Below, piece after piece: positions 1 to 64,000 of a stretch of 64,000 nucleotides of DNA; the first letter of the stretch is position 1, and each line of letters starts with the position of its first letter. The notes beneath the pieces are model-generated. The model had not been told where the DNA came from and ran no database searches. It was given only the letters and a program-made list of their open reading frames with translations. Where the stretch lies: the IMG/VR virus record IMGVR_UViG_3300046318_000520, positions 63,704 through 127,703 of that record. One strand, given 5' to 3'. Position numbers and translations under genes: made by a program. The stretch comes from a virus.

Positions 1-674
1 ATAGTATCAACCAGTTCAATATGCTCACATTGGATATCCCAGCGTTGACTTATTACATCAAACCTGTCAGAGAAAGAATCATCACCTATCATGTCGTAGT
101 TGTGAAACTTTACCAACTCTGTTTCGTCTGGTCTGTATTTCTTAATGAGCCTCATGTTGTCTTGAAAAGATTTACCATGAGCATAAAGCTCACCATCCAG
201 TATAAAACCTTCAGGAAGTTTACGCAGGTCAGCCAGGATGTGTTCACAAGTGTCAATAGGAGATCCGGTTCTGGAAGTCAGACTGGCATTAGGACCACAA
301 ACAGCAAGAGCTCTCATGCCGTCAAGTTTAGGCTGGACGTAAACGACATTAGTATGCCAGTTGATCTTGTGACCATGGTCTTTAAAATCTTTAGCCAACA
401 TAGGAAGTACAACTGCAACAGTATTAGCTGCTTCTATAGTGGTGAAATAGTCCTCTTTGAGCTTTTCTGCTATTTTGCTTTGCATTTCTGAGATAGCTTG
501 CTCTTCAGCTGTACTTTCATTAGACTTACCTACGTTCTTAGGTTTACATGTTTTACGGTTAGTTACCAGGTTACCATCCAGTAACCCTGCTGATTGTACC
601 AGGTCAGCTCCTTCTGTATAAATATTTAAGATACGAATCTTACCTTTGCTGTCTTTTTTATATAAGCTTATCAT
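1..674 (-). CDS. ATP-dependent DNA ligase (N-terminal part; runs off the window edge; absent from ORF track)
   Basis: Manual translation from ATG 674: MISLYKKDSKGKIR...VLPMLAKDF...VQPKLDGMRALA; KxDG adenylation motif preceded by PMLA. Confidence 0.9.
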   Translation of the reverse strand, partial: MISLYKKDSKGKIRILNIYTEGADLVQSAGLLDGNLVTNRKTCKPKNVGKSNESTAEEQAISEMQSKIAEKLKEDYFTTIEAANTVAVVLPMLAKDFKDHGHKINWHTNVVYVQPKLDGMRALAVCGPNASLTSRTGSPIDTCEHILADLRKLPEGFILDGELYAHGKSFQDNMRLIKKYRPDETELVKFHNYDMIGDDSFSDRFDVISQRWDIQCEHIELVDT

Positions 675-1005
675 TTTCTTTGCGTTTGTTGTCAATATAA
701 GTTTCTAATAATTCATCTACTTCTTCCAGTTCTTCTGCAGTCAGCTGTGAAAACTTTTCTGTAAGCAGCATGACATAGACAAGATCTGTATTGTCAAGCT
801 CCTTTTTTATTTTAAGTACCACATCTGAGCTGGGAAGAAGATCACAGAGGTGGTTAATAGCCACCTCTACTTTCTTCTGGGATTGGGCCAGTGTATATTT
901 TTGCTTATGACTTAATAGTGATTTTGCAAAATCAAGCCTGATCTCTATACACTTCATGTGTTGCATGACGCACATAAATAGTTCTCCAATAGTTCCTTTA
1001 TCCAT
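658..1005 (-). CDS. hypothetical protein
   Basis: 115-aa ORF packed in the replication operon. Confidence 0.7.
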   Translation of the reverse strand: MDKGTIGELFMCVMQHMKCIEIRLDFAKSLLSHKQKYTLAQSQKKVEVAINHLCDLLPSSDVVLKIKKELDNTDLVYVMLLTEKFSQLTAEELEEVDELLETYIDNKRKENDKLI

Positions 1006-1008
1006 AGA

Positions 1009-1848
1009 TTACATGAATGTTACTCCGTATATTTCTTTTACATTACTGGGTTCTATGTTCACTTGTACAAGATCTTGTACAGTTTCTTGTACAGGTTCTA
1101 AGATCTGAACTGGTTTTTGAATACCTGTATTAAGCATGCCGTACTGATCTATAAAAAAGCTGTGTACTTTTTGATGATCTGACAGATAGCTCAACGGATG
1201 GGATTCTTTTAAAGAAAGCGTGATGTGATTGTATAGGGCCCATGCTGAATCCGGATGGCAATTATAGTTGAAACTGGGCTTATCCATTTCACGCTTTACT
1301 ATACCAGTCTGGGTCAGGGTGAGAATTTCCTGCTCAGCAAAAAGCCGACCAAGGATAGTTCCTTTTTCCCTGGGTGTAAGTATCACATCTTTGAGTATTT
1401 CTTTGTCCTGGATCAGCTCATCATAGTGCTGTCTTGCGTTAGCAATCTGGTTAATAATATTAGACTCTACATCATAGAGTGCAGAGCCGGAATGTTTGCG
1501 GGAATAGGTCATCATATCAGAAGATATAACCCCGTTCATACATACAAAGACGCTGGCTCCAACGGCACATTTAAACCTGAGTTGCTTGTTATAAGAGTTA
1601 CACCAGGCAAACATCATTCCCATATCCTTATCGGTGGAATGTGAAAGCTTGATGGTTCCCTGGGCAACCTGCTGGTCCATGGTTGCCTTGTATGTGGTGC
1701 TTTGAATCTCCAATCCAGCCTGGTGAAGTTCCTGGCTGATTTTATCTATGACATAACCGTGTGGAATAACAGCATACTTGTTGCCATGCTGGGGCAGAGC
1801 TACGGAACGTAGGTCTTGTTCTGATACAATAAGCGTTTTTGCGGGCAT
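1009..1848 (-). CDS. DUF932-like protein
   Basis: NSYN...GASVFVCMNG...RKHSG and SAWALYN motifs resemble DUF932. Confidence 0.6.
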   Translation of the reverse strand: MPAKTLIVSEQDLRSVALPQHGNKYAVIPHGYVIDKISQELHQAGLEIQSTTYKATMDQQVAQGTIKLSHSTDKDMGMMFAWCNSYNKQLRFKCAVGASVFVCMNGVISSDMMTYSRKHSGSALYDVESNIINQIANARQHYDELIQDKEILKDVILTPREKGTILGRLFAEQEILTLTQTGIVKREMDKPSFNYNCHPDSAWALYNHITLSLKESHPLSYLSDHQKVHSFFIDQYGMLNTGIQKPVQILEPVQETVQDLVQVNIEPSNVKEIYGVTFM

Positions 1849-1857
1849 ATTATTCTG

Positions 1858-3798
1858 TTAAAAAAGTGAGAGTTGTTGAAATGCACTGGGTCTTGTGGTC
1901 TCTATCTGTTCTATTTGTTTATTTATTTCTTCCAAGTAGTAGTTTATATTGATCTTATAATCTGAAAATGGGACAGATGGATCCATCTTATTGACGACAG
2001 TCTGCATCCATTCACCGGATTCTACTTGTATAGAGCGGCCATCCGGATTACACTTTACAAGCTTGACGCCATCGGAGGAAATAAAATACCTGACGATCTT
2101 CTGTAACCGGTTAATTGTTAGTGTTCCCATGTTGATAAACCTTTCTTCAAAATACCAGACACTTTTGGATTTGACACCTGCACAATAGTCAAGAATATCC
2201 TGGTTCTGCATTAGAAAAGTCCTGGGTTCTATGCCGTTAACAAAATATGCATAGATGGCTTTGGGAATAATCAGAAAGCTTTTGTTCTTGTGAAACACAC
2301 TCACTTTCTTTTTAGCAAGGTCTTCCCATTCAAAAGCACCTTTGCATTTTACTTTTCCCTTCTTATTAATAGCAATATAATTGTTAACGTCACGGATAAT
2401 CATCTTGGAATACTCATCATGTTCCAGGTCAAGCTTAGTCAACATAGACCAGCGTTGACAGATCTCCATATATTTTTCAATCTTATCCGTAGGCAGCATG
2501 GTCTCCATACCGTCTGTGTTTTGCATGAGTGGTATGGCTTCCGGGATTTCTTCACAGATCATTTCATAAAGCATGCTTAACAACAACTGACCATTAATAG
2601 TAATCTGCATGGTCATCTTTGGATCGTATAGAAAACTGTTTTCGTCACCAGTAAGACCGTATGTACTGTTAAGAATAATCTTAAAGACATAGTTCTTGGG
2701 ATCTGTTTTAGGAATCTTTTTACGTTCATCAAAGAACCATTCATAGAGTTCAGTGAATTCATCCTGAGGAATATGTTCCGGATGAAACTTATTACGGATA
2801 GCCAGGTTAGGATAAAAACTCACAACATCTGAAGTGATGATGGTCCAGCCAGGAGGTGCTTCATAAACACCTGTAGCACGAGCACCGTGAATACCACCGA
2901 GCCCATAGTCTGTATTCATACCTTTATACTTGACCGTATACTTAAACCCGTCTTTAGTGGACGTGATTACCTTGGTTCTCAGATAGTCATGCATCTTTTG
3001 AAATTCAGGTGTGTTAAACTTGATATACGGAAGCATGCACTGGCCAAGATAGATCTCCGTGCGTGGTGTACGCAGCGTTTTGATTTCTGACTTATGCCAT
3101 CCCAGTTTCTTGGAAAGAAAGTGCAGGAACAGTTCTTTAGATATCCTTGGTTCAGATGCACTGTACAGGTCTATGCCGTATTCCTTGGTTAGGTTCTGGC
3201 GCAGGACAATCTGTTCCTTGGAATGAACCAAGATCTGCTTAGTAGACAAGACGTCATTAATACAATATTTGATCACACTTTGCAACTGGTCATTATTTGT
3301 AACCGGTTGATTGTGATGATGAGGCATCTCCTCTACGTTCTCCCAGTCTATGGAATACTGTATCCATTTCAAAGAACTCATCTTGGCTTTGTTATCCCAG
3401 TGATTCATCTTAAAAAGATCTATCTGCCTGATCTTGATCTGGTCAGGACGGTACTGCTGGAATTCATTTCTGTTAGAGCGTTCAATGATTTCCTGGGCCT
3501 TGCTGTATATTTCTTTTACAAGGTCAGCTGTACTTAGCCTGAGCAGGTCACGCTGCTTAAAAAGCATCCATTGTGTAATCTGTGCATCAAAAGCCAGTCC
3601 GTTGTAGGAAATATGCCACTGATTAAGATTGACACAGTCGTTAAGAAACTGTACCATCTCAGGAAAATCATTCTGATCTTCATGAATGACAAACACTTTT
3701 TTGACAGACTCATCTTTATAGTGTTGAAACACTGCTACAAAGCAGTTCACTATTGTCTCATAATCCATTACCCAATGCGTAGGTGTTGCTGTTTTCAT
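1858..3798 (-). CDS. polB: family B DNA polymerase (crAss-like type)
   Basis: Exonuclease motifs DYE, YNGLAFD, YCIND; polymerase motifs SDVVSFYPN, KIILNSTYG, NTDG. Confidence 0.93.
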   Translation of the reverse strand: MKTATPTHWVMDYETIVNCFVAVFQHYKDESVKKVFVIHEDQNDFPEMVQFLNDCVNLNQWHISYNGLAFDAQITQWMLFKQRDLLRLSTADLVKEIYSKAQEIIERSNRNEFQQYRPDQIKIRQIDLFKMNHWDNKAKMSSLKWIQYSIDWENVEEMPHHHNQPVTNNDQLQSVIKYCINDVLSTKQILVHSKEQIVLRQNLTKEYGIDLYSASEPRISKELFLHFLSKKLGWHKSEIKTLRTPRTEIYLGQCMLPYIKFNTPEFQKMHDYLRTKVITSTKDGFKYTVKYKGMNTDYGLGGIHGARATGVYEAPPGWTIITSDVVSFYPNLAIRNKFHPEHIPQDEFTELYEWFFDERKKIPKTDPKNYVFKIILNSTYGLTGDENSFLYDPKMTMQITINGQLLLSMLYEMICEEIPEAIPLMQNTDGMETMLPTDKIEKYMEICQRWSMLTKLDLEHDEYSKMIIRDVNNYIAINKKGKVKCKGAFEWEDLAKKKVSVFHKNKSFLIIPKAIYAYFVNGIEPRTFLMQNQDILDYCAGVKSKSVWYFEERFINMGTLTINRLQKIVRYFISSDGVKLVKCNPDGRSIQVESGEWMQTVVNKMDPSVPFSDYKININYYLEEINKQIEQIETTRPSAFQQLSLF

Positions 3799-3840
3799 AT
3801 TGTATAGTGTTCAGTTAAGCTGTCCCCCCTTGATATTAAT

Positions 3841-3869
3841 GAAAAAAAAGGGAGACGTTAATCTCCCTT
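3841..3869 (-). terminator. intrinsic terminator
   Basis: AAGGGAGA/TCTCCCTT hairpin followed by a U-tract on the minus strand. Confidence 0.7.
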
Positions 3870-3893
3870 GTATTCATAGACATATGATCTAAC

Positions 3894-4307
3894 TTAGATA
3901 GTAATCAGATTACTAGCTTTGGTTTCTACAGGAGTCTCTGTTTTTTGTTCCAGGTATTGATTGTAATCAAATACATCAGAATTCAGAGCAATCATGTTGA
4001 TCAGTTCTTTGATCTCTTCTTTGGTTTCTATATAGTATTCATAATAGGTTTCCATTGTCTGGCGGGATTCTGCATAGTCTTTTCCACCGGGACGCTTGCC
4101 AATCTTAAGCATCTCAGGATCACCCAGGGCATTAAGCTTTGGTACCATCTGCAGTGTTTCTTTCTTTTCTTTGCCAATAAGAGCAAGCACACCTACTTCA
4201 AGGTCATAAATAGCTTCGTTGTATGGAGCTTCTATCGTGGCTGGGATCAGTCTGAAAGTTTTTTTGTTACCCCATGTGGAAGTAACCAATAACATTGATT
4301 TATTCAT
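3894..4307 (-). CDS. hypothetical protein
   Basis: 137-aa ORF. Confidence 0.7.
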   Translation of the reverse strand: MNKSMLLVTSTWGNKKTFRLIPATIEAPYNEAIYDLEVGVLALIGKEKKETLQMVPKLNALGDPEMLKIGKRPGGKDYAESRQTMETYYEYYIETKEEIKELINMIALNSDVFDYNQYLEQKTETPVETKASNLITI

Positions 4308-4330
4308 AAGTTCTCTATTTATTCTACAAA

Positions 4331-4891
4331 TTAAACACCTTTATTTAAGCTCTCCAAATTTTCTACAGGAATTTTTAAAGTTTCTTTGTCCATATCCCAG
4401 CTGTCACAGAGTTCTCCGATCTTTTTTAGGAGACTGGGATCTACGTTTAACAGCTTGGCATACACCTCGTAATACTTCTCAGGGTATAAATACGAGTCTA
4501 TGTATTTGTATTCTGAAGAAAGCTCACCGTAGTATTCCTTGATGGCCTTTTTGAGCATGGTACTAAGCTTACTGTATTTTCCTGTAAGAAAGTGAAACCA
4601 GTCATTCTGGTACACCTCAAAATCAAAAACATAAATATTGTAATCCTGGATGTGAATAACCTCTTTGTACAAGGGGTTACCTGTCAACATCTGGGATTCA
4701 AAGGCCAGAAATTCTTCTGTCTTATCTGCTCTATAGCTGACAATTAGTTTTATATCATCTGCTCCGTATAAGTCATGTAAGGATATATACGTACCAGAGG
4801 GACTAAATGCACTGCTTTTTTTAATACCTAAAACAGGGAACAAAAAACTTCTGGACTTTTGAAAGTACTTTCCATACAATGAGTCTATCAT
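4331..4891 (-). CDS. hypothetical protein
   Basis: 186-aa ORF co-oriented with neighbours. Confidence 0.75.
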   Translation of the reverse strand: MIDSLYGKYFQKSRSFLFPVLGIKKSSAFSPSGTYISLHDLYGADDIKLIVSYRADKTEEFLAFESQMLTGNPLYKEVIHIQDYNIYVFDFEVYQNDWFHFLTGKYSKLSTMLKKAIKEYYGELSSEYKYIDSYLYPEKYYEVYAKLLNVDPSLLKKIGELCDSWDMDKETLKIPVENLESLNKGV

Positions 4892-4900
4892 ATTTATTTC

Positions 4901-5932
4901 TTATAGAACTACGTTGCCTTTTGCAAACTCATAGGGCAGGTCGTAGCTCCGGTTCACATAATGCCATTCAGCTGTCTCTAGCACTGTCTTAAATCTATCT
5001 AACCACTTGTTAAGTGTGGTTTCTGTAACAGGAAAGGAATAGGTTTGGAAAGCCCGGTCAATCACTACAAAGTGAAACTTCACCTGGTACTTATCTTCTT
5101 CTATAAGCTTAAGGTACAATCCGGCTATCATAATCATGTACACCACACATTGTAACCAGTATGAATAGTATTCCACACTCTCCGGGAAGTCTTTCAGATC
5201 CTTAGAGGTTGTCTTGATATCATTGACATAGATGATCTTATTATCATGGTCTATTACAATGTTATCAATGATACCCTTCAGACCAAAGATCTTACCAGGG
5301 ATGTCCATCTGCAGCATCTGCTCGTTGATCACTTCTATGTTATCAAACTCAGAAACATCAGATCCAATAAGACTGCAAACAGCTTTGTTAGTCTTGACAA
5401 TTTCTACGGCACTGCTGCAAAACTTAAAGGTTTCTTCGTCAATGAGGGTTTTAGAACCCTTCATCTTAAGAAAAGACCAGTATATGAATGCTTCAGCTGT
5501 CATTATTTTCTCTAAACGCTGCTTATCAGTCTTAAGACTCTGGTGATAGTTCATATCCATCATAACATCCAGAATAGCTCCTTCAAATTCTTCTAGCTTT
5601 TCCCTGGGATCACCGTTGCGTGAAAGCTCTACATGATGACGGTACACTCTGTCTATTACAATACGGAGGTTACCGGATGGTAGTGTGGCAGGGGAGACCA
5701 TGAATTCTTTTTCAAACTTTTCAGGTTCTAAAAGCAATAGATGAATAAGCTTACCCTGAACCAGATGTGTATCCAGTCTTTCTTCTTTAAGTCCCAGCAC
5801 ATACATTTGATAAAAAACCTGGGGATTCCATATCAGCTTGTTAAGACTACTATAAGAGTAGTAGAACTTGCTGGCGTAAAATGATTTTTCCTGGATCTGA
5901 ATGCTTTCTTGCATTAATTCTTCTAGTTCCAT
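4901..5932 (-). CDS. PD-(D/E)XK exonuclease (RecE/ExoVIII-like)
   Basis: SYSSL, GKLIHLLLLEP, KGIIDN...DIKTT and YWLQ motifs. Confidence 0.8.
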   Translation of the reverse strand: MELEELMQESIQIQEKSFYASKFYYSYSSLNKLIWNPQVFYQMYVLGLKEERLDTHLVQGKLIHLLLLEPEKFEKEFMVSPATLPSGNLRIVIDRVYRHHVELSRNGDPREKLEEFEGAILDVMMDMNYHQSLKTDKQRLEKIMTAEAFIYWSFLKMKGSKTLIDEETFKFCSSAVEIVKTNKAVCSLIGSDVSEFDNIEVINEQMLQMDIPGKIFGLKGIIDNIVIDHDNKIIYVNDIKTTSKDLKDFPESVEYYSYWLQCVVYMIMIAGLYLKLIEEDKYQVKFHFVVIDRAFQTYSFPVTETTLNKWLDRFKTVLETAEWHYVNRSYDLPYEFAKGNVVL

Positions 5933-5954
5933 GATTTAATTTTCTTTTGTATGA

Positions 5955-6395
5955 TTATTTATTCTTTGATGTCCAGGCATTCATTGCCCTGTCACCATGT
6001 CCAATAACACAACTTCTGCAGAGAACAGAAACCCATCCGGATGTTACTCCCAGGTCTTGTTCTGATCCACAGTCCTGGCAGGTGTGATTACACATATGTT
6101 CAGCCATGCTGATCATACCTTCTACAATGTCGTCATGACCGTTGGTATAGAACCTGAGTCCTCCGAACTTTTCTTTTAGCTGCACACAAGTGACCTGCTT
6201 AGGCTTGAGCGGGTCATGCTTGGTATACCGGGTTGTCTTATCTATATAGTTTTGGATAGCACCACAGAGCTTGTCTATAATAGATAGCCAACCGGTAGGT
6301 GCATCCTGCCAATTACACTGTCCGGGATTACCTTCGTAGTCCTGAAAGATCTTGGGATACTTAGCTATTAGTCCTTCTGTAGATATCTTTTCCAT
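5955..6395 (-). CDS. conserved phage protein with C-terminal Zn finger
   Basis: QLKEKFGGLRFY motif; CQDCG...LCRSC. Confidence 0.7.
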   Translation of the reverse strand: MEKISTEGLIAKYPKIFQDYEGNPGQCNWQDAPTGWLSIIDKLCGAIQNYIDKTTRYTKHDPLKPKQVTCVQLKEKFGGLRFYTNGHDDIVEGMISMAEHMCNHTCQDCGSEQDLGVTSGWVSVLCRSCVIGHGDRAMNAWTSKNK

Positions 6396-6619
6396 ACACC
6401 TTGTTCTGTTAAAAATGTACTGATACGTTTAGCTGTAGCCTGGTCATAAGTAAGGGCTTCGGTCATTTCAATAAAATGATAAAGCTCATCTATCTTTTTA
6501 TTGGCAGTGTCTAGTTCTGCTATATAAAAATCAGCATCACTTTGCATGGCTTCATTATACTCCTGTTGGTAATCAACTGCAGCATCTATAGTCTCTACGG
6601 AAAACATTGGGTCTTGCAT
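6368..6619 (-). CDS. hypothetical protein
   Basis: 83-aa ORF overlapping the next gene. Confidence 0.6.
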   Translation of the reverse strand: MQDPMFSVETIDAAVDYQQEYNEAMQSDADFYIAELDTANKKIDELYHFIEMTEALTYDQATAKRISTFLTEQGVWKRYLQKD

Positions 6620-6621
6620 AG

Positions 6622-6861
6622 TTATTTTTTTAATTTATCAAGTATTTTTTGCATCTCAGCAAGCACCTTCCTGTTCATATGATGGGTGCTTTTAGGGTCC
6701 GGGTCCAGCTCAGAAAGCGTTCTGTATCTTTCTTTAAGCTTAACCAGTTCCATGTTGTTGTTCTCCATAGCATCAGCTACTCTTTTAAGTTGAATGGCAA
6801 TCTCTGGAAAGGTGTGCTCTATAAGCTTACGACCCATCATGGTCTCGTGTAATTCAGGCAT
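6622..6861 (-). CDS. hypothetical protein
   Basis: 79-aa ORF in operon. Confidence 0.6.
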   Translation of the reverse strand: MPELHETMMGRKLIEHTFPEIAIQLKRVADAMENNNMELVKLKERYRTLSELDPDPKSTHHMNRKVLAEMQKILDKLKK

Positions 6862-6863
6862 GT

Positions 6864-7250
6864 TTACTTTTTTTCTGTTTTAGTTTTTACATTATGACAA
6901 GCCTCACAGAGTACCTGCAGGTTGTCTATTTCACAAAAGAGTCTTTCTACAAACCCTGGTAGGTCTTGTGCACAATTAAGACTTCCTGCTGGGCAAATAT
7001 GATCCACGTTTATAAGTTTATCAGCGTACCATTTTAAACATTGGGCACACTGATACTCAAACTTTTGACGTTTATTTGGTCCTTTGTAGGGTCTCTTGGC
7101 TTCAAGCTTGCACTGTGTAATGGGTTTCCACCAGCGGGATTTTTGTCTTAAAGCAGATCGGATAAAGCTCCAGAAAGCAGACTCAGTCATAGTACCCGCG
7201 TTGCGGGTCTTGGTCACTCTTGGTTTTTTAGTAGTCTTGGCACGGCTCAT
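6864..7250 (-). CDS. HNH endonuclease
   Basis: CAQC...VDHI...NLQVLCEACHNVKT. Confidence 0.85.
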   Translation of the reverse strand: MSRAKTTKKPRVTKTRNAGTMTESAFWSFIRSALRQKSRWWKPITQCKLEAKRPYKGPNKRQKFEYQCAQCLKWYADKLINVDHICPAGSLNCAQDLPGFVERLFCEIDNLQVLCEACHNVKTKTEKK

Positions 7251-7308
7251 ATATGTAGAAGTTAGCTCTACAAATATAAGGAAGTTCTATATTTTAATAA
7301 TGTAGACT

Positions 7309-8289
7309 TTATACATACGCTCCTGTTTTTTTATTCAGCAGCGGAACCAGCCGGTTGCGTACTTCCTTGGCACCAAAATCCCTGATAGAATCTGAGAGAT
7401 CCTTGCTCATTGGTAACAGTAAAGGATGGATTTTATAATCATCCCTGTATTTTTCCATGGCTTTTATGCCAGGCTCGTCATTGTCAAACATGGCAATGAC
7501 AGTAGAATACATTTCTTTGTAATCATCTATAAGATTCTTACGTATCATACTGTTTTCTGAGTCAGGAGCTATGACATCTACGTTTAACCTCAGGCTTTTC
7601 AAGCTCATGATGTCTTTCAAACTGGAGGCAATCACAAGTGTGTGGTGGCCTTCTAGTTGTTCAGAGCCCTGTACATAGTCTCTGATCTTGAGAAACTTCT
7701 TATCCTGGGTTTTAGGTTGGTAAATCTTATATAGAGCACCATCTTCCTTGTAATAACCATAGATATAATTTCCTTTTATGTACAGTTCCTTGTCATCCTT
7801 GGTCATCTTGTAATAATCCAGTGGACGCACGTGATACTGGTCCAGTAATTTAGAACCAATATTAAACTGTGTCCAGTAATACTGATCCTGGCTGCTCCAG
7901 CTTCTAAAACAAACCTGCTCCACCTTATACTTAGAAGCCTGTTTGAATTCCTTCAAGTCGTAGCCTCCGTTATTATGCAGCACAAAGTCATTGTATTTTT
8001 CTACAATGAGCCCGCAGCTTTTATAAAAGCTCAGGCTGGTGATTTCCTTTACCAGGGTAAGATGGTCACCACCTATGCCGGTAGAAAAATCCTTAAACTT
8101 ATACTGCTGTTTTTTATCATCAAAGTAAATACACATACTGGGTGTTTTCTCCTTGGGATTAAACATGGATTTTACCTTGACGTCCTGGCCGCTGAGCTTT
8201 TCCTTTAGCTCACAAAAATGTTCAAACACCCAGGGTACCGGAACATCTTTGATATCATGTACTAGATTTTTTGTGTTAAACATAAACAT
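7309..8289 (-). CDS. DNA primase (TOPRIM)
   Basis: EKTPSM...FKDFSTGIGGD N-terminal domain; SLKD and FDNDEPG, KDLSD TOPRIM motifs. Confidence 0.85.
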   Translation of the reverse strand: MFMFNTKNLVHDIKDVPVPWVFEHFCELKEKLSGQDVKVKSMFNPKEKTPSMCIYFDDKKQQYKFKDFSTGIGGDHLTLVKEITSLSFYKSCGLIVEKYNDFVLHNNGGYDLKEFKQASKYKVEQVCFRSWSSQDQYYWTQFNIGSKLLDQYHVRPLDYYKMTKDDKELYIKGNYIYGYYKEDGALYKIYQPKTQDKKFLKIRDYVQGSEQLEGHHTLVIASSLKDIMSLKSLRLNVDVIAPDSENSMIRKNLIDDYKEMYSTVIAMFDNDEPGIKAMEKYRDDYKIHPLLLPMSKDLSDSIRDFGAKEVRNRLVPLLNKKTGAYV

Positions 8290-8368
8290 ATATTGAGAGT
8301 AAATAAAAAGAGGGGAAAGTAGAAACCCTCCCCGTAATCAAACAATTAAAAATGAACACAGACAGATT

Positions 8369-8980
8369 TTACATATCAAAATCATCATTGATCGGCTCAA
8401 AACTGCTCACAGTTTTAGTGATCAAAGGTTTAAAATGATATTGGTTTGACTTGTCAAACTTATCCAGTTTGGTTTCGTCAAGGTTTACAAACTTGTACCT
8501 TGGCAAAGAGAGTTTAAGAATGGTTTTACCATTGTATTCTTCTTCTGTTCCTTTAAGGAACCAGTAAGAATCCCTGCCTTTAAGTACCTTGATTGCTTGT
8601 GCAACCCAGTCTTCCAAAGAAGACGCAGAAATGTTATCCAGTTCAGCTCTCAGACCAAGCTCAATAGAGATGGCTGTAAGTTTAAACATGATCTCATTTT
8701 TCATCGGGTTGGTTTCATTGTGCTGATCTGTCCACATAGTAGCTGTTACTCTGCCTGACTGACCTTTAAACTTTGGACCATTCTCTTCTCCACGATTGAT
8801 AGACCAGCCCTCAAAGTTTTCCAACGCTGGTCCTTCCAGTGTCAGTTCTAAAACTTTCTTGTCACCTGCACGGCTGGTTCTCACCTGGCCATCAAAGATG
8901 TGGGCATACACTACTCCGGGCTGAAGGGATTTTTCTGATCCACCGGTTGTCTTTACTTCTTGTCCTTTTGTACTAAACAT
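8369..8980 (-). CDS. putative single-stranded DNA-binding protein
   Basis: Lies between primase and Sak4-like ATPase; acidic C-terminus INDDFDM. Confidence 0.5.
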   Translation of the reverse strand: MFSTKGQEVKTTGGSEKSLQPGVVYAHIFDGQVRTSRAGDKKVLELTLEGPALENFEGWSINRGEENGPKFKGQSGRVTATMWTDQHNETNPMKNEIMFKLTAISIELGLRAELDNISASSLEDWVAQAIKVLKGRDSYWFLKGTEEEYNGKTILKLSLPRYKFVNLDETKLDKFDKSNQYHFKPLITKTVSSFEPINDDFDM

Positions 8981-9009
8981 GTTACTGGGTTTTGATTGAA
9001 TAATAAATA

Positions 9010-9693
9010 TCAGTTTTCATAGGCCAGGATTGAATCCTTGACCAGGTTAAGATCATTGGGAATCTCTGCTGTGTCAAACATCCCACGGGGTGACTTGCAG
9101 GTGTTCTCACCGTTGTTTTGGGTTTCAAACACATACCTTAGTTCTCCGTCTTTGTTCTTTTTTACCTTGCCAAAAAGCACGATAGAAAACAGACCTTCCA
9201 GAGAAAGCTTTTCGTCCACCATTTTACCGATGGTCTTGGCTTTAACCTTGCGTTTGCCTTCTGTATCCGTAGATTCTTCAGCATGGGTTAAAAAGATAAT
9301 AGTCAGATCATCTCTCAGATCTTTTGGCAGTCGTGCAATACGTGCCAGGTGTGCACCAATACGAGTGAACTTTTCATATCCTTTTTCATCTACGGAATCA
9401 AAGAATTCAAAAGAGCTCATATACTGGAAGTCATCTACAATGATGGTCTTGATCTCGGTACGCTTCTCATTGACGTAGCGCATACAAGCCTCTATCTGCT
9501 GAGGGCTGGATCCACCATACAGGTTACCGGTAGGATTGTCTTTACTCCAGACACTATACCTTTTCTTCCAGCCTTTGAAGGGCAGGGGCTTGTTTGCCAC
9601 GTTAATAATAAATGTTTCCTTAGGATCAAGATTCTCTATACTGGTTGATTTACCAGTACCGGGGTCTGCAATTATCAATATTCCTTGTGCCAT
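9010..9693 (-). CDS. AAA_24/Sak4-like recombination ATPase
   Basis: Walker A ADPGTGKST; IIVDD Walker B; KSPRGMF...IPNDL. Confidence 0.8.
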   Translation of the reverse strand: MAQGILIIADPGTGKSTSIENLDPKETFIINVANKPLPFKGWKKRYSVWSKDNPTGNLYGGSSPQQIEACMRYVNEKRTEIKTIIVDDFQYMSSFEFFDSVDEKGYEKFTRIGAHLARIARLPKDLRDDLTIIFLTHAEESTDTEGKRKVKAKTIGKMVDEKLSLEGLFSIVLFGKVKKNKDGELRYVFETQNNGENTCKSPRGMFDTAEIPNDLNLVKDSILAYEN

Positions 9694-9695
9694 AA

Positions 9696-10292
9696 TTAAA
9701 AGGGTAAATTGTTATACGGTTTTACAATAAGGTCATTGATCCAGGATTTAAAGCTCACAGGTCTTCCTGTGTGAATAGCAATGTAATCCCTGATAGTCAT
9801 TTCTGCATAAGGAGCATCTGCTTTAGGAGCAAGCTGTTCTGCAGCAGGTTTAGATTGTTCCTCAGGTACAGGTTTTGAACTAAACACTTTATCAAAACTT
9901 GCAACAGCAGAACCTTTTGATATGGCTACAGCTGTAGGGTTTACTACACGCAGCTCATCAAGAGGAACCAAATAAGATCCTTTCTCATTGAGTTCATACT
10001 CTTCATCAAAAGCATTGTTAAAGGGAACCCTGTATACCCTGCGCTCTGTATCCAAAGGATCCAGGTTACGGGTAACCAGTTCAAAATAAAAGCCCTTTTC
10101 TTTTTTAAATTCAGATGCAAAGATTCCTATGACCTGACGCTTGCGGTCATCATAGAAAGGCATCTTCATGTTAAAATCTAAAGGGGAGATCTCCAGGTCT
10201 TTAATAAGATCCATATGATGCTGACGGATAGCGTCAAGCTTCTGCCGCTTCCGTTCCTTCACCTCATCAGGGCTTTGTGTGTAATTATTCAT
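9696..10292 (-). CDS. hypothetical protein
   Basis: 198-aa ORF in operon. Confidence 0.7.
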   Translation of the reverse strand: MNNYTQSPDEVKERKRQKLDAIRQHHMDLIKDLEISPLDFNMKMPFYDDRKRQVIGIFASEFKKEKGFYFELVTRNLDPLDTERRVYRVPFNNAFDEEYELNEKGSYLVPLDELRVVNPTAVAISKGSAVASFDKVFSSKPVPEEQSKPAAEQLAPKADAPYAEMTIRDYIAIHTGRPVSFKSWINDLIVKPYNNLPF

Positions 10293-10302
10293 GTGTTATT
10301 GT

Positions 10303-11376
10303 TTATAATTCTGAGCCCACATCTGCTGAAGGGCTTGTTTCAGTTTTTTTTCTCTGGCTACGGGGTATATAATCACTGGTACCACCTGGGTTATCTGCAC
10401 TAGGTGGTATGATTTCCATCATTCTCTGACGATTAAACTCTGCTTCAAAGAAAAGTATAGGGTCATTGTTACTGGCATTACGTACTTTAAGCAAGTGCAT
10501 AAAGATGTGGTTCTCGTCACAATGAAACTTTTGCGGACCGTAACACCGGATGTCTGCTTTTGCAGGACGGTTTAGTACCACCAGCATATCAGATCCCTGC
10601 ATCAGGGCGTCACCGCCAAAAATGTCAGATGATGTAGGATAGTTAGCAATAGATCCTGGTGTTTTACGGGCAGCTTCGTCAATGGTACGGTTGAGCTGAG
10701 AAAGCATAATCACTATGATAGGCAGCTCATTTTTTATTTTCATGAGCATTTCTACTGTATTATACAGCGTGGTGATTTTTTCTTTTTCAGACGGGTTCTT
10801 TTTAACCAGCCAGGAGTGATCTATAGTTACAATCAATGGATTACCGCTTGGTTTACCATCTTTACCAGGAAGCGTATTATAAAAATGATGTATGGCATCA
10901 TATATTTCCTGGTGAGTCATTGGCGTACCTAAAAACAACCTATGTATTCCTTTAGCGTACATAGCTTTTGTTTCTTGCCTATATCTTTCCAGCATCTGCA
11001 TGCTCCATTCATCAAGCTGTTGATGACTGCTTAACACTACATTATAATCCTTGGCAATCTGGGCAGCAAAGTCACGTGTGCCGTATTGCTTAGTGCCCAT
11101 TTCAAACTGGAATTCCAGCAGGTTAAAAGGCATGTTTGGATTACGGGTGTGTGATTCCCTAAGCAGTTGAGAAGCCACCATTGTTTTACCTGAGCCCGGA
11201 CGGGCAGCAATAGTCAATATGGTTCCCCATTCCAATCCGTTGATACCGGCATTGTTAAGTCCAGCCCACGGTGTTTTAAAGGAAGTAATTCTTCCTGTTC
11301 TACGGTCCTGTATATACTTTAGTGAATCATCAAGAACTTCCAGGTAATTCTTGGCACCATAAAGAAGCTGGCTCAT
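10303..11376 (-). CDS. dnaB: DnaB-like replicative helicase
   Basis: AARPGSGKT, FQFEM, IDH, LSQLNR, LLKVRN. Confidence 0.9.
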   Translation of the reverse strand: MSQLLYGAKNYLEVLDDSLKYIQDRRTGRITSFKTPWAGLNNAGINGLEWGTILTIAARPGSGKTMVASQLLRESHTRNPNMPFNLLEFQFEMGTKQYGTRDFAAQIAKDYNVVLSSHQQLDEWSMQMLERYRQETKAMYAKGIHRLFLGTPMTHQEIYDAIHHFYNTLPGKDGKPSGNPLIVTIDHSWLVKKNPSEKEKITTLYNTVEMLMKIKNELPIIVIMLSQLNRTIDEAARKTPGSIANYPTSSDIFGGDALMQGSDMLVVLNRPAKADIRCYGPQKFHCDENHIFMHLLKVRNASNNDPILFFEAEFNRQRMMEIIPPSADNPGGTSDYIPRSQRKKTETSPSADVGSEL

Positions 11377-11576
11377 ACTCCTGCAGTTTGTAGGCCTTTA
11401 CCTACGGCTTCCATAAGTTTATCCATGCCTTGATCAAGACCGTCAATAAAAGATTTACGCTCTGTTATTAATATAGCAGTATGAAAAGCATCAAATGATA
11501 TACCTCTTAGAGTGCTTATACCATCAAGAGCCACTGTGCTTTTGTTAAATAGTTCCTGGATTTCTTCTGTTGTCAT
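11373..11576 (-). CDS. hypothetical protein
   Basis: ATGA-type overlaps with both neighbours. Confidence 0.6.
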   Translation of the reverse strand: MTTEEIQELFNKSTVALDGISTLRGISFDAFHTAILITERKSFIDGLDQGMDKLMEAVGKGLQTAGV

Positions 11577-11755
11577 TGTTTGCTGATTTTATTAAAAATG
11601 AATTGATATAGTTTATAGGATACAAGAATGACTATTTCTATAGCCACATACTGCCAGAAGTTCATGCTAACAATAAGGTTATCTACAAAAACCCAGTTTA
11701 ACAGTGTAAAAACAATAGACAGAAAGAAACCATGTAGTGTTTTTTCATAATCCAT
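11573..11755 (-). CDS. small membrane protein (2 TM)
   Basis: Two hydrophobic segments. Confidence 0.6.
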   Translation of the reverse strand: MDYEKTLHGFFLSIVFTLLNWVFVDNLIVSMNFWQYVAIEIVILVSYKLYQFIFNKISKQ

Positions 11756-11764
11756 GATATAGTT

Positions 11765-12349
11765 TTATTTAGGAATTTGCTGAAGCAGTGACCTGTCTTC
11801 TCTGATCATCTCACAGTAGTCTGCCAGTTTAGATATAACTACTTTGTTAAGATCACTTTTCTTAATAAAATAACTGCTTGTCATCATGTACTCAAAGTTC
11901 TCCCTGCTCTTGCAATAGACATAGTAGTCAGTGGCTTCTAATATAAGTTCCCATCCATACTCAGGGTAGTTCTTAAAGAACCATACAAAATTGTCCTTGA
12001 GTGTTTTGGTGTTCTGCCGGGCAAGTTCATTGTGTGGAGGTATTCTTTTACTGGGAAATATTTCCCTGTATTCTTTTACTTTGTCCAGGAAATCTTCTCC
12101 CAGCACTTCTGCATCTACTTTTTTTTTGGTTTTAACTAGTCTTGTTTCAAATTCATTGAGAACGGCTATACCTTTTTCTGTCAGTTTGTTGTCTGTAGTA
12201 AGCAAACCCTTTGCCTGACATATAAGGGCTTCTGCTTTTTCATTAATCACATTACCTGGTGATATTTTAGAATAGTAACAGCTGATCAGGTACATTTGAT
12301 TGGGGCTGATACTGTAGGTTCTGCACGGGTTCCATAGTTGATGACTCAT
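11765..12349 (-). CDS. hypothetical protein (possible replication initiation factor)
   Basis: Between the DnaA-domain gene and DnaB; function inferred from position only. Confidence 0.55.
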   Translation of the reverse strand: MSHQLWNPCRTYSISPNQMYLISCYYSKISPGNVINEKAEALICQAKGLLTTDNKLTEKGIAVLNEFETRLVKTKKKVDAEVLGEDFLDKVKEYREIFPSKRIPPHNELARQNTKTLKDNFVWFFKNYPEYGWELILEATDYYVYCKSRENFEYMMTSSYFIKKSDLNKVVISKLADYCEMIREDRSLLQQIPK

Positions 12350-12803
12350 CGGCTGTTAGATTTTGTGATTGATCCTGGTGTTTTTTAATGTGGTTTATAA
12401 TGTTCAGATACTTTTCTCTGAACACAGGGTCTGTTTCTATCAGATTATGAAATAGCTTAAGAGCATTCATAACCGTAGTGTGATCTCTCTTGCCAAGAAT
12501 ATCACCAATAGAGGTGAGTGTATACTTCATTTGCTTGGCTATATAGCAGAAAATAAATCTCAGCTCAGTGATTTCCCGGTATCTGTGTTTGCAATCCAGG
12601 TTAAGCTTCATATCATGTCGGTAGGGGAGAAAGGGTGCAAAAAGATCTTTAAGTTCATCAAGAGAAAGAAGCATCAACTCTGCTGTATCTACAGAGAATT
12701 TTGGAAGAACGGTGGGGAAATAACCCAGTTTGTCATAAAAAGTCACTCTGAACTCTTCAATCATTTTTTTCTCCAGTCTGGCGGCATACTCTGTTGGGTT
12801 CAT
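12267..12803 (-). CDS. protein with DnaA C-terminal (domain IV) HTH
   Basis: LRFIFCYIAK...LTSIGDILGKRDHTTVMNALK matches the DnaA signature IG..FGGRDHTTV. Confidence 0.8.
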   Translation of the reverse strand: MNPTEYAARLEKKMIEEFRVTFYDKLGYFPTVLPKFSVDTAELMLLSLDELKDLFAPFLPYRHDMKLNLDCKHRYREITELRFIFCYIAKQMKYTLTSIGDILGKRDHTTVMNALKLFHNLIETDPVFREKYLNIINHIKKHQDQSQNLTADESSTMEPVQNLQYQPQSNVPDQLLLF

Positions 12804-12871
12804 ATTTTAAAAGTTGGGTTTACAAATGTAGAACAAATGTAGAATTAATCTACAGAAATCCTAAAAAATTC

Positions 12872-12888
12872 GTATATTATATTGTAGA
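12872..12888 (+). promoter_or_regulatory. putative phage late promoter motif GTATATTATATTGTAGA
   Basis: Heads the lysis cassette; recurs at 41297, 42663, 55138, 62588 and 22335(-). Confidence 0.6.
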
Positions 12889-12939
12889 TAGCGGCTAACC
12901 TCTACACTCTCTAAGTTTATATATATAAATATTTCTACT

Positions 12940-13194
12940 ATGGCTAATTTTTATGCCCAAAAAGACGGTAATGGTTATCCCATTCCAGGTACTATGATGA
13001 GCGTGGATGGCTCTGTTCCTGCAGTGAACAACATCATAGCAATCCCTGCCTCAGATGTTTCTTCTACAAAGACCCATCCAATAGGTCTGCGCTATTTTGT
13101 ACGTAAAGATGCAGTGGGTAACATTATACCCAACTCATTGATTATCAGCTTTGAAAAGCCTTCAGGATCTGTTTACGAGTTCAAAAAAGCCTAA
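12940..13194 (+). CDS. hypothetical late protein
   Basis: Internal repeat YAQKDGNGYPIPGT / FVRKDAVGNIIPNS. Confidence 0.7.
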   Translation: MANFYAQKDGNGYPIPGTMMSVDGSVPAVNNIIAIPASDVSSTKTHPIGLRYFVRKDAVGNIIPNSLIISFEKPSGSVYEFKKA

Positions 13195-13203
13195 CCCCTA
13201 ACA

Positions 13204-13527
13204 ATGGCCACTACATCTACCATGGATAAAATAAAAGTCTGGGCATTTCCTGGAATGATGAGCGTCCTAGCAGCTATTATATGGCAGGATGTCCAGGAAA
13301 TTAAAAGTGACACTAAGGCACTTTTAGCTCAGTCTATGATTGATAAAACAAGAATAGATAACCTTGAAAGAGAAGTGTTTGGTAAGACTAATACTGGACT
13401 AGAGTTTCCTGTAAAAGCACCACAGGATATGCCAAGGCCTGTCCTTAGTGACTTTGTAGCAACCAAACCGGAAGAACAGTATTTCAATGAGAAAAAGGAA
13501 TCAGATAATAAACCAAAAATCCTATGA
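13204..13527 (+). CDS. membrane-anchored protein (lysis cassette)
   Basis: N-terminal TM followed by coiled coil. Confidence 0.6.
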   Translation: MATTSTMDKIKVWAFPGMMSVLAAIIWQDVQEIKSDTKALLAQSMIDKTRIDNLEREVFGKTNTGLEFPVKAPQDMPRPVLSDFVATKPEEQYFNEKKESDNKPKIL

Positions 13528-14144
13528 AATCTTCATCATGGCTGACCATTATTGTTATTCTGGTAGTCATAATCCTTTTGCAAAGACTTGATTGTAATGT
13601 CGGTCCAGGTACAGAGGCACCTAAAAACGATACAACAGTAGTCAGGGATACCATCTGGCAGCATTATGACACTACGGTAAAAAAGTCTACAGTGGTCATC
13701 AAGACTATTCATGACACTCTTCCGGTCAAATACTACCCGCATCCCATGTATGACAGTCTTAAGGTGCAGTATCAAGAACTGGCTAAAGATTTTTTAGCCA
13801 GGAGAATATATGCAGACACACTTAAAATTCCCCAGATCAAAGGACTATTCATAGTCAACGACACTGTAAAGAATAATAGACTAATAAGTAGCAGCTGGAG
13901 TGCTGACTACATTATTCCCAAGGTCACTGAAACAATTACTATCACAAAATATCCTAAACCTGAACGCCAGTTTTATGTAGGTGGCGGGTTGTCTGCTAAT
14001 ATGACAAGCCTTGGTATGGCTCAGGCAGGGATACTTTACAAGGATCGTAAAGACAAGATCTTCGGTGCTTTTGTAGCTGCTGTACCTAATGGAAAGATTT
14101 CCTATGGTGTGCAGTCATATTGGAAAATCAGATTTAAAAAATGA
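13524..14144 (+). CDS. putative spanin-like membrane protein
   Basis: N-terminal TM, DT-rich repeats (RDTI, HDTL, NDTV), C-terminal beta-strands ending YWKI; next to holin and endolysin. Confidence 0.5.
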   Translation: MKSSSWLTIIVILVVIILLQRLDCNVGPGTEAPKNDTTVVRDTIWQHYDTTVKKSTVVIKTIHDTLPVKYYPHPMYDSLKVQYQELAKDFLARRIYADTLKIPQIKGLFIVNDTVKNNRLISSSWSADYIIPKVTETITITKYPKPERQFYVGGGLSANMTSLGMAQAGILYKDRKDKIFGAFVAAVPNGKISYGVQSYWKIRFKK

Positions 14145-14422
14145 AAAACATATTCAAATACATAGAACCTATATGGCTTGGAAACAAGGGAAAAGTGTCC
14201 ATTAGAAGGGTACTGGCTCTTGCTTTCACTATAGATTTTATACGAAATACTTCCCATGCCATCCATAAATGGGACGTAGCCAAGTCATACTCTGACGTGG
14301 CCATGTTACTTGGCATAGAAGCCGGACTTATTGCAGCTCTACTGTCTTTGACTACATATACCAGTGTTGTTAATGACAAACTGAACAACAGTAGTTCAGA
14401 ACCAGTTCCCCCAGTGGAATAA
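14141..14422 (+). CDS. putative holin
   Basis: Small hydrophobic protein with GKVSIRR motif directly upstream of the endolysin. Confidence 0.6.
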   Translation: MKNIFKYIEPIWLGNKGKVSIRRVLALAFTIDFIRNTSHAIHKWDVAKSYSDVAMLLGIEAGLIAALLSLTTYTSVVNDKLNNSSSEPVPPVE

Positions 14423-14440
14423 TAATCAACTCCATATCCT

Positions 14441-14968
14441 ATGAAATTACCTAAAGCCTATCAGTGGCTTGCATCTGAAGATGCACCACGTCATCTACTT
14501 AAAGCCATAGAACTATTTGGAACTGCTGAGACCGTTGGGTCTAAGCATAACCCTGTGATCATAGGCTGGGCCAAAGAACTTAGCCTGGATAAAGTGTATG
14601 TCACAGATGAAATACCCTGGTGCGGGCTCTTTGCGGGAATTATTATGCACAGGGCCGGACGTCCCGTAGTAAATAGCCCGTTGTGGGCACTCTCATGGAA
14701 CAAGTTTGGCGTAGGTGTGACCGAGCCTATGCTGGGTGATATTGTCACGTTTAAGCGTGACGGAGGCGGTCATGTCGGTATATACGTTGGTGAAGATGCT
14801 ACAGCATATCACGTACTGGGTGGCAATCAAGGAAACCAGGTGTCAGTGACTCGTATTGCTAAATCAAGATTATCAGCTGCCAGAAGACCTGAGTACAACA
14901 GTAAGCCTGTAAACGTACGTAAGGTGATGTTAGCCAGTAATGGTGTGCTCTCAACTAATGAAGCATGA
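14441..14968 (+). CDS. endolysin, NlpC/P60-CHAP fold (TIGR02594-like)
   Basis: DEIPWCGLF...GDIVTF..GGGHVG...LGGNQ. Confidence 0.85.
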   Translation: MKLPKAYQWLASEDAPRHLLKAIELFGTAETVGSKHNPVIIGWAKELSLDKVYVTDEIPWCGLFAGIIMHRAGRPVVNSPLWALSWNKFGVGVTEPMLGDIVTFKRDGGGHVGIYVGEDATAYHVLGGNQGNQVSVTRIAKSRLSAARRPEYNSKPVNVRKVMLASNGVLSTNEA

Positions 14969-15336
14969 TACTACTAAAAGTCATATTTGTTGTACTATAT
15001 TCTTTTCTGAATATACTACTGGCTAATCATGATGCCTTAAAAATATCAAGACATCAGAAAATAGAACATGGTACCAATGCACTTGTTTACCTGGCTCTGA
15101 TTCTACCGGCAGGATACCTGACTAACAGCTGGATATTTCTGATTGGACTGCTGGCTTTGAGAAGAATAGTTTTTGACACAGCTCTTAATCTTATTAGAGG
15201 ACTAAAGTTTAACTATATTTCTAAAACTACTACGTCTATCATAGACAGACTGTCTTATAACATTCAAGACAAGTTTGGCTACATACCTTATTATGGCGTG
15301 TTTGCCATAATACTAATCATCTCAATCTTTTTATAA
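14965..15336 (+). CDS. membrane protein
   Basis: Several hydrophobic segments. Confidence 0.65.
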   Translation: MILLKVIFVVLYSFLNILLANHDALKISRHQKIEHGTNALVYLALILPAGYLTNSWIFLIGLLALRRIVFDTALNLIRGLKFNYISKTTTSIIDRLSYNIQDKFGYIPYYGVFAIILIISIFL

Positions 15337-15464
15337 TGGCAAAAGGTAAAGGCGGTGGAGAAAGCCGCAAGATCAACTTTGGTAAAAGACGCAAGGGTAA
15401 AGCCCTTAAGCGCAAGGGACCAAAGGACAAGTCAACATCTGTCTACAGAGGACAGGGAAAGTAA
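15336..15464 (+). CDS. small basic protein (42 aa, absent from ORF track)
   Basis: MAKGKGGGESRKINFGKRRKGKALKRKGPKDKSTSVYRGQGK; TAATG-coupled and followed by a terminator. Confidence 0.7.
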   Translation: MAKGKGGGESRKINFGKRRKGKALKRKGPKDKSTSVYRGQGK

Positions 15465-15492
15465 AAGACCGGTTGTTAGCCGGTCTTTTTTT
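15463..15492. terminator. bidirectional terminator
   Basis: AAAAGACCGG-loop-CCGGTCTTTT between convergent genes. Confidence 0.8.
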
Positions 15493-15832
15493 ATTTAATC
15501 CTCCATACACGCCTGGTGCCATCCAGTAGTTTTCTGGTTGTCACCATAAATCCTGTCTTTACTTCTTTTGCAAACTGTTTACAAGCATAGTGAACACCAT
15601 TTGGATTTCTACTCAACGGATCTGATGTTGGTATTAAAAAGCTGTCACCAACTTTCATCATATCAAAAGGAAAGTGATTGTTAAATTCACGCCTTCTACC
15701 CATGATTGTAATACCAGATTCAACATTGTAGGTGTAAACTTTTGGAGCTTCACCTGGTTTTGTTCTTGTAATAGTTGCTGTCACCTGTTTTGCAACAGGT
15801 TTTGGGACAGGTTTTGTTTTACTGGTTGCCAT
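15491..15832 (-). CDS. hypothetical (putative DNA-binding) protein
   Basis: FPFDMMKVGDSFLIP...RVWR motif common in phage proteins. Confidence 0.65.
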   Translation of the reverse strand: MATSKTKPVPKPVAKQVTATITRTKPGEAPKVYTYNVESGITIMGRRREFNNHFPFDMMKVGDSFLIPTSDPLSRNPNGVHYACKQFAKEVKTGFMVTTRKLLDGTRRVWRIK

Positions 15833-15923
15833 AATTAAAATTTTTATGTCCCCAAAGTAAGATTTAATTCATACTTTACTAAGATATAATTCAGATTTTA
15901 GTTATTTAGTTACCAAATGGTAA

Positions 15924-17438
15924 CTATACTGTTAAACCTTTGTTATTAACTCTATGTACTTTTATGCCATCAAATACGACAACTTGTGCATTGTCTGAGT
16001 ATTTTTCTATGACATTACTATTAAAAGAATCAAACCTTGCTCCTTTGATACCAATGAAAAAAGCTTTACTGGAGTAAATACTACATCTATCTTCTGCATC
16101 TGTAATAATAATAGCATTGTTATTATTTCTTTCAACACTCATAACAGCAGCATCAATAGTTGTACCACCGCCACAGTCAATCATTGATATAGACACCAGA
16201 TCATTTTGATATTTCTTGACGCGGGTGTCAAACAAATAAACATCATTGAGCATATCCATCTCAAGCAGTTTAGCTGTAAATGATTTACAAAAATCCAACT
16301 TAGAAATATACTGACCACCTTGTCTGTCTACACCAGAGTCTGAACTCATAGAACCAGATACGTCAATATAAACATCAATCTTACCGATATACTTAACATC
16401 TTTGATCTGTACATCTTCTGCCATGATTTTACGCAGTGCAGGATGCAGAAATACAAAGTCATCAAGACCAGCCAGATTATCTGAGTTGAACAGATCCTCA
16501 TACTTTACAACTTCACGAGAGGAAAAGTAAGAAGTTGATTTATCCAGCAGCTTTTTGATCTTGTCTTTCAAAGATCCCATAGACATGTTGATCTTCTGTA
16601 GCTTCTCTGCAATCTGTCTCATATAATCAGGAGACAGTTTACCTGCTATGTCACCACCGCTTTTATTGGCTTCATCAAACATCTTCTGCTGAATGTCATC
16701 AGAAAGATTATCATCCATGTTTTGACACATCTGTTGGGCTTCTTCCATAGCTTTTTCAAGCTGGTCCTTGCTCATCTTATTGTCAAACATTTTATTAACA
16801 GCATCATCCAGATCCTTCTGATCAAATTCAGATCCTTTGCCATTCATGGCATTCTGAATCTTTTCAGCTGTTTCAGGATCTGTATACTCCATGGCAGCCA
16901 TTTGCATCATATAATACATCATGATACTGCGGGTAAACATACTGGACTTTAAAGATGATGATTCTGTCATGATCTTTCCCACCGGGTTATTGGCTTTCTC
17001 TAAAAACTTAAACTTGGTATGCGTTTTATCAGTGCGTTCTTCAAATTCAAGGTTTTCCATACGGTTATAGTACATCTTGAATATATCACGCATCATGTGT
17101 TTTGGAAACTTATTATACTTTTCTACAACCTTTTTGCTAAACGCTGCAAAGTCAGGCTTTTTAGCATCATCCAGCTTCTTAAACTGGGAATGAGCAGAGA
17201 ACTTTGCATAGTAGTCCTTTACTGTTTTAGAACCGGCGTTGGTTATATACGTATCTACAATGTTTTCCAGTCTTCTCTCATCCAAATAGTGCAAATGAGG
17301 ACTGATCAGATCAGGCTTTTTGTAAAAATCCATTTTACCAAAAAGACCATCTTTGGTTTTATAATGTCCATCCATCTCACCTTTCTTGACTTTCTCAAGA
17401 ATGGTATATACGTTTTTATACTGTTTTCCACTTGCCAT
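15924..17438 (-). CDS. VWA (MIDAS) domain protein, ViaA-like
   Basis: DVSGSMS, GGGT, IITD. Confidence 0.8.
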   Translation of the reverse strand: MASGKQYKNVYTILEKVKKGEMDGHYKTKDGLFGKMDFYKKPDLISPHLHYLDERRLENIVDTYITNAGSKTVKDYYAKFSAHSQFKKLDDAKKPDFAAFSKKVVEKYNKFPKHMMRDIFKMYYNRMENLEFEERTDKTHTKFKFLEKANNPVGKIMTESSSLKSSMFTRSIMMYYMMQMAAMEYTDPETAEKIQNAMNGKGSEFDQKDLDDAVNKMFDNKMSKDQLEKAMEEAQQMCQNMDDNLSDDIQQKMFDEANKSGGDIAGKLSPDYMRQIAEKLQKINMSMGSLKDKIKKLLDKSTSYFSSREVVKYEDLFNSDNLAGLDDFVFLHPALRKIMAEDVQIKDVKYIGKIDVYIDVSGSMSSDSGVDRQGGQYISKLDFCKSFTAKLLEMDMLNDVYLFDTRVKKYQNDLVSISMIDCGGGTTIDAAVMSVERNNNNAIIITDAEDRCSIYSSKAFFIGIKGARFDSFNSNVIEKYSDNAQVVVFDGIKVHRVNNKGLTV

Positions 17439-17525
17439 ATTAGAATTATTTTAACAGATCACTAAGTTCCTGAATGGTAGCCGGTTTAAAGACCGGCGTA
17501 CCATCAGGATTAAAGTGATCTAATC

Positions 17526-18665
17526 TTAAAAAGGGTTACTAGCACTTCTTTCTTCTACAGGCATTTCTTCCATCATCTGGTCAAAATCATCGGAAGACTG
17601 ATAGTCTTGACGTGCCGGGTGATTAGCCAGGATATACTGCATGGAGAGTTCTATCTCACCAACTTGTCCTTCATCCATGATACCACGGGAAGTGTAAGTA
17701 TTAATAAGACTTTCTACTTCAGCAATAGCCAGCTCAAGTTGTTCATTGGTAGTGTAGCTGTGCAGCATCTCCACCTTAGACATTACTGCCTTAACTTCTG
17801 GACTCATCAGTTTGTTCTGCAGTTCAGAACCCGCTGACTGAGAAATCATGATCTGGGCAGTCTTTACCAGGGCTTTGTCTACACTGATGTCCCATATGTA
17901 CGAAACAGCTTTGGTAAGCGTTGGTACAAAAGTTAGTGTACGGTCAGAACTGTGCTGGTAACCTACTTCCAGGTATTTCTCCAGTTTGGTCACAGGTACT
18001 TCTACCATGTCCAGTTCTGCTCTGTTTGGTACACCAATCTTAAATGATTCTTTGTAATTACGGGCACCCTTGTTAAAATATTTGACAAGCTCACCTGCAG
18101 ATACGCGGTTTACAGTCATCTTTAACATAAAACGGTCCCAGAACGGAGAATCAGACTCTTCTTTAGGAATCTCATTACAAGTAGCTACGAATAACTTCCA
18201 CTTACAAGGGATCTTGTGCTTACCGTTAAAAAGAAACTTCTCGTTCATAACACCTAGCATGGCATTACGGATACCGGCTGATGCTTTATCTACCTCGTTA
18301 ATAATAACAATCTCTGCTTCTGCAATAGGAGCTGCCACTTCATACCTGTTTTCTGTAAACAGTTTACCAAGATCTGGCATACCCTTGACTTCTGAAGCCT
18401 TGGTACCCTCGTCAGTCTCCAGGATGTAGATCTTGTTGGCAAAATCCTGGGCGGTCATCTTACCGTCTTTGTTTAGCCAGGCTTTAGCATATTCTATAAT
18501 GGTCTTAGTTTTAGCTACACCAGGTTCACCTACGAGCAAACAAGGCAGACCGGTTGATTCTGCCAGGGCCAGCATTTTGAATACTTCTTCTTTGTTGATC
18601 AAAGATGTATCAATTGTTCTTATTTCCTGTGTTGTCTTTTTAGTTATAGATTTAATTTTTGACAT
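17526..18665 (-). CDS. MoxR/RavA-like AAA+ ATPase (likely start 18665)
   Basis: GEPGVAKT, INEVDKA, ATCN, WDRF; the longer upstream extension overlaps another gene. Confidence 0.85.
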   Translation of the reverse strand: MSKIKSITKKTTQEIRTIDTSLINKEEVFKMLALAESTGLPCLLVGEPGVAKTKTIIEYAKAWLNKDGKMTAQDFANKIYILETDEGTKASEVKGMPDLGKLFTENRYEVAAPIAEAEIVIINEVDKASAGIRNAMLGVMNEKFLFNGKHKIPCKWKLFVATCNEIPKEESDSPFWDRFMLKMTVNRVSAGELVKYFNKGARNYKESFKIGVPNRAELDMVEVPVTKLEKYLEVGYQHSSDRTLTFVPTLTKAVSYIWDISVDKALVKTAQIMISQSAGSELQNKLMSPEVKAVMSKVEMLHSYTTNEQLELAIAEVESLINTYTSRGIMDEGQVGEIELSMQYILANHPARQDYQSSDDFDQMMEEMPVEERSASNPF

Positions 18666-18711
18666 TTTTGGCTTGTGATTAAGTGTTTGTGAAATGTTTG
18701 GTCTAATTAGG

Positions 18712-19137
18712 CTAGAGGTTTGCAAAGGCTGAAGCAGAGTCTGCGTCTGAGAACCCTGTTCCGCTATGTCCTGAAAGATTTTCTTCAACAGGGAAGTTAC
18801 TGACTGGTAATACCTGCTCTGCTCTGCTGGATTTGACTGGCTCAGATCTAAGTACGCGTTCCACAGTAGCCTCATGTCTTTGTTCAATATCTGATACGGG
18901 GGCTGAGATAGTGCTTGATCCATCTTTGGTGTCATCTATAATGTTAAATACAGTAATGTTTGTCTCAGCATTTTTAAGAGCAGGATGTTTACGGATCATA
19001 GTGATCTGCTGGTCTTTAGCATTATATTTGTCCTGGATACTACCATATCCAACATCATCACGCTTCATCCATGTAAGGCCATTGTCTAAATCTTCTAAGA
19101 TCTGTGATACGTACAGATCAACTTTGTTTACTGCCAT
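18712..19137 (-). CDS. hypothetical protein
   Basis: 141-aa ORF. Confidence 0.65.
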   Translation of the reverse strand: MAVNKVDLYVSQILEDLDNGLTWMKRDDVGYGSIQDKYNAKDQQITMIRKHPALKNAETNITVFNIIDDTKDGSSTISAPVSDIEQRHEATVERVLRSEPVKSSRAEQVLPVSNFPVEENLSGHSGTGFSDADSASAFANL

Positions 19138-19149
19138 AGTTTTGATTTT

Positions 19150-19866
19150 TTACCAGTTAATACAAAAATGTTTACCATTATTCTGTTGAATAATTTCATT
19201 GACCCTATTAAAAAGATCTCCGCTGTCCCACACTCCGCCACTATAAGCAGCAGATGCCGGATGAGAAGCTTTTAATATGTAATGATTATCTCCAATTATA
19301 CTTTCCAGTTCCTGGGCTTTCTTACCCAGCAAGCAGAAAATAAGGCCTGAGTTAGTCAGGCTTAGCATATCTATCAAATAGGCAATGAATTCTTGCCATA
19401 TATCATAATGAGAACCTATCTTGTCTATTTGACAAGTGAGTGCTGTGTTAATAAGAAGCACGCCCTGGTTTGCCCAGCGGGTCAGGTCAGGATCCTGGTC
19501 AAAGACACCGTCTTTGTAAACTGTTTTTTCTATCTCATCAAAGATTTTCTGCAAACTAGCCTGTGGTTTCATAGTCATACCGCAGCTAAAAGCCATGCCG
19601 TCAGCTACACCCAGGTAAGGATAAGGATCCTGTCCTATGATTACCACTTTAAGCTGGTTTACAGGAGATTCTTCAAAGGCTTTAAACACATGTTTAAGAG
19701 GCGGTGTAAATCTTTTACCATCTTCACGCAGCTGATACAGTGTCTCCAAAATCCTATCAAAGTCACTGGACATAATAAAAGACCTAAGTTTGACAGCCCA
19801 GCCAGAGGGCGTGAGTTTTTCTATCAGCTTGGTCTTAATTTCTTGAAGGTCTACAGTTTGTATCAC
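19150..19866 (-). CDS. ung: uracil-DNA glycosylase (family 1)
   Basis: VVIIGQDPYP, WANQGVLLIN, ASHPAS. Confidence 0.95.
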   Translation of the reverse strand: MIQTVDLQEIKTKLIEKLTPSGWAVKLRSFIMSSDFDRILETLYQLREDGKRFTPPLKHVFKAFEESPVNQLKVVIIGQDPYPYLGVADGMAFSCGMTMKPQASLQKIFDEIEKTVYKDGVFDQDPDLTRWANQGVLLINTALTCQIDKIGSHYDIWQEFIAYLIDMLSLTNSGLIFCLLGKKAQELESIIGDNHYILKASHPASAAYSGGVWDSGDLFNRVNEIIQQNNGKHFCINW

Positions 19867-19901
19867 AAAAGTTCTTTATTTTTGTTATTAAATTCTACAA
19901 T

Positions 19902-20189
19902 ATGGCTACCTATACAGGCATCAAAACAGAAAGCACTTTTCCAATTACAGTAGGAGGAGGGACCCTGGTCAATCTTCAGAAACTGTTATTATATATTCTT
20001 GCTGATAAAACAGAACAAGAAATCAATGAAGCTTTTGAAAAGATCCTGAAAAAACAGTTTGATGAAGAATGGATAGAACACTATGCTTTTCTTGCAGCTA
20101 TGATCAACGTCATAGAGAGTGCAGCCCGTGAAAAAGGACTCACTGTTGAAGAAAACCTAGATGAACAATCTAATAAACAAGAAAATTAA
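19902..20189 (+). CDS. hypothetical protein (lone plus-strand gene)
   Basis: 95-aa ORF filling the gap with no competing minus-strand ORF. Confidence 0.6.
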   Translation: MATYTGIKTESTFPITVGGGTLVNLQKLLLYILADKTEQEINEAFEKILKKQFDEEWIEHYAFLAAMINVIESAAREKGLTVEENLDEQSNKQEN

Positions 20190-20565
20190 CGTCCTCACCA
20201 ATCTCCATAGCAGCCTGAATAGCCAGGGAAAGTTCCTCACGGGAACATTCACCAAAGCTTTTAGCCAGGAAATACTCTTTTCCTGCCACTTGCCTGGCTA
20301 TACATAAGCCAGCACGGTCCTTTACCAGGATCTTCATGTTTTCTACTGTCTCTCCAATATGAATGGCCAGCTGACGTATGATTACGTGCAGTTTGGCCAG
20401 TTGTGGCAGAGTACCATCATCGTGTTGCACTTCATAGAAGCACTCCACTATACTACCTTCCGGTATGTGCGTGACATACATCTCCTCCTGTTTTGATACA
20501 GCAGCAGACAGAGGTCTTAACAAACCTTCTCTTTTAATAAACTTACCTGTGAAGTGATGTGTCAT
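20170..20565 (-). CDS. hypothetical protein
   Basis: 131-aa ORF. Confidence 0.65.
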   Translation of the reverse strand: MTHHFTGKFIKREGLLRPLSAAVSKQEEMYVTHIPEGSIVECFYEVQHDDGTLPQLAKLHVIIRQLAIHIGETVENMKILVKDRAGLCIARQVAGKEYFLAKSFGECSREELSLAIQAAMEIGEDVNFLVY

Positions 20566-20574
20566 ATTACTTTT

Positions 20575-21678
20575 TTAGGCGTATTCAAAATGCTTGATTT
20601 TTTCCTGGTCAAGATCTTTAAGAGCTTCTTTTACCCAGCGTTCATCTACCGTGTTCTTGTAACACAGGATGTGTACAATAGCAGTGTCATCAGGGTTAAG
20701 TCTAAGTAACCTGCCTATACGCTGATTAGACTTTCTCTCATTACCATATGCATGCATGATTATTCCGGCCCGAAGATTGGGAATATTAATACCCTCGTTG
20801 AGCTGCATTACACAGGAGAGCTGAGTTATTTCATCTCTTTTAAACTTGTCAAGATTAATTTCTGAATCAGCATTACCTGAGTGATAGGAATCTTTACAGA
20901 TACGGTCTGCCTGGTCCTGCGTATTACAAAAGGCAATACACTTGTCCTCTATTTCTGATAATAGATTCTTAGTATAGTGTTCTTTGGTTCTGAAGTCCAT
21001 GATGACACGCATTCTCATGACAGATGATATCTGTTCTTCTTTTTTACTTTGTGCACGCATGATCCGGTCCGTCCAGTAGCCATAGCTTTTTTGCTCAGAT
21101 GTATAAAACGTACCGTTTTTTGTTTTAACAGGGAAGTTATTCTCTGAAGACAAAGAAAGATAGTGCACTATGATACGGTAGTCATTAAGGATCTGGTCAT
21201 CTACAGCATCGTCTGTTATATAGGTATATAGAACAGGACAATACCTGGAAACCATTTGACCTTTCTCACTTTGAGCATATCTGGGCGGAGTACCTGTGAG
21301 ACCCAGTATTCTTTCCTTATATTGCACAAGAAAAAGATTATGGGAATATAACAAACTATGACACTCGTCCAGTATGACAATGTCATAGTTAACGGGATCA
21401 AACTTATTCAAAGACAAATACGTAGTGAATTCTACGTTTTCTAAACTGATACCGAACTTTTCAGCATCTGATCTCCAGGAATCAAAGATGCTCAACTTAG
21501 GTGCTACGACTAATATCTTTAGCTTACCCATATTGAGATCCTGATAATGACTCATATACTTTAAACCAATAAGTGTTTTACCGACCCCCATGCTCACAGC
21601 CAAACCTGCTCTTTTGTATTTAAAAGCTACTTCTAAAGCCTCAGCTTGTATACTGTCTCTTGTATTTTTTTGTTTCAC
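20575..21678 (-). CDS. superfamily 2 DNA helicase
   Basis: MGVGKT, DECH, LTGTP, EGINIP, QRIGRLLR. Confidence 0.9.
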   Translation of the reverse strand: MKQKNTRDSIQAEALEVAFKYKRAGLAVSMGVGKTLIGLKYMSHYQDLNMGKLKILVVAPKLSIFDSWRSDAEKFGISLENVEFTTYLSLNKFDPVNYDIVILDECHSLLYSHNLFLVQYKERILGLTGTPPRYAQSEKGQMVSRYCPVLYTYITDDAVDDQILNDYRIIVHYLSLSSENNFPVKTKNGTFYTSEQKSYGYWTDRIMRAQSKKEEQISSVMRMRVIMDFRTKEHYTKNLLSEIEDKCIAFCNTQDQADRICKDSYHSGNADSEINLDKFKRDEITQLSCVMQLNEGINIPNLRAGIIMHAYGNERKSNQRIGRLLRLNPDDTAIVHILCYKNTVDERWVKEALKDLDQEKIKHFEYA

Positions 21679-22303
21679 ATAACTGTTTTTTAGTTATACA
21701 TTCTTGTTCTGGTCTTAATAGAAAATGATTTTTGTATCTACTAACAACTCTTTTTCCTTTAAGATTTATAGTACCGTTTACTACTGCTTGAGAATGGTTA
21801 AGCCCTGGATAAAGCTTTTCTAGTTTTTTACCAGCAGCTCTTTCAGACTCATATGTTCCTATACAGTTACAATTAATATCATAAATAACTACAGGTTTTT
21901 TCTTATCGTCATGAGTAGGATATTTAAGAAGTCCTAACAACTTTTGTTGTTTAAGCGTAGCTGAGGATTTTCTTCTAGACTCTTCAGAAGGAGTATTCCT
22001 AATAACCTCTAGCGTAATGTTGTATACTGGTTTTAAATTATTAATATACTCCTGCTCTTTTTGAGTCAGAAGTTTTACAGGAACTTCTTCAAGAATTAAA
22101 ACATCAAAATGGTCTTGACCATGCTTATTGTAGCTATTTTGGAGATACGGATTAGCATGAATACCACGTTGTAACTCTGATTGGTGGCGTTTTAATCTGT
22201 AATAAATATTCTTACTACTACCGATGTACTGCTTTTTGTTCTTGATATTAGTTATACAGTAAATACCACAGATTTTTAAGCCAAAAGATCTAGAAATGTT
22301 CAT
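21641..22303 (-). CDS. GIY-YIG homing endonuclease
   Basis: GIYCITN...YIGSS...R...H...E...YN; AT-rich; NUMOD-like C-terminus. Confidence 0.9.
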   Translation of the reverse strand: MNISRSFGLKICGIYCITNIKNKKQYIGSSKNIYYRLKRHQSELQRGIHANPYLQNSYNKHGQDHFDVLILEEVPVKLLTQKEQEYINNLKPVYNITLEVIRNTPSEESRRKSSATLKQQKLLGLLKYPTHDDKKKPVVIYDINCNCIGTYESERAAGKKLEKLYPGLNHSQAVVNGTINLKGKRVVSRYKNHFLLRPEQECITKKQLCETKKYKRQYTS

Positions 22304-22319
22304 AGGATTTAGGTTTAGT

Positions 22320-22445
22320 CTACAATATAATATACTTAAAATGTAGAACTTTTACAAATAAACCCATGGAAATTCCCAAACCGCAACGTTTATTATTAAA
22401 CGCTACGGTGAGAGCTTCCTGTTGGATCTCGTCTCTTTTAGACAT
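22320..22445 (-). pseudogene. stranded original 5' end of the SF2 helicase gene
   Basis: MSKRDEIQQEALTVAFNNKRCGLGISMG aligns with the helicase N-terminus RDSIQAEALEVAFKYKRAGLAVSMG. Confidence 0.8.
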
Positions 22446-22716
22446 ATTGTACGGTGTTTATACGAGCATGTAAGAATGCTGATACAATGATGTTTAAATA
22501 ACGAAGACAGGTTGTGTCAGCACGGTTAATAGCAGCATATAAATCATTATTACATACTGCTCGTACAAAATCCCCACCTGTCAACACACCATCTCTGTGC
22601 ATCATTACAGATCTGACAATATCAGTAAGATGTAATTCTGGTTCAACATGCCAATTGCTAATAATTTCTTTGGCTTTCTGCGTATATGCATCTCTAAGCT
22701 CATCGTAATTATCCAT
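22438..22716 (-). CDS. hypothetical protein
   Basis: GDFVRAVCNNDL..A..RAD motif typical of small phage proteins. Confidence 0.7.
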   Translation of the reverse strand: MDNYDELRDAYTQKAKEIISNWHVEPELHLTDIVRSVMMHRDGVLTGGDFVRAVCNNDLYAAINRADTTCLRYLNIIVSAFLHARINTVQYV

Positions 22717-23062
22717 TGTATAAAGATTTTAGAATTTCATCCCTTGATATAAAATCTACGTTTTGTTCCACCTCTTCCAGTGTAATAACACAGTCTACAG
22801 TTTCACCTTCTTCATCTACACCTACAATGAGCCCGTTACCTGCAAAAGGCTGGTGAGCTCCCTTATAAGTAAAGAAGTGATCACATGGTTTCAGAAGTCC
22901 TTCTTCATCAACCAGTATGCTATCCTGATCTGTAATATAATAAGCTGTTTCAACCATGTCTGCTTTTAAAGCATAATACCACTGATCCAGCATGTCTTTT
23001 TTATCATTGAGCTTTAGTTCTTTTACAGTTTTGTTAAATGCATCAATTAATATTGCTTTCAT
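22709..23062 (-). CDS. hypothetical protein (DUF3846-like)
   Basis: VDEEGLLK...FAGNGLIVGVD. Confidence 0.65.
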   Translation of the reverse strand: MKAILIDAFNKTVKELKLNDKKDMLDQWYYALKADMVETAYYITDQDSILVDEEGLLKPCDHFFTYKGAHQPFAGNGLIVGVDEEGETVDCVITLEEVEQNVDFISRDEILKSLYNG

Positions 23063-23067
23063 ACTTG

Positions 23068-23931
23068 TTAATTTAGTAGTTCTGAAATACCAGGCGTTTC
23101 TTGAGGTAGCATTTTAGCTTTACGGATATAACCATGCTTTTCAAAGCTGTCTATGTAGATCAATTTTCTTTCTGAATGACCTGTTCCACAAGCTTGTAAA
23201 CGCAGGTGTCCTTTGACTAAAAACCCTTCGGTTTTTATAATGGAAGTATACCAGCTGGAATCTATAATATGAACGTTTTGCTTATTCGGGTTTTTATACT
23301 GAACATTATTCACTTTACCGGTAGACTTACCCATTACAACCTTTAGTTCATGATCAGCATAGCTTCTGAACATTACCATCAAACCTGTACCATCACCCAT
23401 TTGTATCAAACTGTTTATTAAGTCATTACCCGCATCATCAAGAGATAGTCCTATAGGGCAATACATCTTATAAACATCTGTATAAGCACAGTCTTTATGC
23501 ATACCTATGTTCTTACGGGAGAAACCCAGGATATCTTCTACGAAAGATACAGTTGACATAGTGCGTTTCTCTTTGTCAATCTTATAAAACATAGCTACCT
23601 TGTTTCTTAAAATAATTCCAGTTGTATATTTTAAGTTTTTAAACATGTAGTCCGGATCTTTTTCAAAAGCTATCCGTAAAGATTCTTTTGACAGTTCTAC
23701 GGCCCTAATAAAACTTTCTGCGGGCATGGTTATGTTCTTTCTAAACTCATCCATGTTTTCTCTAAGAAAAGATTTGATTTCAGATGCTGACCAGACATAT
23801 TCAGGAGACATTTTCTGAGTTCCATCAGGTTCTGAAAACCCAACATAAGGTGTTGGTTTGTAATGAGTGAAATCCATTGGACCATTTAGTATACTGAGAA
23901 TAGGATACTTATCAATTTTATCTGACATCAT
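23068..23931 (-). CDS. hypothetical protein
   Basis: C-terminal VKGHLRLQACG...IYIDSFEK motif seen in many phage proteins. Confidence 0.7.
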   Translation of the reverse strand: MMSDKIDKYPILSILNGPMDFTHYKPTPYVGFSEPDGTQKMSPEYVWSASEIKSFLRENMDEFRKNITMPAESFIRAVELSKESLRIAFEKDPDYMFKNLKYTTGIILRNKVAMFYKIDKEKRTMSTVSFVEDILGFSRKNIGMHKDCAYTDVYKMYCPIGLSLDDAGNDLINSLIQMGDGTGLMVMFRSYADHELKVVMGKSTGKVNNVQYKNPNKQNVHIIDSSWYTSIIKTEGFLVKGHLRLQACGTGHSERKLIYIDSFEKHGYIRKAKMLPQETPGISELLN

Positions 23932-23936
23932 AAGAT

Positions 23937-24323
23937 TTAGTTTAAACGGTTCTCTGAATAACCAAGTTCTTTGGCTTCTGCAGGATTCATTTCAATCCAG
24001 CTGTGGCAAGACCGGCATACAGCCAACCATGAAGAGATCACATTGTGATTTTCTCCACGGCCAGCTTTATGGTGTATGTCAGTAGCTGCTAGGGTACAGT
24101 TTAATAAACGGGCCTGACAATGAGAGTGAAGTGCTAGAAACGCAACGCGTTTTTTGCTGTATTCATCCATAGTCTTTTGCATTTTGCTTGATACAGGGGC
24201 AATAGCTTTAGGCTTTTCTATTTTATACCAGCATTCCTTGCAGTATTTTTCTTTACCGTGACTCTTCCAGATCTGTTTGAGCTGCTTGCAACCATGGCAT
24301 GCTTTCAATTTGACTTGTATCAT
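23937..24323 (-). CDS. HNH-like Zn-binding protein
   Basis: CHGC...CKEC; DIHH...VCRSCH. Confidence 0.7.
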   Translation of the reverse strand: MIQVKLKACHGCKQLKQIWKSHGKEKYCKECWYKIEKPKAIAPVSSKMQKTMDEYSKKRVAFLALHSHCQARLLNCTLAATDIHHKAGRGENHNVISSWLAVCRSCHSWIEMNPAEAKELGYSENRLN

Positions 24324-24510
24324 AGTTAGTTTTCTTACGGATGATGACGCCGTCTTTGACGGATTTACCAAGAATACCCACCGGCTGACGGATGTAGGCA
24401 ATTTCTACTGGTCCATCAGAAAGTATCCTGTCAAGAAGTAAACGGTCTACTTCGTTTTCTGGAATAAGAACCAGCTGCGTAGTACCATTTGCTATAAACA
24501 CGTGTTCCAT
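24253..24510 (-). CDS. hypothetical protein
   Basis: 85-aa ORF. Confidence 0.6.
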   Translation of the reverse strand: MEHVFIANGTTQLVLIPENEVDRLLLDRILSDGPVEIAYIRQPVGILGKSVKDGVIIRKKTNYDTSQIESMPWLQAAQTDLEESR

Positions 24511-24511
24511 T

Positions 24512-25030
24512 TTATTGTGGTTTAATACCTAATTCAAAGAAGTTTTCCGGTAGAAGTCCTTCGTTGACAAGTTTGTGAGCAATATGAACTTGATTAATGC
24601 CAAGTTCTTTAAAAGATTGAGTGGACGATATTTTACCTTCTGGTTTCACAGTGGTAATAGCTTTAATAATTGGACTGTTAGGAAAAATAGTCAGTAGTAT
24701 ATTATCCAGTTTAGAATAAACCACTTCCGTTTTCCAACGATTAAGTGTTTCCTGGATCTGCTGGTGCTTTTCCTGGAGAGTAGAGCGTTTGGTCTTTGGC
24801 ATACGCTGTATTTCATCTTCTGTATAGAAGTTTAGACCATACACTGTCTTAGCATAGATTCTTTGCTGTATCTTATTGAACACTGGCCTGGATATTTCCT
24901 GATATCTGGGTTGTTGTTCAGCTTGATACGTTTCCTTGTACTCAAGGAATTGATAACGGTTGCTTTCTCTAAATGAGATTATAATACCTTCTGCTGTGGC
25001 ACAGACGGTTTTGTTTGGGTTGTATTTCAT
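24512..25030 (-). CDS. hypothetical protein
   Basis: 172-aa ORF. Confidence 0.7.
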   Translation of the reverse strand: MKYNPNKTVCATAEGIIISFRESNRYQFLEYKETYQAEQQPRYQEISRPVFNKIQQRIYAKTVYGLNFYTEDEIQRMPKTKRSTLQEKHQQIQETLNRWKTEVVYSKLDNILLTIFPNSPIIKAITTVKPEGKISSTQSFKELGINQVHIAHKLVNEGLLPENFFELGIKPQ

Positions 25031-25158
25031 AACCTTACAATTATTAGGTAAAAGGAATAAAAGTCTACAAATCTAATACAAGTTCTACATAAATAGAAGA
25101 GAGGATCTGGATTTTATCCAGATCCTCTCTAATATAATAATAAAAGTTCTCTAACTAA

Positions 25159-25626
25159 TTAGAGTTCAGCTCGGCTGGGTCTAAGCCTACCAATAGCTTT
25201 TTGTGCAGCCATAACTTCTTTAATCTCAGTGCTATTATTATGCGTAATGAGTTCATCATGTGCATTCTCATTGAGGGTATAAAAAGTCTGGCGGTAAATA
25301 GGCATATCATCTACCCGGCAAATAATACCTGTGCTACCTGCTATTTTCAGGTCACGGTCAGGATTTTCTGCATTAAAAGGCTCAAAAGATTCTCTGACAA
25401 CAATTTTACCAGCCAGCTCAAAGCCATCGTGATAATTTACTTCCAGCAGATCTTCTACTTTACCTTTAAGAAGAGCAAAACGCTTAGAAAGTCTAAGCCA
25501 GCCTTCATCATTAACCTGGGTTACAACTTGTTCAAGTCTTACGTAACCATACTCCGGATTGTTTTGTGATACGTTGATCACAGTACCTGCTTCATTAGCA
25601 ACTACTTTTACTTTACTGTTTTTCAT
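25159..25626 (-). CDS. hypothetical protein
   Basis: Likely start MKNSK; flanked by hairpins at 25097-25130 and 25657-25687. Confidence 0.7.
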   Translation of the reverse strand: MKNSKVKVVANEAGTVINVSQNNPEYGYVRLEQVVTQVNDEGWLRLSKRFALLKGKVEDLLEVNYHDGFELAGKIVVRESFEPFNAENPDRDLKIAGSTGIICRVDDMPIYRQTFYTLNENAHDELITHNNSTEIKEVMAAQKAIGRLRPSRAEL

Positions 25627-25711
25627 ACAGTGTGTTTGTTTAAATGTTAGGAAATAAAAAAAGCCCCTGGTTAAATAACCAAGGGCTATGCGCGTTAAAA
25701 AAGTAGATCTT

Positions 25712-25960
25712 TCAATCCTTTTCAGGATCAAAGTCTATATCGGAGTCCGTAGATTTGTCGTCATCATATGATTCTGTGAGATCAGGGCGGATACTGCTTT
25801 CAGAAGGAGGTTGTTTGAGTAGTACTGAACCAAACCAGGGATTTTCTAAAACTTCCCCATAGTTATAGGCAATGAGGTACTCAAGTTCTTCATCTGTCAT
25901 TTCAATATACTGCTCTGTACTGATCTCAATCACCTTTCCATTTGGTAATTGGTAGAGCAT
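25712..25960 (-). CDS. acidic hypothetical protein
   Basis: 82-aa ORF. Confidence 0.65.
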   Translation of the reverse strand: MLYQLPNGKVIEISTEQYIEMTDEELEYLIAYNYGEVLENPWFGSVLLKQPPSESSIRPDLTESYDDDKSTDSDIDFDPEKD

Positions 25961-26038
25961 AAGGTTAGCATTTACTATAAAGCTAACATCTACAATCAGT
26001 TCTACAAAATATTGAAAACTAAAGTGCGGACTATAGAG

Positions 26039-26224
26039 CTATAACTTTTTAGACTCAGGACCAAAACGCTGTAAATTGGCAAATTTCTTCTTCCAATACG
26101 CGTTTGTCTTATTGATGTCTTCTTGTCTTTTCAGTAGCTTTTCTTTAAGCTCTGAGTTTTCTTTCTCCAGTTCTTGTATACGTTTTGAATATTTGGGTAC
26201 GAGGCTGAATAATTTGTCAAGCAT
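26039..26224 (-). CDS. small coiled-coil protein
   Basis: 61-aa ORF. Confidence 0.55.
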   Translation of the reverse strand: MLDKLFSLVPKYSKRIQELEKENSELKEKLLKRQEDINKTNAYWKKKFANLQRFGPESKKL

Positions 26225-26226
26225 AA

Positions 26227-26655
26227 TTAAAATGTGATCTCAACAAGTCCTCTTTTAATGTGTACTTTTTTGGCTTGTAAGATATTTACTTCCAGTTCAT
26301 TAATTCGGAAAACAAAACCTTCAGTTCCTAATACAGGACTAAGATCAGGTGCTTGTGCTACTGTTTTCTTAACAGATACACTTGACCTGGCTTGTTTTAC
26401 TGTTTCAGTAATTCTGTCTGTTGCTGCACGCATTTCACTAAGATTCATTGCAGGTGCTGTAGTCTTTCTTGATTTAGTCCTGCTTCTTCTTTTGCGGGCA
26501 AGAATACCTGCGTCTACTAATTTAGCCCTGATGGCGTTAACCCTACCTAGGGTAGTTTCTGTTAATGCTGCTGTTTCTTTAACAGTAATTCCTGACAGCA
26601 ATAGATCTGTTAAATCTTTCTTTTTCTCTTGTGAGAGTTTTGAAATCCGACTCAT
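26227..26655 (-). CDS. HTH DNA-binding protein
   Basis: GITVKETAALTETTLGRVNAIR; C-terminus paralogous to 26736-27083. Confidence 0.65.
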   Translation of the reverse strand: MSRISKLSQEKKKDLTDLLLSGITVKETAALTETTLGRVNAIRAKLVDAGILARKRRSRTKSRKTTAPAMNLSEMRAATDRITETVKQARSSVSVKKTVAQAPDLSPVLGTEGFVFRINELEVNILQAKKVHIKRGLVEITF

Positions 26656-26735
26656 AAACGAACTGTTTATTGGTTTGAGGTAATAAAAAAAGGGTACCCG
26701 TTGGGATACCCTTTCATGAAAATTTAGCTAAGCTC

Positions 26736-27083
26736 TTAAAAATTAATTTCTATCTTATCTTTTCCTATCGTGACATTCTTGGCCTGATCAGATATCTGTA
26801 CAGATATTCCGTTCACTACAAACTTAAATCCATCCTGTTGTGCTAAAGAGTTTACCGATTGAACAGTGTTGTTAATGTTGCTTATAGGTTCTACTGAACC
26901 AGTGGGACGTTTTCCTCTTACAGAAGGAAACTTTAGTCCCTGGCTTTTAAACCGGTTCTTGTAATTATGTACACTGGAAATAGCCATTCCAAATGCTTTT
27001 GCAATGTCTTCTGGTGCTGTACCTTTTGCAACCATTGTCTTCATTTGCTGTATTTCTGCAGCTGTAAGACGTTTGTTAGCCAT
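26736..27083 (-). CDS. HTH DNA-binding protein
   Basis: GTAPEDIAKAFGMAISSVHNYK. Confidence 0.75.
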   Translation of the reverse strand: MANKRLTAAEIQQMKTMVAKGTAPEDIAKAFGMAISSVHNYKNRFKSQGLKFPSVRGKRPTGSVEPISNINNTVQSVNSLAQQDGFKFVVNGISVQISDQAKNVTIGKDKIEINF

Positions 27084-27172
27084 ACGTTTTATTTGTTTTA
27101 CAATATTACAATTTTTCACATAAAATTTGGATTTTACTATATTTACATATACAATTTCTATTAACAATGCCT

Positions 27173-27268
27173 TGTAACTGATTGATTATCAAAGCGTTTA
27201 TCTGCCTTACAAGCAGAGGGTCGGCGGTTCAAACCCGTCAACTCCCACCTGATAATCAAGTAGTTACA
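27173..27268 (+). mobile_element. probable attP: 3' half of tRNA-Val(TAC) flanked by 19-bp inverted repeats with IHF-consensus sites
   Basis: 27200-27249 has anticodon arm TCTGC-CTTACAA-GCAGA, T arm and acceptor 3' strand but no 5' half; adjacent to the integrase. Confidence 0.85.
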
Positions 27269-27288
27269 CGGTTTACTTAAACTAAAAG

Positions 27289-28164
27289 TTGACCATGTTT
27301 CTTACGAAATCCTTAGATTACGCTTTTGACAAGCTAAATGTGGAGCCACATACCAAAGAGTGTGTGGCTTCTTCATTGAAATACATTCAACTGGCCATAC
27401 GCAAGCTTGCATTCAATCAAATAGAAACCAGTAAGATCACCAGAAAGCATATCAGACTAATCATGGACCAGTGTGAGCAGGATCGTAAGCTCTCACCACG
27501 CAACTGGAATGCATACAGGACGTACCTGGTTATGCTCTTTGAACAGTTGGTAGAATATGAGCTAGTGGATGATAATCCTGTCATACAGCTTAAAAAACGC
27601 CAGGAAGATGATGTGATCAGAAAAGTGCTCACTTTAGAGCAGCGTAATCTGCTAATTAACCACCTTACTGAGACAGATCCTGTGTTTTTACGCTTTATCA
27701 AGATATTCTTTCATTCCGGTGCCAGACGTACTGAACTCTTTAGTCTGCGTATAGAAAACATATACCTGGAAAAAGGATCCTACCAGGTTTTCGTCAAAAA
27801 AGGACGAAAGAAACGCTGGGTTACCAAAGTCATAAAAGACATTGCCCTTCCTTTATGGAGGGAGCAGATCAGTGATCACTTGACCGGATATATATTTTCT
27901 ACAGGATTGTTACCAGGTCCAAATCAGATTAGACCTGAACAGGCAACACGCAGGTGGAAAAGACATGTTAAAGATAAATTGAACATAAAAGCAGATTTGT
28001 ATTCCTTAAAACATCTGAACACAGATGAAGTGTCTGCAGAGCTGTCTTTGGCAGAAGCAGCACGGCTTAATAGTCACTCTATACAGATGGCTAGAAAACA
28101 TTATGCTATAAATGAGTCAACAAGGGAACTGGAACGGTTAAAAAAGATCTCAAACCACTTTTAA
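27289..28164 (+). CDS. int: tyrosine integrase/recombinase
   Basis: SGARRTEL (R), K, LYSLKH, NSHS and HY catalytic positions; SAM-like core-binding N-terminus. Confidence 0.88.
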   Translation: MTMFLTKSLDYAFDKLNVEPHTKECVASSLKYIQLAIRKLAFNQIETSKITRKHIRLIMDQCEQDRKLSPRNWNAYRTYLVMLFEQLVEYELVDDNPVIQLKKRQEDDVIRKVLTLEQRNLLINHLTETDPVFLRFIKIFFHSGARRTELFSLRIENIYLEKGSYQVFVKKGRKKRWVTKVIKDIALPLWREQISDHLTGYIFSTGLLPGPNQIRPEQATRRWKRHVKDKLNIKADLYSLKHLNTDEVSAELSLAEAARLNSHSIQMARKHYAINESTRELERLKKISNHF

Positions 28165-28712
28165 GAAGTCTTTTCTTCTATAAAGCTTTTCAGCAGGTCT
28201 GTGAATCTTCCTGTAGCTTCTGACATAGACTGCATGTCAGGTAGTAATGTCAATGAAACGTTATCTATAAAATTACCGTCTTCATCAACTTTATGACCAT
28301 TACGGATCATTTCGTAGATATTGCACTCTTTTTTAATAATGCTTTCTATATGCACTATTACCACTTCCTTTTTTATAGGAAGGTCTTTCCAGTTTTCATC
28401 TATCTCTTTACCTTTTTCTCCAGTGCGCAACCAGGCTTCAGAAGCCCAGGCTACTGCAAAAACGGTAAACTTTTCTTTTACCTTTTTTGAAATCTGTGGG
28501 AGCATTGTTGTAACAAAAGATTCTTTTCCTTCTTCTGTAAGCAAGCTGTCCGGAATAGGTACATGAATAATAGCCTGGGTTTTTTCTTCATCTTTGTTTG
28601 TTGCAAAGATGGTAAAATGGGGAGGCAGTCCTCCTGCATCACTGGTGCCCTGAACAATCATCTCAAGATAATCAGCTTTAAGCTGTTCAAACTTTTCCAT
28701 TGTAATGTCCAT
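28161..28712 (-). CDS. hypothetical protein
   Basis: 183-aa ORF with SEAW motif. Confidence 0.7.
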   Translation of the reverse strand: MDITMEKFEQLKADYLEMIVQGTSDAGGLPPHFTIFATNKDEEKTQAIIHVPIPDSLLTEEGKESFVTTMLPQISKKVKEKFTVFAVAWASEAWLRTGEKGKEIDENWKDLPIKKEVVIVHIESIIKKECNIYEMIRNGHKVDEDGNFIDNVSLTLLPDMQSMSEATGRFTDLLKSFIEEKTS

Positions 28713-28721
28713 ATAAGGGTT

Positions 28722-29573
28722 TTAAAAGATATACCGGATACCAGCCGGATCAAAGAATTCTGCATACAGTTTGGTAAAGTCCTGTATCATTTGACGTTTA
28801 AGCTGCCATTGGTAACGGATATTATCTGGTGCATACTGGCTGTCTTTCATTTCCTGTATGTCTGGTCTCCAGATTAATGATCTCACCTCATCTGAGTTAC
28901 GAGCATGTTGATGTACATTATGTGTGAGGAATATACACTCACACTTGACATTTATACCAGCTTCCCAGATTTCCTTAAAAAGTTTGTGATACTCAACTAA
29001 CCACCCGTCATGATAAATGATAGGAGAGAAGTTGATGTGCACTTCCATGTGATTCTGTAGCCTAGTAATACTAGCTATACGATCTGAGATTTTATCTGTA
29101 CCTGGTTCTAATACATCAGAATATATCTGAGGCATCAGGCTTACCCTGACTCTGTGTTTGACCGGGTCCATATTGTACCAATAAGGTAACAACATTGTAG
29201 GATACTTGGTAGCAAACGTGCTTTTAGCCTTGGGCTCTACATTGAAATAGTCAAAGACTATTTGCCAATCATAATGCTTACGCATAAGAGCTACGTCAGT
29301 GCTGCATCCAATATCAATAGTGTAATATTCAGAATCTACTTGATTAGGAATCTTCGGCCAGGGTTGTTTTTGTACCCATTGATCTACAGATGCTATAATG
29401 GGTAAGAAGTTTTCATTGACATACACTTTGTCATGATTATATCTACCTACATAGCAGTAGGAGGACATACATCCTCCTAAACAGCCATATATAAAGTTTG
29501 GACTGATAGCATCAGAGCTACGTCCATTGTCTCTTGTAATAAGAGTTTTAGTTTTTTGCTTGATGATCTGCAT
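28722..29573 (-). CDS. spore photoproduct lyase-like radical SAM protein
   Basis: GCLGGCMSSYCYV Cys cluster; ATKY, RVSLMP, EVHINFSPII, ECIFLTH. Confidence 0.8.
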   Translation of the reverse strand: MQIIKQKTKTLITRDNGRSSDAISPNFIYGCLGGCMSSYCYVGRYNHDKVYVNENFLPIIASVDQWVQKQPWPKIPNQVDSEYYTIDIGCSTDVALMRKHYDWQIVFDYFNVEPKAKSTFATKYPTMLLPYWYNMDPVKHRVRVSLMPQIYSDVLEPGTDKISDRIASITRLQNHMEVHINFSPIIYHDGWLVEYHKLFKEIWEAGINVKCECIFLTHNVHQHARNSDEVRSLIWRPDIQEMKDSQYAPDNIRYQWQLKRQMIQDFTKLYAEFFDPAGIRYIF

Positions 29574-29677
29574 TAGTTTTTTGTTTTACAAGTGGGACAG
29601 ATCGGTAGACTCTTTTTCTTTTTATAAAAAGTCTGTGTAAATAGCTTTCTACAGTTTTTGCATTTTATCCATTTCAT
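29573..29677 (-). CDS. 34-aa zinc-ribbon peptide
   Basis: MKWIKCKNC...ICPTCKTKN; TAATG-coupled to the next gene. Confidence 0.6.
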   Translation of the reverse strand: MKWIKCKNCRKLFTQTFYKKKKSLPICPTCKTKN

Positions 29678-29680
29678 AGG

Positions 29681-29845
29681 TCATTTTGTTTCTTCTTTTT
29701 CTGTCCTGTGAATATGTGTTGTTCTGATATTTGTCTGACTGATTACAGGTCTGTCAGACGTAATAATACGATAGGCTAAAGCAGCACCAGTAACTGTAAA
29801 AAAGATCATTAGGCCACCGCCTGTTAGAGAAAGAAATGTATCCAT
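29681..29845 (-). CDS. small membrane protein
   Basis: MDTFLSLTGGGLMIFFTVTGAALAYRII... Confidence 0.5.
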   Translation of the reverse strand: MDTFLSLTGGGLMIFFTVTGAALAYRIITSDRPVISQTNIRTTHIHRTEKEETK

Positions 29846-29931
29846 GGTTTATGGTTTAATTGTTAAAGAAAGAAAAACCTCCAGTGTAGAAACACCGGAG
29901 GAAAATTTATAATAAACAATAAAAAACTAAG

Positions 29932-30710
29932 TGGAGGTAGCCGGATTTGAACCGGCGTCCAAACGAGAAGTCAATAAACAAAGAGATGTTACATGCTTAG
30001 TACTGATATCTACTCCGGGATCCCGTATGTAAATAATCTGCACCGTAGTTTTGATCTGTTCATTATGTATATCCCGGCAACATGTGTTACGTTAGTTCAA
30101 AAGAACTCGTACAACTCATGGGAGGAGCGGCATCATCTCCATTCTGTCTTAAAAACAATATGAACTAATCAGTAGGGCTGACCATGTTATGGTCCGATCC
30201 ACCACCTGGTTTTAGCTATCAAGTGTGAAACCAGGAAAGTCCACTTTTATACAAGAGGGCACAGGAAGCATACAGTCAGAACTTTGAGAGTTCAATACTC
30301 TTAACGGTTCGTTTGGCCCAGTGTTTATTACCCTTTTCCCCAACCGCCTATCGTCTGTTTAGGTTCCTGACAATGTATAATAGGAGGGCTGGATGTACGT
30401 TCATGACTTTGGGAGCGTAACTCTTAATATCAATGGGCTAGTGTTTATCCTCCTGTTTTTTTGGACCTCATCTATCCAATGTTCCAGAGATGCCGTTTTG
30501 CCATTTTCTGTTGCCAGGGATAGCTCCCCCGTAGGTTAGGCTGCTACTGCAACCTCACCGAAGATAGAAGCTAAAATAGCTTCACCTTCTGCTACACGAG
30601 AAGACTGTGTCTTGCCGTTTAAAAGTTAGCTCCGTGATTAAAGTGGTTTGAGAACCTTCCCACTGCATGTTTGCTTACCACTCACAAGTCTGTCAAAACC
30701 TGTTACCCCC
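29932..30710 (-). ncRNA. ssrA: tmRNA, oversized (~780 nt)
   Basis: 5' GGGGGTAACAGGTTTTGACAG; 3' GGACGCCGGTTCAAATCCGGCTACCTCCA; G3:U acceptor pair; CTAAGCATGTA; tag frame 30616-30536 ends VAVAA*. Confidence 0.9.
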
Positions 30711-30716
30711 ATATTG

Positions 30717-30968
30717 CTAGTTTAAATCTAATGCTTTAGTCCACTTCTTACAAGAAGCTACAGGATCTTTAACATAGTCTGTTAATTCAGCCATTGCAGC
30801 CAACGGATCTGTAAATGCAATGGATTTACATCCAACACGTACTACGCAGCCTGAAGTAAAAAACTGAATAGTCACTTCATACTGCTGTCTTAATTGATCA
30901 GCTGTAGGAATGTACTGATCTGAATAATCATTTTGTGGTTCTGGAACATGTGATAAATCCGGTCTCAT
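30717..30968 (-). CDS. hypothetical protein
   Basis: 83-aa ORF with GCVVRVGCK motif. Confidence 0.65.
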   Translation of the reverse strand: MRPDLSHVPEPQNDYSDQYIPTADQLRQQYEVTIQFFTSGCVVRVGCKSIAFTDPLAAMAELTDYVKDPVASCKKWTKALDLN

Positions 30969-31010
30969 TGTTTGTTTTTTTTGTGTTATAAATCCTATCT
31001 AAAGTTTAAC

Positions 31011-31346
31011 TTATCCTTTAATGTCTACGTGAATTGTTTTACCTGATAAAACATCCTCTATCAGGTCCTCAATCATCTGACGTTGCTCTGCGTTCAACAG
31101 AGATACTCTATCCACTATTGCCGGTGTGGCAAATGGATCTGACTTGATCTCTACTGATATTCCTTTTCTTACATCGTCATCAAAATGAGGAAAAGTTAGT
31201 ATGTCAGTGATGATCCAGTTTAGCCTGCGGGAATAGTCCTTAAAAATATAAGCACCACGAGTATTTGGTGTGGATCTTATAAAATCTTGCATAAATTCAT
31301 TTGCCATCTTTACATGTTGTATGGCTTGTACAATATTACTGACCAT
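31011..31346 (-). CDS. hypothetical protein
   Basis: 111-aa ORF. Confidence 0.65.
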   Translation of the reverse strand: MVSNIVQAIQHVKMANEFMQDFIRSTPNTRGAYIFKDYSRRLNWIITDILTFPHFDDDVRKGISVEIKSDPFATPAIVDRVSLLNAEQRQMIEDLIEDVLSGKTIHVDIKG

Positions 31347-31650
31347 GAGCTTCAGATTTTACAAGGTCAAGAGCTATTTGGTGTCCAGCTAATGCATCTT
31401 CATGAGATGTATAACGTTTCTGGTACTGATCATGCTCACCACCAAATATCATAGTCTCCCATAATATAGGAGTATCAGATCCTAATGGTGCATGATTAAA
31501 CCCAAGAAATACAGTAGAGACACGAATATCATCGTTTATACGATCTTGCTGAGTGATCTTCATTTCAGCATCTTCATAAAGCTTAAGTGATTCTTGAAGG
31601 GACACCTCGTAAGGTTTTTTGTCCTTGTCTAAAAGATAAAAGTGAGCCAT
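31336..31650 (-). CDS. conserved phage hypothetical protein
   Basis: VSTVFLG...WETMIFGG...RY...A.AGH motif. Confidence 0.7.
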   Translation of the reverse strand: MAHFYLLDKDKKPYEVSLQESLKLYEDAEMKITQQDRINDDIRVSTVFLGFNHAPLGSDTPILWETMIFGGEHDQYQKRYTSHEDALAGHQIALDLVKSEAHGQ

Positions 31651-31757
31651 AGTGTTGTGGTTTTGAGATAAATAAGAGTAACCAGGGCTGGATTCAAACC
31701 AGCGTTCATACTCCATAAGAGGTGCCTATTCTCTTGGCTACCTGGTTATAAGTTTAG

Positions 31758-32366
31758 TTATTTGTATTTTCCCACCCATTGTACTCCTTGGGCGGTGGTG
31801 ATTGTTTTGGGTGATGAGTATGGTACATCATTAGGATAAAATATCTGAGAAGGTGTTAATACATCTTCTTTCTCAAACACTGTTGGGTATTGGTGGATAG
31901 ATTCATACTTTGTCAAAAGTTGACCTATCATCCATACTTCATTTGGATGTTTCTTGTCATGGATTCTACACCAATTAGCAAACTCAAGCATATCCTCCTC
32001 TGTGTACTTATACTTCTCACGAGCTTTGTTGTAACCATTCATAAATGCTAATCTTCTAACAAGGCATTGTTCTTCTGCCCATTCACACATTGGATAATTC
32101 ATTTCAGCCAACTCATCAACACCATCTTCCTGATGTCGGGAATATGGTGGTAGTAAGTCTACACCTTCAAGGAGGGGTGAGCCGTTGAGTGGGAGGTGGG
32201 CAATGATAAGTTTACATACTGATAGATCTGTTAAATAGTCTGGAAACATATTAAGAATACGACCATCTTCTAAGTGCCATCTATCTTTAAAAGGTCTAAC
32301 ATCTCTAATTTTTGAATCATCTACTACCAATAGGTAGTTGTCGGTTTTAATTAGTTTGTGCGTCAT
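31758..32366 (-). CDS. hypothetical protein
   Basis: 202-aa ORF containing YTEEDM motif. Confidence 0.65.
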   Translation of the reverse strand: MTHKLIKTDNYLLVVDDSKIRDVRPFKDRWHLEDGRILNMFPDYLTDLSVCKLIIAHLPLNGSPLLEGVDLLPPYSRHQEDGVDELAEMNYPMCEWAEEQCLVRRLAFMNGYNKAREKYKYTEEDMLEFANWCRIHDKKHPNEVWMIGQLLTKYESIHQYPTVFEKEDVLTPSQIFYPNDVPYSSPKTITTAQGVQWVGKYK

Positions 32367-32596
32367 AATTCTTGGTTTAGAGGTTCTATCCAGCCCAGTC
32401 TGAGCTTGTCTACTGGTGTAAGAGCTGAAGTGTAGTTCATGTAGTTATCCCATTCTTCAGCACAGTGATAAACCACCCGCACTGCTGTAGGGGTGTGATC
32501 TAGGATCTCTTTTACTATACCGTTTTCATACTTAGACTCGTCACATCCTATAAAAGGAACGTAATGTACTTTGTCTCCTGCTTTAAGATGTGTCAT
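32363..32596 (-). CDS. hypothetical protein
   Basis: ATGA-coupled ORF. Confidence 0.65.
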   Translation of the reverse strand: MTHLKAGDKVHYVPFIGCDESKYENGIVKEILDHTPTAVRVVYHCAEEWDNYMNYTSALTPVDKLRLGWIEPLNQEL

Positions 32597-32958
32597 GTGG
32601 TTTTAGGTTTAGATTGTTCTTGATACCAGTTAAGGAATTCCCATATCATTTTTACTACCAATTCTTTTTTTGCACTCATTAATGCATAAAGTAGATTGGT
32701 ATTATGATCCGTTAATGGTCTTGTTTTAGACATGAAGACTATGGGTTTAATCTTCTCAACCACTGTCATTATCCAGTTCCAGTCTGTGTGAAACAGCATA
32801 GACGCTGGTTCAAGAGTCTTACGTATATGCTCTCCAAGCTTTACAGCTTCAGTAGGATGCTCGTAGAAATCAAAGTCTGGGTCATCAGGTGTGAGATTGA
32901 CATACCCTAAGAACTCAGCACACATCTTGTTGTACTCTTTTATATCAAACTGTTTCAT
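32593..32958 (-). CDS. hypothetical protein
   Basis: AEFLG...FHTDWNWIMTVVEKI motif common in Bacteroidetes phages. Confidence 0.7.
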   Translation of the reverse strand: MKQFDIKEYNKMCAEFLGYVNLTPDDPDFDFYEHPTEAVKLGEHIRKTLEPASMLFHTDWNWIMTVVEKIKPIVFMSKTRPLTDHNTNLLYALMSAKKELVVKMIWEFLNWYQEQSKPKTT

Positions 32959-33226
32959 GGTTGTTTGTTTTAGGTTTTATGTCAAAGAACTAAAAAAAGT
33001 GACACTCTAGGTTATCCAGCTTACAAGTGTCGTGGCTGTCCTCTCAGGATGTACGTTGCCATACAGAGCCTCTTTTCTGTCATACAGAGAGAGTGAGGAA
33101 TAGATCGTTGAGAAGTGTTTCCCAGATGATCAACCTGCCGTTATTAAGTAACGGTACTTACCCCTATGGTTATCACACCATTTCTCATCATGTGGGGCAC
33201 ACCATCCGCTGATAAGACGGAACGTG

Positions 33227-33320
33227 AAGTCAGGACAGGGTACGATCCTGTAAGAAGGACTTATTTTCTTTTGCCTCTAACCCATTGGGTATAGCGTTTA
33301 ACCGATTCCGCCACCTGACT
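33227..33320 (-). tRNA. tRNA-like RNA without a canonical anticodon arm
   Basis: Acceptor AGTCAGG/CCTGACT; class-II-like D arm TGGCGGAATCGGTTAAACGC; T arm ACAGG-ATCGTAC-CCTGT. Confidence 0.65.
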
Positions 33321-33380
33321 ATAGGGCCCGATATCCGCGTTTTCATCTCACTCGGGCCATGATGAGCTTCCGACGAGTTG

Positions 33381-33478
33381 CAGCTGAGACAGGATTTGCA
33401 CCTGTACAAGAACCGTTGTTAACCGTCCATGTTCCTACCCCACGGTGAAGAGATGCGTCTACATTCCGCCACTCAGCT
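33381..33478 (-). tRNA. tRNA-like RNA without a canonical anticodon arm
   Basis: Acceptor AGCTGAG/CTCAGCT; D arm TGGCGGAATGTAGACGC; T arm ACAGG-TGCAAAT-CCTGT. Confidence 0.65.
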
Positions 33479-33576
33479 GTTTGAGGATGAGAAGTCCTCT
33501 GTGTTGTGCAAGATGTGTTGCCTTTAAAACACACCCCGACTGTTTCATTCCCTTCTCAGTGGGAACAACACGTAAA

Positions 33577-33695
33577 TGGTTGCAGAGATGGGATTTCAAC
33601 CCATGACCTCCCGGGTATCACCCTGGCGCTCTATTCTCGGAGTAAGGATACCGCGTTATCAGTCCCGGTCCTATTCCTTTCTGAGCTACTCTGCA
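33577..33695 (-). tRNA. tRNA-Ile(GAT)-like RNA with a large D-loop hairpin insertion
   Basis: Acceptor TGCAGAG/CTCTGCA plus encoded ACCA; D stem GCTC/GAGC; loop GTGATAC; T arm ATGGG-TTGAAAT-CCCAT. Confidence 0.7.
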
Positions 33696-33876
33696 TATTC
33701 CATGTTTAACTGGCACACGGTAACCAAGCCTCATCAGAAAGACCTGTGTTGTTCATGGGAGCATGAGCCCCCACCCAGGTATTACGCACTGCTACTTTGC
33801 TGAATAAAATAGAGGGTTTCCCACTTAGCCCTGGTGCAATACCAGGGTTTTTCATACTGTTTACCCTCTTAGATCT

Positions 33877-34209
33877 TTATATGGTGAAGCTTATTTTTTC
33901 CTTACAAGCTTCTATTGTTACTATAGAACTTACGCTGGCATTTTTTGATTCATACCAGGACACAAATTGTAATAAAATTTGTAAATCCATTACTTCAGCA
34001 TAGTCCATAAACATATTTACACCTTTAATATGGTAACCATTACCATCATTAATCATTTGACAAACAACTTCTCCACGGATAGATTTAGACCAGGAATTTC
34101 CTGTCCTGATCAACTTGTATACATCATCAGCATCTTCATTTTCACTGATGTCAATGTTGTAATCATGAGAGTTATCAACAAATACTCTGTACTTTTTTTC
34201 TTTTTTCAT
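33877..34209 (-). CDS. hypothetical protein
   Basis: 110-aa ORF. Confidence 0.65.
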   Translation of the reverse strand: MKKEKKYRVFVDNSHDYNIDISENEDADDVYKLIRTGNSWSKSIRGEVVCQMINDGNGYHIKGVNMFMDYAEVMDLQILLQFVSWYESKNASVSSIVTIEACKEKISFTI

Positions 34210-34481
34210 ATTAGATTTTTATAAAGATTTTACAATCTATCCCAGGGACTACGTTCAGGATCATTATGCAGTTCTAATGAGTATCAACCGTTCGTTTGAC
34301 GGAGCTCAATCATCATGACGTACTACTTAGTTTTAACTGGTCGGGGTGCAAGACAGAAACTTACTTATAGGCTCCTGAGATCAGATTGATGGTTTGTACC
34401 AAGAGCCCAGCAGTCCAATCCAATACCAGCAGCTTTGCAGACTCTGATACGTGAAAAAACCTACTGGGCCTTGGCACTTGA

Positions 34482-34760
34482 TTATTTCAAAAGAGTGGTT
34501 ACCCAACTCTCGTTTTTGCCTCTGCGGGTCCTTTTTATAAGACCCAGGTTAATTAAACTGTCTAACGTTCTTCGTACACTGGACTGGTCCAAGCCACATT
34601 CATCAGACATTTTACTGACGCTCACTGTAGTTTCACCTGTTTCGTTATGAGCATAACTGGCAAGTAAAAGATACAATCCCTTCTCACGGAGCGGAATGTC
34701 AGGGTTCCGCACCACGTTATTACTTACCTGGGTGAACCCATTTTGTAGAAGTGATTTCAT
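34482..34760 (-). CDS. winged-HTH protein (phage replication-initiator-like N-domain)
   Basis: NGFTQVSN...EKGLYLLL...SVRRTLDSLINLGLI; TATATTTG (-7) box just upstream. Confidence 0.7.
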   Translation of the reverse strand: MKSLLQNGFTQVSNNVVRNPDIPLREKGLYLLLASYAHNETGETTVSVSKMSDECGLDQSSVRRTLDSLINLGLIKRTRRGKNESWVTTLLK

Positions 34761-34838
34761 GCGGAAAACAAATATAGAGAACATTTGTAGAACTTGAAAG
34801 AGTAAAAGGGGAATTTTTTTAGAATTCCCCTTAATTTA

Positions 34839-35486
34839 CTATTCACCATCCGTATTAAATAGATTGTTCAACATGTTATCTATGTCAAAATCACCCCCTC
34901 CGCCTCCGCTTGAGACATTTTTGCCATAATAAAAGTTCTTAGACTTGATCATGTTATAATAAGTATCCCATGAATACTGGGAACTTTTTACTAGATCAAT
35001 TCTTTTAAACAACATACCAGGCGTAATAGCGTGATTGTGGTTGTCAGTATCACTTTTTTTGCCATCATCACTGTCATCCTCATCATCAGATGAAGCTAAC
35101 TTGTGCTCTATAAAAAGATCAGCAACACTCATTAAGAAATTAAGCTTGGATTTTATTGCTTTAGGAACATCAGGCCTGTTAAGAGCTATGTATTTACCTA
35201 TAACATCACTGGTAAGATCCTGAAGTTTCATGAATGTCAGCAATGTAAATTCATATTCTAAAGGATTTGTAATAAGACTCAGGGTTCTTGAAAGATCTCC
35301 GGTCACTGTTTTAAACTCACTTGGACAGTCTTCACGGTCCTCATAAAGTTCCATACCTTGCAAAGCATTTGCTATGGTTGAAAAAATAATCTTTTCCCTG
35401 CAACGGTAGAGCTGGTTTTGAGAAAGATTCATGGCTTCATTAAGACTGTCAGCTTGATGATTGATACTAGCGGATTTTAAAAACAT
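34839..35486 (-). CDS. hypothetical protein
   Basis: Likely start MFLKS. Confidence 0.65.
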   Translation of the reverse strand: MFLKSASINHQADSLNEAMNLSQNQLYRCREKIIFSTIANALQGMELYEDREDCPSEFKTVTGDLSRTLSLITNPLEYEFTLLTFMKLQDLTSDVIGKYIALNRPDVPKAIKSKLNFLMSVADLFIEHKLASSDDEDDSDDGKKSDTDNHNHAITPGMLFKRIDLVKSSQYSWDTYYNMIKSKNFYYGKNVSSGGGGGDFDIDNMLNNLFNTDGE

Positions 35487-35496
35487 AATCGTGGTT

Positions 35497-36294
35497 TTAG
35501 AGAGTGTAAAGATTTGAGAAAAATTCTGCAGCGGACTGTGTAGAAGATGCTGCGATGTGAAGAGATGAGATTTCATCTTTGATTTGTGTCATAAACTCTT
35601 TATGATCGTAGTCATTGTAATTACTTCTTACAAAATGAATGAATCCATTAACCAGGTTTTTATACTGGTGACGGTCATATTTTGGAAATAGTGATACAAG
35701 ATCACTTACCATATCAAGCATTTCAACAGCCTGGTCTTCATTTTTGATTTTGAAGCTGCCGTCTTTAATGACACGTAAAGAGCCAAAGACATCAAAGGAA
35801 TTGTGCAGAATACCTGCTATAGAGCAGAATTCCAGATCATAAACATTGTGATAGGACATCAAGCGTTTATAATCAGGCCTGATATAGGACCAGGATTGCA
35901 CATAGTCTGTCAGTTTCCAGGGCTTTGAGCTGTTGTTCAGCATAGCTAAACATTCTATCAACTCTTCTTCTGAACTGATGCTTATTTCTACATATGGAAC
36001 ATCCATGTTATTACGCAAGCATGCATAATATAAATGAGTGCCATCAAGGATGTATGTACCTATAAGTTCAGGAAGATTTAATTTAGAAACGACAACAGGA
36101 CGGATGATACCAAACTTCTTGATAGAATTTGACATCTTAGAGACATGCCCAGGTGAAGGATCACGATTTATACCTTTAAGAAGTTTGAAGCCAGTCTCTG
36201 AATCCTTGGGAAGGAGTTTGACATTAAAAACATTTTTCAGGGCTTGTTTTAAACCTGAATTCTTGCTTTTTATAAAGCTTTGATTTTCTTTCAT
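35497..36294 (-). CDS. ParB/Srx-like N-terminal domain protein
   Basis: INR...PVVV...YILDGTHL...LN...KPW. Confidence 0.7.
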   Translation of the reverse strand: MKENQSFIKSKNSGLKQALKNVFNVKLLPKDSETGFKLLKGINRDPSPGHVSKMSNSIKKFGIIRPVVVSKLNLPELIGTYILDGTHLYYACLRNNMDVPYVEISISSEEELIECLAMLNNSSKPWKLTDYVQSWSYIRPDYKRLMSYHNVYDLEFCSIAGILHNSFDVFGSLRVIKDGSFKIKNEDQAVEMLDMVSDLVSLFPKYDRHQYKNLVNGFIHFVRSNYNDYDHKEFMTQIKDEISSLHIAASSTQSAAEFFSNLYTL

Positions 36295-36577
36295 TTTCAA
36301 TGAATTAGTGTTTATTCAAGAAAGAAATCATAAAAGGAGGCACAGATAGACATCTCACCTCCGGACTTCATGGAAATACTTAATTTTTTATTATAATGAT
36401 GGGCACTATGTATGTCAGATCTATAAGAACAGATATTAAGAACATCTTTATCTTTTCAGACTTGGTACCCACCCAGTTTGTAACAACAACAAGTGTCAGC
36501 ATAGAAATCTTTTTAATGGTTAGAAAATAATGATTAGAACCCCTACGTCTTACGATTTCGGGGTTTCTAACCACAGA

Positions 36578-37423
36578 TTATTTTAGCTTGCTAAATACCT
36601 GATTAACAAGCTGCACAGGTCCAGGTGCATTATTACCTATAATGGCATGATACCCATAGTTATCATGTTCTTCCATTACAGATTCACACATAGGACTGCC
36701 ATAGCCATAATTCATTTCGTACTTCTGTGACAACCATGTGAGAAAAAACGTATGACGATAAGCACCCGTTGTAAATACAGGTGCAAATGTTGTCCAGTTA
36801 AATCTTTCCTGGGCACTTTTTATCCGAACCTGGGTGACGTCATGTTTAAACCCGTCATTATTACGAAATGCTGAAGTACTAAATGTACATAGCCATATCT
36901 CGGTACAGATACCGGCAGTCTCTAATGCATAAATAGTTGGAATGGCAGACTGAGCTATTTTCATGAGCATCTCGTCATCACATCCTGCACTTACACACAT
37001 ATTGATGGCCAGCTTAACTGTTGGCTTAGAGGCGTTTTTACTGGTGATAAAATAAGTATCATCACCACCCACTGCTCTGGATACAGATATACGAGAACCA
37101 AGCTCTTTATACTTGATTTTCTTCTTGTATGTCAGGGCCTGGGTAATAAGCTTTTTATAGCTTTTGTCAGCCATAGTAGTCTTAATACTTTCAGAACACA
37201 GCGTTCTTCCCTTACTGGGATCATTACGTGTACGAAGAAACGTGTCTTTAGAACATTCATTACCATAACGCCAGCTACTGGATGATTCATTCAATATACT
37301 ATTGTAATCAGAATCGTTTGATGAATAAGCTGTTTCAGGAAACTCAGTAGTTGATACGCTCATGAACTCCTTAAGAGAGTCAAGCGTAACATAGAACGTG
37401 TCTTTAATGATTTTTGTCTTCAC
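36578..37423 (-). CDS. putative VWA/CobT-like partner of the adjacent AAA ATPase
   Basis: Directly downstream of the AAA gene; degenerate MIDAS-like NMCVSA; GYGSP. Confidence 0.5.
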   Translation of the reverse strand: MKTKIIKDTFYVTLDSLKEFMSVSTTEFPETAYSSNDSDYNSILNESSSSWRYGNECSKDTFLRTRNDPSKGRTLCSESIKTTMADKSYKKLITQALTYKKKIKYKELGSRISVSRAVGGDDTYFITSKNASKPTVKLAINMCVSAGCDDEMLMKIAQSAIPTIYALETAGICTEIWLCTFSTSAFRNNDGFKHDVTQVRIKSAQERFNWTTFAPVFTTGAYRHTFFLTWLSQKYEMNYGYGSPMCESVMEEHDNYGYHAIIGNNAPGPVQLVNQVFSKLK

Positions 37424-37488
37424 GTTAGTTTTTTTAATGGTTAGAAAAAAAAGAAGGGAGTGTATTGCTACAACTCCCCACTTTGTGT

Positions 37489-38505
37489 TTACACGCCCAC
37501 CGTGGAAATCAATTTATCACGTAGGGTTTCGTCCCAATGTTGTGATGTCATTTCTAACACCTCACGCTTGGTAAAACCATTGCTTAACAGCATGCTTGCA
37601 TCATAAATACTCCTGGTGGAAAACTTTTCTGTTTCCACATGATTCTTCATCCAGTTACGGATTTTCATAAACCAGTTGTAATGATGCTGAGCTATGTTAT
37701 TTTCTACGTTTTGATCATAATCAATCTCCAACCTGCAGAGTTTAAAACGGTCAAGAAATGCCATGTCCTGCATTTCTCTACCCTGATACTCTAATGATCC
37801 TGAACCCCAGGTGTTACCTGCAAGAATGCAATAAAACTCAGGATGTTTAACCGCTACAGGTTTATGTGTGCGGTTAGGTACAGCTATTTGACCAGAACGG
37901 TCAAAAGCTGCGTTTAAGACCACTGCTATACTTGGGCTCATTGCGTCATATTCATCTATGAGAAAGACGCCCCCATTCTCATAAAATCTGAGAAAGGAAG
38001 ATTCCACATAGTTGTTAATATTAGCAAAGCCCGTAAGCTCTGATTTACTAGCTTCTTGATTACAGGAGAAACTCCCATATTCAAGATTCATGGCATCAGC
38101 TGCCTGCTTGGCAAGTGTACTCTTGCCTGAACCGGTGGGTCCTACCACCATGGCCTGACCAAACAATTGCAGAAAGCTTAAAAGCTTTGGCAGTTTGGCA
38201 TGGCATGTTGGATCACTAACAGTGGCCTTGAGTTCTTTGTTTAAGAAGATCTCGGTGCGTTTGCTCTCCATAAAAGAGCTAATGATACCATCACGCTGAA
38301 TGGTCAGGTCAGCTGTGAGCTTATCACAGACCATTTCAGACACTCCGTGCCTGATTTGAACTATTTCCTTTCCAAGGTAGTTCACAACCTCTTTTTGCAG
38401 CATTTCTGCCAGTTTATCGTGTCTTAGTTTGTAAGCCACGAGCTCGTTCACTCTTTCAGTGATTAAAGTTTCTGGAATGCTGATTGAAAACTGTTTCTGT
38501 TCCAT
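37489..38505 (-). CDS. MoxR-superfamily (CobS/NorQ-like) AAA+ ATPase
   Basis: GPTGSGKS, LIDEYD, AGNTWG, AFLDRF, STR. Confidence 0.85.
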   Translation of the reverse strand: MEQKQFSISIPETLITERVNELVAYKLRHDKLAEMLQKEVVNYLGKEIVQIRHGVSEMVCDKLTADLTIQRDGIISSFMESKRTEIFLNKELKATVSDPTCHAKLPKLLSFLQLFGQAMVVGPTGSGKSTLAKQAADAMNLEYGSFSCNQEASKSELTGFANINNYVESSFLRFYENGGVFLIDEYDAMSPSIAVVLNAAFDRSGQIAVPNRTHKPVAVKHPEFYCILAGNTWGSGSLEYQGREMQDMAFLDRFKLCRLEIDYDQNVENNIAQHHYNWFMKIRNWMKNHVETEKFSTRSIYDASMLLSNGFTKREVLEMTSQHWDETLRDKLISTVGV

Positions 38506-38787
38506 TTTGTTCGGTGGGGTTTTTATAATGATTGAAATGTTTACAGAAGAAAAAAGGGGAAGATCCCGTTCCCGTAGTACTGAAGGATCTTCCGCCTCGG
38601 TTAAGTGTTAGGAGACTCCTTGCCTATGGCAGGGTCTCAGATGTGGGTTACTACGTGAGCACTTCGTTGAGAATACTATGTTCCCAATCTTATTGCCACC
38701 CCGTAGGAAGCCGGTAGTCATTCTAACCAGCTATCGTGTCACTCCAGGGCTTGATCCTGGTATGCTTGCCAACGTGACTAAAAACAA

Positions 38788-38883
38788 GATTTATGAGAGC
38801 TTATAAATGAGCTCCTATTAATACTGTATTATATATACTATATATAGTATTATTTACAGCTCAAAAATGAGCTCTCATAAATC
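38788..38883. repeat. 14-bp perfect inverted repeat around an AT-rich palindromic core
   Basis: GATTTATGAGAGCT ... AGCTCTCATAAATC. Confidence 0.8.
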
Positions 38884-38888
38884 AGAAA

Positions 38889-39089
38889 CTAAATGTCCAA
38901 ATACTCCACCCCGTCAATCACTTTTACGGGTGGTGCACACATGATCATGTCATGGTTATTTCCCTTTCCAAGCTGCAGATGCAGCTGGTTAGAACGTATT
39001 CCACGTTCTGCTTTCTTTTTGGCATCCACTTGAATAGAATAAACTCGGATGCCGTTAACTGATTTCTGTGTTGAGAAGACAATCTTCAT
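38889..39089 (-). CDS. hypothetical protein
   Basis: 66-aa ORF. Confidence 0.55.
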   Translation of the reverse strand: MKIVFSTQKSVNGIRVYSIQVDAKKKAERGIRSNQLHLQLGKGNNHDMIMCAPPVKVIDGVEYLDI

Positions 39090-39122
39090 GAGAGAATGTA
39101 TTAGCGTGGTTAAAAAACAATG

Positions 39123-39416
39123 TTAGATCTGATAGCCAAATATTAGCCATGCTAAGCATGCACCTGTACCAATGACACAGATGTAGTTCATGATTAACTG
39201 AGCCCTGCGTTGGTCCCTACGTTCTTTAGAATAAGCAGACCAAGAGTAAGTATCCAGTAACATGGCAATTGATGCCACTAAGAACCCTAACATAAGAACT
39301 ACTAAGAAGTCCTTGTCTAAGTGCTTAGAAGGACTAAACATGATGTACAGTCCATAGCACAGGATAACAGATGCTAATACTAGCATGATTTGGGAGATTT
39401 TAGCCGTCATGACCAA
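39123..39416 (-). CDS. membrane protein (3 TM)
   Basis: Three hydrophobic segments. Confidence 0.6.
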   Translation of the reverse strand: MVMTAKISQIMLVLASVILCYGLYIMFSPSKHLDKDFLVVLMLGFLVASIAMLLDTYSWSAYSKERRDQRRAQLIMNYICVIGTGACLAWLIFGYQI

Positions 39417-39593
39417 TCAATTTTGCGGTTAATAAAACTTGTTTGCTTTTCTGACTACGTCATTCCATGACGCTTTACCCCTGCACCCGTATCCGGATGT
39501 TTTGCAGGAGCTGAATAATACAGAGGCAATAAAAACTAAGAGCAGAATTTTCTTCACGGTGTGTAAAGTTTAATTGATGACAAAGAAAAAGGG

Positions 39594-39815
39594 CTATTTC
39601 AAGCCCTGTTCTTTCTTAACACGATGCCACTGATAGAAGAGATCATCCATCTCTTCTTCCAGCTGTTGCCACCTAGTCTTAGACTTTCCTGGTGGAACTT
39701 CATTCCAAACGTCATCACTATAAAACCTGTAGGCTTTATTAATAACTTGAATGACTTCAGCACATTCTTCTGCCAGGGCTAGTGCTGGAATACCCTCATC
39801 TTTATGTAAACCCAT
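39594..39815 (-). CDS. MazG-like protein
   Basis: LAEECAEVIQ...LEEEMDDL. Confidence 0.6.
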   Translation of the reverse strand: MGLHKDEGIPALALAEECAEVIQVINKAYRFYSDDVWNEVPPGKSKTRWQQLEEEMDDLFYQWHRVKKEQGLK

Positions 39816-39820
39816 AATCT

Positions 39821-40075
39821 TTAGTCAAAGTCAAACTCCTCAAACGGATCTTTACCAGACAGTATACACTCCTTAAGAGCCAAAAGGTTCTCAAGAAATG
39901 TTTCTTCATCAGGAGAAGAACAGAGATATGCATCTGTATCCTTACCCTTAACTACCCATTCAACAAGCTCGTGTTTGTCATTAACAACAAGAAGACAGTC
40001 AGATGACACAGCCAGATAGAATGGATAGATGTCATTAACCATTTGGATAACTGGTTTAGTAGTAGTCTTTACCAT
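39821..40075 (-). CDS. hypothetical protein
   Basis: 84-aa ORF. Confidence 0.55.
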   Translation of the reverse strand: MVKTTTKPVIQMVNDIYPFYLAVSSDCLLVVNDKHELVEWVVKGKDTDAYLCSSPDEETFLENLLALKECILSGKDPFEEFDFD

Positions 40076-40102
40076 ATGTAAATGTGATTTAGTGACAAAA
40101 TA

Positions 40103-40218
40103 ATTCCCCTCTGCGTTCAGTTGTACTTTATGGTCACCCCATCAAGTGGGAGTGTGCACACCCGTAGTGTACATTACAACTGCCTGTCCTTGGGAAACAG
40201 GTTATGACGCATTAGAAT
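40103..40218 (-). ncRNA. twister ribozyme (P1 type)
   Basis: AUUC-UAAUGCG...CCUGU-UUCCCAAGG-ACAGG...CGCA-GAGGG-GAAU. Confidence 0.7.
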
Positions 40219-40334
40219 AAAAACATATCTACCCAAGCCCCTGCGGCCCTTGCCGTTGTTCAAGCTGTCCTTATTATGACAGTAGGTTAGTACACACCGT
40301 TTGCAACCGATATGCATTACTTGGGAGATATGTC

Positions 40335-40631
40335 TTATGAACTAAATATTTTGGACCATTCTTCTCTCTCAGCTTTTGTCATAGTCTCTATTTTACAGAA
40401 GAACTGATCACAGTCTACATCACCTTGCCATCCTACATTCCAATGAGAAGAGAACTGCATATAGTCTACACCATCTAAGCGTATAGTGATCCAACTAGTA
40501 GAACCATTCTCGTTATGACTAATCTTATCTCTGTTAGACTCTACTAGGTGAGTATAAAACTCTTCTGATGAAACTTCTATCAAATCTTGATTGAAATGAT
40601 AGTACTTAGCATATAGTTCAGACTTTCTCAT
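40335..40631 (-). CDS. hypothetical protein
   Basis: 98-aa ORF. Confidence 0.6.
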   Translation of the reverse strand: MRKSELYAKYYHFNQDLIEVSSEEFYTHLVESNRDKISHNENGSTSWITIRLDGVDYMQFSSHWNVGWQGDVDCDQFFCKIETMTKAEREEWSKIFSS

Positions 40632-40870
40632 GGTTATAGCTATTTAATCCGCTTGCCAGATGTAATTAGAGCAAGAGGATAATGTTATTAAATATGGTCT
40701 TGTGGTTGTCTAGCACTCACACATTCACACACAACTGCATAGTAATCAATTACTTATATCAGTTATATGAATGCGTTTATGATTAAGGTTGCAGGTACAG
40801 CACTGATTAGAGTAACAAACAGCCTAACTGAAATAGTTAAGCTGTTTGTACACGCTACAAAAGGGAGAGA

Positions 40871-41122
40871 TTATCTCTCCTTTCCCAATTGCAGTGTGGA
40901 ATTACACAACCATAAGGTTCCTTCTAAGGATTCACCGGTCTTGGTCTTGAGGTCAGGACCACCTACAGTGATAAAGCCAGGCTTTTCATCACTATAGCCT
41001 GTGGCCACAAACACAGTGCCGACAGGAGTTCCTACAAACTCACGGCCCTTGCCTTTTACAAACTGCAGACTGTCAATACCAATGAACTTCTTGAATTGAG
41101 AATAAGGCATCATTCCTTTCAT
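40871..41122 (-). CDS. hypothetical protein (first gene of the leftward block)
   Basis: 83-aa ORF followed by a hairpin. Confidence 0.6.
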   Translation of the reverse strand: MKGMMPYSQFKKFIGIDSLQFVKGKGREFVGTPVGTVFVATGYSDEKPGFITVGGPDLKTKTGESLEGTLWLCNSTLQLGKER

Positions 41123-41333
41123 AAAAAAGATTTATAGATTTATTAATGGGGGTACAAGCACCCTATTAGTAAGGAGGGGAGTTGATGATTAGTACTCCCT
41201 CTCATCCTCCAATACACTATGGGGGTAGTTTGTATTTAGATTTATGCCGGGGGTATTTTTATGTAGAGATTAGCCGGGGGCTTTGGAGATATATCCGTAT
41301 ATTATATTGTAGACTAAACTACTACGTCCCCTT

Positions 41334-41984
41334 ATGAAAGAACCAAACAGAGTAAGAAAGACAGAAATTAAGTATACCCTCACACTTAATGAGGAGCAAA
41401 AAGAGGCTAAGAGGCTTATATTAGAAAATCAGATAGTAGTCATCACGGGACGGGCAGGCTGTGGAAAATCCTTAGTCTCTGCACAAACTGCCCTGGACTT
41501 TCTCTTTAAAAAGCAGATAGATCAGATCTTTGTCACCCGTGCCACTATAGAGGTGGGGAACTCCTTGGGCTTTTTGCCCGGGGGTATCAATGACAAGTTC
41601 AATCCGTATTTAGAGGCATTTATGGAGAACCTGGCCAAATGCTATGATAAGAACAAGATAGACCAGCTTATTCAGGACGAGCGTGTCCTGGCCTATCCGG
41701 TGCAGTTCATTCGGGGTAAAACGATAGATGACATTCTCATTGTAGAAGAGGCCCAGAATCTAAGCAAAGCACAGATGCTGGCTATTCTCACCAGGCTTGG
41801 AAAGAACGGTAAGATCATCATAAACGGGGACAACGAGCAAACAGATATACATGATTCTTATAACGGGCTCACCTATGCCATAGACCTGTCTAAGAAAATA
41901 GAGGGTGTAGAATGGATCAAACTAAAAGAGAACCACCGCTCAGACCTGGTGGGCAAGATATTAACATATGAGTATGGATCTTAA
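41334..41984 (+). CDS. phoH: PhoH-family ATPase
   Basis: GRAGCGKS, LGFLPG, FIRGKT, EEAQN, LTRLG, GD..Q.D, HRS. Confidence 0.93.
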   Translation: MKEPNRVRKTEIKYTLTLNEEQKEAKRLILENQIVVITGRAGCGKSLVSAQTALDFLFKKQIDQIFVTRATIEVGNSLGFLPGGINDKFNPYLEAFMENLAKCYDKNKIDQLIQDERVLAYPVQFIRGKTIDDILIVEEAQNLSKAQMLAILTRLGKNGKIIINGDNEQTDIHDSYNGLTYAIDLSKKIEGVEWIKLKENHRSDLVGKILTYEYGS

Positions 41985-42144
41985 AGAGTAGCTTTGCTAT
42001 AATAGGCAACTGACTATTTACTCACTCACATAATTATTTATTTCTGGTTACTTACACACCGGGAAAAAATATACATACGGCTTTTGTCAGGTTCAAATTG
42101 CTTAAGAGGTTTTCTTTGCTAACTCTTAAAAACCTTGTAGAACT

Positions 42145-42519
42145 ATGGTGAGTGCATATATTATGAACCTTGGCGTCCAACTTTGGGGTAAGAAATGGAG
42201 ATCAGTTATTTTATGGAGCCTGCGTGACGGACCCCTGAGATTCTCTGAGATAAAGCTTGAACTACCCGGATGCTCAGTAAAAGTGCTTTCTGAAGCACTC
42301 AGTGAGCTGGAAGGAAATCAGCTAATCATCAGGACACAGTATAACACTATACCGGTCAGGGTGACCTATCATTTGCATGAAGACACTATGCCAATTATCG
42401 TTGCTCATCGTACCTACAGGAAATTCCTGGCCACCTTTTTACTTGCCCGTACAGAGCAATATAAACTTTCCGAAGAGGTAACTAGAGAACTAAAAGAAAT
42501 GTTAGTTTCCCCTAAGTAA
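42145..42519 (+). CDS. HxlR-family winged-helix regulator
   Basis: KKWRSVIL...RFSEIK...SVKVLSEALSELE...PVRVTY. Confidence 0.85.
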   Translation: MVSAYIMNLGVQLWGKKWRSVILWSLRDGPLRFSEIKLELPGCSVKVLSEALSELEGNQLIIRTQYNTIPVRVTYHLHEDTMPIIVAHRTYRKFLATFLLARTEQYKLSEEVTRELKEMLVSPK

Positions 42520-42547
42520 CATACTACCCTAAAAATTATAATAACAA

Positions 42548-42580
42548 TGCCGCTCACACTAAATGAGCGGCTTTTTTGTT
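42548..42580 (+). terminator. intrinsic terminator
   Basis: GCCGCTCA/TGAGCGGC followed by a T-tract. Confidence 0.8.
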
Positions 42581-42696
42581 TTATGCTATCCACAATACGT
42601 GGATAATATGTAGAGGTTGACTACAATATATAGATTAAATTTGTAGAGTTTAAACTTATTTAGTATATTATAGTGTAGAACAACATCATTATCCCT

Positions 42697-42897
42697 ATGG
42701 CAAAAGTACATGCTAGTTCCCATTACAGAGAGACCACCAACCGCTTCGGTGAAAAAATCATGATACCTGTTGTCAACGTAACAGACGGTATGGCTGAGCG
42801 TGCCCTGGGTATGCAGATGATCAAGGCTACCAACCGCAGCAAGTATATCACCTACAATGAATATCACGTCTCTGCTAAAAAGAAAACCAACATATGA
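42697..42897 (+). CDS. hypothetical protein
   Basis: Follows the promoter motif at 42663. Confidence 0.6.
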   Translation: MAKVHASSHYRETTNRFGEKIMIPVVNVTDGMAERALGMQMIKATNRSKYITYNEYHVSAKKKTNI

Positions 42898-43187
42898 TGA
42901 CTACACATAGCTGCAAACTTCATTGCCATACAATGGATCCGGATAAACTGGAACTGATGGGATTGGAAGACCAGGGTAAGTGGATGCCCTTTACATTTCA
43001 TATGGATATTGTCATAGCCTGTAAATTAACCAGTGATGAGGAAGATATGAATATAGTCAACTGCACCACCATATTTACAGATGGCGGAGACGCTTATATT
43101 ATAGACACTCCGTACAAAGAGTTTCATCAAATGTTTAAAGATTATCACAACCCGGTTGCTGCTTCAACAGAAGAAGCTGACTTGTAA
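42894..43187 (+). CDS. hypothetical protein
   Basis: ATGA-coupled ORF. Confidence 0.65.
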   Translation: MMTTHSCKLHCHTMDPDKLELMGLEDQGKWMPFTFHMDIVIACKLTSDEEDMNIVNCTTIFTDGGDAYIIDTPYKEFHQMFKDYHNPVAASTEEADL

Positions 43188-43198
43188 AACCAAATAAT

Positions 43199-43543
43199 AT
43201 GCCAGAAACAACACAAGAAGAAAAAAACATTCCAACCAAAGAAGAAATCATTTCTTTTTTGAAAGAGCAAATTGAGGTCAAAGAACTTCAGTTTAGACTT
43301 CAGGAGCTAAATGCCAACCTGGCTTCAGCCCGTGCAGAGGAACTAAAAGCTTTGTCTTTTATTTCTCAAATGACCACCCAGCAACCCACCGGTAAAGAAT
43401 ACGAAGGTGGTCAACCTCACACCATCACCGAAGAAGATCTTGCAAACAACCCTGAATTGGTTGAACAAGGTTTAAAAGTGGGAGATGATGTAATTATTCC
43501 AGCTGCAGAACAACCAAAGCGTTCCCTCAAGAAAGGTAAATAA
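43199..43543 (+). CDS. hypothetical protein
   Basis: Coiled coil; C-terminal ANNPEL...GLKVGD (LysM-like fragment). Confidence 0.65.
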   Translation: MPETTQEEKNIPTKEEIISFLKEQIEVKELQFRLQELNANLASARAEELKALSFISQMTTQQPTGKEYEGGQPHTITEEDLANNPELVEQGLKVGDDVIIPAAEQPKRSLKKGK

Positions 43544-43546
43544 ATC

Positions 43547-43978
43547 ATGACTACGCTCTACAAGCTTAAAGATTACACGCACACTTTCAAGTTTGAAAAG
43601 GATCATCCAAAGGAGCTTCGGTGGGATGACAAATACAAAATGTACATGCTTACCCAGCATGATCGGTGCCAGGGTATTTGGTTAAAAGATAAGGAGCAGC
43701 TTGTAGCTGAGTTGATAGTGAGCTGGGAAAGTGATAGTGTATTGCACGGTGACAGCATAACGGTGCTCTCTGAATACAGGAGAAACGGATTAGCCACCAA
43801 GCTTGTAGACGAAATGATTGTATGGGCAGGTAATATGGGATTTGAATGGTTTACAGGAGAGGCAAGAAAAGGTAGTTCCTGGAACGTATTTGAAAACATG
43901 GGTGCTGAGCCTCTTTTTACACATAAGAACTGGCAAAAAACAAAAGAAGATTATATGTTTTTTAAAATGAAGATTTAA
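43547..43978 (+). CDS. GNAT acetyltransferase
   Basis: VLSEYRRNGLATKL acetyl-CoA motif; FENMG. Confidence 0.8.
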   Translation: MTTLYKLKDYTHTFKFEKDHPKELRWDDKYKMYMLTQHDRCQGIWLKDKEQLVAELIVSWESDSVLHGDSITVLSEYRRNGLATKLVDEMIVWAGNMGFEWFTGEARKGSSWNVFENMGAEPLFTHKNWQKTKEDYMFFKMKI

Positions 43979-44349
43979 TGGCTTTAGTAAACCAAGTTGA
44001 TAAAAGAGTGAAGATGTCACAGTGGGAAATTGTAAAATTTCAGTTGTTAACCCACTGCTATTTGTATAAAATAACGGTGAGTGAAAATGACCTGGACTGC
44101 CTCACTCTTCTTGCCATTGAAGGGGAAGCTGAACTTACTAGTTTCTGTTCTAAAGCCTTTGACCTGAACATTTTTTCTTCCATTCAGACAGTGAGAAACT
44201 GCCTGACTAAAGTGGCCAAAAAAAATCTTATTAAAAAAGAAGGTAAAAACAAGAAAAAGATATACCTCAATCCGGAACTCAAGGTGCATTCACAGGGAAA
44301 TATACTGCTGGATTTTAAATTTCTGAGTATTGAAACCCCTAAAGGCTAA
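43978..44349 (+). CDS. winged-helix-like hypothetical protein
   Basis: SIQTVRNCLTK...LIKK...IYLNP. Confidence 0.55.
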   Translation: MALVNQVDKRVKMSQWEIVKFQLLTHCYLYKITVSENDLDCLTLLAIEGEAELTSFCSKAFDLNIFSSIQTVRNCLTKVAKKNLIKKEGKNKKKIYLNPELKVHSQGNILLDFKFLSIETPKG

Positions 44350-44761
44350 AGAGCTCATACCGGTAGTTTGTGATAAAACGGATATTCCTGCCGATGCAGT
44401 GAAAGCCATTGTTGATTTTTACTGGCAGGAAGTGAGAAACAGTATATCAAGTTTAAAACACCAGCGCATTCATTTGACCAACCTGGGTGATTTTACGATT
44501 AAACATTGGAAACTAGATGAGCGGATAAAACATATAGAACTCTTTGATGAAAAAAATAAACAAAAAGGATTACAGCTTATAAATGCGCGGTTCAAAACAG
44601 CAGAGACCTTATATGATCTAAGGGCTGTTAAAAAGCAAATAGCTGAAGAGCAGCAAAGAGCCGACTTTATCAAGCATTATAAAAAAACGCTGAATGAAAC
44701 TAAACAGCATCATACAGATCTGGAAGCACAAGGGTCAGATCATGGAGGGGATAACGAATAA
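44330..44761 (+). CDS. HU/IHF-like DNA-binding protein
   Basis: KELI...AVKAIVDF...IHLTNLGDF. Confidence 0.6.
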   Translation: MKPLKAKELIPVVCDKTDIPADAVKAIVDFYWQEVRNSISSLKHQRIHLTNLGDFTIKHWKLDERIKHIELFDEKNKQKGLQLINARFKTAETLYDLRAVKKQIAEEQQRADFIKHYKKTLNETKQHHTDLEAQGSDHGGDNE

Positions 44762-45020
44762 CATCTTTAAAAGAGAAGATGTGGAACGTGTTGCGGATGC
44801 CCGCATGGAAATCTGTACAAACTGTCCTATATATGACGCAAGTGGAGTGGGATGTATGGTGCTTGGAACACACCCCTGCTGTAACCAGGACAAAGGAGGA
44901 TGTGGATGCTCTCTAACTTTTAAAACACGATCTCTGTCTTCATCATGCCCTATGGGCCGCTGGGAAGCAGAGATGACTCAGGAAGAAGAAGATAAATTAA
45001 ACGAAAAGCTCGGTATTTAA
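44694..45020 (+). CDS. Cys-rich protein
   Basis: RMEICTNCP...CGC...KTR....CPMGRW. Confidence 0.7.
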   Translation: MKLNSIIQIWKHKGQIMEGITNNIFKREDVERVADARMEICTNCPIYDASGVGCMVLGTHPCCNQDKGGCGCSLTFKTRSLSSSCPMGRWEAEMTQEEEDKLNEKLGI

Positions 45021-45023
45021 TCC

Positions 45024-45416
45024 ATGCCTAAGAAAATCAGGAGTGTACAGGACAACGTTTGTTTGTCCATCGTGCACTCCGTAACTAAACAAAAAACTGT
45101 ATACCAAAAACTGAGCGGGGGAGAGTCCTTCCCTGAGCAGAAGGAGGTGCTCATTAAACAACTACATGTAAACAAGTGGTTCAAAAAAGACGGAATCACT
45201 AGTGTTGAAGAGTATGTCACCGCAAAAAACACCATAGCAAAGAACAGGTCTATTGTCTTTGACAAATATTCCGGAAGGTTCTATGCTACCTACCATTCAG
45301 CCAGTGATGTTATGAATAGCATCACGGGTCCAAATGTTAACCAAATCGGATTCAGACATGATACTCAGATTCACACCACACGACCACAAGTATACAAGCA
45401 TAAAGGAGGAAGATAA
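45024..45416 (+). CDS. hypothetical protein
   Basis: 130-aa ORF. Confidence 0.6.
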   Translation: MPKKIRSVQDNVCLSIVHSVTKQKTVYQKLSGGESFPEQKEVLIKQLHVNKWFKKDGITSVEEYVTAKNTIAKNRSIVFDKYSGRFYATYHSASDVMNSITGPNVNQIGFRHDTQIHTTRPQVYKHKGGR

Positions 45417-46194
45417 ACAAGACTGGATCAGTGCCACCACTTTTATCGGAAACTTTAAGCAGCCCTTTGAAGCAGACAAGATAGCAGAAAAATGCTCCCG
45501 CACCAAGAAAAGCAAATGGTACGGACTTACACCGGAAGAAATAAAAACCGCCTGGAAATCTGAAGCCAAGCGTGCCACTGACCTGGGCACCTGGTACCAC
45601 AACCAAAGGGAATCCGATCTGTGTTCCCTACAAACCATAGAACGTAGCGGAGTTACTGTTCCCATCTTTAAGCCCCAGGAAATAGAAGGTGTAAAATATT
45701 CTCCCAACCAACGACTTGTTAACGGGGTCTACCCGGAACACATGGTGTATTTGAGATCGGCAGGTATATGTGGCCAGTCAGATCTTGTTGAAGTGATTGA
45801 CGGAGAGGTACACATCACAGATTACAAAACCAACAAGGAAATAAAGTCATCGGGCTTTACCAACTGGGAAGGTGTTACTACCAAGATGTACAATCCTGTG
45901 AGCCATTTAGATGATTGCAACCTCAGTCATTATTCATTGCAGCTGAGCCTGTACATGTTTATGATTTTAAAGCATAATCCCAAACTAAAGCCAGGTACAC
46001 TTACCATTCACCACATCACTTTTGAGGAACTGGGAAAGGATACGTTTGGCAATCCCATCAGTGCACGGGACAGTAACGGAGATCCTATTGTAACGGACAT
46101 CATTCCCTACGATCTGCCTTATCTGAAATCTGAAATAATATCATTGTTGCACTGGCTGGAAGACAACCGTCATAAAATAAAAGCAAAGAGTTGA
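45358..46194 (+). CDS. PD-(D/E)XK exonuclease
   Basis: SATT, GTWYH, CGQSDL...DYKTN, YSLQLSLY. Confidence 0.85.
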   Translation: MILRFTPHDHKYTSIKEEDKQDWISATTFIGNFKQPFEADKIAEKCSRTKKSKWYGLTPEEIKTAWKSEAKRATDLGTWYHNQRESDLCSLQTIERSGVTVPIFKPQEIEGVKYSPNQRLVNGVYPEHMVYLRSAGICGQSDLVEVIDGEVHITDYKTNKEIKSSGFTNWEGVTTKMYNPVSHLDDCNLSHYSLQLSLYMFMILKHNPKLKPGTLTIHHITFEELGKDTFGNPISARDSNGDPIVTDIIPYDLPYLKSEIISLLHWLEDNRHKIKAKS

Positions 46195-46871
46195 GGGTAG
46201 TGTTTGACCATATTAATGGCTTTGGAAAAGTAAGTGACCAGGATTTTATCTACTCTCAACCTCATGGTGTGCTTGAGCCTGGAGAAACTCCGGAAGAAGC
46301 TTTGGAGCAGGGGTGGATACCCTGGGATGGAGATTGGTATAATCTGAGATCTGTACGCATAGACGTGTCTGAGTACAAACCGCACAAAACTACCCGTAGA
46401 CTAGCTAAAAAAGTGACAGCTCTGCACCAGGAGTTTAAAGATAGTCCCGAACTGCGTGATTTGTATCAAAAGTATTGTGACTATCGTGGTTATAAACGTA
46501 CGATTACATGGGAGCAGTTGTTTACAGGACACATGATAGGCTACTATATTGATGGAGAGATCAAGGCTTATTCTACCGTAGAGCATTTTCATAGTGTGAT
46601 GGTAGCTACACAATTTGTATGGGATTACAAAGAACCAGAGCTTTCTTTAGGTAAGGTGGCACAGATGTACGAGTGTGTTCTAGCAGCTTCTTCTAGTTAC
46701 ACCCATGTTTACATACTTGGCGGATACGAAAAGTGCTGCATGTATAAGTCAGACTTCTATGGGTTTGAGTGGTGGACCGGAACCGAGTGGAACAAAGACA
46801 AAGAATTGTACAAAAAGCTTTGCCTCCGGGATGAAGCTGCAATAGTTACCTATGATGACAATGATTTATGA
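46191..46871 (+). CDS. ATE/Bpt-like aminoacyl-tRNA-protein transferase
   Basis: LEQGW...VRIDVSEYKPHKTTRR...LYQKY...LSLGKVAQMYE...VYILG...MYKSDF follows the ATE_N/ATE_C pattern. Confidence 0.75.
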   Translation: MRVVFDHINGFGKVSDQDFIYSQPHGVLEPGETPEEALEQGWIPWDGDWYNLRSVRIDVSEYKPHKTTRRLAKKVTALHQEFKDSPELRDLYQKYCDYRGYKRTITWEQLFTGHMIGYYIDGEIKAYSTVEHFHSVMVATQFVWDYKEPELSLGKVAQMYECVLAASSSYTHVYILGGYEKCCMYKSDFYGFEWWTGTEWNKDKELYKKLCLRDEAAIVTYDDNDL

Positions 46872-47064
46872 GCCAACTAACAGAGTGGAGGTTAGCACAC
46901 CCAAAGGAAACGGCATTGTATGGTTGGTAACAGACTACGGACATGAAACAGATACGATTTACACAGTGATTATAGATGAGTCAGGAGAGTTTTGGCAGTT
47001 TACACACCGAGACATCAGGGCTAAAAAGAACATAACATTTCAAAGACATGGTAAGACTATTTGA
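46852..47064 (+). CDS. hypothetical protein
   Basis: TPKG...DYG...GEFW motif. Confidence 0.65.
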   Translation: MMTMIYEPTNRVEVSTPKGNGIVWLVTDYGHETDTIYTVIIDESGEFWQFTHRDIRAKKNITFQRHGKTI

Positions 47065-47560
47065 TATACAGAATGGTAAGGTGATACCCTCGGAGCACTG
47101 CTACACTTTGAGCACACTCAAAGCTGTCATGGATGAATATGAAGATGAGGCTCCTAAAATATATGCCTACATATTCTACATGACCTGCCCTAATCCCGAT
47201 CTAAATCCCTTTTTTGATGTACCAGAATCTGAAAAAGAAGAGCTTATTCTCAGAGAAGTTGATGCTGACTTTTCAACTGATGACACTGTTATTGATGACG
47301 CTATCAAGCTGTGCCAGAAAATGTACCAGACATCAACGTACCGGGCTTATATGGGTATCAAGACGATGCTGGACCGGCTTGCTAAGTATATGGAGACAAC
47401 AGAGATTGAGCACGGAAGAGATGGAAACATTACTGCTCTGGTCAACGCTGCTGCCAAGTTTGAAGCTATACGCCAATCGTTTAAGGGAACTCTAAGGGAC
47501 CTTGAAGAAGAGCAACAATCACAAGTTAGAGGTGGACAAAATTTAGCATACGATCAATAA
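47048..47560 (+). CDS. conserved hypothetical protein (candidate small terminase)
   Basis: Helical protein upstream of terL; function inferred from position. Confidence 0.45.
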   Translation: MVRLFDIQNGKVIPSEHCYTLSTLKAVMDEYEDEAPKIYAYIFYMTCPNPDLNPFFDVPESEKEELILREVDADFSTDDTVIDDAIKLCQKMYQTSTYRAYMGIKTMLDRLAKYMETTEIEHGRDGNITALVNAAAKFEAIRQSFKGTLRDLEEEQQSQVRGGQNLAYDQ

Positions 47561-47566
47561 AATATT

Positions 47567-48214
47567 ATGCAGACAACAATTAATCCCTACAAGGAATACA
47601 AACAGAGACTTAACAGCATGTTAGAAAAAGCCATCAAGATAAAAATACCTGATGCTGAGTATGACATAATAAAAGACTTTGCCGAGCAATGGAAAGTTGA
47701 AAAGATAAAAGCAGGTGTTCATTACACTATAGACCAGAACTACATGACCTCAAGAAGTCTTACAGGGCATGCCGGTCAGATTGCTTTGGAACATCATCTT
47801 AATGTGAAGTTCACAGACCTGGATCCAACGTTTGGTTATGAAAAAAATCTACCGGATCTATCACCCGTTGGCCTGCGTGTCGGTATAAAAACACACCGCT
47901 TTGATAATCCTCCGTTGCTGAACTACCTACCTGTTAGTGTTTATGAAAAAATGGATGAGCAGACACAAAAGAAACACTACTACCCACAGATCATTTTATC
48001 AAGGGATCCTAATTGCGCCAAGACCTTTTATATCCTGGGAGTTTATTCAGTGAATATTCTCTGGCACCCTGACTACACAGAAAAAGGTTTGATCTATGAT
48101 GAGAACCTGGCAAACCGTGGTACTAAAATTCCTTTTATAGGACTACACAGAGGGCATGTGTTTAACAGTTTGGAAGAACTTAAAAATATCGTTGGTCCCA
48201 AATGGACCATTTAA
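47567..48214 (+). CDS. putative PD-(D/E)XK-fold protein
   Basis: G..GQ.A...PDL....VGIKT. Confidence 0.45.
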   Translation: MQTTINPYKEYKQRLNSMLEKAIKIKIPDAEYDIIKDFAEQWKVEKIKAGVHYTIDQNYMTSRSLTGHAGQIALEHHLNVKFTDLDPTFGYEKNLPDLSPVGLRVGIKTHRFDNPPLLNYLPVSVYEKMDEQTQKKHYYPQIILSRDPNCAKTFYILGVYSVNILWHPDYTEKGLIYDENLANRGTKIPFIGLHRGHVFNSLEELKNIVGPKWTI

Positions 48215-48217
48215 AAT

Positions 48218-48571
48218 ATGATCAATAACCTATACACCTACAAAGCCACTGTCAACCGGATAATTGACGGGGACACAGCAGAACTGACCATTGACCTGGG
48301 ATTCACCGTAAAGTGGAAATCCACTTGCAGGTTCTATGGTATAAACACACCTGAATTAAAAAGCAGAGATGTAGCCGTCAGAGATAAAGCCAAAGATGCC
48401 AGGCTATATGTAAGCACACAATTAATAACAGGACTGGAAGTGATGATTGTTTCCCGTATGCTGGATAAATATGGCAGGCCACTGGTGGATATTTACTACG
48501 GAAAAGATTTTACAAATCATATTAACCAGGAGCTTGTTGACAAGCAACTGGCTGTGACATATTTATTGTAA
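48218..48571 (+). CDS. thermonuclease (SNase) family protein
   Basis: IIDGDT...GINTPE...DKYGRPL. Confidence 0.88.
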   Translation: MINNLYTYKATVNRIIDGDTAELTIDLGFTVKWKSTCRFYGINTPELKSRDVAVRDKAKDARLYVSTQLITGLEVMIVSRMLDKYGRPLVDIYYGKDFTNHINQELVDKQLAVTYLL

Positions 48572-48661
48572 GGTGGTGAAACTGGCAGACACACCTCCCG
48601 GTCTCGGAGGCGGGAGTGGGGAATCCCCGCTCGTTTGGAGGTTCAAATCCTCCCCTTACAG
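48567..48661 (+). tRNA. class II tRNA-like RNA with atypical anticodon loop (GTC)
   Basis: Acceptor TGTAAGG/CCTTACA-G; CCTCC-CGGTCTC-GGAGG; 8-bp variable arm; GGAGG-TTCAAAT-CCTCC. Confidence 0.8.
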
Positions 48662-48693
48662 CTGATTTATTAATTAACAATAAACCTAAAAAC

Positions 48694-49224
48694 ATGAAAA
48701 AGGTTATTTTTTTAGCATTAGTAATTTTTGCAATGTCGTGCACCAAGAGTACTGACAGCGTTATCCATGGTACCAAGCAGGAAGCCGGAGCCTGGGTATA
48801 TGATTCTGCATTTAAAAAACCGGTACAGGTTACAGATAATTTCTATCTGATCAGCCCAACCTGGGGACAGTCGTTTGATTATGCTTCTAAGAGAGCAGAC
48901 AGGGAACTCTACGTAGGCCTGGCTGTATTGCTGCTGGCTATAGCCGTGTTTCTGGTGATATCAAAAGCTAAAGACGCCGCATGGGTGCCTAAGTTTTTTG
49001 ATAACACACACATCTTTAACATGTGTCTTTTCATTTTACTCTCATCTAGTGCTTCTTCTTTTTTAGCTCATCCCGGTGGTATCAGATTTAATAATGACAA
49101 ATGGGTCAATAAGATTGACTATGACAAAGTAATTAAAGAGTCAGGATCTACACAACCTATCTGGGACAGTCTTGAAACCAACTGCCTTATTGTAGACGGT
49201 CCTTACAATTGTTATACTAAATAA
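48694..49224 (+). CDS. lipoprotein-signal membrane protein
   Basis: MKKVIFLALVIFAMS-C lipobox plus two TM segments. Confidence 0.65.
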   Translation: MKKVIFLALVIFAMSCTKSTDSVIHGTKQEAGAWVYDSAFKKPVQVTDNFYLISPTWGQSFDYASKRADRELYVGLAVLLLAIAVFLVISKAKDAAWVPKFFDNTHIFNMCLFILLSSSASSFLAHPGGIRFNNDKWVNKIDYDKVIKESGSTQPIWDSLETNCLIVDGPYNCYTK

Positions 49225-49323
49225 TCAAAGACAGCTGCAAATAAAGGGGAGTATATGTGCAGTAACCCCAGGGATGATATCTCCCACTGCACTCTTTTTT
49301 TTAAATCATAACCTAATAAAACT

Positions 49324-49503
49324 ATGAAAGCTACCATTCTTATTCTCGGCTTGTTTCTTACAGCCTGTGGTACTAGTACTGTACCCACTCCATCTAGTAT
49401 TACGGAACCAGGTGATGACAGCTCAGTCATCCTGCCTAAAGATATTGACAGCTTACGTGCTGACAGTAGTTTCGGACGTCCCCATCCTCTTAACATTCTA
49501 TAA
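49324..49503 (+). CDS. small lipoprotein (59 aa, absent from ORF track)
   Basis: MKATILILGLFLTA-C lipobox. Confidence 0.55.
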   Translation: MKATILILGLFLTACGTSTVPTPSSITEPGDDSSVILPKDIDSLRADSSFGRPHPLNIL

Positions 49504-49511
49504 TAACAACT

Positions 49512-49793
49512 ATGCAAAATGAAGTTTACACAGATCATGAAGGATTTGGTTTTTACATCCCAGGTCAAGAACCTGTTCATGGACCTGACAATAGTTGCTA
49601 TAATTATGTCTTTCACTATAATGGCTATGCTGGCTTGTGGGCTGCTATTCCTCGTGATGTGTACAATGATTACTGGAGTGACAGTAATACTCCTGGTGTC
49701 ATTCGTAGCAAGTCCATTCAAACGCTTGTGGAGATACTTTATAAAACCCAAGGAGACCCTTCTCTGATAGACCAGTTGACCCGTGAGCAATAA
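49512..49793 (+). CDS. hypothetical protein
   Basis: 93-aa ORF overlapping the terL start. Confidence 0.65.
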   Translation: MQNEVYTDHEGFGFYIPGQEPVHGPDNSCYNYVFHYNGYAGLWAAIPRDVYNDYWSDSNTPGVIRSKSIQTLVEILYKTQGDPSLIDQLTREQ

Positions 49794-51990
49794 TCCGGTG
49801 TATATAGAAGTGCCCACCTATGAAAACAACCAGTGGGGCGTCACAGTATTTCAGACACGGGATGAGTTCCGTGACTTTCTTGTGCCCCTGTTTAAAGAAC
49901 CGGGTGAGTATCAGTTTGACGAAGCTTCTAAAATCTTTAATGTAGAGGGAAGAAAGTTCCAGCAACAGGGTTATTACTGTGCGGCACCTGTTAAGACTAA
50001 AGACTTTATTACCTACTGGAATGACCAGAAAAACAAATGCCGCTTTGGTATCATTGTAAAATCAGACAGCAACACCTGGTATTTATCAAGAGACTACTAC
50101 ATGTGGTTGAACTTCCTGCCAATCTATGACAAGGAAGAAAAACGATTTGACTTTGCCAAGATAAGGGACGCCCAGTATCACATGGCCATGTACGAGATCC
50201 TGGCTGAGATGCATTACAAGCATGCCATCATTTTAAAGAAACGTCAGATTGCATCTTCTTATTTTCACATGGCCAAGCTCATTAACCAGTGGGTCTTTGA
50301 ACAGGGTGCTGTTCTTAAGATTGGTGCCAGTCTTAAAGATTATATTAACGAGAAAGGATCCTGGAAGTTTTTAAATGAGTATAGAAACTTTTTAAACGAG
50401 CACACTGCCTGGTACAGACCGGCAGAACCAGACAAGGTGGGAGCGTGGAACCAGCAGATCAAGGTGAGACAGGGTGGTCGTGATACCTATAGAGGTAACA
50501 AGTCCACCATAAACTCATACAGCTTTGAAAAGGACCCCACAAACGGTGTGGGTGGACCTGTGACATACTTCTTTCATGAAGAGGCAGGAATAGCCCCTAA
50601 AATGGACGACACCTATGGCTTTATGAAACCGGCCCTTAAGTCTGGTCATATCATCACCGGTCAGTTCATAGCTGCAGGATCAGTGGGTGACCTGGATCAG
50701 TGTGAACCCATGAAAGAATACATCCTGCATCCTGAGGAAAACGGATTCTACGGGGTGCCTTCTAATCTTATTGATAAGGACGGGACAATAGGCAGCACTG
50801 GGTTGTTTATTCCGGAACAGTGGAGTATGCCTCCGTATATAGATCAATACGGTAACTCTAAAGTGCAGGAGGCATTAGAGGCCTTAGAGACTGAGTTTGC
50901 TAAAATGAAAAAAGAGCTGGCCCCGGATGCATACCAGCTTACCGTTTCACAGCAACCACGTAACATAGAGGAAGCATTTGCCACCCGTAAGGTGAGCGTA
51001 TTTCCGCCACATCTTATTTCTAAACAACTGCAACGTATATCAGACAAAGAATACCCTGTTGAATATTTAGAACTCTCTCGTAATGCAGAAGGAAAGCTTA
51101 CAGACAAACCCAGTCGTAAGATTCCCATCATGGACTTTCCCATCTCTAAAAAAACAGAAGATAAAGAGGGAGTGCTCTGTGTATACGAGCGTCCCTGTAA
51201 AGATCCACAGTTTGGAAACTATTACGCTTCCATTGACCCGGTGGGAGAGGGTAAGACAACAACATCAGAGTCACTGTGTGCTATCTATGTATATAAAAAC
51301 CCGGTGGAAGTAATCAAAGATGACGGCAATGGTAAAGTGGAGCACAGTATAGAACGGGATAAGATTGTGGCTTCTTGGTGCGGACGTTTTGACGACATCA
51401 ACAAAACCCATGAACGCCTGGAGATGATCATTGAATGGTACAATGCCTGGACCATTGTGGAAAATAACGTGGCCCTGTTCATTCAGTATATGATTAGCCG
51501 CAAACGCCAGCGGTATTTGGTGCCCAAGGACATGATCTTATTTCTTAAAGATATTGGGGCTAATCGTAATGTATTTCAGGAATACGGATGGAAAAACGTG
51601 GGTACACTGTTTAAAGGAAACATTCTCTCCTATGGTATTGAATTTCTAAAAGAGGAGCTGGATGTACAAACAAAAGAAGATGGCACCATTGTAAAAACCA
51701 CCTACGGCGTGGAACGAATACCTGATCCCATGCTCCTTAAAGAGATGCAGGCCTACCAGGAAGGGGTGAATGTGGACAGGTTAGTGGCATTTTGTGCCCT
51801 GGTTGCGTTCTCTAAAATACAACTTTCTAATAGAGGTTTTGCCAAACGTGTAGAACATACAGGCCAAAAGTTGGAGAACTCACAAAAATTCAGTAAATTA
51901 AATTATACCCCCTTTAGGCATTTGGGTGGATCTGGTAACGGGTCACCAAACCAGAGACCTTCCCGTAACGCTTTCAAAAACCTTCGTTAA
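49783..51990 (+). CDS. terL: terminase large subunit
   Basis: LKKRQIASS Walker A variant, FHEEAG Walker B, SIDP and NVDR RNaseH-fold nuclease; crAss-like type. Confidence 0.9.
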   Translation: MSNNPVYIEVPTYENNQWGVTVFQTRDEFRDFLVPLFKEPGEYQFDEASKIFNVEGRKFQQQGYYCAAPVKTKDFITYWNDQKNKCRFGIIVKSDSNTWYLSRDYYMWLNFLPIYDKEEKRFDFAKIRDAQYHMAMYEILAEMHYKHAIILKKRQIASSYFHMAKLINQWVFEQGAVLKIGASLKDYINEKGSWKFLNEYRNFLNEHTAWYRPAEPDKVGAWNQQIKVRQGGRDTYRGNKSTINSYSFEKDPTNGVGGPVTYFFHEEAGIAPKMDDTYGFMKPALKSGHIITGQFIAAGSVGDLDQCEPMKEYILHPEENGFYGVPSNLIDKDGTIGSTGLFIPEQWSMPPYIDQYGNSKVQEALEALETEFAKMKKELAPDAYQLTVSQQPRNIEEAFATRKVSVFPPHLISKQLQRISDKEYPVEYLELSRNAEGKLTDKPSRKIPIMDFPISKKTEDKEGVLCVYERPCKDPQFGNYYASIDPVGEGKTTTSESLCAIYVYKNPVEVIKDDGNGKVEHSIERDKIVASWCGRFDDINKTHERLEMIIEWYNAWTIVENNVALFIQYMISRKRQRYLVPKDMILFLKDIGANRNVFQEYGWKNVGTLFKGNILSYGIEFLKEELDVQTKEDGTIVKTTYGVERIPDPMLLKEMQAYQEGVNVDRLVAFCALVAFSKIQLSNRGFAKRVEHTGQKLENSQKFSKLNYTPFRHLGGSGNGSPNQRPSRNAFKNLR

Positions 51991-51994
51991 TCCT

Positions 51995-52309
51995 ATGGAA
52001 CACTCAGAACTACACCAGGAAAAGATCCAGATATTAAGCCGTTTGATTAAGGAAAGCTCTCTGACCCTGGAAGAAGCCTTGTTGCTTTTACAGGAAGAAG
52101 AGGAGATTACTCCTGTTTCTACACCCAGCTACATACCGGGAACAACAACACCCTGGTCCAATCCTTACTACGGCAGTGGCACATTGCCTCTTACTGGGAC
52201 TATCACTGTTGCTAACACACATGGTGGAATAGGACTTAACACTACTACTACAGCTACATACCCTAATCTCAATACTCCGCAGACCCTGACTGCTGATCTA
52301 AATACCTAA
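51995..52309 (+). CDS. hypothetical protein
   Basis: LTLEEALLLL followed by a Thr/Pro-rich tail. Confidence 0.6.
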   Translation: MEHSELHQEKIQILSRLIKESSLTLEEALLLLQEEEEITPVSTPSYIPGTTTPWSNPYYGSGTLPLTGTITVANTHGGIGLNTTTTATYPNLNTPQTLTADLNT

Positions 52310-52314
52310 GAAAA

Positions 52315-55068
52315 ATGCAGATATATAATGCCATGGATCTCAAGGCTGGTAAAAAGGCCGAATATACAAAGATGGGTACTCTTACCCAGCCTATTCAATT
52401 TCTTCCTGAAAAGGAGAAAAACGAGGAATGGCGTTCTCATAATCTTGACTGGTTAGAGTTTCAGGGTATGAAACAGCTCAGGCGCAATGCCCGCAGGCTG
52501 ATGAAGAATTACAAGCTTGCAAAAGGTATTATAGATAAGACCGACTATATAGTGGAGGATAATAACGAGACTGCAGAGCTGATTGATATACTTACCAAAG
52601 AAGATCAATCTGCTTTAGAGCTAAAGTTCTATCCCATTATTCCCAATGTCGTAAACGTGCTGTGCAATGAGTTTTCTAAAAGAAGCTCACGGATCATGTT
52701 TAGGGCAGTGGATGACATTTCTTACCAGGAAATGCTGGAGGAAAAAAGAGCCATGATAGAGGACGTGTTGGTTCGGCAGGCTGAACAAAAGATCATGATG
52801 AAGATCATGGAGCAGGGAATGGACTTTGAATCTGAGGAAGCTCAGCAAATGATGAGCCCTGAGAACATCCGCAGTCTTCCTGAAATTGAGCAGTTCTTTA
52901 AAAAGGATTATAGAAGCCTTATAGAAGAGTGGGCCACCCATCAGATGATCATAGACAATGAAAGGTTCAGGATGGAAGAGCTTGAGGAGCAGGGTTTTCG
53001 GGACATGCTTATTACAGACAGGGAATTTTGGCACTTTGATCTTAAAGAAGATGACTATGAAATAGAGCTGTGGAACCCGCTGTTGACTTTCTATCATAAA
53101 TCTCCTGATGTCCGCTATATTTCCCAGGGTAATTGGGTGGGTAAGATGGACATGATGAGCGTCAGTGATGTCATTGACAAGTACGGCTGGATGATGAACC
53201 AGGATCAGCTTGAAGCATTGGAGGCCATATATCCGGTACGTTCTGCTGGTTATGCCGTACAAGGTTACCAGAATGACGGATCTTATTATGATGCAACCAA
53301 ATCTCATGAATGGAACACACAGATGCCATCTTTGGCTTATCGTCAGTACATGAGCGTCTATGATGGAAAGTTTGGTACCGGTGATGTTGTTGAATGGATC
53401 CTCTCAGATTCAGAAGACTTGCAGGACTTTGGAAAGTCTCATATGCTCAGGGCCACAACTGTATATTGGAAGAGCCAGCGTAAAGTCGGACACCTTACTA
53501 AGATTACAGAAGAAGGAGAAATAATCCAGGATATTATTTCCGAGCAGTACAAAATAACAGACAAGCCAATGTATAATACGGCTGTCTATAAAGATAAATC
53601 AAAAGACAATCTGCTTTTTGGTGAGCACATTGACTGGATCTGGATTAATGAGGTGTGGGGAGGAATTAAGATTGGACCTAACCGCCCTGCTTTCTGGGGA
53701 CAAAACAACCCCGGGGGCATCAACCCAATATATCTTGGTCTGAACGGGGGAAAGCCCGGACGTATTCCTTTTCAGTTTAAAGGGGATAGCACACTTTATG
53801 GATGTAAACTTCCTGTAGAAGGTGCCGTGTTCGGGGATAGAAACACCCGTTCAGTATCTCTTGTAGATACGATGAAGCCTTTTCAAATAGGCTATAACAT
53901 TGTTAATAATCAGATAGCTGATATCCTGGTAGATGAACTGGGAACCGTAATCATGCTGGACCAGAACGCTTTACCACGTCACTCCATGGGAGAAGACTGG
54001 GGTAAAAATAACCTGGCCAATGCTTACGTAGCCATGAAGAATTTCCAGATGTTACCCCTTGACACATCCATCACCAACACTGAGAACGCCCTGAACTTTC
54101 AGCACTATCAAGTCTTAAACCTGGAACAAACCAATCGTTTGTTATCCAGGGTAAACCTTGCAGGTTACTTTAAGAACCAGGCCTTTGAGGTGATTGGTCT
54201 GAATCCTCAGCGGATGGGTCAGCAGATTGCCCAGCAACAGACTGCCACCGGAGTGGAACAGGCTGTCAGTGCCTCATATGCACAAACCGAGCAGTATTTT
54301 ATACAGCACTCTGATAACCTGATGCCGCGTGTACACCAGATGCGTACTGACCTGGCCCAATACTACCATTCCACAAAACCAAGCGTACGCCTGCAGTATA
54401 TCACCCGTGAGGATGAAAAGGTGAATTTTCAAATGAACGGAACGGATCTACTGATGCGTGACTTTAATATATTCTGCACCACTAAGACAAACTCACGCTC
54501 TATTATGGAGCAGCTTAGGGGACTGGCTCTGAATAACAACACAACAGGTGCTTCCATATTTGACCTTGGAAATATTATAAAAGCAGAGTCCATTGCAGAA
54601 CTTACCGGCGTGCTTAAAAGTGCAGAAGAAAAAAGCAATGCACAGAAGCAGGCTGAAATGCAGCAGCAGCAACAAATGCAGCAGGAGCTGCTGGAATCCC
54701 AGGAGCGTCAAAAACAAATGGATCTTCAGTTTAGAGCAGAACAATCTGATCTTGACAGGCAAACCCAGATTACTGTGGCTGAAATTAGGTCCGCAGGGTA
54801 TGGTGCCCAGTCTGATGTTAATCAAAATCAGATGAGTGATTACCAGGATGCCATAGCTGACATCCGTAAACAGGACCAGTACCAGGATGCAATGAATTTT
54901 AAACGTGAGCAAGAGGTAAATAAAAACAGTACCAACCAATCTAAGCTCAACCTGGATCGTGAAAAACTTCAAACACAGCGTGACATAGCAGACAAACAAC
55001 TGCAGATTGCCAGGGAGAATAAGAACAAATATGACGTTTCCAACAGCTCTTCCAAGAAATCTAAATAA
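52315..55068 (+). CDS. portal protein
   Basis: 917 aa after terL; YPIIPNVVNVL, SLVDTMKPFQ, long C-terminal coiled coil. Confidence 0.85.
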   Translation: MQIYNAMDLKAGKKAEYTKMGTLTQPIQFLPEKEKNEEWRSHNLDWLEFQGMKQLRRNARRLMKNYKLAKGIIDKTDYIVEDNNETAELIDILTKEDQSALELKFYPIIPNVVNVLCNEFSKRSSRIMFRAVDDISYQEMLEEKRAMIEDVLVRQAEQKIMMKIMEQGMDFESEEAQQMMSPENIRSLPEIEQFFKKDYRSLIEEWATHQMIIDNERFRMEELEEQGFRDMLITDREFWHFDLKEDDYEIELWNPLLTFYHKSPDVRYISQGNWVGKMDMMSVSDVIDKYGWMMNQDQLEALEAIYPVRSAGYAVQGYQNDGSYYDATKSHEWNTQMPSLAYRQYMSVYDGKFGTGDVVEWILSDSEDLQDFGKSHMLRATTVYWKSQRKVGHLTKITEEGEIIQDIISEQYKITDKPMYNTAVYKDKSKDNLLFGEHIDWIWINEVWGGIKIGPNRPAFWGQNNPGGINPIYLGLNGGKPGRIPFQFKGDSTLYGCKLPVEGAVFGDRNTRSVSLVDTMKPFQIGYNIVNNQIADILVDELGTVIMLDQNALPRHSMGEDWGKNNLANAYVAMKNFQMLPLDTSITNTENALNFQHYQVLNLEQTNRLLSRVNLAGYFKNQAFEVIGLNPQRMGQQIAQQQTATGVEQAVSASYAQTEQYFIQHSDNLMPRVHQMRTDLAQYYHSTKPSVRLQYITREDEKVNFQMNGTDLLMRDFNIFCTTKTNSRSIMEQLRGLALNNNTTGASIFDLGNIIKAESIAELTGVLKSAEEKSNAQKQAEMQQQQQMQQELLESQERQKQMDLQFRAEQSDLDRQTQITVAEIRSAGYGAQSDVNQNQMSDYQDAIADIRKQDQYQDAMNFKREQEVNKNSTNQSKLNLDREKLQTQRDIADKQLQIARENKNKYDVSNSSSKKSK

Positions 55069-55180
55069 TTATAGCTCTATAATCCGCACGTTAGGTCTCT
55101 TTTAGTTCTACATTTTAAATTTTTAGAGTTTAAAGTTGTATATTATTTATGTAGAGCTACACCAAAAAAACCAATAAGTT

Positions 55181-56425
55181 ATGGAAAACAACCCCACTAG
55201 TGTACAAACTTCTGTACAAACAGTAGACCTTGATATAGACAGCTGGTTAGGAGCCCCCGGTGCAGAGAGTGTTGTAACACCCACTGAACCTGAAAAGTTA
55301 AAAGCTAACATCTTTTCACAGGGAAAAACAGACATGAGTTTTCTGGATGATGCAGATGAAGTAATTGATGACAAAGAAGACAAAGTTTCCCGTGAAACGT
55401 CTCTAACCAAAGAACAAACAGCTGATCTTTTAAATAATCTGGATGATGAGGATGAGACCAAAGGTAAACCAGGACGTCCCAAAACAGAAAAATCAGGATT
55501 AGTTGAGTTTCTTAAAAAAAGAATAGAGTCAAAGGACATGTTTGCCTTTGATGACTATGATGAAAATACACAAGATCTGGGAGATTACCTGGGCACGTTG
55601 TCTGAAAAAGATATAGATGAACTCTGGCAGGCCAACATGGATAACATGAAGCAAGAAGTTGCGGCCAAGACACCTAAAGAGTTTTTTGAATCCCTTCCGG
55701 ATGAATTGCAATATGCTGCTAAATATGTAGCAGACGGTGGTCAGGATCTAAAAGGATTATTCCAGGCTCTTGCCCGTGTTGAACAGGTACGAGAGCTTGA
55801 TCCTACAGAAGAGAACGACCAGGAAAATATTGTAAGATCTTATCTCAGTGCCACAGGTTTTGGAAACGCTGAAGAAATAGATGAAGAGTTGACTACGTGG
55901 AAAGACCTGGGAGTGCTTGAAAAAAAGGCCAAGCAGTTCAAACCCAAACTGGACCAGATGCAGGAAGAGATTGTTCAATCTCAGTTGCAGGATCAGGAAG
56001 CCAGAAAAGAACAACAGCAGGAAGCTGCTGATGCATATATAAAAAACGTATTTGAAGCCCTTCGTCCAGCTGAGATTAACGGTCTTAAACTGGATAAAAA
56101 AACACAGGCCCAGCTTTATTCTGGTCTTGTTCAGCCTCAATACCCTTCCATTAGCGGACGCCCAACAAACCTATTGGGACATCTTTTAGAGAAGTACCAG
56201 TTTGTTGAACCCAACTACCCGCTTATTGCAGAAGCCCTTTGGTTATTGTCTAATCCTGACGAGTACCGTCAAAACCTGACAAAGCAAGGAAAAACCCAGG
56301 CTGTTGAACAAACTGTAAGACAGTTAAAAACAGAGCAGAGTCGTAAAACGGTAAGTACCTATAACGATGATGACGAACCAAAATCCAGAAAAATAGCCAG
56401 ACCTCAGAATATTTTTAAAAGATAA
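55181..56425 (+). CDS. putative scaffolding protein
   Basis: Acidic, helical; between portal and capsid. Confidence 0.55.
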   Translation: MENNPTSVQTSVQTVDLDIDSWLGAPGAESVVTPTEPEKLKANIFSQGKTDMSFLDDADEVIDDKEDKVSRETSLTKEQTADLLNNLDDEDETKGKPGRPKTEKSGLVEFLKKRIESKDMFAFDDYDENTQDLGDYLGTLSEKDIDELWQANMDNMKQEVAAKTPKEFFESLPDELQYAAKYVADGGQDLKGLFQALARVEQVRELDPTEENDQENIVRSYLSATGFGNAEEIDEELTTWKDLGVLEKKAKQFKPKLDQMQEEIVQSQLQDQEARKEQQQEAADAYIKNVFEALRPAEINGLKLDKKTQAQLYSGLVQPQYPSISGRPTNLLGHLLEKYQFVEPNYPLIAEALWLLSNPDEYRQNLTKQGKTQAVEQTVRQLKTEQSRKTVSTYNDDDEPKSRKIARPQNIFKR

Positions 56426-56461
56426 TTTTTTTCAATCCTAACCCTATAAAACAAAAGCCTC

Positions 56462-58081
56462 ATGGCAACACCAGTTTTAAACAATGGTATATTTCTACGG
56501 GATACCAGCTATCAAACTAGCTCACACGTAGACTCTTACCACCTTTCTAATCTGCTTAAATCAGCAGAACCAACTGACCTCGGTCCGGTTGATCTGTGGG
56601 CTATGGCACAAAAGGTTGAAATGCCTTTGTATCAAATGTCTTCTTTTGGCGGAAAGAACGTTATCAGTGTAGATAACGCACGTGGAGAGTACAAGTGGCA
56701 GATTCCAGTTACACAGGATCTTCCTTACATCACAGAAGACATTGAATCAGCTAACTCTACAAAGGGTATTGATGGTCAGTCTTTCAAAATTAAATTAAAC
56801 AAGCGTTCATTTGGCCATGGTGATATCATCACCTATGACAAGTACAACGGAGTTGAAATGTACATCGTAGCAGACGATATTATCCCTGCCGGTGATGGTT
56901 TCATCTACACTGTGCAGCTTGTTAACAACGACAGCACTAAGTTCCTGGACAGCAAGTATGTTCGTCAGGGTACTAAGATGTTCCGTAAAGGTTCTGCTCG
57001 TGGAGAGTACGGAGAGAAATTCTCTGATCTTGGTAATGTAAGTGCAGGTTTCCGTGAATTCTACAACTATGTTGGAGGTGCTGAAGCTCACGTTCACTAT
57101 TCTATCTCTAGTCGTGCAGACTTGATGATGAAAGGTGGAATGAAAGCTGATGGAACTGTTCCTGTAGTTGAGATGTGGAGAAACTTTGACAAGAACATTG
57201 ATCCTTCTGTTTCCAGCATGGAATCTATGGCTGACAAAATGGGTAAGGACTATGTAAAGAAAGCCTACCAGTCTGGCCAGTTGACACGTTCTTTCTTGAC
57301 TACACTTGAGGCAGCTCATTTGACCAAGATTGCTAATGACATTGAAACCTACCTCATGTGGGGACAAGGTGGAAAGGTTAAGCAAGATGGTCCAGATGAT
57401 ATCCGTTTGTCAGTGGGTCTTTGGAAGCAGCTTGATAACTCTTTCAAACGCATCTACAATAAGTCTTCTTTCAACTTGGATCTTTTCAAATCTGAAATCT
57501 TCAACTTCTTCAACGGAAAGGTTGAGTTCCAGGGACCAGATCCTAAGCGTCAGCTGGTTGTACAAACCGGTTTGGGTGGAATGAAACTTATCAACGAAGC
57601 CATTAAGAAAGAAGCTATCAACTCTGGTCTTGTTATCAACGCCTCTGAGGTTGGTGCAATCACCGGAAAAGGTATGGATCTTAACTTTGGTTTTGCTTAC
57701 ACTCAATACGTAATTCCGTTCTTGGCTAACGTTAAGTTTGTCTTGAACCCTGCGTTTGACAACATTCACACCAATGATATTGAGAACCCAATCATTGATG
57801 GTTTCCCATTGTCTTCTTACAACTTCATCATTTTTGATATCACTGAGAACACTAACGACAACATCTACTTGTTGAAGCTTTCTTGGGATAATCAATTGAA
57901 ATGGTTCTATCAGAACGGTACCATGGACTACATGGGACGTACTCAAGGTTTCCAGTCTTCTGGCAACTTCAATGGTTACAGAGTATTCATGACACAAACA
58001 ATGCCTGCAGTATGGGTTAAAGATCCTACTAAAGTATTAAAGATCGTTATGCGTAACCCTGTTACTGGTGGATCATTCTAA
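56462..58081 (+). CDS. major capsid protein
   Basis: crAss-like gene order; highly biased codons; strong hairpin downstream. Confidence 0.85.
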   Translation: MATPVLNNGIFLRDTSYQTSSHVDSYHLSNLLKSAEPTDLGPVDLWAMAQKVEMPLYQMSSFGGKNVISVDNARGEYKWQIPVTQDLPYITEDIESANSTKGIDGQSFKIKLNKRSFGHGDIITYDKYNGVEMYIVADDIIPAGDGFIYTVQLVNNDSTKFLDSKYVRQGTKMFRKGSARGEYGEKFSDLGNVSAGFREFYNYVGGAEAHVHYSISSRADLMMKGGMKADGTVPVVEMWRNFDKNIDPSVSSMESMADKMGKDYVKKAYQSGQLTRSFLTTLEAAHLTKIANDIETYLMWGQGGKVKQDGPDDIRLSVGLWKQLDNSFKRIYNKSSFNLDLFKSEIFNFFNGKVEFQGPDPKRQLVVQTGLGGMKLINEAIKKEAINSGLVINASEVGAITGKGMDLNFGFAYTQYVIPFLANVKFVLNPAFDNIHTNDIENPIIDGFPLSSYNFIIFDITENTNDNIYLLKLSWDNQLKWFYQNGTMDYMGRTQGFQSSGNFNGYRVFMTQTMPAVWVKDPTKVLKIVMRNPVTGGSF

Positions 58082-58166
58082 ATAATAGTCAGTAGGCAAG
58101 GAGCCCCGTAAGGCTTCTTGCACACTTACTGACCTATAGTCTTTCTTTTTACTTTAAAATGTTCCT

Positions 58167-58349
58167 ATGAAATTAATCTTTGGTAATTCCCCTATCACTT
58201 CAATTTTAGGTTACCTCATTGCCGGTCTGGTGGTTATTGAACAATCACTTGTTGCCGGAGAAACAAACTGGGTCTCTATTGGTGTTGCTGTATTAACTGC
58301 CTTGTTGGGCCGTAAAGCAGCTGATGCTGAAAAAGTAGAGAAACTTTAA
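58167..58349 (+). CDS. small 2-TM holin-like protein
   Basis: TSILG...LLG..AAD pattern. Confidence 0.55.
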   Translation: MKLIFGNSPITSILGYLIAGLVVIEQSLVAGETNWVSIGVAVLTALLGRKAADAEKVEKL

Positions 58350-58516
58350 ATCAGTAACAGTACTCAGAACGGATAGCTGCCACCGGTATTGCACCGGATA
58401 ACACCCGTACCAGTCTGAGTCATTTTCCTCTCCCGGAATAGTATTCCAGGACGCCTGTCGGGATTGTACCCTTCTTGAGAGCTTACCACTCTGACAGGCA
58501 CAACACATAATAAGTT

Positions 58517-58753
58517 ATGAGCAACAAAGTACGCATTGGCAGAATGGTCAAAATTGACAACAAGAATAAGAAGAAGTTCTCTACTGAGGCTCCTGTCTAT
58601 TTTGCCGTGATGGTCAAGTATAAAGTTGACGGTGTGGATAAGGTCAGGAACCTTTTGTTCACTGACTGGGAAATGGAACGTGCAGCCGTGAGAGCTGACA
58701 AGAACCCGGAAGACCTGCTTATACAAAGCGGTATTTCCAAGATCATTGATTAA
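58517..58753 (+). CDS. hypothetical protein
   Basis: 78-aa ORF. Confidence 0.65.
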   Translation: MSNKVRIGRMVKIDNKNKKKFSTEAPVYFAVMVKYKVDGVDKVRNLLFTDWEMERAAVRADKNPEDLLIQSGISKIID

Positions 58754-58800
58754 GTAGTTCGGAAATCCCGAACATGTTTATAAAACCAAAAAACCAAACC

Positions 58801-59814
58801 ATGAGTGTAACCATTGTGGAGAAGTACCCACAGAACAAACGTTCAACCATTGCCATCCGACCCTACTTTGATCCTGTTGTAGATAACATGGGACTGCAGA
58901 AATACGGATTGAGTCTTTTTGACGGAGCCTTTCATGAAGAGCAGCTTGCATGCTTAGAGATCAACGGTATCAAAAGATATCTTACCGGTCTCAATGAATT
59001 TTCCCCTGATATAAAAGACCTGCCAGCAGATGAGCAGGAAGCTAAGGTAAAACAGATCCGTATTGTTATAGCCCAGTTGGAAAAAGAACTGGCGGCCAAC
59101 GTAGTGGATCCTAAAGATGAGATGTTCTGGAATAAACTCAAGTTGCTCAAACCAGACAACTTTGATTTCTGGGACAAGATAAAGATTAGGTGCGGTAACG
59201 AGCCTGTATACCTGGAGCCTGACAAAGATCCTTATGATCTGATCAGACTCTACGCTATAGAATCAGGTGGATTTTCCATCATTGCCAAGTCCTTGGAAGA
59301 AGCCAGGCGTATGTCGGTTCCTCCTAAGTTCTACCTGGACAAACTGGAAGAAACTGCATCTATACAAACAGAAGTAAAGAAACTTCGTAACAAGGCACTT
59401 GCTGAACTACAGAAGTTGTTTGATAAGAACCAGAATAAGCTGCTCTATGTAGCCAAGGTGCTGGATCCCAATTCAGCCCAGTACAGGAAGAGTACACCAA
59501 ACGATATCATCTATGACAACATGGATAAATATATCAACGGTGACCTGGTGGAAAAAGACAAACGTAAAACCGCTCAGAGATTCTTGGATGCTTCAGGACT
59601 AGACATGGAAAGTTTAAAAATCAGGGCCATGGTAAAGGACAGTTCATACTACAAGTTCATTGCTACTAAGTCAGATGGTTTTATCTATCACATGGAAACA
59701 GGTACAATGCTGGGACGTACTCCTTCAGACATTGCAGAATACCTGAAAAATCCGCTTAACGAAGAGATTCTTATCAACCTTACTAAGAAGGTAGAGCAAT
59801 ATTGGAATCAGTAA
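58801..59814 (+). CDS. conserved crAss-like post-capsid protein
   Basis: Position in the head module. Confidence 0.55.
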   Translation: MSVTIVEKYPQNKRSTIAIRPYFDPVVDNMGLQKYGLSLFDGAFHEEQLACLEINGIKRYLTGLNEFSPDIKDLPADEQEAKVKQIRIVIAQLEKELAANVVDPKDEMFWNKLKLLKPDNFDFWDKIKIRCGNEPVYLEPDKDPYDLIRLYAIESGGFSIIAKSLEEARRMSVPPKFYLDKLEETASIQTEVKKLRNKALAELQKLFDKNQNKLLYVAKVLDPNSAQYRKSTPNDIIYDNMDKYINGDLVEKDKRKTAQRFLDASGLDMESLKIRAMVKDSSYYKFIATKSDGFIYHMETGTMLGRTPSDIAEYLKNPLNEEILINLTKKVEQYWNQ

Positions 59815-59869
59815 AAACAGTACCCGGGATGCTTCCCGTCAGAACAGCACCCGGGTCATTATATAATTC

Positions 59870-60571
59870 ATGAACAACAACCTCTTACAAATTAAAATTA
59901 AACAGCGGTTGAATAAACTGGCTTCTTTTGATTATGATAATCTTGAGTGCTGGATGGTCCAGGAAGCTTTTAATAAAGCTCAGATAGAATGGGCCAGAAG
60001 ACACATCTACGGGATGAACATACGCAAGGAAGGAGCAGAGCAATCAAGCGGTCTGATAGATGATCTTCAGAAACTTCTTATACAGAAGCTAATGACATCA
60101 TCCAAGAAAGACAAGTTCTTTGAGTCAGAGTTTTTGCCAGCTGATTATTTGCACTTTGTACGGGTTGATGTAAAAGCAAAAGCTGACTGTTGCCCCGAAA
60201 GAGATATGACAGTCTATGAAACAGAAGAGGCCAATGTAGGCGTTCTGTTAAGAGATTCTAACAGGGAACCCAATTTTGAATGGGCAGAGACTTTTGTAAC
60301 CCTGGTTGGAAACAGGCTGAGGGTGTATACCGAAAACAAGTTTGACGTAACACAAACCAGCCTTACATACTACCGTCTTCCCAAGCAGGTCCAGTTTCTG
60401 GGATGCACCAATCCTTCTACGGGAACAGCCTATACAGCTGCCCAGGATTGTGAATTCACAGACGACATAGCCGAGATACTTGTAGATGAAGCAGCAGCCA
60501 TCCTTGCAGGTGATATAGAGAGCATGAACCAATACCAGAGAGAAACGCAAAATGCACAAAGAAATAGCTAA
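59870..60571 (+). CDS. head-tail ring/adaptor protein
   Basis: FNKAQ...LPADYL...YYRLP...EILVDEAA pattern. Confidence 0.6.
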   Translation: MNNNLLQIKIKQRLNKLASFDYDNLECWMVQEAFNKAQIEWARRHIYGMNIRKEGAEQSSGLIDDLQKLLIQKLMTSSKKDKFFESEFLPADYLHFVRVDVKAKADCCPERDMTVYETEEANVGVLLRDSNREPNFEWAETFVTLVGNRLRVYTENKFDVTQTSLTYYRLPKQVQFLGCTNPSTGTAYTAAQDCEFTDDIAEILVDEAAAILAGDIESMNQYQRETQNAQRNS

Positions 60572-60987
60572 TGGCACTAACTAAAATACCAAGACCTGGT
60601 CCAATGGGGCCGTGTACGGAGACAGCAAACTTGCTTGCTCATGCCCAAGGTATGATAACAAGCTTGCATCAGCTTCACCTAAAAGTTTCAGGACCTGGAT
60701 CTTTTGCTGCTCATAAAGCCCTTAATGAGTTTTATGACGGCATGCCGGATCTGGTAGACGCAGTAGCAGAACAATACCAGGGAGCTCGTGAAAAAATCCT
60801 GGATATTCCTGCACCTGCACCATATAAATGTGGATCTGTACCAGAAGCCCTGGCCCATTTAAAAGAGTTGTATAACGAGATTCAAGAGCTGCAAAAAATC
60901 ATGCCGTTCTCTGAGATAGTTAATCAGCTAGATGAGATGAAAAGTCTTATAGCCTCTACCAAGTATAAACTCATGTTCTTACAATAA
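60571..60987 (+). CDS. ferritin/Dps-like protein
   Basis: HQLH...FAAHKALNEFYD...DAVAEQYQG...YKL. Confidence 0.75.
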   Translation: MALTKIPRPGPMGPCTETANLLAHAQGMITSLHQLHLKVSGPGSFAAHKALNEFYDGMPDLVDAVAEQYQGAREKILDIPAPAPYKCGSVPEALAHLKELYNEIQELQKIMPFSEIVNQLDEMKSLIASTKYKLMFLQ

Positions 60988-61026
60988 CAAAATATTTATT
61001 TTTTATAACCCTTAAATTGAAACATC

Positions 61027-62505
61027 ATGTATTTTCCACATTCCTTTAGGAAGTCCTTCTTGGTTTCCTCTGGTACGCTGGCTTCAGGTGTAGCTACCTC
61101 TGCCCTCACTGCAGGACAGATCGGTATGTATGCTCCTACCAGTGCTACCAACTCTACCTTGGCAACAGTTGCTGCCAGCGTAAGTCCTTTTTATGTCATC
61201 CAAGGTTCTTACTTTGCTGCTGACAAAATTGGTTCTCACGGTGGGTACAAAGAGTCTGTCAAGTCTAAGCTTGTCAACCCTAAGTACATCAGCCGCGTTA
61301 TTAGTGTAGTCGGTAAGTCTGCCGTTAACCAGGTAGTAAAAGTAAGTGCTAATGGCATTGGTCTAACTGCTGACGAGACTTACAGGCTTCGTTTGGACGT
61401 TAAAGGTTCTCCAGCTCTTAGGTTCTTGAACCATCAGTTGTACAGAACTTTAGATCATTACTCTGGTTGTGCTAATGCTACTAATCCTTCTTTTAAGAAA
61501 GATCCGGTTTTGGCTCTTCTTGCTTGGAAAGATCAGATTAACAGCTATGCGTTTTTTGATCAAATGATTAAAGCCCGTGTGTACAAGTATGTAACAGTAC
61601 TTTCTGCTACTTCAGCAGTAACTGCTACCACAGCTCAAACAACCATTCCTATGACATCAACCACTGGTGTTGTAGTAGGTCAAAAAGTTGTTGGTACAGG
61701 TATTCCTGCTAATAGCTTTGTAACCACTGTAACTGCTAATACAAGCATCATAATCAAGTATCCAACTCAAGCTGTAGCTCCAACTATTGCTTCTAACGTA
61801 TCTATGCAGTTTTTTACTGACGTATACACTGAAGCTGGAACTGTAGCAGTTATTCCTGGTACTGCTATTGCAACCGGTTTGACTTCTGTTGCTTACAGCT
61901 TTGAGGTAGATGCTGCTTCTTTCACTTACACTCAGGTTCCTCATATTGAGTTTACACTCGGTTATGTAGAAACCAGCTTTGCTGCATGTACTTTCACTCC
62001 TACAGATAAGTATGAGTTGGAACCATTGGTTGCTTATGCTGCTGTTGTAGATGAGAGCGGTGACCCTTGCTTATCAAGTCCTTTTAACGCAAACTCAGCT
62101 GTCAACTCTGCTACTAACCCTTATTTGTCTAGCCATGGTGTTGAGATGCAGGCTCCTGTACAAGCTTCTGGCTTGGGTGAGACTTTGCTTCGTGAGCTTA
62201 TCTTGGATGGTCGTTACCTCCAGAACGCTTACCCTGACTCCAGTCGTGTAGACAGCTTGAGGATGAGAGAGATTGAATCTGATCCAGCTTTGGCTCAGGT
62301 ATCTCGTAGCGGTCTTTATGACAAAGTATTGGTTTTGCATAACGTACCACGTTGGAACAATCCTTCAGGTACTTTTGACAACGACCAGTATTTGCTTGTA
62401 TTCAACGTAGTTAAAGGCACTGCAACATCAGCTATTACGACTTACTTCACAACTGCTGCTAACGCAGCCCAGGGTGCAAGCACCATTGCTTTGGAATCTT
62501 ACTAA
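61027..62505 (+). CDS. abundant structural protein (auxiliary capsid or tail)
   Basis: A/T/S/V-rich with capsid-like codon bias; followed by a terminator. Confidence 0.6.
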   Translation: MYFPHSFRKSFLVSSGTLASGVATSALTAGQIGMYAPTSATNSTLATVAASVSPFYVIQGSYFAADKIGSHGGYKESVKSKLVNPKYISRVISVVGKSAVNQVVKVSANGIGLTADETYRLRLDVKGSPALRFLNHQLYRTLDHYSGCANATNPSFKKDPVLALLAWKDQINSYAFFDQMIKARVYKYVTVLSATSAVTATTAQTTIPMTSTTGVVVGQKVVGTGIPANSFVTTVTANTSIIIKYPTQAVAPTIASNVSMQFFTDVYTEAGTVAVIPGTAIATGLTSVAYSFEVDAASFTYTQVPHIEFTLGYVETSFAACTFTPTDKYELEPLVAYAAVVDESGDPCLSSPFNANSAVNSATNPYLSSHGVEMQAPVQASGLGETLLRELILDGRYLQNAYPDSSRVDSLRMREIESDPALAQVSRSGLYDKVLVLHNVPRWNNPSGTFDNDQYLLVFNVVKGTATSAITTYFTTAANAAQGASTIALESY

Positions 62506-62528
62506 ACAATCAGTATCCTATATAAACT

Positions 62529-62566
62529 GGAGGAGGCACTACCAAGTGCTTCCTCCTTTTTTGTTT
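62529..62566 (+). terminator. intrinsic terminator
   Basis: GGAGGAGGCACT/AGTGCTTCCTCC followed by a T-tract. Confidence 0.8.
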
Positions 62567-62647
62567 TGGTAAAGTCTCCAAAATTCAGTATATTTTTAAT
62601 GAAGACCTCTACACTATTTTATCTCTAAATCCCTCAAGTTTACCTAC

Positions 62648-63193
62648 ATGGCCAATAAACATATATTAAGTTTAGAAATACCAGATACCAACAACATCAA
62701 TGTGTTGAGGGTATTTGATACAAGCTTGTATGCAGCGGACCTGGGTACAAGTTGCGGACTATTAAGGATCACCTCCCCAGGATTTACTGTTCCTGTGTCT
62801 ATAGAAGTTCTTCCCCAGTTTAACCTGGTGCTTAATGCCTGTACACTGGGTATTCAAAGCACGGGATGTGGAGACACTTGTCATCCTATACCAGATGGTA
62901 TATACAAGGTGAACTACTCGGTGTCACCCAACGATAAAGTCTTTGTGGAATATGAATACCTCAGGCTTACCCAGACCATGAACAAGTACTACAACTTGTT
63001 GTCCACGTTGGAGATGGCAGCCTGTGAGCCGGATGCAGATGTAAAAGAACAACTTAAAGAACTCAGGCTTATCAAAAGCTTTTTGGAAGCGGCCAAGGCC
63101 AAAGTGGAATATGCCCATAATCCTGAACAGGGTATGGAGTTATTAGTCTACGCCCAGAAAAGACTTATCCGCCTGGGTAATACAATGTGTTAA
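62648..63193 (+). CDS. structural protein
   Basis: IPDGIYKVNYSV motif; late module. Confidence 0.6.
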   Translation: MANKHILSLEIPDTNNINVLRVFDTSLYAADLGTSCGLLRITSPGFTVPVSIEVLPQFNLVLNACTLGIQSTGCGDTCHPIPDGIYKVNYSVSPNDKVFVEYEYLRLTQTMNKYYNLLSTLEMAACEPDADVKEQLKELRLIKSFLEAAKAKVEYAHNPEQGMELLVYAQKRLIRLGNTMC

Positions 63194-63211
63194 AACCTAA
63201 AACCAAATCAT

Positions 63212-63355
63212 ATGTCTAATTCTTCTTGTCCAAATTGCGGAAACGGTATAACCTGCGGATGCCAAATTAGAACTGCCTCAGACGGTGCACGCGTGTGCAC
63301 AACTTGTGTTGCTATATATGAGCAGCAACTTATCAACTCACAATCACAAAGTTAA
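63212..63355 (+). CDS. 47-aa Cys-rich peptide (absent from ORF track)
   Basis: CPNCG..ITCGCQ...CTTC. Confidence 0.65.
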   Translation: MSNSSCPNCGNGITCGCQIRTASDGARVCTTCVAIYEQQLINSQSQS

Positions 63356-63357
63356 TA

Positions 63358-63981
63358 ATGAGAAATCTGCTACAGGATAAGTCCAAATACTATAAGGTAT
63401 TTGCGGATGACGTGTATAACTCATTCCGTCAGATGCGTTATGGTATCCACTCTGGCCGCCACGACTCAGAATATGAGGTGGCCTCTATAAGAAAAGAACT
63501 GGTGGACTGGCAATCCAATGCAGATAATGATGCCCTTACACAGACCTCTATCAGCTACTATGGCTGGCTTCCTGTTACGTACACCAGTACAGATGAGTCT
63601 GTTGTCTTTAGCTCAGACATTAATGATCCATATCGTTATCTCAAAATATGCTCTACAAACCCTGTGAACGTTGGTGTGAGTTATAACTACGGTACCAACA
63701 GCAATCAAAACCTGATTGATGTTAATACAGGTGGTTGCGTGACCCGGATCAATTTAAACCCGGCTATTACTATTAATAATTCACAGACTGCACAATACAC
63801 CTTCCACCAGGAAGTTGCTTCTGCCACCTGGACCATTAGTCACTCTCTTGGTTTTGTACCTAATGTGCTTACCATGAATGAGTCTGGCCAGGAAATCATG
63901 GGAGCTGTAAGTTCTGCTACTACTACTACTTTGGTAATTCAGTTCTCTGAGCCTGTAACAGGATATGCATACTTATCTTAA
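63358..63981 (+). CDS. putative tail/structural protein
   Basis: C-terminal WTISHSLG..P.V...I.FS.PVTGYAYL domain. Confidence 0.6.
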   Translation: MRNLLQDKSKYYKVFADDVYNSFRQMRYGIHSGRHDSEYEVASIRKELVDWQSNADNDALTQTSISYYGWLPVTYTSTDESVVFSSDINDPYRYLKICSTNPVNVGVSYNYGTNSNQNLIDVNTGGCVTRINLNPAITINNSQTAQYTFHQEVASATWTISHSLGFVPNVLTMNESGQEIMGAVSSATTTTLVIQFSEPVTGYAYLS

Positions 63982-64000
63982 ATGTAATCATGCCTACAGT

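Follow-up and report, generated by a model that had tools for sequence, protein, structure and literature searches.

tmRNAs are regarded as compact molecules of roughly 350–400 nt, and the programs that detect them are built on that size. The ring of pseudoknots of an ordinary tmRNA is made up of PK2–PK4. In rRNA, expansion segments are lineage-specific, helix-closed insertions of variable length, located at fixed sites and growing from pre-existing hairpins. According to the available excerpts of the paper on the tmRNA database (PMC11915505), the commonest tag length is 10 amino acids, introns have been reported only in the T loop of tmRNA genes, and the longest genes, at 1152 and 1116 bp, represent one permuted and one intron form; its authors state that introns located elsewhere may have gone unnoticed. 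The two-piece tmRNA of phage Melnitz is said to be under the control of a glutamine riboswitch (PMC9004378).

The locus analyzed here lies within a 64,000-nucleotide stretch of phage DNA (hereafter the window), to which all coordinates refer; the features described are on the minus strand. It encodes a one-piece tmRNA that shares with the standard form (Rfam model RF00023) a tRNA-like domain with the G3-U pair, PK1, a resume site, a tag with a hydrophobic AA end, H-type pseudoknots downstream of the tag frame and, in P2, the conserved strand CUAAGCAUGU. It departs from that form in its length, 779 nt as against the 374 positions of the model, and in its ring, which carries two cassettes, each consisting of a pseudoknot plus a hairpin, together with a 120-nt hairpin expansion. 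Its tag has 26 amino acids, in contrast to the commonest length of 10 given in the excerpts of PMC11915505. Like the tmRNA genes enlarged by introns or intervening sequences that those excerpts describe, the phage gene holds its extra sequence within the gene; unlike them, it has this sequence in the pseudoknot region instead of the T loop, bears no intron signature and apparently keeps the extra sequence in the RNA. The expanded hairpin, at the position hereafter called site 2, resembles rRNA expansion segments in spanning 18, 45, 88, 106 or 120 nt in different phages. Unlike such segments, the phage inserts are swapped as cassettes among close phages, and one of them has strictly conserved loop motifs. 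Two related modules side by side, their loops conserved and their stems variable, recall tandem riboswitch aptamers, and the phage tmRNA setting recalls the Melnitz case (PMC9004378); by contrast to those aptamers and to the Melnitz riboswitch, the modules are internal to the tmRNA rather than located in a leader.

The tmRNA gene and its relatives

The whole one-piece gene occupies positions 29932–30710, that is, 779 nt up to the discriminator A. The earlier note had placed two copies of a structured module inside a tmRNA, and this location was borne out by the two tRNA-like halves detected by ARAGORN, the G3-U acceptor, the resume site and the tag. The acceptor strands GGGGGUA and UACCUCC form 7/7 pairs with one G-U at position 3, the T arm reads GGACGCCGGUUCAAAUCCGGC with an intact T loop, and the CCA end is only partly encoded, the letters after the discriminator A being CUU. 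Run on the excised piece treated as circular, ARAGORN returned the 5' and 3' tRNA domains, the resume consensus and a 26-amino acid tag, GKTQSSRVAEGEAILASIFGEVAVAA, which ends in VAVAA and is followed by a UAA stop (30536–30616); run on the linear window, it missed the tmRNA. Homologous tags, GTSNVDRVAEGEAILASIFGEVAIAA and GMTQSDRVAEGDAILASLFGEVAIAA, are present in relatives that ARAGORN also calls as tmRNAs. The 127.7-kb phage record, for which CheckV estimates 99% completeness, yielded no SmpB (PF01668); judging from this gene content, trans-translation by the phage tmRNA would need the SmpB of the host.

A hairpin, GGGGA/UCCCU, lies right after the stop codon (30516–30529; pairs checked) and is followed by the family-conserved GGCAACAGAAAAU. 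In relatives, the letters of its stem change and pairing is kept (GAGCC/GGCUU and GAGCA/UGCUU, read by eye in alignment A1). Further towards the 3' end, a family-conserved segment (30174–30245), which shares 96% identity with the tmRNA of relative G001, comprises a pseudoknot with stems AAGUG/CACUU and CCUGGUUU/AAACCAGG, both read by eye, then GGUGGUGG and the hairpin GACCAU/AUGGUC, whose pairs were checked. Alignments delimit another conserved segment (30001–30051), which extends from CUACGGUGCAG to AUCAGUA and leads into CUAAGCAUGUA, the 3' strand of P2. About 30 nt past the 3' end of the tmRNA there is a terminator-like hairpin of the intrinsic type (29878–29901), with a stem of 10 pairs, 6 of them G-C, and a U tract (TTTTTCTTTC).

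Scanning of the window with Rfam at gathering score gave 0 matches, the threshold of RF00023 being 47 bits. Below gathering score, RF00023 matched the 3' end of the 779-nt tmRNA alone, with 17 bits and an E-value of 1.3e-4. The inserts probably account for this failure; the RF00023 score drops as inserts lengthen, homologues of 355–681 nt reaching 48.7–90.8 bits. Full-length matches in that range of scores were obtained for 12 of the 16 relative loci scanned, and the other four (L143, L145, L152 and L285) are interrupted in the T loop by group I introns (RF00028, 73.9–86.4 bits). In the window, RF00028 gave no match, whether at gathering score or with E allowed up to 10.

Altogether the family contains 35 distinct tmRNA sequences including that of the window, and the relatives measure 348–681 nt as against its 779 nt. 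Length varies at two sites, with 33–299 nt at variable site 1 and 38–198 nt at variable site 2 in the 30 of 35 distinct sequences where the markers matched. The window tmRNA is the longest of the family because it is the largest at both sites.

Tandem units and an expanded hairpin

Variable site 1 of the window tmRNA holds a 252-nt insert (30246–30497), absent from the relatives in alignment A1, which consists of two tandem units with a pseudoknot followed by a hairpin module in each. In unit 1, pseudoknot X1 (30461–30492) has stems CAUCU/AGAUG (S1) and UUGG/CCAA (S2) in H-type order; its pairs were checked, and comparison with the other units points to its topology. Unit 2 (30247–30380) is closed by the helix UUAUACA/UGUAUAA (30380–30374/30253–30247; 7/7 pairs), where the homologous unit of locus L134 has GGUACA/UGUAUC as read by eye. 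The stems of its pseudoknot X2 (30339–30372) are UGUC/GGCG (S1) and CCUAA/UUGGG (S2). At these positions L134 shows, also by eye, UGUC/GGCA and CCGAC/GUCGG, so that two S2 pairs are changed on both sides. Since an H-type pseudoknot precedes each copy of the module, the repeat unit measures about 115–135 nt. The description in the earlier note of degenerate copies of one module was correct, but its equation of the repeat with the module was not, the repeat unit being larger and composed of the pseudoknot and the hairpin module.

The letters reported for both copies are present on the minus strand. Copy 1 (30382–30454; 73 nt) is of subtype A, with P1 at 30454–30449/30387–30382, P3 at 30432–30429/30407–30404 and P2 at 30423–30420/30416–30413. 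Copy 2 (30253–30337; 85 nt) is of subtype B, with the inner pairs of P1 at 30334–30331/30259–30256, P3 at 30310–30307/30282–30279 and P2 at 30300–30297/30291–30288. The module is an irregular hairpin, in which P1 is followed by a large internal loop that contains AUAAACA and UCCWG, then by P3, a loop formed by A-UUAA and YCAAA, and P2. Both copies contain AUAAACAC, UUAAGAG, a hairpin, YCAAAGU, UGA, GUA and a closing purine/pyrimidine stem; as had been claimed, these motifs are common to the two and their stems differ with the loops kept. Global alignment of the copies gave a score of 43, above all 2000 mononucleotide shuffles (mean 10.7, sd 4.2, maximum 30; z 7.7), indicating that their similarity exceeds that of shuffled controls. 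Both copies pass the module descriptor, each of them after an H-type pseudoknot inside the tmRNA, and scored respectively 78.3 and 55.5 bits with model R1, whose training set includes them. Copy 1 is nearest to L284b, the second module of L284 (76% identity), and copy 2 to the module of L134 (75%); identity between copies 1 and 2 is 64%. Because they belong to different subtypes with nearer counterparts in other phages, the copies are not the product of a simple recent duplication.

The ring contains a second large inserted domain, which had been delimited as a domain of about 170 nt closed by UACUGAU/AUCAGUA. The domain exists and these two strands (30174–30168 and 30007–30001) are 7/7 complementary, but the main closing helix is a different one. 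Variable site 2 holds a 120-nt expansion hairpin (30052–30171) closed by UGAUUAGUUCAU/AUGAACAGAUCA with 11/12 pairs; this helix overlaps the one described before by 4 nt and is retained as the closing helix in the minimum free energy (MFE) fold. In 7 short relatives the helix at the base of site 2 caps a tetraloop (18-nt span), and in others it spans 45, 88 and 106 nt. Comparison thus shows most of the 170-nt domain to be a hairpin that is present in the short relatives and has here expanded to 120 nt.

Covariation and distribution of the module

Covariation in homologues, which the earlier note had named as a check on its proposal, was observed in P2 and P3 across 8 versions of the module. 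In P3, pairs 2–4 are canonical in all 8 versions, each with 3 pair types; in P2, pairs 3–4 are so in all 8, with 2–3 types. In an alignment of these 8 versions of three subtypes, which was fitted to the structure and in which kinship alone can beat shuffles, 83.7% of the cells were paired as against 72.0 ± 2.2 after shuffling, and the covariation score was 0.495 as against 0.259 ± 0.043, neither value being reached in 500 shuffles. When partners were slid, 25–56% were paired. The modules of L104 and L284a are 96% identical, yet one P3 pair is U-A in one and C-G in the other. An RNA-library variant of copy 2 (X13) has a P2 pair changed from U-A to C-G in a compensatory manner, a loop shortened from 5 to 3 nt, and CCAAA, the consensus, in place of UCAAA. 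The U-G wobble pairs of P2 and P3 suit RNA of the minus strand only. Pairing in P1 amounted to 68.8% in the model-fitted alignment and 88% in a hand alignment, the former value being low because the register of P1 differs among subtypes. MAFFT alignments A3 and A4 of the modules failed to place P1 and copy 2 in register, and model R1, which was built on A4, is consequently blurred for P1.

Folding energies were compared with those of 200 shuffles per sequence. The resulting z values were −1.2 for copy 1 (29 shuffles as stable), −0.3 for copy 2 (72 as stable), +0.2 for unit 2 (120 as stable) and −1.45 for the site-2 hairpin (14 as stable). For copy 2 and for the module of L134, the MFE fold does not reproduce the P1-P3-P2 arrangement, and MFE does not single out the modules.

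The 8 distinct versions of the module occur in 7 distinct tmRNA sequences. L284 carries two modules too, of subtypes C and A, with another cassette between them. The module is absent from 28 of the 35 distinct tmRNA sequences of the family, implying that it is an optional accessory. With the descriptor, neither the rest of the 127.7-kb genome nor 2.25 Mb of loci yielded further copies, and the best R1 score of a non-member in 585 kb was 17 bits; a relaxed descriptor, which picked up four sequences outside tmRNAs that are probably false positives and failed to detect L134, was left out of the counts. In viral contigs, a loose pattern of the module produced 0 matches, a second loose pattern at least 119, none among those listed passing the descriptor, and a further loose search 11 new matches, all of them chance hits lacking P2 and tmRNA context. 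A strict pattern restricted to exact motifs had 3 matches in bacterial genome contigs, in coding-looking DNA with no tmRNA nearby. This number is close to the chance expectation and thus provides no evidence for the module in bacterial genomes. Near and distant BLAST searches of GenBank phages with the tmRNA and the surrounding 20 kb retrieved nothing relevant. In the sequences searched, the module was confined to tmRNAs, and the phages carrying the cassette form a single freshwater group with a distant relationship to crAss-like phages. Seven loci with the neighbouring 283-amino acid gene have no adjoining tmRNA, the tmRNA being elsewhere in those genomes. Literature searches turned up no description of such cassettes; the tmRNA database files of PMC11915505 could already hold members of the family.

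The module had been said to correspond to no named riboswitch or ribozyme, and Rfam 15 yielded none at its gathering scores and none with E up to 10. In positions 29850–30800, cmscan with E up to 10 gave 15 weak matches, with no riboswitch or ribozyme over the copies; the sole match overlapping copy 1 was to a lncRNA model, ST7-AS1_1 (E 8.6). Neither glnA, Downstream-peptide, glycine nor any other aptamer model of Rfam matched. A link to the glutamine riboswitch, suggested by PMC9004378, found no Rfam support in the window and was rejected. No expression platform or ligand was found for the module, which is internal and downstream of the tag frame.

Retention and possible role of the cassettes

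DNA-run contigs X2 (29880–30483) and X3 (30165–30760), from two other studies, had 0 differences from the window, indicating that the tandem arrangement is no assembly artefact; coverage by X2 has a gap at 30484–30639, and X13 and X17 cover the stretch in part. In one RNA-library contig exactly 30246–30497 is swapped for 120 other letters, and in another 30245 is joined directly to sequence of the short form, with part of the site-2 domain kept. These exact boundaries indicate that the cassettes come and go independently. A 437-nt RNA-library contig runs unbroken from 30656 to 30216 through both units; on this one Logan contig, from a library that may contain DNA, the cassettes appear to be retained in RNA.

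We consider it probable that the two copies are paralogous members of an undescribed structured RNA cassette, and that they represent a lineage-specific expansion of the pseudoknot ring that is architectural and retained in the mature RNA. The cassettes would remain in that RNA as optional expansion segments of the ring, to which they would add independently folding, helix-closed domains. They would lie outside the tRNA-like domain, PK1 and the tag frame, which would perform trans-translation with the SmpB of the host. Duplication, together with recombination among related tmRNA genes of phages, may account for their spread and reshuffling.

The strict loop letters AUAAACA, A-UUAA, YCAAA and UCCWG are unexplained by a purely architectural reading and point beyond a spacer role. 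Loops that stay nearly invariant over three subtypes while the stems change are the usual mark of a pocket or a tertiary contact, and on this ground the module might be a specific binding element, either a candidate small-molecule aptamer or a dock for a phage or host protein, that would make the tmRNA regulatable, a scaffold or a decoy. The presence of two non-identical copies in two tmRNAs, those of the window and of L284, is in line with such an element, for which two copies would give cooperativity or two specificities, and Melnitz offers a precedent of a phage tmRNA linked to a riboswitch (PMC9004378). We nevertheless hold a binding element to be unlikely, given the lack of any Rfam match even at E up to 10 and of an expression platform, the position of the module in a region that ordinary tmRNAs fill with pseudoknots, the 28 of 35 distinct family tmRNAs that have no module, and predicted folds that are not unusually stable. 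No candidate partner was apparent either, the phage record having no SmpB and the seven neighbouring ORFs scanned no RNA-binding Pfam domain.

Presence or absence with exact boundaries, and a cassette order that varies among phages, would also fit selfish or transient insertions that are excised or cleaved from the transcript, leaving a mature tmRNA that is short or in pieces. The short helices closing the units are inverted repeats at the DNA level, T-loop group I introns invade tmRNA genes of the same phage group (4 of 16 loci), and introns elsewhere may have been missed, as the tmRNA database authors say in the excerpts of PMC11915505. This explanation is nonetheless quite improbable, as no match to Intron_gpI or another ribozyme was found in the window, the RNA-library contig crosses both units without a joint, and the compensatory changes and U-G pairs evidence selection on the fold of minus-strand RNA. 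Moreover, the genome and the 2.25 Mb of loci hold no other module copy, and the closing helices have just 6–7 bp, with no target-site duplication seen. Chance or faulty assembly as the source of the similarity between the copies is hardly credible: the copies are short and alike partly in A-rich loops, but their alignment beats every shuffle, homologous modules exist in other records, and the identical sequence is present in contigs from two further runs, each belonging to a different study.

Beyond the architectural expansion that we favor, the ring might serve as a slot for exchangeable functional cassettes, the AUAAACA/UUAA-CCAAA/UCCWG module being a new aptamer or protein-docking element with two specificities (subtypes A and B) in this phage, which would modulate trans-translation or act on a host factor by recruiting or sequestering it during infection; we regard this proposal as unlikely. 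With its invariant loops and covarying stems, the module is a candidate new RNA motif. The fact that a 779-nt gene is missed by ordinary ARAGORN and Rfam thresholds implies that enlarged tmRNAs are probably under-counted in the annotation of phages and metagenomes. If purely architectural, the cassettes would amount to a neat, if modest, example of a small RNA with expansion segments. In this group of phages the ring behaves as though assembled from exchangeable cassettes, each closed by a helix, which offers a natural experiment in how far the ring can grow without loss of function.

The tmRNA gene and its phage

A one-piece tmRNA gene of 779 nt was delineated at 30710-29932 (minus strand), comprising an acceptor stem GGGGGUA/UACCUCC with a G3-U pair, followed by a T arm and discriminator A, and a tag frame of 26 codons (30616-30536, minus strand) with product GKTQSSRVAEGEAILASIFGEVAVAA. 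A terminator-like hairpin follows the gene (29901-29878, minus strand). The gene was missed by ARAGORN on the linear window and by Rfam at gathering score; parts of it were recognised by ARAGORN only once the piece had been excised and run as circular, and the match to the Rfam tmRNA model RF00023 was restricted to the 3' end (17 bits). Across the family, the 26-amino-acid tag (30536-30616, minus strand) and its homologues stay conserved while many third positions change, and a hairpin inside the frame (GAAGCUA/UAGCUUC in the window, GAUGCAA/UUGCAUC in others) shows compensatory changes, which suggests that both peptide and fold are selected.

The 127.7-kb virus record whose second half forms the window encodes DNA polymerase, terminase, portal and major head proteins. 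Its terminase shares only ca. 25% identity with the terminases of crAss-like phages that infect Bacteroides, Flavobacterium and Cellulophaga, which places the phage in a distant freshwater group, largely uncultured; terminases 78–85% identical to that of this phage are encoded on over 580 IMG/VR contigs, and the sequencing runs containing the window sequence were mostly freshwater metagenomes. Downstream of the tmRNA lies a 283-amino-acid gene (28722-29573, minus strand) with a match to PF20903, the spore photoproduct lyase family (E 3.7e-10); its product has 74–85% identical counterparts on seven related contigs, the flanks of which are otherwise not conserved. ARAGORN also called a 96-nt tRNA-Asp(GTC) at 48567-48662 (plus strand), but no Rfam tRNA was reported in the window at gathering score. 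tRNA matches of 120–128 nt occur in relatives (L131:3665-3784, L285:246-370, L285:522-649); all these tRNAs may be intron-containing or otherwise enlarged.

Homologous tmRNAs were found by whole-record search in two of five relatives (G001 and G005), by a 3'-end pattern scan in a third (L096), and subsequently by pattern scans built on the tag region. The family totals 35 distinct sequences of 348–779 nt, counting L134, L284 and the 5' part of L285, in a sample biased by the exact tag or module motif matches that the scans required. Two members called by ARAGORN have homologous 26-amino-acid tags. RF00023 matched over the full model with 48.7–90.8 bits in 12 of the 16 loci scanned, and the remaining four carry T-loop group I introns (RF00028, 73.9–86.4 bits) at L143:341-555(+), L285:7071-7287(+), L152:2032-2273(+) and L145:299-515(-). 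An ORF downstream of the L143 intron core begins with what we take, by eye, to be a LAGLIDADG-like start. A second acceptor-stem type, GGGCCC/GGGCCU paired with ..GGGUCCA/..AGGUCCA, as against the GGGGGU type of the window, was seen in L102, L112, L122, L131, L134, L136, L148 and L159.

Length varies at two sites: site 1, between conserved AACAGAAA and GUGGUGG, spans 33–299 nt, and site 2, between GUGGUGG and CUAAGCAUGU, 38–198 nt, as measured in the 30 of 35 sequences with matching markers (unmatched in five). The window tmRNA is the longest at both. Other, unrelated large inserts occupy site 1 in L131/L151, L159, L100/L107/L120 and L157, reaching 294 nt in L131, and a third recurrent cassette, GGUACARAGUCCUAUGAUGG ... 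GGAUACUGAUGGCGUG, is common to several tmRNAs (L100, L104, L127, L138, L284).

Tandem pseudoknot-plus-module units

Two degenerate copies of a structured module had been proposed from the sequence at 30454-30382 and 30337-30253 (minus strand). Their kinship was borne out by an alignment score of 43, against 10.7 ± 4.2 (maximum 30) in 2000 shuffles. When contigs from four runs were compared with the window, those of two other DNA runs, from two other studies, covered the copies with 0 differences, ruling out an assembly artefact as the source of the tandem arrangement. Copies 1 and 2 are 64% identical to each other; copy 1 is closest to the second L284 module (76%) and copy 2 to the L134 module (75%). 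A simple recent duplication was rejected because each copy is nearer to another phage's module. L104-type modules, 89–96% identical to one another, form a third subtype, so that the window tmRNA carries subtypes A and B, and L284 has a further cassette between its C and A modules. On sequence comparison, this pattern fits an old duplication whose products would later have been reshuffled between the tmRNA genes of phages.

The repeated unit proved larger than proposed, since a pseudoknot precedes each hairpin module: the preceding ca. 35 nt can form an H-type pseudoknot with conserved GGAAC/GGAAG and (G/A/C)AUAG/CUAG elements. It pairs CAUCU/AGAUG and UUGG/CCAA in unit 1, and UGUC/GGCG and CCUAA/UUGGG in unit 2; in the homologous L134 pseudoknot (UGUC/GGCA and CCGAC/GUCGG), two pairs of the second stem are, by eye, altered on both sides relative to unit 2. 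Helices closing the unit were identified in unit 2 (UUAUACA/UGUAUAA), L134 (GGUACA/UGUAUC) and L104-type units (GACAUG/CAUGUC), and none was found for unit 1. The insert edges are exact: one contig swaps 30246-30497 for 120 other letters, and in another 30245 is joined straight to short-form sequence.

The module fold was read from an alignment made by segment lengths. On the 5' side, helix P1 (5–6 bp) is followed by a 15–20-nt strand beginning (U/G)AUAAACA, P3 (3–4 bp), A (or CG) and UUAA; P2 (4 bp) is capped by a loop, which has 5 nt in copy 2 and 3 nt otherwise; and the 3' side consists of YCAAA, P3', a 14–19-nt strand containing UCCWG, and P1'. Pairs 2–4 of P3 and 3–4 of P2 each show two or three pair types and are canonical in all eight module versions, which represent only three subtypes; P1 pairs 3–6 are likewise canonical in 8/8, in a register that varies between subtypes. 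Matching 5' strands with the 3' strands of other sequences lowered pairing from 0.88 to 0.54 for P3 and from 0.88 to 0.68 for P1. In A6, a module alignment fitted to the structure, 83.7% of cells were paired (72.0 ± 2.2 in shuffles; 0/500 as high), including 95.8% for P3 and 96.9% for P2, the covariation score was 0.495 (0.259 ± 0.043; 0/500), and sliding partners by 1–3 columns reduced pairing to 25–56%. Covariation in homologues was found for P2 and P3 both on A6 and in the eight-version alignment. The L104 and L284a modules, 96% identical, yet differ in a P3 pair (U-A versus C-G), and in an RNA-library variant of copy 2 the fourth P2 pair is C-G instead of U-A (30297 and 30291, hand-mapped), with a loop two letters shorter and UCAAA replaced by CCAAA. 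On the opposite strand, the U-G pairs of P2 and P3 would read as mismatches. Minimum free energies were no better than those of shuffles (z -1.45 to +0.2), and the MFE folds of copy 2 and L134 disagree with the P1-P3-P2 model.

The site-2 hairpin

A second large inserted domain of ca. 170 nt, closed by UACUGAU/AUCAGUA, had also been proposed. Such a domain exists, and the two arms are complementary at 7/7 positions, but the part absent from relatives is a hairpin at 30171-30052 (minus strand) with a different closing helix, UGAUUAGUUCAU/AUGAACAGAUCA (11/12 pairs), kept in the MFE fold. The remainder, CUACGGUGCAG...CAGUA (30051-30001, minus strand), is conserved in the family. The proposed UACUGAU/AUCAGUA helix shares 4 nt with the hairpin base, and its arms are invariant wherever both are present. 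Seven short relatives have a tetraloop on the hairpin base (ACUGAUYAG...CAGAUC), which there spans 18 nt; the span is 45 nt in L134, 88 in L148, 106 in both L104 and L133, and 120 nt in the window, and the extension helices are, by eye, unlike between relatives. The expansions at the two sites have been gained or lost independently.

Distribution and possible role of the modules

A structural descriptor scan over 2.25 Mb (all loci collected to that point plus the whole phage genome) matched only within tmRNAs: both window copies, L104 (with near-identical L133, L149 and L164), L134 and L138. L284, with two modules, and L285 were recovered in addition by a strict motif pattern, giving eight distinct module versions in seven distinct tmRNA sequences. 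In one genome per prokaryotic species, the strict pattern gave three matches in coding-looking DNA, about the chance expectation. In IMG/VR, a looser pattern matched at 11 more places, all lacking the P2 helix or tmRNA context. On 585 kb of family loci, the module covariance model R1 scored eleven instances at E ≤1.3e-11, each of them from the training set or identical to one of its members, and the best of the rest reached 17 bits (E 0.5). Neither the other site-1 inserts nor the third recurrent cassette scored with R1; as the model separates modules from all else, the large site-1 inserts of L131, L159, L100 and L157 are different cassettes.

A 437-nt contig from an RNA library, a source that can contain DNA, runs from 30656 to 30216 with no joint and suggests that the cassettes would be kept in the mature RNA. 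The pseudoknot ring (PK2-PK4) of tmRNA tolerates change, and the cassettes may be optional expansion segments of this ring, leaving the tRNA-like domain, PK1 and the tag frame free to work with SmpB from the host; host SmpB is invoked because no SmpB gene (PF01668) was found in the whole phage record G000, despite its full tmRNA. The structural part of the earlier note's interpretation was supported and refined. Its suggested function, a putative binding element acting as aptamer or scaffold, would account for the invariant loop motifs, the main feature that expansion segments leave unexplained, and is considered less likely than architectural expansion.

According to the text of PMC11915505, tmRNA genes come in three forms, with group I introns in the T loop only, although its authors allow that introns at other sites were possibly missed; the longest genes it gives are 1152 bp (permuted) and 1116 bp (intron-containing), and the commonest tag length is 10 amino acids. 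In PMC9004378, 402 of the 18,146 phage genomes have tmRNA genes, and a two-piece phage tmRNA is reported to have a glutamine riboswitch. Text searches of the literature gave no account of this module or of cassettes enlarging the pseudoknot region of tmRNA. The window tmRNA is a new variant of a known RNA with a candidate new motif inside.

Follow-up and report, generated by a model that had tools for sequence, protein, structure and literature searches.

A compact viral ATE_C transferase, a tRNA-Asp-like RNA, and an expanded tmRNA as probable independent accessory modules of a 128-kb phage

Gene content of the locus

We analyzed a 64,000-nucleotide stretch of a virus genome, hereafter the window, which covers positions 63,704 to 127,703 of IMG/VR record IMGVR_UViG_3300046318_000520. 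The features considered here are listed below in window coordinates, with the evidence for each in parentheses.

27180-27247, +: tRNA match (22 bits)
29932-30710, -: expanded tmRNA-like gene, 779 nt, with a 26-residue tag frame (tRNA-like ends; tmRNAs of relatives)
31679-31747, -: tRNA-like sequence with a shortened, 5-nt anticodon loop (Rfam tRNA, 36.9 bits; fold)
33577-33695, -: tRNA-like sequence, 119 nt, with an insert in the D loop (sequence and fold reading)
43547-43978, +: GNAT acetyltransferase (Pfam Acetyltransf_1, E 1.2e-8)
45334-46194, +: PD-(D/E)XK exonuclease, upstream anchor of the transferase site (PHROG 298, E 9.6e-25)
46191-46871, +: mini-ATE, 226 aa, an ATE_C-only homologue of aminoacyl-tRNA-protein transferases (Pfam, PDB profile, AF2, and Foldseek)
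46861-47064, start at 46852 or 46861, +: g70, conserved beta-rich protein of 62 to 67 aa (adjoins the 3' end of mini-ATE)
47048-47560, +: g170, conserved clade gene between the transferase site and the tRNA site (comparative)
47567-48214, +: 215-aa ORF, variable-site cargo
48218-48571, +: staphylococcal-nuclease-like ORF, variable-site cargo (Pfam SNase, E 4.1e-7; PHROG 452, endonuclease)
48567-48662, +: class II-shaped tRNA-like RNA, 96 nt (ARAGORN; covarying family)
49783-51990, +: large terminase subunit, downstream anchor of the tRNA site (PHROG 6681, E 2.7e-62)

Two sites in this region vary among related phages. The first lies between the exonuclease, which is conserved with or without the transferase, and g170, which occurs in 26 of 26 ATE loci of the clade and in ATE-less relatives. 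It holds either mini-ATE with g70, a 205- to 207-aa ORF, or a 171- to 172-aa ORF. The second lies just before the terminase genes. Each of its two cargo ORFs is found in some relatives only, and in other relatives the site carries an ordinary tRNA-Leu, tRNA-Met, or tRNA-Cys or no tRNA. The mini-ATE and tRNA-like RNA genes share a strand with the terminase. The GNAT gene, which a first-pass annotation made from the letters alone had already placed at 43547, is a conserved clade gene that is also present in ATE-less relatives (L032, L033, L116, L144, and L147) and is independent of the transferase.

A virus-type ATE1 homologue paired with a small gene

The first-pass annotation had read an ATE/Bpt-like aminoacyl transferase at 46191-46871, and profile and structure searches bear this out. 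Mini-ATE matches Pfam ATE_C (PF04377) over residues 80 to 191 (29 bits against a cut-off of 25; E 1.9e-6), and its family profile matched klAte1 (7wfx) at an E value of 1.3e-8 in a search of PDB sequences. With the AF2 model (pLDDT 94.2, pTM 0.89), the top 10 Foldseek matches were all ATE1 (human 8tzv, E 1.2e-9), and MprF-type (aminoacyl-phosphatidylglycerol) synthases, Sba18, and FemX lay below them. Based on the predicted structure and the profile matches, mini-ATE has the ATE1 fold and is homologous to aminoacyl-tRNA-dependent transferases; within these enzymes it belongs to the ATE1/Bpt/Fem/MprF superfamily, as a virus-type member. To our knowledge, the tRNA-dependent protein transferases known besides eukaryotic ATE1 are bacterial Bpt and Aat. 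The comparison with ATE_N and ATE_C that had been proposed as a check was positive for ATE_C and negative for ATE_N: no Pfam ATE_N match was found in mini-ATE or in 10 distant family members, and residues 1 to 95 of mini-ATE contain zero Cys and therefore no four-cysteine metal site.

Bpt-type NCBIfam "arginyltransferase" models matched weakly (best, 27.4 bits against a cut-off of 170), so that mini-ATE does not reach the equivalog cut-off for bacterial arginyl/leucyl transferases. Relatives are encoded on at least 549 viral contigs, and the species genomes yielded only 9 loci, each on a MAG contig. Public pipelines already label genes of this family arginyltransferase. Two family members also match Acetyltransf_6 (PF13480), P0069 in precomputed domain annotation and P0247 by hmmscan.

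We mapped the active site across 77 family members using the klAte1 profile alignment and the numbering in PMC9351520. The catalytic Lys, K304 in klAte1 and K305 in FemX, follows an aromatic residue; it corresponds to K186 of mini-ATE and is kept in 76 of the 77 members; Y303 corresponds to Y185 (66/77, with Trp in 9 more), W260 to W144 (57/77), and the Arg-binding Glu, E277, to E161 (65/77). Glu277 binds the Arg moiety in klAte1, and Bpt has Gln189 at the equivalent position (PMC9351520). The donor pocket residues are S, S, E, Y in Ate1 and, according to the same source, A, A, Q, L in Bpt. Mini-ATE has A, A, E, V at these positions (A139, A157, E161, and V173), against a family consensus of S, S, E, L. 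By this alignment, the mini-ATE pocket looks like a hybrid of the Ate1 and Bpt types.

Eukaryotic ATE1 (klAte1 7WFX/7WG1, yeast 7TIF/8E3S, and human 8TZV) is thus the best structural and profile match, sharing with mini-ATE the GNAT-type ATE_C core and the equivalents of Lys304/Tyr303, Trp260, and Glu277. Unlike ATE1, which has about 500 aa, mini-ATE has no C4 zinc finger or C-terminal domain alongside the missing ATE_N match, its pocket differs at three positions, and its family is found on viral and MAG contigs only, paired with a small gene. Its size is similar to that of Bpt (about 230 to 250 aa), whose NCBIfam models gave the only named matches, and like Bpt (PMC9351520) it is small or hydrophobic at 3 of the 4 pocket positions. 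It departs from Bpt in its score (27 bits against cut-offs of 170 to 267), in having Glu for Gln in the pocket, and in the absence of the N-terminal cysteine motifs.

The small gene g70 lies directly 3' of ATE in 71 of 74 loci, loci with different neighbors among them, and keeps 63 to 87% identity across loci while ATE drops to 45 to 55%. Seen from g70, ATE lies directly upstream in 66 of 80 loci, with a gap of -16 to +26 nt. No ATE was detected within 1.5 kb in the other 14 g70 loci, profile search included, and g70 was not found in 2 of the 74 ATE loci; the pair is tight but not obligate. No Pfam family matched g70. Its AF2 model is weak (pLDDT 66.8), and the best fold matches of the model, Tudor/SH3-like barrels, are not significant (E 0.19 or worse).

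Together, these observations suggest a two-gene cassette in which mini-ATE would move an aminoacyl group from an ordinary host aminoacyl-tRNA onto an amine acceptor. Our best guess for the donor is a basic amino acid, because mini-ATE retains in its pocket the Glu with which klAte1 binds the Arg moiety. The position of klAte1 Arg80, which by a motif alignment would fall at I43/P44 of mini-ATE, is occupied by L/I and P in the family, and mini-ATE appears to have no evident equivalent of this residue for reading acidic N termini. Since the ATE_N zinc finger is missing as well, the acceptor is probably not a classical Asp/Glu N terminus. The constant adjacency of g70 makes it the leading candidate for the acceptor or for a specificity partner.

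A more conventional reading is that mini-ATE is a Bpt-like writer of N-degrons, which would use host Leu- or Arg-tRNA to place a destabilizing residue on the N termini of host proteins, for example defense proteins, and so send them to host ClpS-ClpAP for degradation, with g70 incidental. The ATE1 fold, the catalytic Lys, and the name arginyltransferase that sources give the family all fit such a role. A related phage-like contig lies in a MAG of one bacterial family, and of 41 genomes sampled from this family, 37 have ClpS. The contig itself has a ClpS-like gene, as does 1 of 5 other complete phage genomes with ATE; phage-encoded ClpS has been reported in a survey of jumbo phages (PMC7824862). 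However, the host assignment is weak, being made by binning only, and the phage analyzed here encodes neither ClpS nor ClpP. Given also the lack of an ATE_N match, of zinc-finger cysteines, and of an evident Arg80 equivalent, a score (27 versus 170 bits) far under the Bpt equivalog cut-offs, and a tight g70 linkage that this reading leaves unexplained, we consider it unlikely.

We find it quite unlikely that mini-ATE aminoacylates a non-protein acceptor (a lipid, cell-wall precursor, or small molecule) in the manner of MprF, FemX, or Sba18-type enzymes. Enzymes of this kind are the next structural matches after ATE1, P0069 and P0247 match Acetyltransf_6, and the ATE1 element that reads a protein acceptor appears to be missing from mini-ATE. 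Nevertheless, ATE1 chains match better by about 3 orders of magnitude in E value, mini-ATE is without a membrane domain, and its constant partner is a small protein.

A tRNA-Asp-like RNA with a class II body

ARAGORN found a single tRNA in the entire 127,703-bp virus record, at 48567-48662(+) (score, 119), and the Rfam tRNA model did not report this RNA at E of ≤1. As had been noticed from the letters, it is a class II tRNA shape without U33 and purine 37. The 96-nt sequence forms a 7/5 cloverleaf with a 3-bp D stem, an 8-bp extra arm, and a discriminator G, and it overlaps the stop codon of the upstream nuclease gene. Its anticodon loop is CGGUCUC (anticodon GUC, C38), in which G33 and U37 stand in place of the U33 and purine 37 of decoding elongator tRNAs.

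Related RNAs in phages form a family with this one, in which 37 locus copies give 23 distinct sequences of 84 to 161 nt. All 5 pairs of the anticodon stem vary across the 23 sequences, with a standard pair in every case, and covariation is also seen at one acceptor pair and two T-stem pairs. The loop reads NNGTCTC in 22 of 23 sequences. G73, G2-C71, G34, U35, C36, and C38 are present in 23/23, as is a U-A pair at 1-72, while the extra arm is hypervariable (15 to 92 nt). Position 37 is a pyrimidine throughout (23/23); U33 is found in 15 sequences and missing in 8.

This pattern of conservation makes a functionless, decaying tRNA pseudogene or attachment-site remnant very unlikely. Such a remnant might be expected from the non-canonical loop, from the variability of the site, and from the copies that go undetected (ARAGORN misses long-armed ones, and Rfam misses some too), but the stem pairs are maintained by compensatory changes, five loop and acceptor bases stay invariant beside an arm that varies in length from 15 to 92 nt, and the family occurs also in phages with other genome contexts.

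According to a review (PMC9976931), aspartate identity has five strong determinants, G73, G34, U35, C36, and C38, and G73 is an antideterminant against LeuRS and TyrRS. All five are kept in 23/23 sequences of the family. Because the invariant bases are these determinants, the RNA reads as a derivative of tRNA-Asp and not as the Ser or Leu donor that the earlier reading had favored. G2-C71 is a further likeness to bacterial tRNA-Asp. In contrast to bacterial tRNA-Asp, the family has U1-A72 for G1-C72 and a long extra arm where tRNA-Asp has a short variable loop, and the window copy has U37 for a purine. The long extra arm, G73, and G2-C71 also fit serine identity, and many phage tRNA-Leu genes have exactly the same D arm. 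Both charging by AspRS and decoding are uncertain, because the window RNA has G33, U33 is found in only 15 of the 23 sequences, and U1-A72 replaces G1-C72.

Phage tRNAs whose altered anticodon loops let them evade anticodon nucleases have been reported (PMC10264068 and PMC11555353). The RNA described here, also encoded by a phage, resembles them in retaining its anticodon within a loop that deviates from the host-type consensus. Unlike them, it has a class II-like body with a 15- to 92-nt arm, an aspartate-type loop, a pyrimidine at 37 in 23/23 sequences, and no U33 in 8/23, and its decoding is putative. In conflicts with tRNA-targeting host defenses, the RNA would most likely serve either as a tRNA-Asp substitute whose anticodon loop is altered or as a decoy.

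An expanded tmRNA and other tRNA-like sequences

The tmRNA proposed at the outset was recovered at 29932-30710(-). Both tRNA-like ends are present, and the last residues of the tag frame are VAVAA, with a stop directly after them. Unlike a typical RF00023 tmRNA, the window copy has an internal expansion and reaches only 17 bits, below the gathering score of 47. Its ends are 82% and 78% identical at the DNA level to the tmRNA of relative G005, and the homologues in two relatives pass Rfam (G005, 474 nt, 84.1 bits; G002, 418 nt, 90.4 bits). Three further aberrant tRNA-like sequences lie at 31679-31747(-), 33577-33695(-), and 27180-27247(+). A 115-nt Rfam tRNA match in G002 (42.9 bits) may be the counterpart of 33577-33695.

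Independent distribution among related phages

The first-pass annotation had joined these elements into one tagging system, in which charged, odd tRNA-like RNAs kept off the ribosome would serve as dedicated donors of the transferase and, with the tmRNA, would allow both N- and C-terminal degron writing. It had named co-occurrence across relatives as the test that could refute this idea, and the distribution we found is independent. Of the related loci in which both sites are covered, 8 carry ATE together with the RNA, 19 carry just ATE, and 10 carry just the RNA, counts that take in many near-identical contigs from different samples (e.g., L008-L014) and locus fragments that could have ATE elsewhere than at its usual site. 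Because these loci were found via ATE or RNA searches, so that genomes with neither fall outside the sample, the counts carry no association statistic. Among ATE-bearing genomes at least 97% complete, a whole-genome pattern search, which would miss diverged copies, found the odd RNA in 2 of 6, leaving 4 where the pattern is missing. The tmRNA follows a separate distribution: it is present in a relative whose transferase site carries other genes and was not detected in one 100%-complete ATE-bearing relative.

The donor pocket does not change with the RNA next to it. Of the 27 copies in the clade, the 26 that are full length all have the same four pocket residues, A139, A157, E161, and V173 (the 27th, L027, is partial, and position 139 is missing), whether the neighboring site carries the odd RNA, tRNA-Leu, tRNA-Met, tRNA-Cys, or no tRNA. 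The pocket Glu suits a basic side chain, whereas the RNA has aspartate determinants. Although only 1.7 kb separates ATE from the RNA on the same strand of the window, both occur together in 8 related loci, G33 and U37 should hamper decoding, and the covarying stems place the RNA under selection, the idea of dedicated donors in a single system is largely refuted by this distribution and is the least credible of the readings considered here. Since related phages gain and lose the transferase and the RNA independently, we regard them as separate add-on modules.

Interpretation and significance

We consider it likely that this 128-kb phage carries, within the window, three accessory modules that are independent of one another, and not one system. 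The first would be the cassette of mini-ATE and g70, the second a tRNA-Asp-derived, class II-shaped RNA from the variable cargo site immediately upstream of the terminase genes, and the third a phage tmRNA with an internal expansion. The analysis establishes the fold and conserved residues of mini-ATE, its linkage to g70, the separate distributions, and the covariation and invariant bases of the RNA; the donor, the acceptor, and all biological roles are inferred from these. A stronger version of this reading is possible, though we hold it doubtful. In it, mini-ATE and g70 would carry out an undescribed phage tRNA-dependent protein modification, aminoacylating g70 or a protein recruited by g70 and writing no classical N-degrons. 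Separately, the RNA would be a new, AspRS-chargeable, class II-shaped tRNA-Asp, with its altered loop and expandable arm directed against tRNA-targeting defenses.

The practical result is negative for the combined system, and donor RNA, transferase, and tmRNA should not be pursued as one unit. A literature search of main texts found no paper on the virus-only ATE_C family, and a literature search likewise found no description of the RNA family. The RNA family joins aspartate determinants to a Leu/Ser-type body, and these mixed features make it well suited to testing both tRNA identity rules and the idea that phages retain tRNAs resistant to cutting by host nucleases. The transferase family combines an ATE_C core and a cysteine-free N terminus with a tiny conserved protein and, if active, would represent a new acceptor logic.

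Features encoded in the window

46191-46871 (+): mini-ATE, a 226-aa ATE-like protein
47048-47560 (+): g170, a gene conserved in the clade of related phages with the same gene order
48567-48662 (+): odd RNA, a class II-shaped tRNA-like RNA
48694-49224 (+): ORF 3′ of the odd RNA, with an apparent lipoprotein-type signal at its start (a hydrophobic stretch and then Cys)
29932-30710 (−): tmRNA-like gene whose two ends are tRNA-like, with a tag frame of 26 residues

A viral ATE-type transferase

The mini-ATE protein matched Pfam ATE_C at 29 bits (threshold, 25; E = 1.9e-6) and reached 27.4 bits against Bpt-type NCBIfam models, far under their cutoff of 170. It is without a PHROG family, and a tblastn search of 50,697 deposited phage records returned no match. 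We modeled the protein with AF2 from an alignment of 77 family members (pLDDT, 94.2), and the 10 best Foldseek matches in the PDB were all ATE1 chains (human, K. lactis, and S. cerevisiae). These were followed by MprF-type aminoacyl-phosphatidylglycerol synthases, Sba18, and FemX, all aminoacyl-tRNA-dependent transferases. The family profile also matched klAte1 at the sequence level (E = 1.3e-8). Based on the ATE_C match, the profile match, and the structural ranking, we conclude that the first-pass annotation correctly identified this gene as ATE/Bpt type.

Residues were mapped to klAte1 by profile alignment together with the klAte1 paper (PMC9351520), and conservation was counted among the 77 family members. 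On this alignment, catalytic Lys304 and Tyr303 correspond to K186 (kept in 76/77) and Y185 (66/77), Trp260 to W144 (57/77), and Glu277 to E161 (65/77). Glu277 is described as the sole charged residue in the Arg-moiety pocket, and four pocket positions are given as Ala, Ala, Gln, and Leu in Bpt and Ser, Ser, Glu, and Tyr in Ate1 (PMC9351520); mini-ATE differs from both, with Ala, Ala, Glu, and Val. No ATE_N match was found in mini-ATE or in 10 distant family members, and residues 1 to 95 of mini-ATE include zero cysteines. By a motif alignment, the position equivalent to klAte1 Arg80, which reads the acidic N terminus, is presumably nonbasic in the family.

Mini-ATE belongs to a viral family, with relatives encoded on at least 549 viral contigs. 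At 50% identity, there are 186 clusters (E ≤ 0.001), and JGI annotates many family members as arginyltransferase. Species genomes yielded only 9 family loci, every one on MAG contigs.

The constant companion of the mini-ATE gene is not a tRNA but g70, a small gene (62 to 67 aa) that lies immediately 3′ of it at 71 of the 74 loci; among the remaining three, one was cut off and two were without a match. The adjacency persists where every other neighbor differs, and g70 is the more conserved of the two (63 to 87% identity versus 45 to 55% for the enzyme). Searching in reverse from g70, we found the enzyme immediately 5′ in 66 of 80 loci (gap, −16 to +26 nt) and no ATE in the remaining 14, profile search included. 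These ATE-less copies belong to another phage group (L167, L194, L208, L233, and 10 more loci, around position 1501 to 1700), where g70 lies within a series of short ORFs that are very rich in lysine. The protein has no Pfam family, and an Atlas look-up returned viral hypothetical clusters only. Its best Foldseek matches were Tudor/SH3-like barrels, a resemblance that is a lead only, because the matches had E values of 0.19 or worse on a model with a pLDDT of 66.8. Complex prediction of mini-ATE with g70 scored 0.00 against a mark of 0.32, which counts neither for nor against binding.

Two variable sites upstream of the terminase

The window forms the final 64 kb of the virus record (127,703 bp), which is 99% complete by CheckV. 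Around mini-ATE, a run of plus-strand genes includes a GNAT, a PD-(D/E)XK exonuclease, mini-ATE, a number of small ORFs, a homologue of staphylococcal nuclease, and the large terminase. The order conserved across the clade is GNAT, three to four small genes, exonuclease, site 1, g170, site 2, a 93-aa gene, and terminase. Site 1 holds ATE with g70, a 205- to 207-aa ORF alone or together with a 124-aa ORF (the latter arrangement in L032), or a 171- to 172-aa ORF.

Alternative site 1 cassettes in relatives

L030:1754-2377
L032:3978-4969
L028:7482-7997 (−)
L029:5135-5653 (−)

Site 2 carries protein cargo (nuclease, lipoprotein-like, and other ORFs) and RNA cargo, the latter being tRNA-Leu(CAG), tRNA-Met(CAT), or tRNA-Cys(GCA), all canonical with normal loops, or the odd RNA; in other cases the site is empty. 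The tRNA-Met(CAT) genes in this preterminase site (L015:1922-1993, L018:8269-8340, and L030:2991-3062) have three consecutive G-C pairs beside the anticodon loop and U1-A72, which we take to be an initiator-like feature set. In the window, a longer frame of the ORF 3′ of the odd RNA, with a GTG start at 48616, overlaps the odd RNA gene and probably does not mark the real start.

The odd RNA and its family

ARAGORN called one tRNA in the whole genome, the 96-nt odd RNA, which the Rfam tRNA model left unreported at E ≤ 1. It has standard 7-bp acceptor and 5-bp T stems, a 3-bp D stem, and an 8-bp extra arm, and its anticodon loop, CGGUCUC, places G at position 33 and U at position 37, bearing out the earlier description of a class II tRNA without U33 and purine 37. 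With neither a shifted anticodon register (CUC) nor a 9-nt loop could U33 and purine 37 be recovered together, and U33 was also absent when the reverse strand was read as a tRNA.

Searching with the D arm identified 56 viral loci; roughly half are ordinary tRNA-Leu genes, and the remainder form a single odd-RNA family, with 23 distinct full-length sequences (84 to 161 nt) out of 37 locus copies. The family shares an acceptor stem with U1-A72 and G2-C71, the D arm, a 5-bp anticodon stem, the T arm, and a discriminator G, and its extra arm is between 15 and 92 nt long. Across the 23 sequences, all five anticodon-stem pairs vary with pairing kept, and covariation was also seen at one pair of the acceptor stem and two of the T stem. 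The loop reads NNGUCUC in 22 of 23; the sole departure, L027 (GTCCC for GTCTC), is located between a nuclease gene and g93. We also observed tRNA-Leu-like genes sharing the odd-RNA D arm in L113 and L161 (minus strand, near position 276 to 293), whose anticodon arm has a ∼21-nt insertion on its 5′ side and which ARAGORN does not call.

Position 33 is U in 15 sequences, G in 6, A in one, and C in one. G34, U35, C36, C38, and G73 never vary, and they make up precisely the set of five strong aspartate determinants given in PMC9976931, where G73 is also listed as an antideterminant against LeuRS and TyrRS. From this correspondence, we read the odd RNA as a putative tRNA-Asp derivative on a class II-like body. 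Judging from the sequences, it may be charged with serine, and charging with leucine is unlikely.

Transferase, odd RNA, and tmRNA are distributed independently

The first-pass annotation had also reported a tmRNA and further aberrant tRNAs. Both ends and the tag frame are present in the tmRNA-like gene; its ends align with tmRNAs from two relatives, and those tmRNAs score above the Rfam threshold (90.4 and 84.1 bits). The window gene is 779 nt versus 418 and 474 nt in these relatives and aligns with them only at the ends and over a single internal stretch of 72 nt (96% identity to genome G002); it thus contains about 300 nt of internal expansion. Besides the odd RNA, the window carries two more aberrant tRNA-like sequences. 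With the transferase, odd RNA, tmRNA, and aberrant tRNA-like sequences all present, the underlying observations are confirmed.

The system built on them, in which odd tRNAs are dedicated donors for the transferase and act with the tmRNA in tagging, is not supported. Co-occurrence was counted by pattern and stem scans, because family members with long extra arms escape ARAGORN and make its count unusable; the stem-and-loop scan recovered the odd RNA in five ATE loci additional to the ARAGORN finds, and a 5′-end motif scan added L027. Among loci spanning both sites, 8 had ATE and the odd RNA, 19 had ATE alone, and 10 had the odd RNA alone, in a sample gathered through searches for one element or the other, with many near-duplicates and with fragmentary loci for which a copy could sit elsewhere in the genome. 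The odd-RNA pattern occurred in 2 of 6 ATE-bearing genomes that were ≥97% complete. The tmRNA was found in a relative whose site 1 is without ATE and was undetected in one 100%-complete relative with ATE. All pocket and catalytic residues examined were identical in the 26 full-length clade copies, whichever tRNA neighbors them (the L027 copy is partial). The neighboring tRNA-Leu, tRNA-Met, or tRNA-Cys of relatives were likewise rejected as dedicated donors, as the donor pocket is unchanged with them.

Possible roles

This phage encodes neither ClpS nor ClpP. Of 5 other complete phage genomes with ATE, 1 has a ClpS-like gene, and another such gene lies on a related phage-like contig of 118 kb that was binned with a Chitinophagaceae MAG.

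ClpS-like ORFs (cutoff, 23 bits; both records carry mini-ATE)

L251 (G008:C1:118250-118408), in a complete related phage genome: 48.7 bits
G012:C153:4446-4634, on the 118-kb contig: 41.2 bits

The binning hints weakly at a Chitinophagaceae host; among 41 Chitinophagaceae genomes sampled, 37 have ClpS and 5 have a cellular-type ATE_C. An N-degron role for mini-ATE is possible, and the ClpS pattern does not single it out. For the odd RNA, the closest published idea (PMC10264068 and PMC11555353) is that it may serve as an altered-loop substitute tRNA, or as a decoy, in conflicts with tRNA-targeting defenses.
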